In this document: positions 1 to 38,473 of the stretch, in pieces | Position numbering within the stretch: position 1 is the stretch's first letter | How the letters are laid out: each line of letters opens with the position of its first letter | Source of the DNA: Thermodesulfovibrionales bacterium | Lineage (GTDB): Bacteria > Nitrospirota > Thermodesulfovibrionia > Thermodesulfovibrionales > CALJEL01 | Assembly: GCA_046292975.1 (NCBI GenBank) | Contig: JBKBPW010000003.1 | Span: 1 to 38,473 of the forward strand | Direction: 5' to 3' | DNA: 38,473 bases | The notes under the pieces: model-generated | What the model was told of the DNA's origin: nothing | Database searches by the model: none | The model's input: the letters and a program-made list of their open reading frames with translations, nothing else | Translations under genes and position numbers: made by a program

Positions 1-237
1 AGTAGTTCAGTTCAGAGTGATTCTGGAGAGGTCTCTTCCACAAAAGTCAAGGAATTAATAAGAAAGATAATCTCTGAGGAAGATCCCTCAAGACCCCTCA
101 GTGATCAACAGATAGTTGAGATATTGAAAAATTCCAACATACACATTGCAAGAAGGACTGTATCTAAATACAGGACTGAATTAAAGATACTTTCTCAGAA
201 TCAGAGAAAAATCTTAGAAAAAAGGGAGGAGCTATGA
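1..237 (+). CDS. rpoN: RNA polymerase sigma-54 factor, C-terminal part (gene starts before the window)
   Basis: Frame 1 translates to ...EDPSRPLSDQQIVEIL...IARRTVSKYRTEL..., which is the PLSD motif plus the RpoN box. The stop TGA at 235-237 overlaps the hpf ATG (ATGA), the usual rpoN-hpf order. Confidence 0.95.
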   Translation, partial: SSSVQSDSGEVSSTKVKELIRKIISEEDPSRPLSDQQIVEILKNSNIHIARRTVSKYRTELKILSQNQRKILEKREEL

Positions 238-761
238 ACATCATTGTCACTGGAAGAAATCTTGAAATTACACCGGCATTAAGAGATTATGCTGAAAAGA
301 AGATAACAAAGTTTGAGAGGTATCTCTCAAATATTACAGAGGCGATTGTAACACTCAGTATCCAGAAATACCAGCATAAGGCTGAAGTCCTTATTAAGGC
401 AAATGGTTATATGATTCAGGCAGAAGGTGTAACAGGAGAGATCTATTCATCCATTGATGAGGTGGTGGAAAAACTTGAAAAGCAGATTAAAAAATATAAG
501 GAAAAGATAAATTCCCACAGAAAGGGAGAAAATAAAGGCTCTTTAACTGCATCAAGCTCCAGTTCTTTATCTGAAAAGGAGCCAAGGATTATAAAGGTCA
601 AGAGATTTGATATAAAGCCCATGAGTCCTGAGGAGGCTGCCATGCAGATGGAGCTCCTTGATAAAGACTTTTTTGTCTTTGAAAATGAAAGGACAGGTCA
701 GTTTAATGTTATATACAAAAGAACTGACGGGAATTATGGTCTCATAGAGCCTGCGAAATAG
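234..761 (+). CDS. hpf: Ribosome hibernation promoting factor, long form (RaiA/HPF with C-terminal dimerisation domain)
   Basis: MNIIVTGRNLEITPALRDYAEKKI N-terminus and KPMSPEEAAMQMELL...VIYKRTDGNYGLIEP C-terminus. GGAGGAG SD upstream; follows rpoN. Confidence 0.96.
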   Translation: MNIIVTGRNLEITPALRDYAEKKITKFERYLSNITEAIVTLSIQKYQHKAEVLIKANGYMIQAEGVTGEIYSSIDEVVEKLEKQIKKYKEKINSHRKGENKGSLTASSSSSLSEKEPRIIKVKRFDIKPMSPEEAAMQMELLDKDFFVFENERTGQFNVIYKRTDGNYGLIEPAK

Positions 762-795
762 AATAGGCTGAAGATTTAATGACGTGTGAATAGTG

Positions 796-863
796 CCCCG
801 CACCCACTGCAGATGGACGGGCTTGCGAGAGGGTATACTTTACCGTCTGCAGTGGGTGCGGGG
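796..863 (+). repeat. GC-rich 21-bp inverted repeat (large hairpin) downstream of hpf
   Basis: ccccgcacccactgcagatgg (796-816) pairs with ccgtctgcagtgggtgcgggg (843-863). The single mismatch is a U-G wobble on the + strand. Confidence 0.85.
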
Positions 864-910
864 AGGCTGAAGGCTTAGGCGTTAGGTGATAGCCTTCAGC
901 CTATTTTCTT
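864..910 (+). terminator. Probable Rho-independent terminator of rpoN-hpf, built from AGGCTGA heptamers
   Basis: aggctgaaggct (864-875) / agccttcagcct (891-902) form a perfect 12-bp stem followed by attttctt; lies between convergent hpf and dapB. Confidence 0.6.
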
Positions 911-961
911 CCCCAATTCACCTCTTCACCAATTCACCAATGTTATTCACTGCTTCACCAA
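909..961. repeat. Degenerate octamer tandem repeat (TTCACCAA)
   Basis: ttccccaa|ttcacctc|ttcaccaa|ttcaccaa|tgtta|ttcactgc|ttcaccaa. Confidence 0.75.
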
Positions 962-979
962 CTTAAGCCTATTGTCTAA

Positions 980-1783
980 TTACTTAAGTCCAAGCACATC
1001 TTGCATATCATAGAATCCAGCTGGTTTATCCATTATCCATCGGGCAGCCCTCAATGCTCCCTTTGCAAAGGTATCCCTGCTTGATGCCTTATGGGTTATC
1101 TCAATCCTCTCACCTGTCCCGGCAAAAATCACAGTATGTTCGCCAACAATATCACCTGCCCTTATGGTCTGTATACCTATCTCCTTTTTAGTCCTTTCAC
1201 CTATTACGCCCTTTCTTGTATAAACTGCCACCTCATCAAGATTCCTCCTGAGGGTATCGGCAATAACCTGTGCCATCTTCATTGCAGTTCCACTTGGTGC
1301 ATCCTTTTTCAATCTGTGATGGGCCTCTATGATCTCTATGTCATATTCATCTCCAAGAACCCTTGCAATATCTTGAAGAACCTTGAGCAGAAGATTTACA
1401 CCAACACTCATGTTAGGTGCTATTACGCAGGGGATCTTACTTGAAAGTGCCCTGAGTTCCCCAAGCTCGTCCTTTGAAAAACCAGTTGTTCCTATCACCA
1501 TTGCCTTTTTAAGCTCAACAGCAAGCCTGAGATGCTCCAGTGTGATACCGGGAAAGGAAAATTCTATAATAACATCTGCATCCTTAAATGCCCTGTGAGG
1601 CTCATCTGTAAGGATAACACCTGTTTCCTTGAGACCCAGTAAAGGGCCTATGTCCTTTCCTGTATCTTCATGCCCTTTTCTTTCCAGCGCTCCCTTTAAA
1701 ACAAAGCCTTCTTCCTGAAGACCGAGGCTTATGATCCTGCTACCCATCCTTCCTAAGGCTCCTGAAACAGCAAAGGAAATCAT
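980..1783 (-). CDS. dapB: 4-hydroxy-tetrahydrodipicolinate reductase
   Basis: GALGRMG nucleotide-binding loop, VIGTTG, APNMSVG, EAHHRLKKDAPSGTA catalytic motif. AGGAGG SD upstream. Confidence 0.98.
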   Translation of the reverse strand: MISFAVSGALGRMGSRIISLGLQEEGFVLKGALERKGHEDTGKDIGPLLGLKETGVILTDEPHRAFKDADVIIEFSFPGITLEHLRLAVELKKAMVIGTTGFSKDELGELRALSSKIPCVIAPNMSVGVNLLLKVLQDIARVLGDEYDIEIIEAHHRLKKDAPSGTAMKMAQVIADTLRRNLDEVAVYTRKGVIGERTKKEIGIQTIRAGDIVGEHTVIFAGTGERIEITHKASSRDTFAKGALRAARWIMDKPAGFYDMQDVLGLK

Positions 1784-1884
1784 AATGAAATACCTCCTTA
1801 CTTAAGGATACCTTGAAAATCAAGGCATTCACACTGCATGTAAGGCTTATGATGGATTAATAACTTATTACTCATTTACGCCTG

Positions 1885-2085
1885 TTACTCAGGATGCCCT
1901 GTAGTTAAATCTTCCTGTCTTTCTGTTTCCTTTATCTCTTTATCCTGTTCCACCACGGGTATCCTGTATTCCTCAGAGGCCCATTTACCGAGGTCAATAA
2001 GCTTGCACCTTTCAGAACAGAAGGGCCTCCAGGGATTTTCATGCCATGTGGTAACAGTCTTACATATGGGACAGATAATCTTCAT
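1885..2085 (-). CDS. yacG: DNA gyrase inhibitor YacG (zinc finger)
   Basis: CPIC...[26 protein letters not shown] signature. Confidence 0.95.
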
Positions 2086-2166
2086 ATTAGAATTTTAACA
2101 TAAATATTCATCAATAATAATTACCTGGAAATTGCCGATAGAATATCTACAACGAACCTTAAATAA

Positions 2167-2398
2167 AATAGGCTGAAGGCTTAAGGCTGAAGGTATAGTA
2201 ATACAGGCGTCTCGCCTGTTGAAAAAGGCTGAAGAAAGTAGGCTGAAGGCTGAAAGGGCAATCCTTGTGGTTGCCTAAGATACAGGAGATAGGCTTTACT
2301 ACTGGAGAATAGGAAATAGGAGATGGGGAAATCCCTCTCTCCCATCTCCTATTGGCTATATCCTATGTAAGATGGCCAGGGACAAGCCCTGGCCCTAC
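2167..2398. repeat. Cluster of REP-like palindromes and AGGCTGA heptamer repeats
   Basis: Five AGGCTGA copies at 2170-2253. Palindromes: acaggcg-tct-cgcctgt (2203-2219), ggcaatc-cttgt-ggttgcc (2257-2275), a perfect 13-bp IR (2315-2327/2341-2353), and GTAG-GGCCAGGG-cttgt-CCCTGGCC on the minus strand (2398-2374). Confidence 0.75.
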
Positions 2399-2414
2399 TA
2401 TTTATCTATTTCCC

Positions 2415-4241
2415 TTAAGGTGCTGTTGTAAATTTATAAAGCTCACTTTCTGTTACTCCACCCTTGCCATCATCAGCTACTACCTTCCAGTAATAGGTTG
2501 TCCCATTTTGAAGCCCAGATACTGTGTAAGAAACCTCTTGAGAAGGAGGATTGCCTCCACCACCAGTACCTCCACCACCAGTACCTCCACCACCAGTACC
2601 TCCACCGCCAGTGCCTCCACCAGTACCACCACCGCTATCTCCACCACCTCCACAGGAGCCAAGAACAAGTACACCAGCAATTATTATAGCCATAATAACA
2701 ATGCCTATCCCCTTCCTCTTTCTTGATACCACCAGACTAACAACACCTCCAAATAATGCAATAGGAATTATCTGGTATAAAGAGGCAAAGGCATAACCAT
2801 GGCTGTTTGAATTGGAGGCAACTGTGATAGGTTGCACATTTGTGAAACTTTGGTCTGTTCCATAGTAAAGTTTATATTTAATTGTATCTCCATCTGGATC
2901 TGTAGATTTCGTCCACTTGAATGTAACAGCTGTGGGTAGGTTAGTAGAGCCATTAGATGGATAGATAAGTGTTGGTTTTGAAGGAGCATGGTTGGTGGTA
3001 GTTCCACCGCCTATGAACTCACCATAGACATCACACTCTGAGCTGAATATAGTGCTACCACATTTATTTATCAGAGCCAGAAAGCCAGCAGAGCTATCAT
3101 ATTCAATTATACCACCAAATTCTATACCAGCACCAGCACTGATATCAAAGGGATTGCCTATCATCATATCCTTTGTGCTTACATACCTTGCCCTTATATC
3201 CCAGCATGTCCCTTCTGTGCTGTCACAGACTCCTAAGTTAGAGGTATCTGGTGTGTAATCATTGTAGGCAACGATGAACTTTTTACCATCAAACCCTATA
3301 GTAGGAACAATCTGTGAGCCATTCTGTTTTATATAAAATGGTCCACTTATAATTTTCCCATCAGTTCCAACTATGATACCCTTAATGTCCCAGTTACCAG
3401 TTCCTGCCTGTGAGCATGGTATATAATCCGTCCCCCTCTGCTCATGGTAGGCAATTAGATAGGAACCAAGACCGAATTTAACATATGGAGGGTTATCGCT
3501 GCATCTTGGGTCTGAATCTACTTCGAATTCTACTCCTAGGGTGCCATCAGGTGCAACAAATCTTGCCATGACAATCTTGTCCTTACTATCTTCAATCCAT
3601 ACAACAAGGAAATTTGTTCCATCAAAATCTACTGCAGGCATACGACCATTACCAGAGCTTATCCTAAATTCAGGACCTACAGTGCCATCAGTTGATACAA
3701 TTCTACCAGCTATATACATGTTATCATATTTTTTTCCTTGTGATGGGTCAATAAGCTTTGTATAAACAACTAAATATTTGTTACTGCCATCAAAGGCAAT
3801 TCGTTTAACACTATCACCATCTATGCCTTTAGAACTTATAGAGAATGGTTGTCCAACGGAATTACCATTTTTATCAACAAATAATCCCCATATTTGCAGA
3901 TAACTGTAATCCCGTTGTGTATTGCCATTTGAATCTTCCCATGTCATGAGATATTTTGTTCCATCAAAGGCAACACCCGTAGCAAAGAAACCTCTCCTGC
4001 CAGTGTCAATGGTTTTCAGAATAGTTCCATCACTTTTGAATAATACAGCCTTTATAGGACCACTTACATCCCAGGTCCCTTGTGCAATACTAACAAGGAA
4101 ATTCCCGTTACCATCACCTGCTCCTGCAAGACCTATGTCAGGCACTGAAGGCTGGTTAGAGATCGGAAAAGAAAAAGAAGGACCTGAAGCAATCATGACC
4201 AGGAACATAACAGATAGAAATATCAAACTGCCTTTCCTCAT
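2415..4241 (-). CDS. Secreted, Cys-containing beta-repeat (propeller-like) surface protein with a C-terminal FN3-like domain interrupted by a transmembrane hairpin and internal lipobox
   Basis: N-terminal signal peptide and repeated (A/D/G)FDG-x-(K/N)-(Y/F)-L-(V/M) blades. C-terminus reads NHAPSKPTLIYP...FKWTKSTDPDGDTIKYKLY, then TM-RKRK-TM-LGSC-(G4T)n, then YTVSGLQNGTTYYWKVVADDGKGG...YKFTT. Confidence 0.7.
   Translation of the reverse strand: MRKGSLIFLSVMFLVMIASGPSFSFPISNQPSVPDIGLAGAGDGNGNFLVSIAQGTWDVSGPIKAVLFKSDGTILKTIDTGRRGFFATGVAFDGTKYLMTWEDSNGNTQRDYSYLQIWGLFVDKNGNSVGQPFSISSKGIDGDSVKRIAFDGSNKYLVVYTKLIDPSQGKKYDNMYIAGRIVSTDGTVGPEFRISSGNGRMPAVDFDGTNFLVVWIEDSKDKIVMARFVAPDGTLGVEFEVDSDPRCSDNPPYVKFGLGSYLIAYHEQRGTDYIPCSQAGTGNWDIKGIIVGTDGKIISGPFYIKQNGSQIVPTIGFDGKKFIVAYNDYTPDTSNLGVCDSTEGTCWDIRARYVSTKDMMIGNPFDISAGAGIEFGGIIEYDSSAGFLALINKCGSTIFSSECDVYGEFIGGGTTTNHAPSKPTLIYPSNGSTNLPTAVTFKWTKSTDPDGDTIKYKLYYGTDQSFTNVQPITVASNSNSHGYAFASLYQIIPIALFGGVVSLVVSRKRKGIGIVIMAIIIAGVLVLGSCGGGGDSGGGTGGGTGGGGTGGGGTGGGGTGGGGNPPSQEVSYTVSGLQNGTTYYWKVVADDGKGGVTESELYKFTTAP
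2554..2653 (-). repeat. 15-bp tandem repeat encoding a GGGGT linker
   Basis: cctccaccaccagta repeated on the + strand, inside the 608-aa CDS. Confidence 0.9.
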
Positions 4242-4312
4242 AAAGACCTCCTCTTAACATTATTAAGCTTGCCCAAGGCAAGCTATACTCTAGCTTTGTT
4301 ACCTCTAACATA

Positions 4313-4341
4313 ATTATATTCTACATATTCAATGTTGTCAA
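4313..4341 (-). promoter_or_regulatory. Perfect-consensus sigma-70 promoter for the 608-aa surface protein
   Basis: Minus strand TTGACA (4341-4336), 17-nt spacer, TATAAT (4318-4313). A 5'-UTR hairpin agcttgcc-caa-ggcaagct (4266-4284) and a GAGGAGG SD follow. Confidence 0.85.
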
Positions 4342-4392
4342 TCAGCCGCGTTTCCTCAAAAATAATCTCTTCGAAGTGGAATGGTATAACCT

Positions 4393-6411
4393 TTACTCCT
4401 TTGTCCTCCTAAAAAATATGAGGCCTGTAAAGGCAACAATAATAATGATTGCTATTTGCGGATACTGGATGCTATAGACCAAAGGTGTAAGCATTATCCT
4501 GGTAGCTATTTTTAAGGACTCATGTCTGCTTATGATATTTGCTATAGGTGGTGATATCCTGTAATAGAATTCTACAAATCTTCTACCTATAGCATTTGTC
4601 ATAAGATATTTGTCTCTCCATACTCTTAAGATCTGCACATGTGGATTAAGGTAGCTTCCGTAAGCTGCTGTTGCAATAAAACAGCCTCCCCCACTACTTC
4701 CGCTATTACCACCTCCCCCACTACTTCCGCTGTTACCACCTCCCCCACTACTTCCGCTGTTACTTGTTATATTTGCGATAACAGAATTTGAGAGCCCTGA
4801 CTCATCTCCTGATGAATCCACAGCACTTACCTGATAGATGTAACCATTTTGAGCAGAGTTATCTGTAAAGGACAGAGATGTTGTCTGGTCAAGATATGAA
4901 CCATTTCTATAAATTTTATAATAGGATGCACCATCTACAGGGCTCCATGAAAGGGTCTTTGAATTTATTGTAAGGCCCTGAGGTGGAAGAGGGCCAAAGC
5001 CTATAAGCAGGGTTATATTGCCTCCGCTTTCATTTATATTCCTCAGATTTACCCATCCATAAGGTGTATAGGGATTGGATGAGGGATTTCCAACAGGTGT
5101 AAGGTGATTCTTCCCGGTAATTCCAGGAAATGGGTCAGAGGGGCTACCGCAGTCATCATTTCCTGAGCATCCATATTTCAGGAGATTCCAGTCACCATCT
5201 GCCTCTATGAGCTTTACTCCAGGCCTATAAAGGCTATTGTTTATAGTATTTGAATTAATATTCTGGTTTATGACATCTTCATCTATGAGCCAGACAAGAA
5301 GTCCGTGACCTGGAAGACCCTTATCAAAACCTGTTAATTGTCTGTTTTCAAGTAAAAGGTATTGATTTACTGTGGATGTTGATGCCTGAAGTTTTATTAT
5401 CTCTGGATATGTCTCAATTGGAGAAAGGATTTTCTGAACTCCATCAGAAGATATCTCCTCAGGTGTGACCCATCCGAGGTATACCTTACTCCATGCATCA
5501 GGATGGCTGGGAGAGCTACCATAGATACATGAACCGTTACTACAGGTTAAAGGGTCACTGTTATAAATTCCATCACCCATAAGACTCCACCTGCCCACTC
5601 CATCAAGAAGGCATATCAGATTTGTGCAGTAAAGATCAGGAAGCCCAAGCCAGTGAGCAAATTCATGGACATAAACTCCAAAGGGGTCAACAACTATATT
5701 ATCCTGAGAACCTGTCTGTGGCATGATGATAGCCTCTTTAATCTGCCTTCCATCTACTGTAAGGCAGTTTGTGCCAGTATCATTGGGTGATATGCATGCA
5801 TCCTGATAATAAAGAGACCAGATGTCCTTCGGTGTATCACCATTTAAATCTGTCTCCTCACCAGCACCTGCGTGAATTATGAATATGGCGTCATACTGGC
5901 TGAAATCAATATCGCTATCTGCCTGAGTGATACTGTCATATATGAGGTTTTCAAGGGCACTGTAACTCTCATCACCATAATAGGACATTGAATGGGGAAG
6001 GATATAGATCTTCTGAGATATAGTGATATTAACTTGGAGTTTTCCATATGATGCCTCTGACCAGTAATTGATAAATTTATCCTTTGCATTATTCAACCAG
6101 TAATCAGGATCATTATTCGGGCATCCTGTCTGGGAGCCACACCATTGCCATGTTCCATTTCCTGTAGTCTGAGGGTCATCAGGAGATTCATTCTGAAACT
6201 GGACCCTTAAGAATAACACATTCACAGTAGCTGGATACTGAATCGGTGCAAATAATGCCATTGGCATCTTTTTAGCGAGCCTTTCTTTTATAGGAATGCC
6301 AGGTCTTTCAACAGGCTCCTTTTTTGTCTTTGTGATATGGGGTGCTCCAAAAACTAATGAGTGCAAAAAGAACAAAGATATAATAAATAAAACCCTTATG
6401 CCCGCTATCAT
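4393..6411 (-). CDS. M6-family (immune inhibitor A-like) metalloprotease with an FN3-like domain and a CFI-box C-terminal domain
   Basis: Signal peptide; [49 protein letters not shown]-terminal [14 protein letters not shown]...LRVWRD..L...GRRFV.FYY..SPPIA followed by a TM segment and basic tail. Confidence 0.9.
4685..4763 (-). repeat. 27-bp tandem repeat (about 3 copies) encoding an NSGSSGGGG linker
   Basis: cctcccccactacttccgctRttacca x3, immediately N-terminal to the CFI box. Confidence 0.9.
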
Positions 6412-7079
6412 TATCTCTTTTCTCCAGAAATTCTTAGCTCTTCCTTTACTATGAATTGATACCCCTCGTCTGTCTCTATAATCTTTCCTCTTAAAACCAC
6501 AGGCATTCCTATTATATCAGACATAACCCTTGGCCCTTTATTCTTAAACAGACCCTTCACAGCCTCAATAGGAAGCCATGGTTTTAGTAGTATCTCTTTT
6601 TGCCTGTCTGTGATAAAAAATTTTGAATCTTTATCAAAATATCCACCTTTATGGGTAATCCATCCTGTAAGGATAAAGTCATCCACAGGCAATCTTTCCA
6701 TTGCCTCAGATACTGTTATTGCACCCATCTTTAATCCTTTGATAATCACATAAGAGTCCTTTATATCCTTTGCTCCTGAGAATCTTGTCCTGAATTTTTT
6801 ATCTTCAAGGACAACGAGTGAGGGTACACCCTTTAGGGCATATCTTTCTTTTAGTTCTTTTGTTCCACTTTTAACAGGGAATGGAAGCTCAGGTGCCTCC
6901 TTTTTTCCATAAAGGATGCCTTCAACAGGGAATTCCTCATTTAATTCTTTTACATAAGGCATCACCTCTTTACAATGAGGACAGGTAGCAGAGAAGAAGA
7001 GGAGGAGTTTTAGCTCAGAGGCTGAGGCAGTAGATATAAAAAAAGCACATAGACTCAATATCAAAAAGACCTTTTTCAT
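6411..7079 (-). CDS. Exported thioredoxin-fold protein (CPHC) with a C-terminal beta-rich (OB-like) domain
   Basis: Signal peptide; FFSATCPHC and GVPSLVV cis-Pro motif. Stop overlaps the M6 start (TAATG). Confidence 0.8.
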
Positions 7080-7089
7080 TGGATTTAAG

Positions 7090-7119
7090 ACTCAGGCGGG
7101 GCATATGCCCCGCCTGAGT
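7090..7119. repeat. Perfect 30-bp palindrome downstream of the large lipoprotein gene (mRNA-stabilising hairpin or partial terminator)
   Basis: actcaggcggggcat|atgccccgcctgagt; no U-tract on the minus strand. Confidence 0.85.
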
Positions 7120-7123
7120 GTGG

Positions 7124-9109
7124 TTATCTCCTCAAGCCCTTTGCCTTCTTTGGTGCAAACATTCCAAAGGCACCATCATGCCAGAGCTCAAGATTAGGAT
7201 CATGGGCCTTAACCGTAACACTTCCGTTTGTCTCAACTACTATATCAGCAACTGCAAACCAGGCATTCGGATTATGACCTCCTTCATGATCGGAGGCTGT
7301 ATATGTGCAGTTGTAAGGCCCAAATATGGAATCGCCTATTTGGATTGTCACTGTATTGGACACTGTAACAGGACAGCTCCAGTTGTTCATAGATACAACA
7401 TAATACCCTGGAAGTAGCACAGTGGCTGTGAAATGCTCAAGACCACCCTTAGTGTTATCATAGTCTTTCCCATTTATGTCAAGACCAACATCAGCAATCC
7501 CATCACCTGTTATGTCCAAGTATTGTTCAAAATCAGAAACACCATCTCCATTAATATCGGGATTACTTCCATCCTTCTGGTGCCAATCAATATACCATGT
7601 GCCTTTAGTGGTGCTTGTCGGAGTCGTTGTGTTGTAGTAATTGACATGGATATCGGTATAGCACTTCAGGAGTCCATTCGGATCTGAATCTTTTGAGGAA
7701 GATGTGATTGTCATTGTATTGCCTGTAGTAGTCCCACCTGTCCCGCTTGGTGGAGGTGTCTCCTCATCCATTGTCTCAAAATCACAGAGTTGTGCAAGCT
7801 CGTCTTCACTGGCATAATTAGTAGTCTCTCCTGAATCCTGCTGACCATTATTGTTTGCATCAAACCATACTGTTACGGTGTCATCATTGTTCCATATAAT
7901 ATGGGTGTTGGTATTGATAGTGATGTGACCACTAATTGGACCCTTATTATCTCCATGGACATTATGAATAGGTGCCACTGTGTTAAATACAAAGGTCCCC
8001 TCAAAGCATGTGTCAGGTGTGAAGTCAGAAGCCACAGTTCCGCTTACTTTAATATCATCATAGGTGTTTGTTCCTGTGGAATCAAGTTTGAAATTACTAT
8101 ACATTATAGACACACTATTTTGATTCCCTGCCTCTGTCCAGCTTTCACTAAACTTTCCATTTGTGGTTATAGAAGCAGTATAGGTTCCCGTGGTAGTATT
8201 GAAATTGTATTCAAAGTCATTCTTAAGGTTTGTGAATGTCATGCTGTAGTCAGCATTATCAAGGTAGTCGTGAATACTCATTGAGCCATTGATAGTCATT
8301 GCCGTTGTTCCACTTGTTTGTGACCCTGATATTGTATAGGCTGTCTGAAGACCTGACATGCTCATCTTTGAAACCAGTGTCGCATAGTTATTTTCAAATT
8401 CAAGGATTGTAAATGGACTATTCTGGTTGCCAAAGGTCTCTGTAAATGTATATCCTGTCTGAGAGGCTGAACCAGTAAGATAAACAGGTCCGTTAAACTG
8501 AGCATCGCCTTCCCTGCAGTTATCAAATGTCATATCCAGATTAAAGGTATCGTCAAGGGGATTATCTGGTGTATTGTTATCATTACGGGAGCCGCTGTAG
8601 GTAAAGGTCCCACCATTATTACAATTTTTTGTACCTGGTCCTATGGGTGTAACAGTCTTCATTGTCATTGCCTTTTTAAGTGCATCTGCTGCAGCCATTA
8701 CTGCCTTTGACTTCGCAAACTTGCCTGAGAGCTTGATTGCCTTTGCCATACCAGGGTCAGGTTTGAGGGACTCTGGCATCTTAAACTCAGGTGCACTACC
8801 TACAAGACCACTTAACCCCAAATTTCCGAGATTTTGAAATGTAGTTGTGCTTCCATGTGCCATTGCTCCAGCCTGCCCAGCTGTTGAGGCAGCTTGAGTT
8901 GCCTGCTGGTTGTTGGATATCTGTGTTCCACCACCTCCTGTTCCACCACCGCCTGTTCCACCACCACCGCCTGTTCCACCACCACCTGTTCCACCACCGC
9001 CTGTTCCACCACCGCCTGTTCCACCACCGCCACCTCCGCAGGCAGTGAAGATAAGGCTAAGGCTGGCAAATATTACCAGAAGCAAAATAAATAGCTTAAA
9101 CCTCTTCAT
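7124..9109 (-). CDS. Large lipoprotein with a Gly/Thr tether, beta-rich domains and Ca-binding-like DxDxDG motifs
   Basis: Lipobox IFTA-C followed by (GGGGT)n; CNNGG...FDNC; DANNNGQQDSGE, DINGDGVSDFE, DITGDGIAD. AGGAGG SD upstream. Confidence 0.8.
   Translation of the reverse strand: MKRFKLFILLLVIFASLSLIFTACGGGGGGTGGGGTGGGGTGGGGTGGGGGTGGGGTGGGGTQISNNQQATQAASTAGQAGAMAHGSTTTFQNLGNLGLSGLVGSAPEFKMPESLKPDPGMAKAIKLSGKFAKSKAVMAAADALKKAMTMKTVTPIGPGTKNCNNGGTFTYSGSRNDNNTPDNPLDDTFNLDMTFDNCREGDAQFNGPVYLTGSASQTGYTFTETFGNQNSPFTILEFENNYATLVSKMSMSGLQTAYTISGSQTSGTTAMTINGSMSIHDYLDNADYSMTFTNLKNDFEYNFNTTTGTYTASITTNGKFSESWTEAGNQNSVSIMYSNFKLDSTGTNTYDDIKVSGTVASDFTPDTCFEGTFVFNTVAPIHNVHGDNKGPISGHITINTNTHIIWNNDDTVTVWFDANNNGQQDSGETTNYASEDELAQLCDFETMDEETPPPSGTGGTTTGNTMTITSSSKDSDPNGLLKCYTDIHVNYYNTTTPTSTTKGTWYIDWHQKDGSNPDINGDGVSDFEQYLDITGDGIADVGLDINGKDYDNTKGGLEHFTATVLLPGYYVVSMNNWSCPVTVSNTVTIQIGDSIFGPYNCTYTASDHEGGHNPNAWFAVADIVVETNGSVTVKAHDPNLELWHDGAFGMFAPKKAKGLRR
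8926..9037 (-). repeat. 15/18-bp tandem repeat encoding a GGGGT tether
   Basis: gttccaccaccgcct repeated about 6 times. Confidence 0.9.
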
Positions 9110-9183
9110 ACTAACCTCCTAAGCATTTTTTGAGGCCTCCAAAGAAGGCCTGATAGGTTACCAAAGAGACCCTACTTAACTTA

Positions 9184-9212
9184 AATTTATCACTTCCTTT
9201 TTGCCCTGTCAA
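9184..9212 (-). promoter_or_regulatory. Internal sigma-70 promoter for the large lipoprotein
   Basis: Minus strand TTGACA (9212-9207), 17-nt spacer, TGa-TAAATT extended -10 (9189-9184). Confidence 0.7.
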
Positions 9213-9219
9213 GTGAAAA

Positions 9220-10380
9220 TTACCAGCCTATATTAAAAAATACAAGGTGTCTTCTATCACTATCCTGACCTGAGTAGGCACCTACCTCCTCTGCATAGGT
9301 CACATAGGATACTGTAAAGAGCAAGAGCCTGAGGTCAGCTCCAAAGGTAGCATATCCCTGATAGAGCCCTGTCCTGAGCCCGAGGCTCATGAGCTTTCTG
9401 TCAATAAGGTAAAGCTCTCCACCAAGCCTGAGCCTCTTTGGTATATCACTATCCTGCTCATAGTTATTTAAGATATCCACATAGTCAATCCCGAATGTAA
9501 AGGAGTCAAATACAGGTATCTCTGGATTTATTGATGCACCAAGATTTACTGTCATGGGGATTTTTCCTGCTGCACCAAATTTCAGGTCTCCTATATTCAT
9601 AATGCTCAGGCCTGCAGAAGGCCTTAACCATGAATCCTGATAGAATTTATAAAGCATACCAAGGTCAGCTCCAATGGCATCTCCACTCTTTCTGAGTTCT
9701 TCTGTGATATAGTTTTCAAGATTATCCTGCTTTTCTACTATCTCCCTTGCTGTAAAAGAATGGACAAGGGTTTCGCGATGGAGTGCCTTTATTCCAAGAC
9801 CTCCGTAAAACCCCTTTCCTAAATCAATACTCATGCCTAAAATACCTCCACCTGTGAGGTCCGAATTTATCTCAAGAAGACCATTAGAGCCAAATCCCTG
9901 ATGGGTCATGGCATCAAGCCTTGCCCTTGCTATGCCACCAATAGCCAGTGCCCAGGAGCCCTGATTCCTGCCAATAGAGGACCAGTCTGCAATTCCAAGA
10001 TGTAGGTTCTTCCCCCTGTATTTTGCAAGGACATCATTTACAGCCATTAACTGATCATCACCTTCGTCACCATCTCCATCACGATCACCAACATCAAAGG
10101 CATCTCCCATATCAGATACAAAGTCAATTACATTTTTGCCTATGTCTGCTGATATACCAATGAGGTTGACCTCAAAATTCTTCTCAGGCATGTTGCTTAA
10201 TGTAGCAGGGTTGTAAAAGACTGCATCTGTCCTTCCACCTATGGCAATATAGGCACCACCCATACCCATTGCCCTTGGTGACTTATAAAGATAGGGATAT
10301 TCCCTTATAGTTGGCTCCTCAGCATAGGCAAGAGAGGAAATAATGACCAGAAATATTATTGTAAATAAAAGCCTCTTCAT
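9220..10380 (-). CDS. Outer-membrane beta-barrel, TraF-like / FadL-PorV superfamily
   Basis: Signal peptide; SPRAMGMGGAY...VFYNPA N-terminal motif; alternating amphipathic strands; LRTGLYQGYATFG; C-terminal aromatic beta-signal (FNIGW). Confidence 0.75.
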   Translation of the reverse strand: MKRLLFTIIFLVIISSLAYAEEPTIREYPYLYKSPRAMGMGGAYIAIGGRTDAVFYNPATLSNMPEKNFEVNLIGISADIGKNVIDFVSDMGDAFDVGDRDGDGDEGDDQLMAVNDVLAKYRGKNLHLGIADWSSIGRNQGSWALAIGGIARARLDAMTHQGFGSNGLLEINSDLTGGGILGMSIDLGKGFYGGLGIKALHRETLVHSFTAREIVEKQDNLENYITEELRKSGDAIGADLGMLYKFYQDSWLRPSAGLSIMNIGDLKFGAAGKIPMTVNLGASINPEIPVFDSFTFGIDYVDILNNYEQDSDIPKRLRLGGELYLIDRKLMSLGLRTGLYQGYATFGADLRLLLFTVSYVTYAEEVGAYSGQDSDRRHLVFFNIGW

Positions 10381-10394
10381 AATCGCCTCCTAAT

Positions 10395-11507
10395 TTACTG
10401 AATATTCTGAAGGTTTATGTTCTTAATATAATCTGCTATCTCACCAGAGGTGCAGTTATCACCACCACAAGCCTCAGTTTTTATCTGGTTTATTGAATTT
10501 ACAACATCCTCACTAACACCTGGAAGGGCATTACCCATTGAATCAATCATTGATTGGACTGCTTCATCAATAGCACTTACAAGGTCAAGGGGCTGACCAT
10601 TCTGTTCAATAGGGCAGGGCCATTTGTTATTATTGTTATTATTATAATTATCTTCGCAGACTGTTCCACCTGTGGTTGTTGCGACCCAGTAGTTATTGGA
10701 ACTATCTTTATAAAGAAGCTTCTTTCTATATAAATCATCCATAGGGCATCCTGATGACGGACCACTACCCGTAATATTAACAATAAGGCCTTTATAATAT
10801 CCGCTATAAGTAATATTATTATTTTGAGTATTTTTTAAAGTGAGTCGATTACCCGGAGGGGCATCTGGAGACCATGAAATAGTAACTACTCCATGTCCGT
10901 TATTTCCGTTTAAGGATGAGCAATCAGGAGGCTGGTTATTAAAAAGCTGGGCACTCACCAGTAAGGCACAGGCAGTAGCATCCACATCATCAGGGACTTC
11001 GTTACCATTTATATCACATTCTGTAAGGAGCTGGCCATCTCCATCAGAATCTATAACTATCTTTAATAAGCTTAAGGTCTTCATTGCCTGAACAAGGCTC
11101 AGATAAAACTGGGCATCGTTATAATAAGGAGAATCAGGAGGAACATTACCATATTCTGTTTTTGCATTGTCAAGGTTTGTAAGGGTTGTCTCATCTACCT
11201 TTGGAACAAGTGCCTTCATATACAAATCAATAGGTTCTACATTTTGATTCTGGTTCTGTGCCTCGGAAAGCCTGTTTATAACATCCTTAACATCAAAGCC
11301 CGCCTTACCAAAATAGGCAGCTCCCTTATCCATTGAAGAGGCACAGGATGAACTTATGACTGCATCATAGTTGCCACTGTCAAGGTCTTTGCTTACTTTA
11401 TACTGGCAAGCCTCTTGAGAACTGTCATTAGCAATGAATTGGAAGGCACTGTCTCCACAGGAATTTAAAAGTAGTAAAATAAGCACAAAAAATACTAAAA
11501 GCCTCAT
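10395..11507 (-). CDS. Cys-rich lipoprotein of unknown function
   Basis: Lipobox LLNS-C; helical N-terminal half (AAYFGKAGFD); about 10 further Cys; DSDGDG motif; 14 bp upstream of the TraF-like barrel. Confidence 0.75.
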   Translation of the reverse strand: MRLLVFFVLILLLLNSCGDSAFQFIANDSSQEACQYKVSKDLDSGNYDAVISSSCASSMDKGAAYFGKAGFDVKDVINRLSEAQNQNQNVEPIDLYMKALVPKVDETTLTNLDNAKTEYGNVPPDSPYYNDAQFYLSLVQAMKTLSLLKIVIDSDGDGQLLTECDINGNEVPDDVDATACALLVSAQLFNNQPPDCSSLNGNNGHGVVTISWSPDAPPGNRLTLKNTQNNNITYSGYYKGLIVNITGSGPSSGCPMDDLYRKKLLYKDSSNNYWVATTTGGTVCEDNYNNNNNNKWPCPIEQNGQPLDLVSAIDEAVQSMIDSMGNALPGVSEDVVNSINQIKTEACGGDNCTSGEIADYIKNINLQNIQ

Positions 11508-11571
11508 ATCATTCTCCTTTCTGGCACAAGGCCAATTTATGTTTTAAGGCCTAAAAGGCCTTCTATGTTTT

Positions 11572-12831
11572 TTAAAAAGAATAGCCACCTCCTATAAAGA
11601 CCGTAATTGAGTCTATCCTTACATCCTGAATAGCAGTGGAATTAGGTATAACCTGGGCATCTCCTATCCCATAAGTATATATAGCACCGAGGGTTAAGCT
11701 TGAATTTCTTGTAAAGTATGTGATACTCATGGTTGTCCCATAATTATCCACATGTTCAATTTGATTTACTCCTCCTGGCTTCACAGAAGGTGTGTTTGCC
11801 CTATCAGTGAAAAGACCAAACCTAAGGGCAAGGGATGGTGATAGATAATACTCTGCACCAATTGCACCATTAATGACAGCCTCATAATTTTCTACAGAAC
11901 TATAATATTGAAGGTCTACTGAAACCAAAAAGGAAGGTGAAGGAAAATAGGCAATCCCGAGCTTTGTCTCAAAAGGAAAATCCCTCTTTCTTGAAGACTC
12001 CTGAACTGTAAAATATACATCGTTTGAACCGTAACCAGAACTTGAAGGTCCTCTTACAGTTATCTGCACCCTGGACTCAGAGTCAAATAAGAATGTCCTT
12101 GCCACAGTAAATCCCAGGGATACTTTATCCACTGGAGAAAACATAAGACCAATAATAGGCCTTATCCCATATTCCTTCCGGGAGAGATAATAATTCTCCC
12201 AGTCAAACTCTCCATTGCTGAGATTTAAAAGATGATTTCTTATAAATTTACGATCCCTGTAATAAAAATAAAGGGTCGCACCTGCAGAAAGGTTATCGCC
12301 GAGCTTAATTGCATAGGAAGGTCCGAAGTTATAGGCATCGTCTACATCATCAATATTGAGGACATATCTATCAATAGTAACACCAGGGATTGCAGATCTT
12401 ATATCCCTGAAGACCTGCTCTTGATCCCTGCTAACTGAGTCTGTAACTGCATAAGAAAAACCCGCTATCCCAGGGCCAAATTTCTGTATTACACCAAAGA
12501 AATTTGGTATAAGCCTTGATGACTTGAGTTCCCAGTCCTCACCCTCACCAGTGGTCTTATGAAGGGCATCCTTAAAGGTCTTTGTAGAGATATTATAGGC
12601 ATTAACACTTATAGATATCCTTCTTGCTGATGCAAAGGCAATTCCAGCAGGATTATAAAAACAACCTGATGGATCATCAGAAACAGCTGTATAGGCACCT
12701 CCCATGCCTGCTGCCCTTTCTCCAGGGATGGAGTTAATATAATGATGCTCATCAGCAAGTGAGAAGGAGCTCATGGCAAGGATTGAGACTACGATGAGAA
12801 ATAAAAAACTACTTAACCCTCGTCTTTTCAT
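11572..12831 (-). CDS. OmpP1/FadL (PorV-like) outer-membrane beta-barrel
   Basis: Signal peptide; GERAAGMGGAYTAVSDDPSGCFYNPAG; C-terminal GGGYSF beta-signal. Confidence 0.85.
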   Translation of the reverse strand: MKRRGLSSFLFLIVVSILAMSSFSLADEHHYINSIPGERAAGMGGAYTAVSDDPSGCFYNPAGIAFASARRISISVNAYNISTKTFKDALHKTTGEGEDWELKSSRLIPNFFGVIQKFGPGIAGFSYAVTDSVSRDQEQVFRDIRSAIPGVTIDRYVLNIDDVDDAYNFGPSYAIKLGDNLSAGATLYFYYRDRKFIRNHLLNLSNGEFDWENYYLSRKEYGIRPIIGLMFSPVDKVSLGFTVARTFLFDSESRVQITVRGPSSSGYGSNDVYFTVQESSRKRDFPFETKLGIAYFPSPSFLVSVDLQYYSSVENYEAVINGAIGAEYYLSPSLALRFGLFTDRANTPSVKPGGVNQIEHVDNYGTTMSITYFTRNSSLTLGAIYTYGIGDAQVIPNSTAIQDVRIDSITVFIGGGYSF

Positions 12832-13639
12832 AGAACCTATCCTTTAATAAAGTTCCTTCCTTACCAGCAAGCTGGTTTTTGTTTATAAATTGTTCTATTT
12901 CCCTAATCCTGTGCTCAAGCCCTGGATGGGTGCCCTGTATCTCCTTTTCATAACCCTTCTCTAAGAGTCTTTTTAAAAATCTCAAAAGTCCTGATGAATC
13001 ATAGCCTGTAGTGGCAAGAAGACCTGTTGCTATAGTATCTGAAGATAGTTCATCTTCCCTCTTATATCCCCTTTCAAAGAGTATCTCATAGGCCTTATCT
13101 ATAAAGGTGGTAAATAATGCCTCTGCTGAGCCTGTTGCTCCAGAGATAAGACTTGCAAATCCTAAGAGGGGTGATTCATCAGGTGCCCTGAGGTTTATCT
13201 CCTTTACAATATGCCTCTCTGTAACATGGGCTATCTCATGCCCAAGGACACCTGCAAGCTCTGCCTCATCATCCATTGCCATGAGTGCTCCTTTTGTAAT
13301 AAAGATATATCCACCTGGTGCTGAGAAGGCATTTATTTTGTCTGTATCAAGGATCCCAAAATGGAATTCTATCTCTGGCCTTCCAGCATGCTGGGCAAGG
13401 GCCCTGCCAATAAGATTGATATATTCAGTAAGCGTCCTATCCTTTAATAAGGGGTATCTGCCAAGTATCCTTTCAGAGAGGGAACGGCCAAATATAATCT
13501 CTGCCTTTATATCATCCTCTGTTTTGTAGGCCTCTTCTTCAGAGGTCTGGGACAGTCTCTTTCTGAAATCCTCTCCATAGGCATTATGAAGAAAGATAGT
13601 AAAAAGGAGGGTTATGATTATACTTATTTTTAATATCAT
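12809..13639 (-). CDS. Exported M48-family metallopeptidase (BepA/LoiP-like)
   Basis: INAFSAPGGYIFITKG, ELAGVLGHEIAH, REDELSSD, THP...RI; signal peptide. Confidence 0.92.
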   Translation of the reverse strand: MILKISIIITLLFTIFLHNAYGEDFRKRLSQTSEEEAYKTEDDIKAEIIFGRSLSERILGRYPLLKDRTLTEYINLIGRALAQHAGRPEIEFHFGILDTDKINAFSAPGGYIFITKGALMAMDDEAELAGVLGHEIAHVTERHIVKEINLRAPDESPLLGFASLISGATGSAEALFTTFIDKAYEILFERGYKREDELSSDTIATGLLATTGYDSSGLLRFLKRLLEKGYEKEIQGTHPGLEHRIREIEQFINKNQLAGKEGTLLKDRFYEKTRVK

Positions 13640-14127
13640 CTCTTCATACCTTCCTCAAGAAACTTTATTGCCTCTTCATCACTTACATGGATGGCCTCAA
13701 GCCATCTGAGACTTTCAGGATCAATCCTGTAGCGGTCACTAAGCCTTGCCCTCTCCTCCATAAGACCCCTTGCTGCTGCAGCTGTTACAAAAGCAGAGGC
13801 CCTTTTCCTTGCACCATGCTGTAATTCCTCCTCAGAGGTCTCAATTATGGAGAGCCTCTTTGAAGGTGGTTTTGTATCAACTACAAATGCAGATACCCAT
13901 CCGGAAATATCTTTATATCTAACCCTGTACCACCTGTCCTTCTTTTCAACACCATATAAAACCTCTCCCCTTTCAACCTTTACAAGCTCCTTTGCACCCA
14001 TAAGAGGTTCAGAGAGGATTGATGCCTTTATGCTCTGGACATAAAGTTTGATCTCCTCTGCATAAAGGCTGGGGCAAAGGACAAGGGTTAGTATGATAAC
14101 CATTAATGGTGTTCCTCTTTTAAACAT
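13636..14127 (-). CDS. Exported SH3-domain protein
   Basis: Signal peptide; WYRVRY..ISGWVS bacterial SH3-like motif; TAAAARGL segment; ATGA overlap with the M48 gene. Confidence 0.8.
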   Translation of the reverse strand: MFKRGTPLMVIILTLVLCPSLYAEEIKLYVQSIKASILSEPLMGAKELVKVERGEVLYGVEKKDRWYRVRYKDISGWVSAFVVDTKPPSKRLSIIETSEEELQHGARKRASAFVTAAAARGLMEERARLSDRYRIDPESLRWLEAIHVSDEEAIKFLEEGMKR

Positions 14128-14137
14128 ATCACACCTC

Positions 14138-16282
14138 CTATTTTTCCATTACCTCCCACACACCATCCCATGATGGTTCCGGTTCTTTCTTCATAAAATA
14201 TGTGATCCTTTCTATAAATATCCTCGGAACAGTATCACCAAGGCTCAATTCCTCCATCTCCTTATACATAGCCAGGGCCTCCTGCCACCTTCTGCTTAAA
14301 TAATACTCCAATGCCTGCTCTGAAAGCAAGGTAATTTTACCATTGCTATCACCTTCCATTAATGGTTCAAATATCTTAACAGGTTTCACCTTACCCTTTA
14401 CCCTGACAACATCAATAGGTCTCAATAAGACCCTTGTCTTAACCCTTTGTGCTGTATCCTCAGAGATTATAATGGGAACCCTGTATAACCTTGTTAAACC
14501 CTGAAGTCTTGAGGCAAGATTAACATTGTCTCCAATAACTGTATAGTCAAGCCTCTTTGGGGAGCCGATATTCCCGAGTATTACCTCTCCTGTATGAATA
14601 CCTGTGCCTGTTTTAAGTTCTGGAAGTCCTTTTTCTTTAAGTATCCTGTTGACCTCTGCCATTTCCCTCTGGATCTGAAGACTGCTCATAACTGCCCTCA
14701 GGGCATGGTCTTCCATCCTGACAGGTGCTCCCCAGAATGCCATTATACAATCTCCCATAAATTTGTCAATGGTGCCCTCATACCGAAAGATTATCTCAAC
14801 AGCCCTTTCAAAATATATATTCAAGGCCTCCACTATATCCTCAGCAGGATATCTTTCAGAAAGGCTTGTAAAACCTTCTATGTCAGAAAAAAGCACTGTA
14901 AGCTCAACCCTTATACCCCTTTCAGCAAGTAAAAGGGACCCCTTTTTCTCAGATATGCCTGCAATTACTGCAGAGGAGACATATCTTTCAAACATCTCCT
15001 TTATTCTCCTCTTTTCTTTTTCTTCTGTTAGACTTAAATAGGTAAAGGCTGTAACAAAGGAGAGGATTCCTGAGGTAAGGGGTGCTGCCATCTCCATAAC
15101 AAAATTCAGTTTGAAGGCTATAAGAGACAGAAGGATATATAGGACAAGGGGTAGTAGTGAAAGTATGATTTTTAATCCAAAAGACCTGATCGTCAAGACC
15201 ATATAATTTATGAAAAAGGCCATTATTATAATTGATAGTCCTGTAAGGATTCCCGGTGACCATCTCAAAAAATCTTCTGTTAAGATATTTCCATATATGG
15301 AGGCATGAAGAAGAACCCCGGGTATCATAGCAGAAAGGGGAGTTGGCTTAAGGTCTTCCACCCCAACAGCACTTGCACCTATAAATACAACCTTTTTATT
15401 AAACTCATCAGGACTTACAGGAAGACCTTCTATATTACCCCTTTTTATCTTATGTATTGAGGCAAGGATACCGCTCATGGAATAGGGCTCAAATCCACCA
15501 TAAAGATTTATGATATAAAGGCCATTGTAAAGGGGGATTTTTTTAATACCTGAAGCTGTCTGCAATAAAAGGCTGTTTTTCTCTTCCTTAATGAGGTAAT
15601 CGGGTTCTATCAGAGGAGCAATAGAAAGCACAGGAAAATGGCTGCCATGATAGGTCCTTATGAGTTTGGTCCTTCTGTAGACGCCATCCTTATCAGATTT
15701 GAACTCTACAATGCCTATACCTTTTGAGGCTCTATAGAGTTCCCTGAAGGGTATGGCATAATTATTATTTTCTTTTATATGGATAAGTCTCACATTAGTA
15801 AGACCGAACATCCTCTGGAAATCTTCTGGAAGTTTTTTATCAAGGATATCCCTGTTCCACTCATCAGGTATATCCTTGAATATCTGAGCTGCATGATAGA
15901 CATTGCCTGCACCCTTGGTAGATTCCACAAGGGCACTATCATTTGCACTGAGCATACCTGGGGGTGCTTCATAAATCCTCTCATTCTCTGTAAAGAGAAT
16001 ATCAAAGACTATCGCCCTTGCACCACCAAGCCTCAGGAAATCAATTACATCAGCATGGACAGACCTTGGCCAGGGCCATCTTCCTGATATGGAGTTCATA
16101 AGTTTAAGAGAGGCCTCATCAATAAGAATAACTGATATTTCATCAGGAGGTTTTTTGCTGCTTCTTATTATCTTTACCCTCATATCATAAAGCATAAGCT
16201 CAGGTCTCTCGAAAAAACCATAATGCCAGAGAAGTGCTATAGATATGAAGATAGGTAGGGCTATCAAAAATTTCCATCTCAT
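14138..16282 (-). CDS. CHASE2-domain class III adenylate cyclase
   Basis: IDEASL...GRWPWPRSVHA, FDILF, DKDGVYRR, PGVLLHA (CHASE2); three TM segments; FSDIEGFT, DKFMGDCIMAFWG, YTVIGDNVNLASRL (Lys/Thr specificity residues of class IIIb ACs); C-terminal WDGVW. Confidence 0.93.
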   Translation of the reverse strand: MRWKFLIALPIFISIALLWHYGFFERPELMLYDMRVKIIRSSKKPPDEISVILIDEASLKLMNSISGRWPWPRSVHADVIDFLRLGGARAIVFDILFTENERIYEAPPGMLSANDSALVESTKGAGNVYHAAQIFKDIPDEWNRDILDKKLPEDFQRMFGLTNVRLIHIKENNNYAIPFRELYRASKGIGIVEFKSDKDGVYRRTKLIRTYHGSHFPVLSIAPLIEPDYLIKEEKNSLLLQTASGIKKIPLYNGLYIINLYGGFEPYSMSGILASIHKIKRGNIEGLPVSPDEFNKKVVFIGASAVGVEDLKPTPLSAMIPGVLLHASIYGNILTEDFLRWSPGILTGLSIIIMAFFINYMVLTIRSFGLKIILSLLPLVLYILLSLIAFKLNFVMEMAAPLTSGILSFVTAFTYLSLTEEKEKRRIKEMFERYVSSAVIAGISEKKGSLLLAERGIRVELTVLFSDIEGFTSLSERYPAEDIVEALNIYFERAVEIIFRYEGTIDKFMGDCIMAFWGAPVRMEDHALRAVMSSLQIQREMAEVNRILKEKGLPELKTGTGIHTGEVILGNIGSPKRLDYTVIGDNVNLASRLQGLTRLYRVPIIISEDTAQRVKTRVLLRPIDVVRVKGKVKPVKIFEPLMEGDSNGKITLLSEQALEYYLSRRWQEALAMYKEMEELSLGDTVPRIFIERITYFMKKEPEPSWDGVWEVMEK

Positions 16283-16301
16283 TTCTTATGTCCTCTTTCT
16301 T

Positions 16302-16310
16302 ATTGTAGCA
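16302..16310 (-). promoter_or_regulatory. Extended -10 promoter candidate for the cyclase-led operon
   Basis: Minus strand TGc-TACAAT, then AGAGGA SD and ATG at 16282; back-to-back with the RNase Z-like promoter. Confidence 0.45.
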
Positions 16311-16355
16311 TGCCATCCCTTACCACTTCACCGAAATTTTCTGTTAATATTCTTT

Positions 16356-17339
16356 ATGAAGTCCTATTTCAGGCACAGGCCTGTTAATGAGCCCTTTGAA
16401 GACCCCTGCCTTTTTGTGGGCATTGCAAGGCAGAAGAGGGCACTTCTTCTTGATGCCGGAGATCTCCACAGGCTCAGTCAGACAGAGCTTTACAAGGTCT
16501 CTGACCTATTTGTCACTCACATGCATATTGACCATTTTATTGGATTTGATACACTTCTCAGGGCAATCCTGAGAAGGCCTGTTCCCTTAAGGGTATATGG
16601 TCCTGAAGGGATAGTTGATGCTATTGATGGCAAGCTCAGGGGCTATACATGGAATCTTATAAGGTCTTATCCACTTAAGATAGAGGTCTTTGAGATTTCA
16701 GGTGGCACTATGTATGGTCTTATAAGACATTGTAGCTTCCATGCAGAAAATGGATTAAAGCCAGTTGACAGAGGATACAATGAATTTAATGGGTATGTCC
16801 TTAAAGAGCCTTTTTTCTCTATAAAGGCATTAAGTATTTCTCATGGAATTCCTGTGCTTGCCTACAGGATAGATGAGGAGATACATATAAATATTGATAA
16901 GGCGAAGCTTACAGACCGGAATATAGAGACAGGTCCGTGGCTCAGTGAGTTCAAGGAGGCTATTCTGAAAAATGACAGAGACAGGTACTTCAGGGCTGGC
17001 AATAAGACTATCTCTTTCAAGGAGATTGAGGATATTGCCCTCCTTACAGAGGGGCAGAAGATATCCTATGTAATGGATGTATCAATTGAAAGTGAAAATA
17101 TAGAAAGGATAGTGGACTTTGTGAGAGGTTCAGACTATCTCTATTGTGAGGCCTTTTTTCTTGAAAGAGACCTTGAACTTGCCAGTGAAAGAAATCATCT
17201 TACAGCGAGACTTGCCGGGGAGATTGCAAGGAGGGCTGGTGTGAGGAATCTTATCCCAATGCATTTTTCCCTGAGATATAAAGATCAGCCAGAAATCATT
17301 ATTGAAGAGGCAATGAAGGCCTTTTCAGGAAAAGATTAA
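16356..17339 (+). CDS. Ribonuclease Z-like metallo-beta-lactamase-fold hydrolase
   Basis: VNEPFEDP, LLDAGD, THMHIDHFIGFD, HGIPVLAY, HLTA, PMHFS. Start moved to ATG 16356 because the ORF-track start overlaps the divergent cyclase gene. Confidence 0.85.
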   Translation: MKSYFRHRPVNEPFEDPCLFVGIARQKRALLLDAGDLHRLSQTELYKVSDLFVTHMHIDHFIGFDTLLRAILRRPVPLRVYGPEGIVDAIDGKLRGYTWNLIRSYPLKIEVFEISGGTMYGLIRHCSFHAENGLKPVDRGYNEFNGYVLKEPFFSIKALSISHGIPVLAYRIDEEIHINIDKAKLTDRNIETGPWLSEFKEAILKNDRDRYFRAGNKTISFKEIEDIALLTEGQKISYVMDVSIESENIERIVDFVRGSDYLYCEAFFLERDLELASERNHLTARLAGEIARRAGVRNLIPMHFSLRYKDQPEIIIEEAMKAFSGKD

Positions 17340-18023
17340 AAAGAGAAGACCTGTTACAGAAAGCCCTATCAATGCACCGGCTATAACCTCCTTAGGTGTA
17401 TGGGCATGTACCGCTACCCTGCTCTGTGATATAGCTACTGCAAGCACAAGTGTCAATAATGAGGCAAGGAGGTTCTGAACTGTTAATGTTATGGAAAGCC
17501 ATATGCTGAAGGCAACTGCAGCATGACCTGAGGGAAAACCTCCTCTTAATGGCGTCCCTTTTCCTGTATAGGCCTTAAGCATTATCACAAGGATAAGGAC
17601 TATAATAATAGAAATTATGGTTATCTCTTCTTTTGAATGCCCGGAGATAAATAGTCCTTTTGAAAAGATTCTCTTCATATAAGGGAACAATATCACATAA
17701 CCAACAAGCACAGCTCCAGAGGCAGTTATAAGCACAGCTCCAGCAGCCATGTCCTTAACTATCCTTGCAAAATCAGACCTCTCAGGAGAGAGTCTGTCAA
17801 CTATGTTTTCTACCACGGTATTAAGCATCTCAGCAAGGATCACGAGCATGGCACAGATAGAAAGGGCAATAAACTCAAGTCTTGTAACACCAAGGCTATA
17901 ACCGACAATCAGAACCGCTGCAGCTGAAAAAAAGTGATACCTTACATGACGCTGGGTCTTTACAGCATGGAGGATTCCCTCTATTGCATTATTTGCACTT
18001 TCTATCCAGTTTCTTAAGGGCAT
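17325..18023 (-). CDS. dgkA: Diacylglycerol/undecaprenol kinase (DgkA family) fused to a PAP2 phosphatase domain
   Basis: AIEGILHA..TQRH, AEMLNTVVE..VD, KDMAAGAVL; C-terminal FPSGH and SRV..HAHT..EV..G. Confidence 0.88.
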   Translation of the reverse strand: MPLRNWIESANNAIEGILHAVKTQRHVRYHFFSAAAVLIVGYSLGVTRLEFIALSICAMLVILAEMLNTVVENIVDRLSPERSDFARIVKDMAAGAVLITASGAVLVGYVILFPYMKRIFSKGLFISGHSKEEITIISIIIVLILVIMLKAYTGKGTPLRGGFPSGHAAVAFSIWLSITLTVQNLLASLLTLVLAVAISQSRVAVHAHTPKEVIAGALIGLSVTGLLFLIFS

Positions 18024-18453
18024 TAAGAAGTGTACGCTCCTTTTTTCTCATCTTTTTAGCAGATTCCCTGTCCTTCTCATGGTCATACCCAAGAAGATGT
18101 AAAAGTCCGTGGATAAGCATGAATCTCAATTCATCTTTAAAAGAGACATGATTTTCTATTGCCTGTCTTTTGATCTGGTCTAAATTCAGGACTATGTCAC
18201 CTAAAATATAAGGCTGAAGGCTGAAGGCTAAAGGCTTAAAGCCTTCTGTTTGTGGAAAGGACAGGACATCAGTTGTTTTATCAATACCCCTGTAAAGCTT
18301 GTTAAGTTGCCTCATCCTTCTGTCTCCGACAAGATAGAGGCTTATCTCCACATCATCAAGCCTGAGGAGGTCAAGCAGGCTCAAGAGTTCTCTTTTCAAT
18401 AACTGGGGATTGGCTCTTTTCCTGGGGGCCTTTCTTATCAATATCCTTTTCAT
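17989..18453 (-). CDS. ybeY: rRNA maturation RNase YbeY
   Basis: LNKLYRGIDKTTDVLSFP, LGDI, IHGLLHLLGYDHE. Confidence 0.96.
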   Translation of the reverse strand: MKRILIRKAPRKRANPQLLKRELLSLLDLLRLDDVEISLYLVGDRRMRQLNKLYRGIDKTTDVLSFPQTEGFKPLAFSLQPYILGDIVLNLDQIKRQAIENHVSFKDELRFMLIHGLLHLLGYDHEKDRESAKKMRKKERTLLNALKKLDRKCK

Positions 18454-19882
18454 CAAATCTAAAACCTGGATAGTTTATCCTTTTGTGGAAGATGCCTGTC
18501 AAGGTATGGATAAAACTATTCTTTATCTCTTTGATCTCCTTGAAGGTGAAATCACATTCATCAAGCTGGCCTTCCATTATAATCCTGCCTATTATCCTTT
18601 CAACAAGTGAAGAGATTCTTGCAGGTGATGGCTCTGTAAGAACCCTTGATGATGCCTCAACAGCATCAGCCATCATTATCAGAGCAGCCTCTTTTGTCTT
18701 TGGTTTTGGTCCCGGATATTTATAATCTTCCTCCTTAACCTCTTCACCTGAGGCCTTTGCCTTTTCATAAAAATATGTTATAAGGGAATCTCCATGATGC
18801 TGCCTGATCACATCTATAACTGTCTCCGGGAGTTTGTACTGCCGTGCAAGTTCTGCACCTTCCTTTGCATGAGCTATTAATACGAGACTGCTCATATGAG
18901 GTGTTATATTCTCATGCCTGCTCTCACCGATCTGGTTTTCCACAAAATAATGGGGCATCTTGATCTTGCCTATGTCATGATAATAGGCACCCACCCTTGC
19001 AAGAAGCTTGTTGATCCTCAGATTCTCTGCAGCTGCCTCCACGAGATTTGCAACTATGACGCTGTGATGATATGTCCCTGGTGCATTTGTCATGAGTGCC
19101 TTCATAAGTGGATGGTCAACATCAAGAAGCTCAACAAGTGATATATCTGATGTAATATTAAAAAGATACTCTAAGACTGGAAGCATCAAAAATACAAAGG
19201 CTGCCACAACAAATCCTGACATGAAGGAAAAACCCAGGACATAAACAGAAGGTATATTAAGTATTGCTGCCTTTGAAAATAAAAATGAGGCTGCAACAAT
19301 AAGGTTTATAGCACCGACTATAAATCCTGCCTTCAGTATTGAAGACCTTCTCTTTGAATTAAGGATGCTGAAAGAGGCAACCATACTCCCTATAAAAAAA
19401 TATATTGAAAAAGAGGGGTCTTCAAGCCAGAGACCTGAAACCAAACTTATAATAAAGGAAAAAACAATGGCAGTATGAAAATCAAAAAGCAGTGTGGCAA
19501 GCATTGCACCTGCTGGAACTGGAAGAAGGTATGTATGTGCATCCTTATAGGTAATATCGAGACCCTTTGCCATAGCCATAAAAAGGTATTCAGAGAATCT
19601 TGACATAAACAGTGTGATAATCAAAAGGCAGGCAAGGGCAAGCATCATTCGCGCGTTTTCTATATAAGAGGGCTTATATCTCAATATATCCCGGTAAAAG
19701 ATATAAAGAAGAAAGAGGCTTACAAGGGTGTAACCTGCAAATAAGAAAAATCCCTTCCCGGTGTAAATGGAAAGGCTTACAAGGATAGCAGTTCCTGTAA
19801 GAGAAATAAGGTTTTTTCTACTTATAAATAGGAGGTTTTTTTCAGGAGGTCTGGTATTTTTCAGTCCGTTCGTATCTCTCAT
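18371..19882 (-). CDS. Multi-TM HDIG-domain phosphohydrolase (PgpH-like)
   Basis: Multiple TM helices; APGTYHHS, YYHDIGK...FVENQ, QHHG, YPGPKP, MADAVEA; phoH-HDIG-ybeY-dgkA context. Confidence 0.9.
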   Translation of the reverse strand: MRDTNGLKNTRPPEKNLLFISRKNLISLTGTAILVSLSIYTGKGFFLFAGYTLVSLFLLYIFYRDILRYKPSYIENARMMLALACLLIITLFMSRFSEYLFMAMAKGLDITYKDAHTYLLPVPAGAMLATLLFDFHTAIVFSFIISLVSGLWLEDPSFSIYFFIGSMVASFSILNSKRRSSILKAGFIVGAINLIVAASFLFSKAAILNIPSVYVLGFSFMSGFVVAAFVFLMLPVLEYLFNITSDISLVELLDVDHPLMKALMTNAPGTYHHSVIVANLVEAAAENLRINKLLARVGAYYHDIGKIKMPHYFVENQIGESRHENITPHMSSLVLIAHAKEGAELARQYKLPETVIDVIRQHHGDSLITYFYEKAKASGEEVKEEDYKYPGPKPKTKEAALIMMADAVEASSRVLTEPSPARISSLVERIIGRIIMEGQLDECDFTFKEIKEIKNSFIHTLTGIFHKRINYPGFRFDEKDIDKKGPQEKSQSPVIEKRTLEPA

Positions 19883-20786
19883 AAGCCCTTATAATTTCTT
19901 GAACAAGTCTGTGTCTGACCACATCTCTTTCAGTAAAATATACAAACCTTATTCCTTCAATACCTTTAAGGATTCTTTCAGCCTCAACAAGTCCTGAGAC
20001 CTTTCCTGCTGGAAGGTCTATCTGTGTAATGTCACCTGTTATTACGGTCTTTGAATTAAAACCAAGCCTTGTGAGGTACATCTTCATCTGCTCTGAGGTT
20101 GTGTTCTGCGCCTCATCAAGGATTATAAAGGAGTCATTAAGGGTCCTGCCTCTCATAAAGGCAAGGGGTGCAATCTCTATAACTCCCCTTTCAAGATACT
20201 TTGCCACCTTTTCAGGTTCCATCATATCAAAGAGTGCATCATAAAGTGGCCTTAGATAAGGACTCACCTTTTCCTCAATATCACCGGGAAGAAATCCCAA
20301 TTTCTCACCTGCCTCCACAGCAGGTCTTGCAAGTACTATCCTTGTAACCTGTTTTTTCAAAAGGGCATTCACTGCCATTGCCATTGCAAGATAGGTCTTT
20401 CCTGTTCCGGCAGGACCTATACCGATAACAATATCATAGTTCTTTATGGCCTCAATATATTCCCTCTGAGTCTCTGTCTTCGGAACAATAAATCTCTTTT
20501 TTGAGGAGACAGGGACATTACTCATAAAGAGGTTCTTGAGGGATGGCTCTCCTTCAGAGGTCTCTATGGCGTAGCGAATATCTTCGGGTTTTATAGAATA
20601 ACCTTCTGAACTTATCTCTTTAAGCTCTTCTATAATCTTTCTTGCCTTATGACAAGATTCTTCCTCACCCTTGATTATTATCTTATTGCCCCTTGCACTG
20701 ATAATTACATCAAGGGTATCCTCTATTGCCTGTATGTTCTTTCCGAAGACTGAATGAAGATATTCATAATCTTCATCAGTCTTCAA
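19842..20786 (-). CDS. phoH: PhoH family ATPase
   Basis: GPAGTGKT, RPAVEAGEKLGFLPGD, AFMRGRTL, DEAQN, GDITQIDL. Start codon uncertain. Confidence 0.95.
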   Translation of the reverse strand: MKTDEDYEYLHSVFGKNIQAIEDTLDVIISARGNKIIIKGEEESCHKARKIIEELKEISSEGYSIKPEDIRYAIETSEGEPSLKNLFMSNVPVSSKKRFIVPKTETQREYIEAIKNYDIVIGIGPAGTGKTYLAMAMAVNALLKKQVTRIVLARPAVEAGEKLGFLPGDIEEKVSPYLRPLYDALFDMMEPEKVAKYLERGVIEIAPLAFMRGRTLNDSFIILDEAQNTTSEQMKMYLTRLGFNSKTVITGDITQIDLPAGKVSGLVEAERILKGIEGIRFVYFTERDVVRHRLVQEIIRAYERYERTEKYQTS

Positions 20787-20817
20787 TTCAAATTCTAAGG
20801 TAACCGTTTTATTAACC

Positions 20818-21405
20818 TCACTTTTTAATAATTATAGAGTCAATTCCATAAAGTTTCCTGATCCTTGTCTGTGCAAGGAGTGCCTCTTTCCTGGTCTTAA
20901 AGGCTCCCACATAGACCCTGTAAACAGAAGAACCATCTTTTTTTATTATAACATCAAACGACGGACTAACAGTAGTCTCCTTCTTAAGGTTATCCCTGAG
21001 TTTTATAGCCCTTGATTCCTCTTTGAATGCCCCTACCTGTAGATAATAGGCATCCTTTTTGAACGACACCTCTTTTTGTGACTGCGAACTCTGGGGCTGT
21101 TCTTTCTTTACAGGCTGTGCTGTCTGTGAAGCAGGTTTTTCTGACACAGGGCTTGAAGGACTTTTCTCCTCCTTTTCTTCCGCAGCCAACTGTTTTTCTT
21201 CTGCCTGAGGTGGCGAAGTAACAGTTGATTGTAAACCCGATTGAGGCCCTGAAATCTCCTGCCTGTTCTCAGAAGGTCCTATCTTTGGAGCTGAATAGCG
21301 ACCAACAAAATAACCAAAGGTAAAACTTATGGTAGTCACAAGGACGATTATGCCTATAACAACCGACCTATTAAGGACTATAAGTGAGCCTTCTCTTTCT
21401 TTCAT
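20818..21405 (-). CDS. SPOR-domain protein (FtsN/DedD-like)
   Basis: N-terminal TM, low-complexity linker, YYLQVGAF...YRVYVGAF SPOR domain. Confidence 0.88.
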   Translation of the reverse strand: MKEREGSLIVLNRSVVIGIIVLVTTISFTFGYFVGRYSAPKIGPSENRQEISGPQSGLQSTVTSPPQAEEKQLAAEEKEEKSPSSPVSEKPASQTAQPVKKEQPQSSQSQKEVSFKKDAYYLQVGAFKEESRAIKLRDNLKKETTVSPSFDVIIKKDGSSVYRVYVGAFKTRKEALLAQTRIRKLYGIDSIIIKK

Positions 21406-22409
21406 ATTATGAACATAGCATCACCATAGGAAAAAAATCTATATCCTCTGGCAATAGCCTCCTTATAAGCCCTTTTTAAATTCTCAGCACCTGCAAAGGC
21501 TGAGCTGAGGATGAGTGGTGTTGACCGTGGAAGATGAAAATTGGTAATAAGGCCATCTATTACCTTAAATTCATAGCCTGGATAGATAAAGATATCTGTA
21601 GAGCCCTTTATGACTCCATTATAAGAAAGCTCTTTATACCTTCCTGAAGCATAACCTTCAAGTGCCCTGGTGGTGGTTGTGCCAGTGGATATGACCCTTC
21701 TACCTCTTGCCTTAACCTCCCTGATTTCTCTAAAAAGCAAGGATGGTATCTCAAATATCTCCTCTTCCATCTTATGCTCCTCTATGCTCTCTGTCCTCAC
21801 AGGTCTGAATGTGCCAGGACCCACATGAAGCGTGATCTCCCTTATAAGAATGCCTTTTCTACGGAGGCCTTCAAGTATCTCCTCTGTAAAATGCAATCCT
21901 GCTGTTGGTGCTGCTATGGATCCAGGTACCTCTGCATATACAGTTTGATACCACTCTTTATCCTCTGGCAATGGCCTTCTTTTGATGTAAGGTGGAAGAG
22001 GCATCTGACCTTTATTCCAGAGTATCTCATTTAAGTCACCACTGTATAGGAGCCTCGCCTTGCCACCACCAAGAAGCTCTATCTTGAGCTCCTCTGAAAC
22101 AGTAATGATACCTTTATAGTCATCTCTTGAAAGTATGAGCCAGTATCCATCTTCCAGTGGCCTCACAAGCAATAGCACTATCCTTCCACCAGTTGGTTTT
22201 CTTCCCTCAAGTCTCACAGGGAGAACCTTTGTATTGTTGAGGACAAGCATATCCCCCTGGTTAAGAAACTCTCCTATCTCAGAAAATTTCCTGTGAAGGA
22301 TTGTGCCATCCTTTCTAAGCACAAGGAGACGGGACAGACCTCTTTTTTCAGGAGGCCTTTGAGCTATAAGACCTGAAGGAAGTTCAAACTCAAACTCCTT
22401 AAGGGTCAT
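21402..22409 (-). CDS. queA: S-adenosylmethionine:tRNA ribosyltransferase-isomerase
   Basis: IAQRP, PLPPYIKR, YQTVYA..GSIAAPTAGLHF, TNFHLPRST, YRFFSYGDAM. Confidence 0.98.
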   Translation of the reverse strand: MTLKEFEFELPSGLIAQRPPEKRGLSRLLVLRKDGTILHRKFSEIGEFLNQGDMLVLNNTKVLPVRLEGRKPTGGRIVLLLVRPLEDGYWLILSRDDYKGIITVSEELKIELLGGGKARLLYSGDLNEILWNKGQMPLPPYIKRRPLPEDKEWYQTVYAEVPGSIAAPTAGLHFTEEILEGLRRKGILIREITLHVGPGTFRPVRTESIEEHKMEEEIFEIPSLLFREIREVKARGRRVISTGTTTTRALEGYASGRYKELSYNGVIKGSTDIFIYPGYEFKVIDGLITNFHLPRSTPLILSSAFAGAENLKRAYKEAIARGYRFFSYGDAMFII

Positions 22410-23440
22410 CTTAACCTTCCGATCTTCACACCAGGATAAAAGTAAAAAAGGATCTCCCTGTAGTCCTTTCCTTCCATAACCATATCAAGACTGCTCCACT
22501 GGGAAAGACCCACCCCATGACCATAACCACTTCCCAGAAATATTATATAATCCCCTTCCCTTTTAAGCTCAAAATTTGTGCTTGGCAGGACCTGCCATCC
22601 AAGAAGCCTTCTCAGGTCAGTAGCCTTTATTCTTTTTAATCCTGAAGAGGTCCTGATCTCCAGTTCCTTAGCCCTACCTGTAGAGGTTCTGCTGAGGATA
22701 ACTATATTATTTATACCATAAATACCTGTTGCCCTTTCTATATCCTTTATAGGAATGCTCCTTTGCCAGGACTCATAGGGTGAAAGTCTTGCTGTCACCT
22801 TAACAGGTCTGATATAAGAATATTTTTTCCCGAAGACCTCTTCTGGTTCTTCTGTAAATTGAGAGGAGGTAGAATGGTAAAGTGCTTCTATTGGTTCTCC
22901 ATTAAAAATCAGTATCTCACCCTTTGTCTCCTCCACTGCCTGAACTATCCTCTCATCATAAGGCCCATTTTTAAATACCTGATGTAATACAGAAGTTGTA
23001 AGATGAAAAGGTAGACCTGCCCTTTTCTTCATATGATAAACTGCATAGGTTCTGGCAATCACTGCCTGGACCTTATAGGCCTCAATGGGCCAGTCCTTAC
23101 CTGATTCAGCAGCAACAACCCCTTTCACATATTCCTCAAGGGGAATCTCATTAATGAGATATATTTCATCAATTTCTTTCCATACCTCCGCAGTCCCTTT
23201 AAATTCTGCTCCATTTATAAGCAGGGAACCCTCAAGCCTTCCAAGATACTGAAGATTACGAGGTATTTTTTCTACATCTTCAAGAAGGAGAACCCTTACT
23301 GAAGGGCCTTCAATAGAATGAACAGAGGCACAGGAAAGAAAGAGAAGGACCAGACTCAAAAAAGAGATTGAGGAAATATAAAGGTGATTTATCTTAAGCC
23401 TTCCAGACAATAACATCCCTTTTCTGTTCCTGTTGCTCAC
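22406..23440 (-). CDS. SpoIID/LytB-domain lytic transglycosylase (probable lipoprotein)
   Basis: FLSC lipobox; LEEYVKGVVAAE, QAVIARTYA, GSGYGHGVGLSQW. Confidence 0.9.
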   Translation of the reverse strand: MSNRNRKGMLLSGRLKINHLYISSISFLSLVLLFLSCASVHSIEGPSVRVLLLEDVEKIPRNLQYLGRLEGSLLINGAEFKGTAEVWKEIDEIYLINEIPLEEYVKGVVAAESGKDWPIEAYKVQAVIARTYAVYHMKKRAGLPFHLTTSVLHQVFKNGPYDERIVQAVEETKGEILIFNGEPIEALYHSTSSQFTEEPEEVFGKKYSYIRPVKVTARLSPYESWQRSIPIKDIERATGIYGINNIVILSRTSTGRAKELEIRTSSGLKRIKATDLRRLLGWQVLPSTNFELKREGDYIIFLGSGYGHGVGLSQWSSLDMVMEGKDYREILFYFYPGVKIGRLR

Positions 23441-23664
23441 TTCAACCTTCCAATTATATAAAGTATTAGGCTCAAAATAAGACTGAGTATGAGGCCTGTC
23501 ATAAGGGGAAAATAAAAGGTAAAATTCTTCTTTCTTATAATAATATCTCCTGGAAGCCTTCCTATATAAGGAAGTTTTTCGGAAAACAACAGTAACAGGC
23601 CCAAACCCACAAGCAAAAGACCTGCTAAAATAATAAACCTTCCTATGTCACCAAGGCCATTCAT
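23437..23664 (-). CDS. DUF2905 family small membrane protein
   Basis: GRLPGDI..R.KNFTFYFP flanked by two TM segments; ruvB-queA context. Confidence 0.9.
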   Translation of the reverse strand: MNGLGDIGRFIILAGLLLVGLGLLLLFSEKLPYIGRLPGDIIIRKKNFTFYFPLMTGLILSLILSLILYIIGRLK

Positions 23665-23724
23665 ACCGTCAAAGATTGACCTCTCTGTCTTATCTGCTTC
23701 TCAACTACGTAATGACATAAGCCA

Positions 23725-24381
23725 CTACTCATTACGCAATCTCCTGTTGTTTTGCTGTTTTGCTGCTTTCCCTCGCTCAACTTTTGAAAATATACATCCA
23801 CAGTATTTCTGTCTGTAAAGTCCCATTTCTCTTGAGACATTGAGGGCCTCTCTGTAGCCTGGTCTGAAGTCCTCAGGGAAAAATTCAATATTATACTTCT
23901 GGGCCAGTTCATTTCCTGTATTAACTATTAATTCAAAATTCTGATAGGGACTCACAAGAAGTGTGGTGCTGAAGGCATCAAATCCATTGTCTTTTGCAGC
24001 CCTTGCGGTCTCTTCAAGCCTGAGCCTGTAACAGTGCTGGCATCTCTTGCCAAGGGAGGCTTTATCCAGAATAGAATGGAGATCTGGATTTTCAAAGGTG
24101 TAGAAGTCTTCCCTGCTACTGAGCTCCTGAGCTAAGAAAACCTCTGAACTCTCTAAGAATCCCCTTAAAAAGAGCTCCATGTCATAGGTATCGTTATACA
24201 TAACAGGGAATCTCCATTGTTCAGAAAGTCTTTTCAGTGAAGCGAGTCTCAGATTATATTCCTCAAAGGGATGTATGTTTGGATTAAACCATAGCCCTGT
24301 AAGGTCTATACCGCGGCTCCTTAATCTCTGAACCGGATATATTGAACAATTGGCACAGCATGTATGTATAAGTAGCCTCAT
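23725..24381 (-). CDS. queH: Epoxyqueuosine reductase QueH
   Basis: [52 protein letters not shown]. Confidence 0.93.
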
Positions 24382-25403
24382 ATGCCAAAAAGGCCTCCTG
24401 TCTTTGTAAGACCAAGATGTTCATAGGCCTGTCTTGTGGCAAGCCTTCCCCTGGGCGTCCTCTCAATAAGGCCTTCCTGCATGAGAAAGGGTTCATAGAC
24501 ATCCTCTATGGTATCCTTTTCTTCCCTTAATGATGCGGAGAGACTTTCTATACCAACAGGACCTCCACCAAATTTTTCTATTATGACCCTCAGCAGTTTT
24601 CTATCCATCTCATCAAGTCCTTTCTCGTCAACATCAAGGGCATTAAGTCCATATCTGGCAATTTCGAGGTCAATGGTGCCATTGCCCTTAACCTCTGCAA
24701 AGTCCCTTATCCTTCTCAGTAATCTATTTGCAATCCTCGGAGTCCCTCTTGAACGCCTTGCTATCTCAAAGGCTGCATCCTCTTTTATGGAGATATTCAG
24801 TATCCTTGCAGACCTGAGTACTATGGTTGCAAGCTCATCTGGTTTATAAAATTCAAGCCTCATGAGAATACCGAATCTATCCCTTAAGGGAGAGGTAAGA
24901 AGACCTGTCCTTGTTGTTGCACCAATAAGTGTAAATCTTGGAAGATTCAATTTCAAAGTCCTTGCACTTGGCCCCTGACCTATTATAATGTCAAGCTGAA
25001 AGTCCTCCATTGCTGGATAAAGGATCTCTTCAACAATCCGTGGAAGCCTGTGTATTTCGTCAATGAAAAGCACATCCCTGTCTGAAAGATTGGTGAGTAT
25101 CGCTGCAAGATCTCCAGGTCTTTCAAGAACAGGACCTGAGGTGGTCTTTATATTTACACCGAGTTCATTGGCAATTATGTTTGCCAGTGTTGTCTTACCT
25201 AAACCAGGCGGACCTGAAAAGAGTATATGGTCAAGGGACTCCTGCCTCTGGGTAGCTGCCTTAATAAATATGGAAAGATTCTCCTTGAGCCTCTCCTGGC
25301 CAATAAACTCATTAAGGCTCCTCGGCCTGAGGGTTATCTCAAACTGGGCCTCTCCCTCCTTTTTTAAAGGTGTTATCTCCCGCTCAATATCCTTTGTTTT
25401 CAT
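24378..25403 (-). CDS. ruvB: Holliday junction branch migration helicase RuvB
   Basis: [41 protein letters not shown]. Confidence 0.99.
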
Positions 25404-25407
25404 TTTA

Positions 25408-25980
25408 CTAATCCTGACCTGTAAGAAGCTTTAATGCCTCTTTTATTATATCCTCAAACTCAACAAGGCCTTTTTTCTGCACCTTTTCAATTGCCTCTTT
25501 TGCCTCAGCCTTCTGGTAACCAAGGTTTACGAGCGCAGATATCGCATCATGATAAAGGCTATCCTCTTTTTTTATTTTATCAGGAAGCTTGTCTCTAAGT
25601 TCAAGGATCAGTCTCTGGGCAGTCTTTTTACCAAGGCCAGGTATTCTGGTAAGTCTTCTTATGTCCTCATCTTCTATTGCCTTTCTTAATGCTTCTGGCT
25701 CAAGATATGAGATAATATTGAGCGCAGTCTTTGGACCTATACCATTTACATTGAGAAGTGTTGAAAAGATATCCTTTTCTTCTTCTGTAAGGAAACCATA
25801 AAGTTGAAGGCTATCTTCCTTTAAAACTGTATGGGTATAAAGAAAAATCTCATGGTCTATTGTCTTTAGTTTTTCAAAGGTGCTCAGCGGGATATGAACA
25901 TTGTATCCAACACCTGCCACATCCACAATTATAATATCAGGTGACCTTTTCAGCAGTCTGCCCCTGAGTGTTCCTATCAT
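25408..25980 (-). CDS. ruvA: Holliday junction binding protein RuvA
   Basis: [43 protein letters not shown]. Confidence 0.98.
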
Positions 25981-26528
25981 CTTTTCCTCAAAGAAAAGTT
26001 AATTCCTGATCTCTGATTTTCAATCTCCGACCTCCGAATCCTCAACTCTGAATTCTGTCTATGGGCATGACATAGGCATAATGCAAGGGCATCAGAACTA
26101 TCATGAGGTGGCTTTCTATTAAGGGATAACAGAAACTTTACCATTTCGCTCACCTGATTTTTTTCTGCCCTTCCATAACCAACGACAGCCTTCTTTACCT
26201 CAAGTGTTGAATATTCATAAAGAGGAATATCATGATTTGCAATAACAAGAAGTGCAATCCCCCTTGAATAACCAAGACTGATGGTTGCCTTTATCCCTTT
26301 TGCAAAAAATATTTTTTCTATTACTGCCACATCTGGCTTATATTGTCTGATTATCTCTTCAAGACCATTATATATGAACTTCAGACGATCCTTAAGGGGT
26401 TTTGAATTAGAAACCTTTAAGACACCTGAGCTAATGTATTCATAGTTTCCATTTTCTTCTCTTATAATCCCATATCCAAAATTAACTGTCCCGGGATCAA
26501 TCCCGAGGATTGTCAGAGACCCCTCCAT
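25977..26528 (-). CDS. ruvC: Holliday junction resolvase RuvC
   Basis: ILGIDPG, AVIEKIFF, VKKAVVGYGRAEKNQV, DSSDALALCLCH. Start set to ATG 26528, just after the gmhA stop. Confidence 0.97.
   Translation of the reverse strand: MEGSLTILGIDPGTVNFGYGIIREENGNYEYISSGVLKVSNSKPLKDRLKFIYNGLEEIIRQYKPDVAVIEKIFFAKGIKATISLGYSRGIALLVIANHDIPLYEYSTLEVKKAVVGYGRAEKNQVSEMVKFLLSLNRKPPHDSSDALALCLCHAHRQNSELRIRRSEIENQRSGINFSLRKR
26004..26059. repeat. Degenerate heptamer tandem repeat forming the RuvC C-terminal tail
   Basis: tcctgat|ctctgat|tttcaat|ctccgac|ctccgaa|tcctcaa|ctctgaa|ttctgtc. Confidence 0.7.
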
Positions 26529-26532
26529 AGAA

Positions 26533-27117
26533 CTATCTCTTCCTTGGTGTCTCAAAGAGTATCTCCTCCACCATCTGGCAGAGGATATGACCAAGGGTTA
26601 TGTGGGTTTCCTGAATCCTTGGAGTATCATCCGAAGGGACCACGAAGGCATAATTGACCTTTGAGGCGAGCTTTACACCCTTTATACCTGTAAAGGCTAC
26701 TGTCTTGAGTTTTCTTTTCTTTGCCACATCAACTGCCTTAAGCACATTTGGTGAATTGCCGCTCGTGCTTATAGCAATCACAATATCGCCTTCATTTGAA
26801 AGAGATTTAAGCTGCCTTGCAAAGACCTCACTGTAGTCATAATCATTGGCAATAGATGTAATAACAGCTATATCAGTATTCAATGCCATTGCAGGGAGTC
26901 CCGGCCTTTCACGCTTAAACCTGTTAACAAACTCGGCAGCTATATGGGAGGCATCAGTGGCACTGCCACCATTTCCAAAAAGGATAAGTTTATTCCCCTC
27001 ATCAAAGGCATTTGCAATAACCTTTGAGACCTCAATAATCTTATCGATATTGTCCCTGAAGAAACCCTCTTTAACAGCAATACTATCCTGATAGGCCTTT
27101 ATTATCTTATCTCTCAT
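26533..27117 (-). CDS. gmhA: D-sedoheptulose 7-phosphate isomerase
   Basis: GNGGSATDASHIAAEFVNRF, IANDY, ISTSGNSPNV, RIQETH; start ATG 27117. Confidence 0.96.
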   Translation of the reverse strand: MRDKIIKAYQDSIAVKEGFFRDNIDKIIEVSKVIANAFDEGNKLILFGNGGSATDASHIAAEFVNRFKRERPGLPAMALNTDIAVITSIANDYDYSEVFARQLKSLSNEGDIVIAISTSGNSPNVLKAVDVAKKRKLKTVAFTGIKGVKLASKVNYAFVVPSDDTPRIQETHITLGHILCQMVEEILFETPRKR

Positions 27118-27124
27118 TAAAAAA

Positions 27125-27154
27125 ATGATACTCAATGAGATATAAATATGTCAA
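27125..27154 (-). promoter_or_regulatory. Sigma-70 promoter of the gmhA-ruv-que operon (probably gives a leaderless mRNA)
   Basis: Minus strand TTGACA (27154-27149), 18-nt spacer, TATCAT (27130-27125); ATG 7 nt downstream with no SD. Confidence 0.7.
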
Positions 27155-27282
27155 CTTTATCACAATTTGCAAATAAAAAGGCTGCATCTCTGAATAATAT
27201 TTTTGTTTAGGAAGGCTATTTTATTTTGCTCAGATTCCTAAGATGAAGCAACGATTCGGTTTTTTAGAGGTAATTCGTTTTT

Positions 27283-27311
27283 TTGACAATCTTACCTTCA
27301 GTTTCTATATT
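27283..27311 (+). promoter_or_regulatory. Sigma-70 promoter for the DUF3047 gene
   Basis: TTGACA (27283-27288), 17-nt spacer, TATATT (27306-27311). Confidence 0.65.
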
Positions 27312-27366
27312 ATAATATAATAATATTGAAGAAATTTAAAAGGAAATTTTAAGTCATCAATAAGAA

Positions 27367-28044
27367 ATGGAAGGGCTGGGCAGTATGGCAAGATTAGCTG
27401 TCTTCATGTGGATAATTCTATTACTTGCCTGCTTTATCACATCGGGGTATGCTGAAGAGAAAGTAGAGATATCTTTTGAAGGAAGCCAGGGTGGTAATGG
27501 TGTTCCTCGTGGATGGAAGCTTAAAGAGAAAACAGGAGAGGCAGAGTTTAAAATTCTGACAGAAGATAGCGAAACAATTGCGTATTTCAGAAATGTTTCA
27601 GCTTCATTTTCTCTTGAGAAACCTCTAAATCTTGAGCCAAAACGATATCCCTATATTTCATGGAAGTGGAAAGTCCTCAGACTTCCAGCAGGTGGAGATG
27701 TAAGATTAAAAGGAAAAAATGACCAGGCAGCCCAGCTATTGATTGCCTTCAAGGGAGGGAAAATAATAAGTTACATCTGGGATACTGTAGCTCCTGAAGG
27801 TTCTATCTCTGATGAATCCATCGGATGGCCGGTTAATCTAAAAATAAAGGTCATCACAATAAAATCTGGGGCCTCTGATCTCAATAAATGGGTTTCCTTT
27901 AAAAGGAACATTGTTGAAGATTATAAAAAATTATTTCAAGAAGATCCACCGGTAATTGAAGGAGTAAGGATCCAGATAAACTCTCAGCATACAGGAACAG
28001 TGGCAGAGACCCTCTTTGGAAAAATCATATTATCATCTGAATAA
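27367..28044 (+). CDS. DUF3047-domain exported protein
   Basis: Signal peptide; YPYISWKWKV..LP.GGD, ND.AA, ISYIWD, WVSFKRNIVEDYKKLF. Confidence 0.85.
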   Translation: MEGLGSMARLAVFMWIILLLACFITSGYAEEKVEISFEGSQGGNGVPRGWKLKEKTGEAEFKILTEDSETIAYFRNVSASFSLEKPLNLEPKRYPYISWKWKVLRLPAGGDVRLKGKNDQAAQLLIAFKGGKIISYIWDTVAPEGSISDESIGWPVNLKIKVITIKSGASDLNKWVSFKRNIVEDYKKLFQEDPPVIEGVRIQINSQHTGTVAETLFGKIILSSE

Positions 28045-28465
28045 TTGAAAAATCGAATGGAATTGAGCAATCACTTTTGCAACTATTCACAGCCACTGAT
28101 AATTTCAGATTTCGAGACAGAAAAGAGTTGAAATTTTCAAATAAAACTAATGAAAATAAAATCCAAGTTGTCAAAAAGCGCAAAGTGGATACAAGGATAG
28201 GAATTCAGCTGATTTCTAAAAAAAAAGATAAGAATAAGTATTATAATGAAAATAAGAGAATTTATTAAATTAATAGGCAGTGTAATTATCACAACATTGT
28301 ACCTTCCTGATTAAAGGGAACAAGTAAAAAGCGATTGAAATGAAGATAAAGCAGGTTTTTTATGTTAGATTCTACAAATCTTTTGAATCAGAGGAATGAA
28401 ATTAAAAGAAGAATCTGGTATTGTATTTTCCATAAAGAATGGACTTCAATAAAAGGAGGCCCTTT

Positions 28466-28660
28466 ATGTCTGAGTTTGAACTGAAGATTGAGGGTATGAG
28501 CTGTCAGCACTGTGTTATGAGGGTTAAAAAGGCACTTGAGTCTGTAAAGGGTGTAAAATCTGCAGAGGTTGAGATAGGAAGGGCAAAGGTGAACTGTGAT
28601 TGTAAAAGAGAAGAACTTATAGAGGCTCTCACAAAGGCTGGTTACAAAGTAATAGATTAA
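28466..28660 (+). CDS. Heavy-metal-associated (CopZ-like) chaperone
   Basis: IEGMSCQHCVMRVKKAL...AGY; AGGAGG SD before ATG 28466. Confidence 0.9.
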   Translation: MSEFELKIEGMSCQHCVMRVKKALESVKGVKSAEVEIGRAKVNCDCKREELIEALTKAGYKVID

Positions 28661-28688
28661 TAGATCAAAGAGATGGGACTTCTATATA

Positions 28689-30737
28689 TCAAGAACGAAT
28701 GGCCCCTCCGGTCTTTTCTATAAGGAGGATTATTATCTTTTCATGCAGTTGCTCTACCTCTTCTTCTGTAAGGGTCCTGTCCTTTGCCCTGTAGCGAATC
28801 CTGAGGCCTATACTCTTTTTACCTTCAGGTATATTGCCGCCCCTGAAATAGTCAAAGATGGTAACTGCCTCAATAAGCTCAGCTGGATAGGAGGTAATCA
28901 AATCTCTCAGGAGTTGGGCTGATATTTCATTATCCACAACCAGGGCTAAATCCCTTTCAATATAGGGATAGACAGGGATCGCTTTGAATACAGGCTCAGG
29001 ACCTCTATGACTGAAGAGTAAATCAAGGTTTATCTCAAAAAGAGCGACAGGAGATTCTGTCTTCAGGTCAAGGGAATCAGCCACCTTTGGAGAAAGAATC
29101 CCAAGAAAGCCGATCTTTTTTTGATTTATAAATATGTCTGCTGACTGACCCGGGTGTAGAAAAGATTCATATGAGGCTTTCAATTTAAAATTAATCCTGA
29201 ATTCATTGAAAATCCCATCTATTATCTCCCTGAGGATATAATAGGGGTTAATGTTGTCCTTCCATAAGACAGGTCTCGGGCTTTGCCAGTAGAGGGCCCC
29301 GAGGTGAAGCCTTTCATCAGGGAGTTCATTATCCTTCTTAAAGAATACCTTTGATATCTCAAAAAGAGAAACCTCCTTTATGCCATATCTTATATTGGTT
29401 CTCAGGTTATTAAGAAGAGAAAGGGTTATATTGGTCCTTAAAAAGGACTCCTCTTTTTTTAGAGGATTTCTAAGTTCAATAGCCTTGAATCTTTCATCCC
29501 TTTCATCTATCATGAGTTTCTTAAGATCATCTATGTTCATAAAACTCAGGTTTATTGTCTCTGAATAACCCTTTGCCCTGAATATTGCCTTTATGAACTC
29601 TATATCTTTGAATTTTTTGTTTACTGTAATGGACAGTCTCTCCTCTGGCATTATTGAGGGAATCCTGTCATATCCCCTTATCCTTGAAACCTCCTCTATG
29701 AGATCAATCTCTGTATTTATATCAGGTCTTCTTGAAAGTGTCTTTACAATAAAAAGTCCCTCCTCTTTTCTTATCTCAAAACCGAGTAGCTGAAGTATAT
29801 CTCTTACTTCATCAGATGAAATATCCTCACCTATTATTTTCTTTATCCTCTCTAACCTTAGTTTTATATCAGAAGACTTGAATTTAAGGGGATACTCATC
29901 AAGAACCTCCATAAGTTCACCACCGGCAATTTCAAGTATAAACTCTACTGCCATGTCTGTACAGAAAAGAAGTCCTTCAATGTCTGTGCCCCTTTCAAAT
30001 CTGTAGGACGCCTCTGTCTTCAAACCAAGTCTCTTTGAGCTTCTTCTTATTGATGATGGGTTAAAATAAGCAGCTTCAAGAAGGATGTTCTTTGTATCAG
30101 GCCTTACCTCTGTCTCCTCTCCTCCCATAATACCTGCAATTGCAACAGGCCTCTCTGCATCCCAGATAAGTAATGTATCTTCTGGAAGAGACCTTTCCAC
30201 TCCATCAAGTGTCTTTATCTTTTGACCTTTACCAGCCTGAGCTATCCTTATGAGATTACCCTTTAAGGTGTCAAGGTCAAAGGCATGAAGTGGATGGCCA
30301 TAGCCAAGCAATATATAATTAGTTATATCAACAATATTGTTTATAGACCTGAGATCACACTGCTCAAGTCTCTTTTTCAACCATTCTGGAGAGTCACCAA
30401 CCTTCACATTTTTTATTATCCTGGCTGTATATCTTGGACAGAGTACTGGATCATCTATGATTATCTTGAATTTACCATGGGACTCTGCACTCAAAGGCCT
30501 TTTCAATTGAGGCTCTCTGAATTCCTTTCTAAAAGCAATGGCTATTTCCCTTGATATGCCTGATACTGACAGACAATCTGGTCTGTTTGGCGTGATGCTT
30601 ATATCAAAGATAATTTCTCCATTGGTTTCCTCAATCTGCTCTACCTCAAGACCCAACATGGTGAGCCTTAAGGCAATTTCTGCTGGAGAGGCATTAATAG
30701 CAACAAACTCCTTTATCCAGCTAAGCGGCACCCTCAT
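28689..30737 (-). CDS. pheT: Phenylalanine--tRNA ligase beta subunit (short form)
   Basis: SWIKEFV, ITPNRPDCLS, NNIVDITNY, RFERGTD, DLIEEV.RI.GY; C-terminal anticodon-binding domain (GKKS..RIRYRA.DRTLT). Confidence 0.98.
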   Translation of the reverse strand: MRVPLSWIKEFVAINASPAEIALRLTMLGLEVEQIEETNGEIIFDISITPNRPDCLSVSGISREIAIAFRKEFREPQLKRPLSAESHGKFKIIIDDPVLCPRYTARIIKNVKVGDSPEWLKKRLEQCDLRSINNIVDITNYILLGYGHPLHAFDLDTLKGNLIRIAQAGKGQKIKTLDGVERSLPEDTLLIWDAERPVAIAGIMGGEETEVRPDTKNILLEAAYFNPSSIRRSSKRLGLKTEASYRFERGTDIEGLLFCTDMAVEFILEIAGGELMEVLDEYPLKFKSSDIKLRLERIKKIIGEDISSDEVRDILQLLGFEIRKEEGLFIVKTLSRRPDINTEIDLIEEVSRIRGYDRIPSIMPEERLSITVNKKFKDIEFIKAIFRAKGYSETINLSFMNIDDLKKLMIDERDERFKAIELRNPLKKEESFLRTNITLSLLNNLRTNIRYGIKEVSLFEISKVFFKKDNELPDERLHLGALYWQSPRPVLWKDNINPYYILREIIDGIFNEFRINFKLKASYESFLHPGQSADIFINQKKIGFLGILSPKVADSLDLKTESPVALFEINLDLLFSHRGPEPVFKAIPVYPYIERDLALVVDNEISAQLLRDLITSYPAELIEAVTIFDYFRGGNIPEGKKSIGLRIRYRAKDRTLTEEEVEQLHEKIIILLIEKTGGAIRS

Positions 30738-31750
30738 CAGAATTGCTCCAGAAACATGAGGTTATTTTCATAGAAAAGTCTTATATCATCTATCCTGTAA
30801 CGGAGCATTGCTATCCTTTCCACGCCAAGACCAAAGGCAAATCCTGTATATCTCTCTGTATCATAGCCAACAGCCTCAAAGACCCTTGGATGAACCATTC
30901 CTGCTCCAAGGATCTCCAGCCAGCCAGAGTTCTTGCATACCCTGCAACCTTTCTGACCACATAAAAGACATCCAATATCAACCTCAGCAGATGGTTCTGT
31001 AAAGGGAAAATAACTGGGTCTAAATCTGACTGGTGTCTCTGGACCAAAGAGTTCTCTAAGGAATGCCTCAAGAACAGCCTTGAGATTTGCCATTGAGATA
31101 TCCTCTCCTACCATAAGACCTTCTACCTGATGAAACATGGGGCTGTGAGTAACATCGGCATCACAACGATAGACCTTACCAGGTGCTATCATCCTAAGGG
31201 GCGGTTTTTTCTTTTTCATGACCCTGATCTGCACAGGAGATGTATGGGTCCTTAAGAGTATCTCATCTGTAATATAAAAGGTATCCTGCATATCCCTGGC
31301 AGGATGGTCTTTGGGAATATTGAGTGCCTCAAAATTGTAATGGTCAAGCTCAACCTCTGGACCCTCCTCAACAGAAAAGCCCATGGAGGAAAAGATATCT
31401 ATAATCTCCTTCAGGGTCTTTGTAAGTGGATGTTCATTGCCAAATCTCTGCAGTCTTCCAGGAAGGGTTATATCTATCTTTTCTGATGAGAGTTTTTTAA
31501 GATATTCTATCTCTATGAGCTCTTTTTCCTTCTCAGCAAGCCTTCTTTCAATATACTCCTTAAGCTCATTCAAAATCTTGCCTCTCGTAGGTCTTTCTTC
31601 CTTTGGGAGGGATTGAAGTGCCTTTATTGACTCAGCAATAATACCCTTTTTACCAAGATAACTAGCCTTCAATACTGAAAGGCCCTCTCTATGAGAAAGG
31701 GCCTTTAATTCCTGCTCAAATTTTTCTTTCAGTTCCTCTGGATTTTCCAT
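30737..31750 (-). CDS. pheS: Phenylalanine--tRNA ligase alpha subunit
   Basis: HPARDMQDTFY, LRTHTSPVQ, THSPMFHQVEG, FPFTEPS, GFAFGLGVERIAM. Confidence 0.99.
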   Translation of the reverse strand: MENPEELKEKFEQELKALSHREGLSVLKASYLGKKGIIAESIKALQSLPKEERPTRGKILNELKEYIERRLAEKEKELIEIEYLKKLSSEKIDITLPGRLQRFGNEHPLTKTLKEIIDIFSSMGFSVEEGPEVELDHYNFEALNIPKDHPARDMQDTFYITDEILLRTHTSPVQIRVMKKKKPPLRMIAPGKVYRCDADVTHSPMFHQVEGLMVGEDISMANLKAVLEAFLRELFGPETPVRFRPSYFPFTEPSAEVDIGCLLCGQKGCRVCKNSGWLEILGAGMVHPRVFEAVGYDTERYTGFAFGLGVERIAMLRYRIDDIRLFYENNLMFLEQF

Positions 31751-31769
31751 TGATTAAAAAGGAAATATC

Positions 31770-32129
31770 TCAGGCACTCAGGCTGGACTTTGCTGTATCA
31801 ACTATTTTTTCAAAAGCCTTTGGATCATTAAGAGCCATATCTGCAAGGACCTTCCTGTTAAGCTCAATCCTTGCTTTCTTGAGTCCCTCCATGAGCTTGC
31901 CATAGGTTATTCCACATGCCCTTGCCGCTGCATTTATCCTTACTATCCACAGGCTACGCATATCGCGCTTCTTTGCCCTCCTGTCACGGTAGGCATACTG
32001 AAGGGCCTTCTCAACAGCACCTGCTGCTACCTTATAAGAACGGCTCCTTGCACCATAATAGCCCTTGGCAAGTTCAAGAATCTTTTTATGTCTTCTCCTT
32101 GTCTTAAAACCACCTTTTGCCCTTGGCAT
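31770..32129 (-). CDS. rplT: 50S ribosomal protein L20
   Basis: [39 protein letters not shown]. Confidence 0.99.
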
Positions 32130-32141
32130 CTTTTTTCCTCC

Positions 32142-32342
32142 TTAAAATAAATATGGTAAAAGGTTTCTGAGTTTTTTGTAGTCACTATCTGACACAATAG
32201 CAGACTCTCTCAGCCTCCTTGTCCTTTTTGAAGGCTTGCCAGTAAGGAGATGGCTTTTATTAGCCTTCCTTCTCATTATCTTTCCAGTTCCGGTGACCTT
32301 AAATCTCTTTTTTGCACCACTATGGGTCTTTAGTTTTGGCAT
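32142..32342 (-). CDS. rpmI: 50S ribosomal protein L35
   Basis: [21 protein letters not shown]...HLL. Confidence 0.99.
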
Positions 32343-32353
32343 CCCGACCTCCT

Positions 32354-32815
32354 TTATGTTCGCTTTTTCTTTTTTATCTGTTTAATCTCTGTGCTATCTC
32401 TGTGAGAGATAATCTCTGTCTTTATTTCAGAAACCTCTTTTTCTACCTTACTTAATCCACCCTTAAATTCTGCCCTCAACTTCTCCTCTGTTTCCTTTAA
32501 AATACCTCTAAACCTGTCCTCTGTCTCCTTTAGACCAGTTCTGAACTCTGCCCTTAATTTATCCTCCGTCTCCTTTAGACCAGTTCTGAACTCTGCCCTT
32601 AACTTCTCCTCCGTTTCTTTTAGACCAGTCTTGAACTCTGCCCTTAATTCCTTCTTGGTCTCTTCATTTGTAGTCTTGATAAGCCGTTTTATATCTTCTT
32701 GAGCATCTATCACAAAATTCAGTTTATGCTGAAAATCCTCAGCCAGAATACCGAGATACCTTTTCAGTTCCTCTTTAAACTCCTCAGCATCTGCCTTAGT
32801 AAAATAATCACTCAT
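32354..32815 (-). CDS. Hypothetical coiled-coil protein with 15-aa tandem repeats, inserted between infC and rpmI
   Basis: Intact 153-aa ORF starting 1 nt after the infC stop; (KETE.KLRAEF.TGL)n repeats. Confidence 0.8.
32463..32650 (-). repeat. 45-bp tandem repeat (about 3 copies, plus a 33-bp variant and a partial copy)
   Basis: tttagaccagttctgaactctgcccttaa... recurs at a 45-nt period. Confidence 0.9.
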
Positions 32816-32816
32816 C

Positions 32817-33314
32817 CTATTTTCCTGGTGCTACAACCATTGTTATATTACTGCCTTCAAGGGTTGGTTTTTTCTCAATAGCAAATTTACCCTCTATCAT
32901 CTCAATAAGTCGCTCAAAAACCTTCATTCCGAGATCCGGTCTTGTTGCCTCTCTTCCTCTGAGCATCATGGTAATCTTTGCCTTGTTGCCATCATCAAGA
33001 AATCTCCTTATATTTTTGGCTTTCAACTGAAGGTCATGGTCATCTATCCTTGGTCTCAGTTTTATCTCTTTCACATCAACTGTCTTTTTCTGGTGAGACT
33101 TCTTCTGCATCTGGTATCTGTATTTTCCATAATCCATAATCCTGCAGACAGGCGGATTGGCATTTGGAGCAACTTCAACAAGGTCAAGACCCCTTTCCCT
33201 CGCAAGGGCAAGTGCCTCCTTTATCGGAACCACACCCACCTGACTGCCATCAACATCAATAAGCCTCACTTCGCTTCTTCTTATTGCCTCATTTACTCTG
33301 ACTTCCTTTTCTAT
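32817..33314 (-). CDS. infC: Translation initiation factor IF-3 (probable non-canonical ATA start)
   Basis: VNEAI...VRLID.DG, LDLVEVAP..PPVCRIMDYGKY, KEIKLRP.ID.HD; AGGAGGTG SD, 6 nt, then ATA at 33314. Confidence 0.97.
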   Translation of the reverse strand: MEKEVRVNEAIRRSEVRLIDVDGSQVGVVPIKEALALARERGLDLVEVAPNANPPVCRIMDYGKYRYQMQKKSHQKKTVDVKEIKLRPRIDDHDLQLKAKNIRRFLDDGNKAKITMMLRGREATRPDLGMKVFERLIEMIEGKFAIEKKPTLEGSNITMVVAPGK

Positions 33315-33319
33315 GAATG

Positions 33320-35089
33320 TCACCTCCTTAATTTAATTTCCTCTTTGAGGAATGCCAGAAAGGCATCTGCCTCAAAGGGTCCGATATTTTCTCCATTTCT
33401 CTTTCTCACGGTATAAGTATTTTCAGAAATCTCTTTATCACCTATTATAACCATATAAGGCACTTTCTTTAAAGTCATCTCCCTGATTTTATAGCCTATT
33501 TTTTCATTTTCAGACCTCAGTTCAGAACGAATCCCGTTCTCTTTAAGGAACCTGTGAAATTCTATCGCAGAGTCATTATGCCTTTCACTTATGGGAAGCA
33601 CAGCCACCTGTACAGGTGCGAGCCACAGAGGAAAGGCACCTGCATAATGCTCAATAAGTATACCAAAGAATCTCTCAAGTGAACCCATCAAGGCCCTGTG
33701 AATCATTATTGGTCTGTGGTCCTTTCCATCACTACCACGATAGGTGACATCAAATCTTTCAGGGTTATTGAAATCAACCTGTATGGTACTGCACTGCCAG
33801 GGCCTTCCAAGACAGTCTTTTACCTTTATATCTATCTTCGGGCCATAAAATACACCTTCGCCAGGGTCTATGGAATATTGCAGACCCTTTATCTCAAGCG
33901 CCCTTTTAAGGGCATTGGTTGAGCGTTCCCAGTTTTCAGGTGTTCCAACATATTTTTCAGGTCTGGTAGAAAGATATATATCATACTCATTGAAACCAAA
34001 GGTTCTCAAGATATAAAGGGTGAAATCAAGGACATGTAGGACCTCTTCCTCTATCTGGTCTTCTCTGCAGAATATATGGGCATCATCCTGAGTAAATCCC
34101 CTCACCCTTAGAAGTCCATGAAGCACACCGGATCTCTCATATCTATAGACCGTGCCAAGTTCTGCAAACCTTATTGGCATCTCCCTGTAACTTCTGAGCT
34201 GACTTTTATAAATGCTGATATGAAAAGGACAGTTCATTGGTTTCAACTGATAGGGCACACCCTCTATATCCATGGGTGAATACATATTTTCTCTGTAATA
34301 ATCAAGATGACCGCTCCTTTTCCATAAGTCAAGCCTTGCTATGTGCGGTGTATAGAGAAGTTTATAATCAGCCTTGAGATGTTCATCTCTCCAGAAGTCC
34401 TCTATAATCTTTCTTACAATAGCACCATTGGGATGCCACAGTACCAGTCCTGAACCTATATCATCATTTATACTGAAAAGATCAAGCTCCTTACCGAGTT
34501 TTCTGTGGTCTCTTTTTTTAACCTCTTCAAGAAAGGTTAGATATTCTTTAAGTTTATTTTCCTCGAAAAAGGCCGTACCATATATCCTCTGAAGCATCTT
34601 GTTTCTCTCATCACCTTTCCAGTAGGCACCAGCAATACTCAAAAGTTTAAAAAACTTTATCTTTCCAGCCCTTGGCACATGAGGTCCTCTACAGAGATCA
34701 ATAAAATCTCCTTCCTCATAAACTGTTACCTCATCATCAGGAATTTCATTAATGAGTTCAATTTTGTAAGGTTCATTGAGTCTTTTAAAAAGTTCAAGGG
34801 CTTCCTGCTTATTGAGTACCTTCTTTACAAAGGGTCTGTCCTCTCTGATTATCTTCTTCATTTCATCTTCTATGTTTTTAAGGTCTTCAGGTGTTAAAGG
34901 TCTTTCTATATCAAAGTCATAATAAAATCCATTCTCTATGGCAGGGCCTATAGCAAGTTTTGCTTCAGGAAATAATCTTTTTACAGCATGGGCCATTATA
35001 TGGGCAGTGCTATGACGATAGGTCTCAAGGGAAAGTTGCTCTGAGACCTCTGATTCCTTTCTTGACTGCTCCGGATTATTTACTGACAT
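33320..35089 (-). CDS. thrS: Threonine--tRNA ligase (lacking the N-terminal TGS domain)
   Basis: [64 protein letters not shown]. Confidence 0.99.
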
Positions 35090-35643
35090 ATTTTATTTCT
35101 TTTATTAGCTCCCCTTGTTTTGGATTCAGTCCGAATTGTTCCGAGAAGTCTTTGTATTGCCCTATCCAGGGCTTCATCAATAATCTTCATTTCATCATCA
35201 CTAAATCTCTGAAGGACATATTCTTCAGGGGGAATCTCCTTTGACCTTCCAATTCCGATCTTTAATCTCATAAAGCCATCACCAATTGCGTCAATAATAG
35301 ACTGAACACCTCTATGACCACCCGATGAACCTCTCTTGCGAATCCTTATCTTACCAGGCTCCATATCAAGGTCGTCATGAATTACTATAACATTCTCTGG
35401 GGGTATACCCATCTTCATACACAGGTTTCCTATTGCCTCTCCACTCCTGTTCATGTATGTCAATGGTTTCATAAGTATAATGTCCATTTCGTCAATAAAT
35501 ACCCTATCCATCATGTAGATCCCGAAATCCTTAAGCCTCACATTCCAGAGCCTGCAGAGTCTGTCAATGAACATAAAACCAATGTTATGTCTTGTGAATT
35601 CATACTTTTTCCCAGGATTTCCGAGGCCAGCAAGGAGCCACAA
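35080..35643 (-). CDS. pth: Peptidyl-tRNA hydrolase
   Basis: [44 protein letters not shown]; TTG start. Confidence 0.98.
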
Positions 35644-36303
35644 TTACTTCTTGCCCTCTTCGGTCTCTTCAACCTCTTCCTTCTTGCCCTTCTTTATTAC
35701 CTCAGGCTCTGTTACCTCTGGTGCAGCTGCTGGAGCAACCTCCTCAACAACAGATGCTGTGACAGTGGCTATTACCTCTTCTCTGTCTGTGAGTATTTTT
35801 ATTCCCTCTCCAAGCTTGAGGTCAGATACATGAATTGATTGACCAACTGCAAGGTCTGATACATCGATCTCAATGTGACCTGGTATCTTATCAGGAAGCG
35901 CCTCTATCTCAAGCTCTCTGAGGGTATGCTGAAGGATTCCGCCCTGTTCCTTCACACCCTTCGGGATACCTTTTGTAATAACCTTTACTGTAACCCTTAC
36001 AGTCTCTGTTAATAGAACCTCCTGAAAATCTGTATGCAGAAGATCTCCTGATACAGGATCAACTTGGTAGTCCTTAATAACAGCAAGTCTGTTACCTTCA
36101 GGGAATTGGAGATTTATAAGGATATTCTCACCCTTTGTTTTCTTAAGGAGTTTTACGAATTCTACCTGTGGAATCCTTATAGCTTCGGACTTCCCAGCCC
36201 TGTATATAACAGCAGGCAATTCACCGTTCCTTCTGAGGGAACGCGCAACTCCCTTGCCAGTGGCCTCCCTTTTGTATGCAGTTATAGAAACCCTTTCCAT
36301 CAT
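35644..36303 (-). CDS. rplY: 50S ribosomal protein L25 / general stress protein Ctc
   Basis: GKGVARSLRRNG.LPAVIY, QVDPV...LHTDF, GVKEQGG, IPGHIEIDVS.L. Confidence 0.97.
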   Translation of the reverse strand: MMERVSITAYKREATGKGVARSLRRNGELPAVIYRAGKSEAIRIPQVEFVKLLKKTKGENILINLQFPEGNRLAVIKDYQVDPVSGDLLHTDFQEVLLTETVRVTVKVITKGIPKGVKEQGGILQHTLRELEIEALPDKIPGHIEIDVSDLAVGQSIHVSDLKLGEGIKILTDREEVIATVTASVVEEVAPAAAPEVTEPEVIKKGKKEEVEETEEGKK

Positions 36304-36350
36304 TTCCTCCTCAAAATCTTTATTACTCTTTCATAAGTGCTGAAGCACCT

Positions 36351-37295
36351 TTATACAAATAATGAACTTATTGATGTCTCTTCATGAATTCTCTTTATTG
36401 CCTCTGCAAGCAATGAGCCTATACTCAAGACCCTTAACTTCTTACAAGAATCCTGTTTGCTATCAAGAGGAATGGTATTTGTTACTATCACCTCCTTGAT
36501 AGGAGAATTATTCAATCTCTCGATGGCTGGACCTGAAAGCACCGCATGTGTGCAGGCGGCATTTACTGATCTTGCACCATGCTCTATAAGGGCCTGTGCA
36601 GCCAGTGTGGTTGTGCCTCCTGTGTCAATTATATCATCAAGGATCAAGGTATCCTTACCCATTACATCACCGATAACATGCATGACCTGGGCTACATTTG
36701 CCCTTTCTCTTCTTTTATCAATAATTGCAAGTGATGAACCAAGCTTTCTGGCAAATGTCCTTGCCCTTTCCACGCCACCTGCATCTGGTGAGACTATGAC
36801 AAGCCTTTCACTGTCATAATGTGACTTTATATAATCAAGTAGTACAGGCATTGCATAAAGATGATCAACAGGTATATCAAAAAAACCCTGTATCTGGCCA
36901 GCATGAAGGTCCATTGTAAGTACCCTGTTTGCACCTGCAACTGTTATGAGGTCGGCAACAAGCCTCGATGATATAGGAACCCTTGGCTGGACCTTCCTAT
37001 CCTGTCTTGCATATCCATAATAGGGAATAACTGCAGTAATCCTCCTTGCAGAGGCCCTTCTCAGGGCATCAATTATTAAAAGAAGTTCCATAATATTATG
37101 ATTAACTGGTGCGCAGGTTGGTTGAATAACAAAGACATCTGTACCCCGAACATTCTCATTAATCTGAACCATTATCTCGCCATCACTAAAGGTTGTTACA
37201 GTAGCATCACAAAGAGGTATACCCAGATAAGAGGCAACCTCTTCTGCAAGTTTTCTGTGGGCATTACCTGTTATTATTTTTATTCCCTCTGGCAT
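36351..37295 (-). CDS. prs: Ribose-phosphate pyrophosphokinase
   Basis: [57 protein letters not shown]; start ATG 37295 after AAGGAAGGA. Confidence 0.99.
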
Positions 37296-37329
37296 AATTC
37301 CTTCCTTTAACATTATATCCTTTTTATTA

Positions 37330-37402
37330 CTGGGGCGGGAGGATTCGAACCTCCAGATGGGAGATCCAAAGTCTCCTGGCTTGCCCGTTTGCCTACGCCC
37401 CA
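37330..37402 (-). tRNA. tRNA-Gln (anticodon UUG); CCA not encoded
   Basis: TGGGGCG/CGCCCCA acceptor stem (U1-A72), GGC/GCC D-stem, GGAGA-CTTTGGA-TCTCC anticodon arm, GGAGG-TTCGAAT-CCTCC T-arm; usual position upstream of prs. Confidence 0.96.
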
Positions 37403-37427
37403 TTCAGGCTGGCCAATATTGAAAATA

Positions 37428-37457
37428 ATTATAACATAAAAATAAAAATCTTAACAA
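37428..37457 (-). promoter_or_regulatory. Promoter candidate for tRNA-Gln-prs operon
   Basis: Minus strand TTGTTA, 18-nt spacer, extended -10 TGt-TATAAT (37433-37428). Confidence 0.55.
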
Positions 37458-37492
37458 TAAAAAGGCAGATTACCATCTCGGCAAACTGCCTT
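37457..37492 (-). terminator. Rho-independent terminator after dsrD
   Basis: Minus strand aaggcagtttgcc-gagat-ggtaatctgcctt followed by tttatt. Confidence 0.75.
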
Positions 37493-37533
37493 CTCTAACT
37501 ACATGCTTAGTTAATTTAATTTTTAATAATAAA

Positions 37534-37752
37534 TTATTGCTTTGGAGGTATTTCTACAAAACTTCCACCAAAGTAGGTATATATGAGTTTCCCTTCATCT
37601 ATCAATTCTTTAAGGGCAGCCTTTACATCCTGTCTCGTTACCCCTGCCTCCTCAGAAAGCTTTTTCTCTATCTCTGACTGTTTGAGCTTCTTCTTTCCCA
37701 TGGACTGTTCTACAAGACTATAGATCTTTTGCTTTAATTCTTCCTTATCCAT
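37534..37752 (-). CDS. dsrD: Dissimilatory sulfite reductase protein D (winged-helix)
   Basis: 72-aa basic protein directly downstream of dsrB; DVKAALKELIDEGKLIYTYFGGS winged-helix segment; AGGAGG SD. Confidence 0.8.
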   Translation of the reverse strand: MDKEELKQKIYSLVEQSMGKKKLKQSEIEKKLSEEAGVTRQDVKAALKELIDEGKLIYTYFGGSFVEIPPKQ

Positions 37753-37782
37753 CTCGCTCCTCCTTAATTAATTAGAATGTTA

Positions 37783-37829
37783 GGTTAAGGTCAGGGTCAA
37801 GAATCATTTTCTCAACCCTAACCTTAACC
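37783..37829 (-). repeat. 21-bp RNA hairpin in the dsrB-dsrD intergenic region
   Basis: Minus strand ggttaaggttagggttgagaa / ttcttgaccctgaccttaacc; all three non-Watson-Crick positions are G-U on the mRNA strand. Confidence 0.8.
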
Positions 37830-37837
37830 CTTTTAAA

Positions 37838-38473
37838 TTACCACTTAAATGCTGCTGTGGTCCTAAATGTCTCCCTTGCTATTAAGAAGTCATCAATGTG
37901 CTGATGGGTGAATGGCAGTCCGGTAACCTTGAAGAACTTCTCCCATCCAATCCTCTCTATCCACTCACCAACACGCTCATGTTTCATCGCACCCTTTTCA
38001 TAGGCACTAAGGATTTTTCTAACTGCATCTACAACCTCTGGCCATCTTGGTGGATTATTCTTTATAAAGGGAACGACAAGCTTTGAAAATTTCGGAGGAG
38101 TCCTCAGATTCCCGACCTTTCCTCCAGCCACTATGGCAACGCCATCATACTCAGGGTCGTGTATCACCATCGGAGGGCAGACTGTAAAACAATTACCACA
38201 GTACATACATTTATCTTCCTTGATCTTAACACTCTTCTTTGCAGGATCAGGGCTTATTGCGCCTGTAGGACAGGCAGCGATGGTAGATGGAATCTCACAC
38301 ATATTTGGAACTTTCTCATGGTCAATATGAGGAACCTTTCTATGAACTGCCACAATTGCTATGTCAGAGCAATGGACTGCACCACACATATTCGTGCAGC
38401 AGGCAACAGCAAGCCTAACCCTGTTAGGAAGCTCCTTCTTTGTAAAGTAATCTGCAAATTCATCCATTAAGAC
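37838..38473 (-). CDS. dsrB: Dissimilatory sulfite reductase beta subunit, C-terminal part (gene starts beyond the window)
   Basis: ACCTNMCGAVHCSDIA, CEIP..IAACPTGAI, CMYCGNC.TVCP, PPRWPE, ERVGEWIERIGWE.FF..TGLPFT..HIDD. Confidence 0.97.
   Translation of the reverse strand, partial: VLMDEFADYFTKKELPNRVRLAVACCTNMCGAVHCSDIAIVAVHRKVPHIDHEKVPNMCEIPSTIAACPTGAISPDPAKKSVKIKEDKCMYCGNCFTVCPPMVIHDPEYDGVAIVAGGKVGNLRTPPKFSKLVVPFIKNNPPRWPEVVDAVRKILSAYEKGAMKHERVGEWIERIGWEKFFKVTGLPFTHQHIDDFLIARETFRTTAAFKW

Follow-up and report, generated by a model that had tools for sequence, protein, structure and literature searches.

A ten-gene envelope cluster in a Thermodesulfovibrionales bacterium combines three conserved modules in a mosaic, one of them a candidate envelope-to-cAMP signalling unit

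Overview

The ten co-oriented envelope genes found on the minus strand at positions 2415-16282 of the window, the 38,473-nucleotide stretch of Thermodesulfovibrionales DNA analysed here, form a mosaic of three conserved modules plus one stray gene (g10), rather than one operon. Module 1 (g01 to g04) encodes a CHASE2 adenylate cyclase, an SH3 protein, an M48 metallopeptidase and an outer-membrane barrel (barrel A). Module 2 (g05, g06) encodes a lipoprotein and barrel B, and module 3 (g07 to g09) a tethered lipoprotein, an oxidoreductase with a CPHC motif and a protease of the M6 type. The modules are genetically separable, yet they tend to share genomes. We favour, with a probability of roughly 0.5, the explanation that module 1 of this mosaic is an envelope-to-cAMP signalling unit whose barrel A handles tethered lipoproteins. 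A publication describing module 1, 2 or 3 was not found in the literature.

Organization of the gene cluster

The genes are labelled g01 to g10 in transcription order (Table 1). A 10-bp gap separates g01 from g02, followed by overlaps of 4 bp (g02/g03) and 23 bp (g03/g04), gaps of 64, 14, 110 and 44 bp at the g04/g05, g05/g06, g06/g07 and g07/g08 junctions, a 1-bp overlap of g08 and g09 and a 151-bp gap between g09 and g10. Since promoter-like sites precede g07 and g10, the ten genes are probably not expressed as a single transcript. The orientation and domain assignments given in the first-pass annotation are borne out by the ORF coordinates and domain profile scores. The translations likewise confirm its mention of three proteins with a Cys adjoining a long Gly run, encoded by tandem repeats at 8924-9031, 4685-4763 and 2554-2648. 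No further secretion-system genes were seen among the window ORFs scanned. The remaining window carries housekeeping genes (hpf, dapB, RNase Z, YbeY, PhoH, RuvABC, PheST, ThrS).

Table 1. Features of the envelope gene cluster (positions in the window).
Feature	Position	Strand	Basis
g01, class III adenylate cyclase with CHASE2 sensor, 714 aa, module 1 (first gene)	14138..16282	-	Pfam
g02, exported SH3 protein, 163 aa, module 1	13636..14127	-	sub-threshold SH3_3/SH3_4 and family profile
g03, exported M48 metallopeptidase with HEIAH, 276 aa, module 1	12809..13639	-	Pfam Peptidase_M48
g04 (barrel A), outer-membrane barrel of the FadL/Toluene_X family, 419 aa, module 1 (last gene)	11572..12831	-	Pfam Toluene_X/FadL
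g05, Cys-rich lipoprotein, 370 aa, module 2	10395..11507	-	lipobox signal peptide; no known family
g06 (barrel B), FadL/PorV/BamG fold, 386 aa, module 2	9220..10380	-	14-stranded model and fold matches
sigma-70-like promoter-like site, 5' of g07	9184..9212	-	TTGACA-17-TAAATT with TG extension, 10/12 matches; consensus match only
g07, lipoprotein with Gly-rich tether, about 40 residues long, following the lipobox Cys, 661 aa, module 3	7124..9109	-	translation; lipobox; no family
g08, exported thioredoxin-fold protein, 222 aa, with CPHC and a C-terminal domain of about 110 aa, module 3	6411..7079	-	Pfam Thioredoxin
g09, M6 metalloprotease (HEFAH), Gly/Ser linker, CFI-box-CTERM, module 3	4393..6411	-	TIGR03296 and NF041770
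sigma-70-like promoter-like site, 5' of g10	4313..4341	-	TTGACA-17-TATAAT, 12/12 matches; consensus match only
g10, exported beta-repeat protein, 608 aa, outside the conserved set	2415..4241	-	partial relatives only
g10 C-terminal module, split fn3 domain	2418..3011	-	translation

Module 1: a conserved four-gene unit

In Pfam, g01 matches CHASE2 at 165.6 bits against a cut-off of 26.3, and Guanylate_cyc at 74.3 bits against 21.9. Domain signatures are fainter in g02, where SH3_4 (22 bits) and SH3_3 (20 bits) both stay under cut-off; the profile of its family, whose invariant C-terminal motif is RKRASA..AAAARGL (alignment A3, 33 sequences), matches solved SH3 domains weakly and backs the SH3 call. 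The product of g03 (Peptidase_M48, 99.5 bits, cut-off 20.3) is a BepA-like protease domain without TPR, and among solved chains it comes closest to the protease domain of BepA (E 2.7e-23). Barrel A scores 39.4 bits with Toluene_X/FadL, over the cut-off of 29.7. Barrel A is predicted to reside in the outer membrane, the M48 and SH3 proteins in the periplasm and the CHASE2 cyclase in the inner membrane.

The gene order of module 1 is established from 80 metagenome loci (68 distinct), scored only where the contig has room. The gene immediately 5' of the SH3 gene is a cyclase homologue in 62/63 loci, the M48 gene lies downstream of the SH3 gene in 63/63 and the barrel A gene follows the M48 gene in 38/38. 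Among 121 genomes of the order barrel A is present in four, accompanied every time by g01-g03. All four genes are present in genomes G019 and G030, with unrelated genes after barrel A, and many module-1 loci have no other module within 10 kb. The same order is found in the Aquificota loci L190, L192 and L193, while L191 is rearranged. The source genome encodes a second CHASE2 cyclase on C68, away from any SH3, M48 or barrel gene.

Module 2: a lipoprotein predicted to cap its barrel

None of the 181 homologues in the g05 family has a Pfam match, and a fold search with the g05 model (pLDDT 87.6) gave no clear match. The g06 sequence has sub-threshold hits only, to PorV_fam (50 bits, cut-off 90) and TraF_2. 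Its 14-stranded model (pLDDT 94.2) finds its best Foldseek matches in FadL (2r88_A, E 5.4e-9) and PorV (6h3i_F, E 9.9e-9), and the BamG chains 9n2d_B, 9hiv_F and 9hjm_F are also among the matches listed. A barrel B gene directly follows the g05-type lipoprotein gene in all 19 assessable loci, drawn from a set of 22 that spans four phylum labels. The first-pass annotation had each barrel followed by a lipoprotein, which is literally so in this cluster, but the conserved pairs differ: the g05 lipoprotein goes with the downstream barrel B and not, as had been proposed, with barrel A, which belongs to the cyclase/SH3/M48 unit.

The suggested search for a barrel-lipoprotein complex came out positively for g05 and barrel B. 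The modelled pair has ipSAE values of 0.81, 0.81 and 0.84, the best of 3 controls reaching 0.00; the mark used is passed by 58/80 solved complexes and 2/110 mismatched pairs, counts that apply only roughly here, since own alignments were used, and the pass may in part stem from solved barrel-lipoprotein complexes that look similar. Between runs, at least 81% of contacts agree, and partner pLDDT is at least 74. The barrel B interface residues (109-123, 159-167, 210-216, 309-317, 339-344 and 365-374) all belong to loops that follow an odd-numbered strand in the 14-strand model, so that the usual topology rule places the interface outside the cell. On the lipoprotein side, residues 18-45 of g05, directly following the lipid Cys, take part. 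Module 2 is predicted from this model to be a self-contained cassette in which g05 caps the extracellular loops of barrel B.

Module 3 and the variable gene g10

The g08 product scores 26.8 bits with Pfam Thioredoxin (cut-off 23.5) and has CPHC in its sequence. The g09 product combines an M6 domain (TIGR03296, 139 bits, cut-off 110.8) with a CFI-box-CTERM (NF041770, 107.9 bits, cut-off 40) encoded at 4477-4683, the sole CFI-box in the source genome. Module 3 lies beside module 1 in the window and in L064, L068/L069, L117 (=L155), L156, L157, L159, L160 and L161, and homologues of g07 adjoin module 1 in these other loci, L159 aside. The order of g07, g08 and g09 is shuffled among them and module 3 is found on either side of module 1, for instance upstream in L064. 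Module 3 is an accessory set almost confined to module-1 neighbourhoods. Genomes G229 and G254 have M6 and thioredoxin genes and no SH3-family match at 1e-10. The earlier idea that the thioredoxin folds Cys-rich cargo finds no echo in these associations: g08 is associated with the genes for the M6 protease and the g07 lipoprotein, and a g08-type match occurs in 0/22 g05-type lipoprotein loci.

The CFI-box could suggest that module 1 is a sorting and processing machinery for CFI-box-CTERM proteins, with M48 removing the anchor and the barrel exporting the passenger. A CFI-box M6 gene adjoins module 1 in the window, L064, L068/L069, L095 and L117, and an S8 one in L112; a strong SH3 match is found in five genomes of the order, each of which encodes CFI-box proteins. 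However, such proteins are present in 30/121 genomes of the order, just five of which have the strong SH3-family match, and the CFI-box genes of G019 and G030 are on other contigs, making this explanation highly improbable.

Gene g10 had been counted as a cluster member, a place that comparison does not uphold. Its relatives in G001 and G003 have only residues 1-468 in common with it and come from contigs too short to show whether the cluster adjoins them; no homologue was seen in module-1 loci. Its C-terminal module, without NCBIfam match, is an fn3 domain interrupted by a TM helix, RKRK, a lipoprotein-type signal ending in Cys and a Gly run. C-termini of this architecture are also found in unrelated proteins (L052, L054, P0303-P0306).

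Co-occurrence of the modules

The modules share genomes in two phyla, even when unlinked, and modules 1 and 3 adjoin in several shuffled orders. Among 301 genomes of the phylum, the SH3 marker is found in 30, the g05-type lipoprotein in 21 and the g08-type thioredoxin in 17; modules 1 and 2 are together in 18, modules 3 and 1 in 14 and all three in 13, counts that overstate the support because they come mostly from one family (f22) of related, non-independent genomes. Module 1 thus accompanies module 2 in 18/21 genomes, even when unlinked, and the thioredoxin in 14/17. It occurs without the g08-type thioredoxin in 16 of the 30 SH3-positive genomes and without module 2 in 12. The SH3-positive genomes among 151 Aquificota number seven, all lipoprotein-positive (5/5 once two genomes reached through the lipoprotein are dropped). 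Module 2 is found without module 1 in 15/22 Aquificota genomes, three Nitrospirota genomes and one Deltaproteobacteria MAG.

The weight of family f22 and the many module-1 loci standing alone would fit a cluster of unrelated envelope genes brought together by chance, with common descent of the genomes accounting for the apparent links. We consider this very unlikely: module 3 adjoins module 1 on one side or the other and in a number of different gene orders, the link between modules 1 and 2 recurs in Aquificota genomes not reached through the lipoprotein, and in the Aquificaceae locus L190 a Gly-run lipoprotein gene lies 3' of barrel A.

At the other extreme, all ten genes could build one export-and-display machine, in which Gly-tethered cargo would be exported or anchored by the barrels, Cys-rich cargo would be folded by the thioredoxin, and control would lie with the cyclase/SH3/M48 proteins. 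Nine of the ten genes (g01-g09) are found in identical order, with unrelated flanks and 45-78% protein identity, in another lineage (L068/L069). The sharing of genomes in two phyla, the enrichment of tethered lipoproteins near module 1 (see below) and the predicted barrel-lipoprotein interface also speak for such a machine. It is nevertheless unlikely, as the modules are found apart in many genomes, the barrel A-g05 pair is not conserved, g08 had no match in the Cys-rich lipoprotein loci, conservation of the set does not extend to g10 and promoter-like sites split the cluster. The first-pass view that the genes form a single envelope system of related function is partly supported, by the recurrent set g01-g09 with its co-occurrence, tether enrichment and predicted interface; the set is a mosaic and g10 is outside it.

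Tethered lipoproteins and the proposed role of module 1

Gly/Ser-tethered lipoproteins, predicted with a crude regular expression, number 18 in 16/31 distinct module-1 loci (404 ORFs) and belong to several mutually unrelated families. With the same predictor none was found in 17 other loci (281 ORFs), a background from mixed organisms, or in 400 kb sampled at regular intervals from G124 and G196 (397 ORFs); the count is 0/37 for control stretches. The source genome has one such prediction in 1830 ORFs, namely g07.

Module 1 might instead be a nutrient or product sensor only: barrel A would admit hydrophobic molecules or protease-released peptides, M48 and SH3 would process or bind them, and CHASE2 would signal through cAMP to regulate protease and lipoprotein genes, with no lipoprotein docking. 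FadL-family barrels are uptake channels and g04 exceeds the Toluene_X cut-off. Secreted proteases recur near module 1 (M6 in several loci, S8 in L112, L058, L192 and L193), and so do class-II cAMP phosphodiesterase-like and GAF-HD genes. A sensor of this kind leaves unexplained why the neighbours are Gly/Ser-tethered lipoproteins of unrelated families and why module 1 shares genomes with the barrel-lipoprotein cassette; moreover, we know of no ligand for any CHASE2 domain. We regard it as a doubtful, though serious, alternative.

The favoured reading is the signalling unit that handles tethered lipoproteins. Module 1 would convert an outer-membrane event into cAMP. Barrel A would dock or handle the Gly/Ser-tethered lipoproteins encoded next to it, presumably exposed at the surface, and the M48/SH3 pair would relay the assembly state of barrel A and lipoprotein, the putative signal, to the CHASE2 domain. 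The cAMP produced could act via cNMP-binding regulators encoded elsewhere; the source genome has five cNMP-binding proteins outside the cluster. The phosphodiesterase-like and GAF-HD genes near module 1 speak for this reading as well. The g09 protease would be anchored through its CFI-box C-terminus.

Comparison with known systems

Module 2 resembles the barrel and surface-lipoprotein pairs of Bacteroidota. In the Bacteroidota BAM, BamG is a 14-stranded FadL-homologue barrel that binds the surface lipoprotein BamH through extracellular loops, the BamH N-terminus being held against the barrel, and BamG2-BamH2 is a paralogous pair encoded in an operon (PMC12578637). The fold of barrel B matches BamG chains and its predicted interface likewise would join loops to post-Cys lipoprotein residues. 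The hosts differ, Nitrospirota and Aquificota for module 2 versus Bacteroidota for BamG-BamH. The BamG model gives 29.5 bits (cut-off 250), and for barrel A only, while g05 has neither family nor clear fold match and module 2 has no known BamA link.

The analogy to PorV (PorQ) of the T9SS drawn in the first-pass annotation is one of fold only. Barrel B has the FadL-like 14-strand fold and both barrels match PorV_fam weakly, at 45.8 and 50 bits against the cut-off of 90; the partner of barrel B is a lipoprotein, versus CTD cargo for PorV. SprA_N and the T9SS C-terminal domain had no match in the source genome, the control genomes for these searches being equally silent. Both barrels are also akin to the FadL/TodX/TbuX channels, by Toluene_X score for barrel A and by best fold match for barrel B. 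Classical FadL channels act alone, whereas barrel A is within a candidate signalling operon and barrel B is paired with a lipoprotein predicted to cap it. The g03 protease domain, with its HEXXH, aligns to BepA residues 24-234 (E about 3e-23), but g03 lacks the C-terminal TPR domain of BepA and scores 108 bits with the NCBIfam BepA model (cut-off 570).

In FecA-FecR-FecI, a TonB-dependent outer-membrane barrel acts through periplasmic intermediates and an inner-membrane transducer on a sigma factor. RcsF is a lipoprotein with a disordered linker, threaded through outer-membrane proteins and held by a barrel, that reports the envelope state to a phosphorelay. Module 1 may be analogous to both, as its genes for a barrel, for periplasmic intermediates and for an inner-membrane transducer stand together; it has no sequence relation to them, its barrel is of FadL type and its output comes from a class III adenylate cyclase with a CHASE2 domain. 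Slam (DUF560) barrels belong to another family and their loci have no cyclase, SH3 or M48 partners. Slam genes are conserved barrel genes flanked by variable surface-lipoprotein substrates of unrelated families, and the conserved barrel gene of module 1, with its variable neighbouring lipoprotein genes, could represent an analogous arrangement.

Organization of the Gene Cluster

The ten ORFs g01 to g10, numbered in transcription order, have domain matches and a common strand that bear out the ten co-oriented envelope genes of the first-pass annotation. Their spacing ranges from 23-bp overlaps up to a 151-bp gap, and housekeeping genes flank the cluster on the window. Promoter-like consensus sites precede g07 and g10, the latter with 12 of 12 matches. 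The Cys-adjacent Gly runs reported earlier for three proteins are indeed found in g07, g09 and g10, where the coding DNA forms tandem repeats. The window belongs to a MAG of 1.84 Mb and 217 contigs with 89% completeness, and a contig of the same genus (L010) bears the label Thermodesulfovibrionales. Comparison with other loci divides the cluster into module 1 (g01 to g04), module 2 (g05 and g06), module 3 (g07 to g09) and the separate variable gene g10.

Features of the cluster and of compared loci (positions in the window unless another contig or locus is named)
Feature	Position	Strand	Description	Basis
Cluster	2415-16282	minus	ten ORFs	
g01		minus	CHASE2 + class III cyclase	family search
g02 (SH3)		minus	exported protein	SH3 matches, sub-threshold
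g03 (M48)		minus	M48 peptidase	family search
g04 (barrel A)		minus	Toluene_X/FadL barrel	above cut-off
g05		minus	370-aa lipoprotein	no family matched
g06 (barrel B)		minus	barrel	PorV_fam and TraF_2 matches, sub-threshold only
g07		minus	661-aa lipoprotein	no family matched
g08		minus	thioredoxin-fold protein, CPHC	family search
g09		minus	M6 protease + CFI-box-CTERM domain	NF041770, 107.9 bits vs cut-off 40
g10		minus	608-aa exported protein	partial fn3 match only
g10 C-terminus	2418-3011	minus	interrupted fn3 domain, ~200 residues	
Repeat in g05	10624-10651		short tandem repeat	
g04/g05 hairpin	11546-11562		rejected terminator candidate	
Start overlap	16245-16282		g01 and RNase Z annotated starts	
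RNase Z gene	16245-17339		gene divergent from the cluster	338.5 bits vs cut-off 315
Second CHASE2 cyclase	4719-6806 (contig C68)			
M6 and thioredoxin genes	6055-10702 (L158)			
219-251-aa protein	9260-9919 (L058)			
219-251-aa protein	7307-7966 (L068)			
219-251-aa protein	14840-15595 (L069)			

The hairpin at the g04/g05 junction is not called a terminator because its coding strand has no T-run. The divergent gene considered as a cAMP phosphodiesterase candidate codes for RNase Z. A 38-bp overlap between its annotated start and that of g01 makes it probable that one of these start codons has been placed too far out.

Module 1: Cyclase, SH3 Protein, M48 Peptidase and Barrel A

g01 has a CHASE2 domain (165.6 bits, Pfam cut-off 26.3) followed by a cyclase catalytic domain (74.3 bits, cut-off 21.9), the composition that defines a CHASE2-sensor class III nucleotide cyclase. 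Our own reading of the catalytic motifs suggests that it is ATP-specific. The g02 family carries an invariant C-terminal motif, and barrel A gives no sequence match to solved structures at E 0.1 or better. Signal peptides and domains predict that the four proteins span the outer membrane, the periplasm and the inner membrane.

Barrel A is present in 4 of the 121 genomes of the order. Two genomes (G019 and G030) have the cyclase, SH3, M48 and barrel A genes in the same order as the window, on contigs other than those with the lipoprotein/barrel B pair and followed by a permease-like gene and ilvC, as read from translations rather than from a family scan. A metagenome scan with the SH3 family yields 80 loci, which reduce to 68 distinct ones at 97% nucleotide identity. 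Where the locus leaves room, the cyclase gene lies directly upstream of the SH3 gene in 62 of 63 cases (in the sole exception, L094, it stands after the barrel), M48 follows SH3 in 63/63 and barrel A follows M48 in 38/38; two short loci have a barrel on the opposite strand. Aquificota also carry the module, with the canonical order in L190, L192 and L193 and a rearranged one in L191. The cyclase, SH3, M48 and barrel A are one unit.

Genes resembling class-II cAMP phosphodiesterases (MBL fold) adjoin module 1 in L084, L087, L088, L089, L091, L191, L192 and L193, and GAF-HD genes do so in L034 and L192; the window has neither type of gene. Five cNMP-binding proteins are encoded elsewhere in the window genome, and contig C68 of the same genome has a second CHASE2 cyclase gene, next to groES/groEL and without SH3, M48 or barrel partners, whose product is 31% identical to g01. 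Type II secretion genes (GspD secretin, GspL, GspM-like) are convergent to module 1 in L076, L077, L079 and L085, with a partial set in L122.

Tethered Lipoproteins and Proteases Beside Module 1

Tethered lipoproteins were searched with a crude predictor of our own that demands a lipobox in the first 75 residues and at least six Gly/Ser among the 12 residues after the Cys. The 31 distinct module-1 loci (508 kb, 404 ORFs) contain 18 such lipoproteins, distributed over 16 loci. None is found in 17 other loci (281 ORFs), none in 400 kb sampled at regular intervals from two fairly complete genomes of family f22 (397 ORFs), and g07 is the single case among the 1830 ORFs of the window genome. The tethered lipoproteins belong to several unrelated families, including g07-like proteins and proteins of 1500-1800 aa. 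L076 and L079 encode a related fn3/PPC family that stays below the tether threshold, and in L190, from Aquificaceae, a lipoprotein with an eleven-Gly run is encoded directly after barrel A.

Module 1 also has recurrent neighbours among secreted proteases, namely M6 with a CFI-box, S8 with a CFI-box (L112) and S8 (L192 and L193). We considered module 1 as a general machine for CFI-box sorting and rejected this role, since the CFI-box occurs in 30 of the 121 genomes of the order and strong SH3 matches in 5. No paper on CFI-box-CTERM was found in the main texts of the open-access literature searched.

Module 2: a Lipoprotein Paired with Barrel B

The g05 family has 181 detected members, ten conserved Cys and no Pfam match. 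Its use in a scan of species genomes gives 22 loci labelled Nitrospirota, Aquificaceae, Hydrogenothermaceae, Deferribacteres and Deltaproteobacteria. Three of them end at the lipoprotein gene; in all 19 that reach past it, the next gene codes for a barrel B homologue (50-72% identity). The 370-aa lipoprotein thus pairs with the barrel downstream and not, as first proposed, with barrel A. Genes of the g01-g04 or g07-g10 sets are nearby in only one of these loci, the same-genus contig L008.

The g05 model (pLDDT 87.6, pTM 0.86) has no Foldseek match in the PDB at E ≤0.001 (best E 0.15, TM 0.13). VIA-align over 48,161 chains reaches a best Z of 8.9, in the range it calls common for helical models, with small helical MIT/TPR-like domains over 65-82 aligned residues. 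We assign g05 no fold on these matches. A short tandem repeat in g05 encodes an Asn run where the relatives have gaps. The g06 model is a 14-stranded barrel (pLDDT 94.2) whose best Foldseek matches are FadL, PorV, TodX/TbuX and BamG chains; the sequence has no PF03349 match at E 0.01 or better. The barrel B family counts 1241 representative clusters at E 0.001 or better.

Prediction of the g05-g06 complex gives ipSAE values of 0.81, 0.81 and 0.84, the best control scoring 0.00, with contacts that agree by at least 81% between runs and partner pLDDT of at least 74. Of 80 solved complexes, 58 attain the mark used, as do 2 of 110 mismatched pairs; this calibration is only rough for our runs, which used our own alignments. 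The predicted interface on g06 is formed by the loops after strands 1, 3, 5, 9, 11 and 13, which would face outwards by the usual topology rule for outer-membrane barrels. Predicted contacts of g05 begin at residue 18, directly after the lipid-bearing Cys 17. The constant pairing and the predicted loop interface lead us to interpret g05 as a surface lipoprotein that caps the g06 barrel, a prediction rather than a measurement. Part of the score may stem from similarity to barrel-lipoprotein complexes of known structure.

Module 3 and Co-occurrence of the Modules

g09 matches the M6 model TIGR03296 (139 bits, cut-off 110.8) and has the HEFAH motif in its translation, which places it among M6 proteases; its CFI-box covers residues 577-645 and scores 112.9 bits in the genome search. 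Comparison of g07 with the protein atlas gives no usable feature match, and its structure matches are unnamed lipoprotein clusters with TM by query of at most 0.39.

The whole series g01-g09 is conserved in window order in L068 and L069, with 45-78% identity and unrelated flanks. Module 3 homologues come directly after barrel A in L117 and L155 and upstream of the cyclase in L064, and homologues of g07, g08 and g09 stand beside module 1, with their internal order shuffled, in L156, L157, L159, L160 and L161. Between the barrel B and g07 homologues, L058, L068 and L069 encode a protein of 219-251 aa with EFxKVYKEFDKVY-like repeats and a C-terminal TM helix; at the corresponding place the window has a gap of just 110 bp.

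Thioredoxin g08 occurs in 17 of 301 genomes of the phylum, 16 of them in one family. In what seems to be the same set of 301, judged by the identical family denominators, the SH3 marker is found in 30 genomes and lipoprotein g05 in 21; the combinations were counted by hand. Modules 1 and 2 are together in 18 genomes, module 2 is alone in 3, and 12 have module 1 without module 2. Module 3 accompanies module 1 in 14 genomes and is found without it in 3; all three modules coexist in 13. Where they co-occur, module 2 is usually on a different contig from module 1. Of 151 Aquificota, 22 have the lipoprotein and 7 the SH3 marker, and every one of these seven is also among the lipoprotein carriers (5/5 after dropping two genomes reached through the lipoprotein itself). 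Related genomes are not independent, so these counts overstate the support. The repeat of the co-occurrence in a second phylum argues for a functional tie between the modules.

In genome G229 (locus L158), the M6 and thioredoxin genes directly follow an NFACT-like gene. Its relatives have module 1 and a g07 homologue between these genes. G229 has no SH3-family match at 1e-10, and its arrangement resembles a clean loss of the module.

The Variable Gene g10 and Its Split fn3 Domain

The relatives of g10 in G001 and G003 share its first ~465 residues and differ in their ends. The gene has its own promoter-like site and no homologue seen in any module-1 locus. The earlier proposal of one functionally related envelope system is partly supported, as a related multi-module system from which g10 is left out; the pairings, the role of the thioredoxin and the T9SS-like shuttle that it included are not supported.

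The C-terminus of g10 is an fn3 domain interrupted by, in this order, a hydrophobic TM helix, an RKRK basic cluster, a helix ending in a lipobox Cys and the Gly run, after which the domain is completed by its last strands. Six unrelated proteins (L052, L054, P0303-P0306) have this arrangement at their C-termini, with passengers that include a GSDH-like protein, an FG-GAP/VCBS/PKD protein, an S8 subtilase and a 1382-aa frame. This module has no NCBIfam match, and the protein atlas offers only fn3-like clusters (score 0.80), no more than a lead. It is possibly an undescribed C-terminal anchoring signal; the CFI-box-CTERM and the split fn3 with its internal lipoprotein signal may both be undescribed anchoring modes for secreted proteins.

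A Putative Trans-Envelope System

The analysis shows the three modules with their order and co-occurrence, together with predictions of the compartments and of the g05-g06 interface. Beyond this, we infer as most likely a mechanism in which barrel A would be a docking or handling site for the tethered lipoproteins encoded beside it. The M48 peptidase and the SH3 protein would couple the state of this assembly to the CHASE2 domain, and the cyclase would make cAMP that acts through regulators encoded elsewhere. We advance tentatively, with a probability of about one in five, an undescribed trans-envelope system of Nitrospirota and Aquificota in which a FadL/BamG-type barrel holds Gly/Ser-tethered surface lipoproteins and the state of this assembly is relayed to a CHASE2 adenylate cyclase through a BepA-like protease and an SH3 adaptor. 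Nearly as likely as the inferred docking mechanism is a role as a sensor only, in which barrel A would admit a small molecule or a peptide.

If the display system is true, the orphan CHASE2 sensor domain gains its first defined input, and surface-lipoprotein display on FadL-like barrels, g05-g06 included, is not confined to Bacteroidota. To our knowledge, the signals sensed by CHASE2 domains are not known. The occurrence of the four-gene unit across two deep-branching phyla provides three candidate partners (barrel, protease and SH3 protein), making the question testable.

Comparison with Known Systems

No description of modules 1 to 3 was found in the main texts of the open-access literature searched. 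The T9SS/PorV analogy first drawn for the barrels is not supported by their sequences: g04 (45.8 bits) and g06 (50 bits) do not reach the cut-off of 90 of PorV_fam (NF033709), and both are far below the 220-250 of the PorV/PorQ equivalog models. PF14349 and TIGR04183 (SprA/Sov, CTD) have no match in the 89% complete window genome, and 14 control genomes are equally silent. The curated BamG model NF053685 (cut-off 250) is likewise reached by neither barrel (g04 29.5 bits, g06 no match). The M48 protease domain is what g03 has in common with BepA, its closest match; this 276-aa protein aligns to that domain only (108 bits against NF052400, cut-off 570) and differs by the absence of the C-terminal TPR domain.

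Likeness is found with FadL/Toluene_X channels, g04 passing PF03349 (39.4 bits, gathering cut-off 29.7) and the g06 model showing their 14-strand fold. For barrel-lipoprotein pairs, the closest described arrangement is BamG-BamH and BamG2-BamH2 of Bacteroidota, the only group from which complexes between FadL-like barrels and surface lipoproteins have been described (PMC12578637). The confidently predicted pair of thermophilic Nitrospirota and Aquificota suggests that this principle is wider than Bacteroidota. In complexes of the SusCD/BamGH kind the lipoprotein binds the outer face of the neighbouring barrel; for g05 and g06 such binding is a prediction.

What the first reader, a model, noticed from the sequence alone, without database searches (positions are those of the whole stretch)
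2415..2993. FN3 domain split by a transmembrane hairpin with an internal lipobox: possible novel anchoring by strand complementation
Seen: the first FN3-like strands (NHAPSKPTLIYP...FKWTKSTDPDGD.IKYKLYYG) are followed by TM1, RKRK and TM2 ending in LGS-C (Cys codon 2654-2652). A (G4T)n tether and the remaining FN3 strands (YTVSGLQNGTTYYWKVVADD...YKFTT) come after that. TM2 with its basic n-region looks like a complete lipoprotein signal peptide embedded near the C-terminus. Inference: Lgt/LspA processing would give a ~60-aa lipopeptide that completes the FN3 fold of the large N-terminal fragment. That would be a non-covalent lipid anchor made from one gene, and cleavage near TM1 could release the complex from the inner membrane.
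Basis: partly seen in the sequence, partly recalled or inferred. Interest (0 to 1): 0.8.

Follow-up and report, generated by a model that had tools for sequence, protein, structure and literature searches.

The report
Lipo-invert tail splitting an FN3 domain
The end of this secreted bacterial protein is a small beta-sandwich domain interrupted by two membrane helices, the second of which looks like a lipoprotein signal; it is a widespread tail that NCBI already lists as a putative C-terminal lipid anchor, and I found no experimental test of it.

Summary
Gene 2415..4241 (-), 608 aa, has a Sec signal, a beta-propeller, then an FN3 domain interrupted by TM1, RKRK, TM2 and the lipobox LGS-C530, a (G4T)n tether and the last FN3 strands.

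It is not a one-off. The same C-terminal module ends unrelated secreted proteins in 49 distinct copies from Nitrospirota, Desulfuromonadales, Gammaproteobacteria and other groups. In all 49 the Cys is present and the residue before it is S, A or G.

AlphaFold2 joins the two halves into one FN3 (pLDDT 93-98; Z 10.7 to solved FN3 domains). The genome encodes Lgt, LspA, Lnt, LolCE and LolA.

NCBIfam NF058595 'invert_tail' (lipo-invert putative C-terminal anchoring domain) matches 8 of 8 aligned modules. P0001 scores 29.7 bits, below the 37-bit cut-off. This scan already holds 29 notes on this tail in at least 18 genomes. No paper was found.

Best reading (0.6): Lgt/LspA processing leaves a 79-aa lipopeptide that completes the FN3 and holds the passenger. 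How TM1 is removed is unknown. Verdict: a new, sub-threshold member of a catalogued but untested kind.

The parts
4313..4341 (-). Promoter-like site (TTGACA, 17-nt spacer, TATAAT; 12 of 12 matches) about 70 nt upstream of the ATG
   Evidence: This is a consensus match only.
2415..4241 (-). Whole gene, 608 aa plus stop (P0001)
4170..4241 (-). N-terminal Sec-type signal peptide, about aa 1-24
   Evidence: Read from the translation (basic n-region, hydrophobic core, small residues). No predictor was run.
2994..4169 (-). Passenger: beta-propeller domain, aa 25-416, with no Pfam or NCBIfam family
   Evidence: AlphaFold2 gives pLDDT 88.5 and pTM 0.91, all-beta. Foldseek's best hits are propellers, e.g. 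7fh6 at E 7.3e-9, TMq 0.70. Relatives at 50-64% identity carry other C-terminal domains.
2814..2993 (-). FN3 half 1 (strands A-C'), aa 417-476
   Evidence: pLDDT 93-98. Aligned to solved FN3 domains. Collinear with the first part of uninterrupted FN3 repeats.
2724..2789 (-). TM1, aa 485-506 (N-out, C-in)
   Evidence: Hydrophobic stretch. Helix at module residues 82-95 in the model. Across the family this segment is Gly-rich and only weakly hydrophobic.
2712..2723 (-). Cytoplasmic basic loop RKRK, aa 507-510; it also serves as the n-region of the internal signal
   Evidence: In the family the loop is 2-8 aa long and holds 2-6 K/R, in 47 of 47 modules.
2655..2711 (-). TM2, the h-region of a lipoprotein-type signal peptide, aa 511-529
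   Evidence: Model positions 45-100 of NF058595 also match ordinary N-terminal lipoprotein signals.
2652..2663 (-). Lipobox L-G-S-C (aa 527-530); Cys530 codon at 2654-2652
   Evidence: The Cys is invariant in A1 and present in 49 of 49 copies.
2553..2651 (-). Gly-rich tether, aa 531-563, including a 15-bp tandem repeat (2554-2622, 4.6 copies)
2418..2552 (-). FN3 half 2 (strands E-F-G), aa 564-608, running to the C-terminus
   Evidence: Pfam fn3 at 28.3 bits against a cut-off of 25. pLDDT 94-98. FN3 alignments run to residue 199 of the model.
2374..2394 (.). G+C-rich stem-loop (8 pairs) 21 nt after the stop codon
   Evidence: The scan scored it as a terminator on the + strand; on the gene's own strand no T-run follows it.

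Best explanation
P0001 is a Sec-exported beta-propeller protein that ends in a 'lipo-invert'-type anchoring tail. Proposed path, all inferred. The passenger and FN3 strands A-C' cross the inner membrane. TM1 stops transfer and RKRK stays in the cytoplasm. TM2 re-inserts N-in/C-out like a lipoprotein signal peptide, so the tether and strands E-F-G are also outside. Lgt then lipidates Cys530, LspA cuts before it and Lnt acylates the new N-terminus. The 79-aa lipopeptide (Cys530-Pro608) supplies the three missing strands of the FN3 sandwich, so the large fragment is held near its C-terminal end on a lipid anchor without a covalent link. TM1 is glycine-rich across the family. It is probably removed by an unidentified membrane protease, after which the two-chain complex could be passed to the outer membrane by Lol. 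Shown here: the architecture, its conservation, the predicted single fold, and the presence of the enzymes. Inferred: every processing step and the final location.
For: Architecture and coordinates are confirmed.

Conservation: 7 of 7 same-order ORFs inspected carry the module. There are 49 distinct copies, all with the Cys. The residue before the Cys is S in 27, A in 21 and G in 1. Position -3 is L/F/I/V in 40 of 49. The stretch from the last basic residue to the Cys is 13-20 aa in 48 of 49 (the frameshifted L047 gives 5). The tail always ends 24-30 aa after the YYW motif. P0001's module contains only this one Cys, so a disulfide role within the module is excluded.

TM2 passes the same lipobox rule that picks out 41 candidate N-terminal signals in this genome. 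The part of the NF058595 model covering TM2 also hits ordinary N-terminal lipoprotein signals followed by poly-Gly (6 cases: L103, L104, L108, L110, L111, L114). The neighbouring lipoprotein P0003 has the same Cys-(G4T)n start.

Fold: the two halves are modelled as one domain at pLDDT 93-98. The model aligns over 8..199 to single solved FN3 domains at Z 10.7, rmsd 2.2-2.4 A, 92-100 residues. The halves match consecutive parts of one uninterrupted FN3 repeat, e.g. query 1-74 with subject 30-105 and query 168-195 with subject 122-149.

As two separate chains: weak support. Score 0.57, best of 3 controls 0.00. The mark was reached by 58 of 80 solved complexes and 2 of 110 mismatched pairs, but at 0.60 or under by only 7 of those 80 solved complexes and by both mismatches that passed. 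The runs agree in at least 93% of contacts and the partner's pLDDT is at least 65. My own alignment was used, and the pass may come from memory of the FN3 fold.

Enzymes encoded: lspA at 108.7 bits and lgt at 185.8 bits, lnt at 369.4 bits, lolCE at 401 bits and LolA at 86.5 bits.

Family: NF058595 matches 8 of 8 aligned modules. The tail sits on unrelated passengers, namely Laminin_G_3 plus ASH Ig arrays, SBBP repeats, a chondroitinase-B-like domain, and a propeller. That portability is what a sorting or anchoring signal shows.

TM1 is 20% Gly against 5% in TM2, with mean hydropathy 1.39 against 2.33 (n = 47, related sequences).
Against: No member of this family has been tested, and I found no paper on it. 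I also found no documented case of Lgt/LspA acting on an internal signal peptide (listing only).

After an LspA cut the large fragment would still carry TM1, the basic loop and the TM2 remnant, so the lipid is redundant unless TM1 is removed. No candidate enzyme stands out. No gene neighbour is conserved across 44 loci. No exosortase was found in this 89%-complete genome. No rhombosortase scored over the cut-off in 0 of 61 related genomes. The only rhomboid found is an ordinary one.

P0001 scores below NCBI's cut-off (29.7 against 37 bits). Its TM1 lacks the family's YAG.G motif and has only 2 Gly in 22 residues.

The two-chain prediction is only weak. The insert itself is modelled at pLDDT below 50-60.
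Confidence: 0.6

Rival explanations
1. The hairpin is an uncut membrane anchor. TM1 and TM2 simply fix the loop of an intact FN3 in the inner membrane, and the lipobox is not used, or the Cys is lipidated without separating the chains.
For: The topology fits: a basic loop inside and both FN3 halves outside. The fold is predicted as one chain. No internal LspA substrate was found in print. An uncut hairpin needs no extra protease, which fits the failure to find one.
Against: A plain second helix has no need for an invariant Cys, a small residue before it in 49 of 49 copies, or a fixed 13-20-aa distance from the basic loop. These are the constraints of Lgt/LspA substrates. Profile scoring does not separate TM2 plus poly-Gly from genuine lipoprotein signals. 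Large adhesin-like passengers held in the inner membrane of a diderm cell would not reach the surface.
Confidence: 0.17
2. The internal signal peptide splits one gene into two independent products: an inner-membrane-anchored passenger (via TM1) and a small free lipopeptide. The two do not stay together.
For: The lipobox evidence is the same as for the best explanation. The two-chain prediction is only weak.
Against: Neither half of an FN3 sandwich could fold alone, yet both halves keep the FN3 core residues across the family: W34, Y47 and Y174-W-K-V are invariant in A1. The insert always sits at the same loop of the last domain. Selection therefore acts on the assembled domain.
Confidence: 0.12
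3. It is an artefact or a decaying gene: an assembly chimera, a fusion of a gene with a C-terminal sorting signal to the start of a lipoprotein gene, or a pseudogene.
For: The tether is a tandem repeat. Some relatives are broken just after the basic loop (L047, L081) or lack the Cys (L089).
Against: The frame is open over 608 codons. The same layout occurs in 49 copies from many assemblies. Metagenome contigs cover the stretch with no indels. Outside the Gly codons, the DNA of TM2 and the tether is not a recent copy of the neighbour's N-terminus.
Confidence: 0.03

Closest known systems
NCBIfam NF058595.1 'invert_tail': lipo-invert putative C-terminal anchoring domain (release 20.0, June 2026)
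   Same: TM helix, basic cluster, lipoprotein-signal-like helix ending in Cys, near the C-terminus of large secreted proteins. All 8 aligned modules match it (best E 2.5e-9). P0001 module residues 65-137 match model positions 16-88 of 113. Of the five full-length-type matches listed in five other genomes (one of them, L099, above the cut-off), I inspected four, and all four are the same split-FN3 tail.
   Different: P0001 scores 29.7 bits against a cut-off of 37, so NCBI's pipeline would probably not name it. In this order only 1 of 61 genomes has a copy over the cut-off. I saw only the model's name, not its curator text, so I cannot say whether the split-domain idea is already written down.
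Classical N-terminal bacterial lipoprotein signal peptides (Lgt, LspA, Lnt; Lol sorting)
   Same: Basic n-region, 19-aa hydrophobic core, lipobox LGS-C and Gly at +2. It passes the same rule as 41 candidate signals in this genome. The pathway genes are present.
   Different: The signal is internal, 506 residues from the start, and is preceded by another membrane helix. The 'mature' lipoprotein would be only 79 aa and could not fold on its own.
Tripartite C-terminal sorting signals with dedicated sortases: MYXO-CTERM/myxosortase, GlyGly-CTERM/rhombosortase, PEP-CTERM/exosortase
   Same: TM1 plus an Arg/Lys cluster looks like such a signal. They share the Gly-rich helix, the small-residue motif before it (family consensus yAG.G) and attachment to many kinds of passenger. 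MYXO-CTERM also has an invariant Cys that is predicted to be lipidated before cleavage and export to the surface (abstract of PMC11980579).
   Different: TM1 is not at the C-terminus; a second helix and half a domain follow it. Here the Cys lies after the membrane helix, not before it. No rhombosortase was found (0 of 61 genomes over the cut-off) and no exosortase.
Insulin receptor / IGF-1R fibronectin domain with the insert domain and furin site
   Same: An FN3 domain carries a long insert that is cut, so the mature domain is built from two chains. These receptors' FN3 domains are among the top structural matches (rows 4, 5 and 15, Z 10.4-10.6). The insert and its furin cleavage into alpha and beta chains are described in passages of PMC7039211.
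   Different: That case is eukaryotic, the insert is disordered and not membrane-spanning, and cleavage is by furin. That the insert lies inside the second FN3 domain, and that the chains are also disulfide-linked, is recalled and not seen in a call.
Fold completion by a strand from another chain (donor-strand complementation in chaperone-usher pili; engineered split Ig-like domains)
   Same: An Ig-like sandwich is completed by strands from a separate polypeptide, giving a very stable non-covalent joint. This comparison is recalled, not tested here.
   Different: Here both parts come from one gene and would be separated by a signal peptidase, and three strands would be supplied rather than one.

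Membership tests
NCBIfam NF058595 invert_tail (lipo-invert C-terminal anchoring domain) | Significant match to the family profile | tested here: met
   E 6.6e-7 for the P0001 module; 8 of 8 aligned modules match.
NCBIfam NF058595 invert_tail (lipo-invert C-terminal anchoring domain) | Score at or above the curated cut-off (37 bits) | tested here: not met
   29.7 bits. The whole-genome scan listed no match for this gene at E <= 0.01. Most copies in this order also fall below the cut-off; 1 of 61 genomes is over it.
NCBIfam NF058595 invert_tail (lipo-invert C-terminal anchoring domain) | Layout: TM helix, basic loop, signal-like helix ending in a lipobox Cys, close to the C-terminus | tested here: met
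   aa 485-506, 507-510, 511-529 and C530, with 78 residues remaining after the Cys. The order is the same in 49 copies.
NCBIfam NF058595 invert_tail (lipo-invert C-terminal anchoring domain) | Actual lipidation and anchoring | not testable with these tools
   Needs labelling, globomycin treatment and mass spectrometry. No paper was found.
Bacterial lipoprotein signal peptide (Lgt/LspA substrate) | Basic n-region, uncharged h-region, lipobox [LVI][ASTVI][GAS]C (rule recalled, PROSITE-like) | tested here: met
   The sequence from R507 passes the regular expression, with the Cys at position 24.
Bacterial lipoprotein signal peptide (Lgt/LspA substrate) | Located at the N-terminus of the precursor | tested here: not met
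   It starts at residue 507 of 608.
Tripartite C-terminal sorting signal (GlyGly-CTERM, MYXO-CTERM, PEP-CTERM type) | Motif, TM helix and basic cluster at the extreme C-terminus | tested here: not met
   98 residues follow the basic cluster. Other CTERM models gave only weak hits to single members: JDVT-CTERM at 0.0036 and MXAN_2561 at 0.058.
Tripartite C-terminal sorting signal (GlyGly-CTERM, MYXO-CTERM, PEP-CTERM type) | Cognate sortase encoded in the genome | tested here: inconclusive
   No exosortase/archaeosortase match in G000, which is 89.3% complete. No rhombosortase over the cut-off in 0 of 61 genomes. CPBP/myxosortase was not searched.
Fibronectin type III domain (PF00041) | Profile match and seven-strand sandwich fold | tested here: met
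   fn3 at 28.3 bits against a cut-off of 25, on half 2 only. The model aligns to solved FN3 domains at Z 10.7, rmsd 2.2-2.4, 92-100 residues, range 8..199.

The most novel reading that the evidence does not exclude
One gene makes a two-chain lipoprotein. LspA cuts at Cys530 and an unidentified intramembrane protease removes the glycine-rich TM1. The passenger is then held only by beta-strand complementation to a triacylated 79-aa peptide that Lol carries to the outer membrane. That would give diderm bacteria a C-terminal lipid anchor for large surface proteins and would be the first natural use of an internal lipoprotein signal. The tail would also behave as a swappable cassette. Close relatives of the passenger carry other C-termini. 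Contigs in the source-type metagenome match the module and then diverge at its borders (a weak hint).
Probability: 0.3. Interest if true: 0.8.

Novelty: new member of a known kind. Interest (0 to 1): 0.45.

Why it matters
Diderm bacteria are known to lipid-anchor proteins only at the N-terminus. A tail that turns the chain round in the membrane, uses the housekeeping lipoprotein machinery on an internal signal, and holds the passenger through a split FN3 would be a new route for fastening large adhesin- or enzyme-like proteins by their far end. It would also be a natural split-domain system of use in protein engineering. For this scan the practical point is different. The module is real, widespread and easy to test, but it is already catalogued by NCBI and has been reported many times by the scan, so this window adds only another example. 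One useful observation for annotation: the NCBIfam model's cut-off misses most FN3-type copies in this order, with only 1 of 61 genomes over it.

Tried and rejected
- **Profile search of 1.84 billion representatives with the whole module.** Multi-FN3 proteins swamped it. Of the 150 rows listed, the only single-stretch, full-length match at a C-terminus was P0226. It gave no usable census.
- **Plasmid megablast of the gene.** No match.
- **Literature.** 'lipo-invert' gave 0 papers. Searches for lipoprotein signal peptide / transmembrane hairpin / FN3 and for internal or C-terminal lipobox gave listings with nothing relevant by title or abstract. A search for the cytochrome bc1 polyprotein as a precedent for an internal signal peptide gave 0 papers, so that precedent remains recalled only.
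- **Dedicated TM1 protease.** No gene cluster recurs beyond sets of orthologous loci across 44 module loci. No same-strand ORF follows within 300 nt in most loci, this window included. Exosortase was not found, no rhombosortase scored over the cut-off, and the single rhomboid is generic.
- **Natural two-gene split.** NF058595 hits with stop codons in same-genus genomes are ordinary N-terminal lipoprotein signals. The short ORFs L047 and L081 are frameshifts and L089 is a remnant. The 6 short proteins found with residues 507-608 are truncated fragments.
- **Tat-type signal.** Rejected. RR is not conserved in the loop (e.g. RKKK, RKGK, KNSRK, and RKRK here), and half a domain could not be exported folded.
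- **Recent copy of the neighbour's lipoprotein N-terminus.** Rejected. The DNA agrees only in the Gly codons and the repeat units differ.
- **Expression.** No RNA holder was listed.
- **Insert-less construct.** The two-chain prediction was used instead.
Full report
**1. What is there**

The finding lies in one open frame, window 2415..4241 on the minus strand, 608 aa (P0001). Reading the translation and locating motifs gives this layout:

| Element | Residues | Notes |
|---|---|---|
| Sec-type signal | about 1-24 | by inspection |
| Passenger domain | 25-416 | beta-propeller |
| FN3 half 1 | 417-476 | first strands |
| Short linker | 477-484 | |
| TM1 | about 485-506 | |
| Basic loop RKRK | 507-510 | |
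| TM2 | 511-529 | |
| Lipobox L-G-S-C | 527-530 | Cys codon 2654-2652 |
| Gly-rich tether | 531-563 | includes 4.6 copies of a 15-bp tandem repeat |
| FN3 half 2 | 564-608 | runs to the stop codon |

The one error is that the fragment starting at the Cys is 79 aa long, not about 60.

A 12-of-12 sigma-70 consensus lies at 4341-4313, just upstream of the start. A G+C-rich stem-loop follows the stop, and no same-strand gene follows. The gene therefore looks monocistronic.

**2. The passenger**

AlphaFold2, run on an alignment of 32 relatives, gives an all-beta domain (pLDDT 88.5, pTM 0.91). Its best Foldseek matches are beta-propellers, led by CylK 7fh6 at E 7.3e-9 and TMq 0.70. Pfam and NCBIfam name nothing in it.

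The closest relatives of the passenger (P0005-P0008, 50-64% identity over 76-80% of the query) end in two other Ig-like domains and have no membrane helices. In two same-genus genomes the match likewise stops at residues 463-468. The tail has therefore been exchanged as a unit.

**3. The tail is a conserved module**

Searching 60 related genomes with P0001 gave many hits that cover residues about 412-535 and 555-606 at the ends of otherwise unrelated large ORFs. All 7 ORFs I read out show the same order of parts:

- FN3 half 1
- a hydrophobic helix
- an Arg/Lys cluster
- a second helix ending in a small residue plus Cys-Gly
- a short linker
- FN3 half 2
- stop

In the 8-sequence alignment A1 the Cys is invariant, and so are FN3 core residues in both halves.

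A scan of one genome per species found 214 relatives among 598 pattern matches. The best 80 were kept as 79 loci. My script examined L006-L012 and L018-L096. It looked only at FN3 half-2 motifs within 40 aa of a stop codon. It found 49 distinct copies with a hydrophobic stretch ending in Cys:

- The residue before the Cys is S in 27, A in 21 and G in 1.
- Position -3 is L/F/I/V in 40 of 49.
- Position +2 is G in 33 of 49.
- The last basic residue lies 13-20 residues before the Cys, except in the frameshifted L047.
- The protein ends 24-30 residues after the YYW motif.

Eight rows lacked the hairpin. Five are plain FN3 domains (L044, L050, L059, L068, L069; those with a phylum label are Bacteroidota records). 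Two are chance matches in L077. One is a Cys-less remnant, L089.

The named hosts are MAGs labelled Nitrospirota/Nitrospirae, Desulfuromonadales/Geobacteraceae, Gammaproteobacteria, Deferribacteres, Ignavibacteriaceae and others.

Passengers differ: Laminin_G_3 plus ASH-type Ig arrays, SBBP repeats, and a chondroitinase-B-like domain. In the window's own genome, which is 89.3% complete, P0001 is the only copy.

**4. The two halves make one FN3**

AlphaFold2 on A1 models module residues 11-66 and 160-199 at pLDDT 93-98. The insert is modelled as two helices at low confidence.

The model aligns over 8..199 to single solved FN3 domains, with best Z 10.7, rmsd 2.2-2.4 A and 92-100 aligned residues. 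Of 998 chains aligned, 463 reached Z >= 8.

By BLASTP the two halves match consecutive parts of one uninterrupted FN3 repeat in Bacteroidota proteins. For example, query 1-74 pairs with subject 30-105 and query 168-195 with subject 122-149. About 94 query residues thus stand where the subject has 17. The insert sits in the loop between strands C' and E.

Folded as two separate chains (1-72 and 121-199), the pair got weak support:

- Score 0.57, best of 3 controls 0.00.
- The mark was reached by 58 of 80 solved complexes and 2 of 110 mismatched pairs.
- At 0.60 or under it was reached by only 7 of those 80 solved complexes and by both mismatches that passed.
- The runs agree in at least 93% of contacts and the partner's pLDDT is at least 65.
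- My own alignment was used, and the pass may reflect memory of the FN3 fold.

**5. TM2 behaves like a lipoprotein signal**

Read from R507, the sequence passes a PROSITE-like lipobox rule (the rule itself is recalled). The same rule finds 41 candidate N-terminal signals in six-frame ORFs of this genome.

In five other genomes, partial matches to NF058595 (model positions about 45-100) are ordinary N-terminal lipoprotein signals followed by poly-Gly. The four matches inspected that also cover TM1 are split-FN3 tails.

The neighbouring gene P0003 (7124..9109, minus strand) starts with a lipobox Cys followed by (G4T)n. The DNA shows no recent copying between the two genes.

The genome encodes lspA and lgt, lnt, lolCE and LolA. 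A FadL-type outer-membrane protein gene lies in the window.

**6. TM1 looks like a sorting-signal helix**

Across 47 complete modules, TM1 is 20% Gly against 5% in TM2, with mean hydropathy 1.39 against 2.33. The loop between the helices is 2-8 aa long and holds 2-6 Lys/Arg (the sequences are related, so the paired test overstates significance). A yAG.G motif precedes TM1 in the consensus. P0001 is atypical here: its motif reads YAFAS and its TM1 has only 2 Gly.

No processing enzyme could be tied to TM1:

- No conserved neighbour.
- No exosortase found.
- No rhombosortase over the cut-off in 0 of 61 genomes.
- The one rhomboid found is generic.

**7. What is known**

NCBIfam NF058595.1 'invert_tail', described as 'lipo-invert putative C-terminal anchoring domain-containing protein', matches all 8 members of A1. 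P0001 scores 29.7 bits (E 6.6e-7) against a cut-off of 37. In this order only 1 of 61 genomes has a copy over the cut-off.

I found this match before opening the scan's notes. Those notes then showed the same module in another Nitrospirota genome, and 29 notes in at least 18 genomes that reach the same reading.

The 'lipo-invert' search returned no paper, and the two broader searches listed nothing relevant. I could not see the model's curator text.

The nearest experimentally studied systems are the tripartite C-terminal signals, for example MYXO-CTERM with myxosortase (abstract read). The insulin receptor's cleaved insert domain is a precedent for an FN3 built from two chains (passages read; the position of the insert within the second FN3 domain is recalled).

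**8. Mechanism and verdict**

The best reading (confidence 0.6) is that Lgt, LspA and Lnt act on the internal signal. The 79-aa lipopeptide then completes the FN3, so the passenger is lipid-anchored near its C-terminus without a covalent bond. TM1 is presumably removed by an unknown protease before Lol transport.

The rivals are:

- an uncut hairpin anchor (0.17)
- two products that separate (0.12)
- an artefact or pseudogene (0.03)

The invariant Cys and the small residue before it argue against the first. Conservation of both half-domains argues against the second. Recurrence across many assemblies, together with metagenome contigs that cover the stretch without indels, argues against the third.

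Overall this is a real and biologically interesting tail. It is a sub-threshold new member of a kind that NCBI has catalogued, for which I found no experimental test, and that this scan has already reported repeatedly.

Noticed in passing
window 4393..6411 (-): The upstream neighbour P0002 is an M6-like metalloprotease (TIGR03296, 139 bits). It has a (GGGGNSGSS)x3 tether encoded by a 27-bp tandem repeat (4685-4763) and ends in a CFI-box-CTERM domain (NF041770, 107.9 bits against a cut-off of 40). That is a second, different putative C-terminal sorting tail next door.
   Followed up: partly
window 7124..9109 (-): P0003 is a 661-aa lipoprotein with no Pfam or NCBIfam family. Its lipobox Cys is followed by about seven G4T units encoded by a 15-bp tandem repeat (8924-9031). 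Only 2 of the 41 candidate lipoprotein signals in the genome have such a Gly run after the Cys.
   Followed up: partly
window 2402..3013: In contigs of metagenome run X1, summed depth over the module (about 30-147) is higher than over the flanks (8.6-17). Contigs match the module and then diverge at 2996 and 3010 and at 2414 and 2431. This suggests that near-identical tails sit on other genes or strains in that community, i.e. the tail is exchanged as a cassette. It is a weak hint, because the contigs are short and depths are summed over organisms.
   Followed up: partly
L047 about 3200-3260; L081 about 3250-3300: Two module genes from other MAGs change reading frame just after the basic loop between TM1 and TM2. 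These could be sequencing errors in purine runs or real breaks. No proper start codon follows, so they are not natural two-gene versions.
   Followed up: partly
L007 2028-2711, L010, L011, L040 (also L032, L036): In Nitrospirota loci whose passenger is an SBBP-repeat protein, a 221-228-aa gene with an N-terminal membrane helix overlaps the tail gene's stop by 4 nt. It has no Pfam family and is not found next to other passengers.
   Followed up: partly
window 9220..16282 (-): Further upstream on the same strand are two ORFs without a significant Pfam family, a FadL/TodX-type outer-membrane protein, an M48 peptidase, and a CHASE2-adenylate/guanylate cyclase. Any link to the tail gene is unknown.
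   Followed up: no
G000 versus the P0001 protein: The whole-genome scan with NF058595 did not list P0001 at E <= 0.01, whereas hmmscan on the translated module gives E 6.6e-7. Genome scans with this model therefore under-count divergent copies.
   Followed up: no
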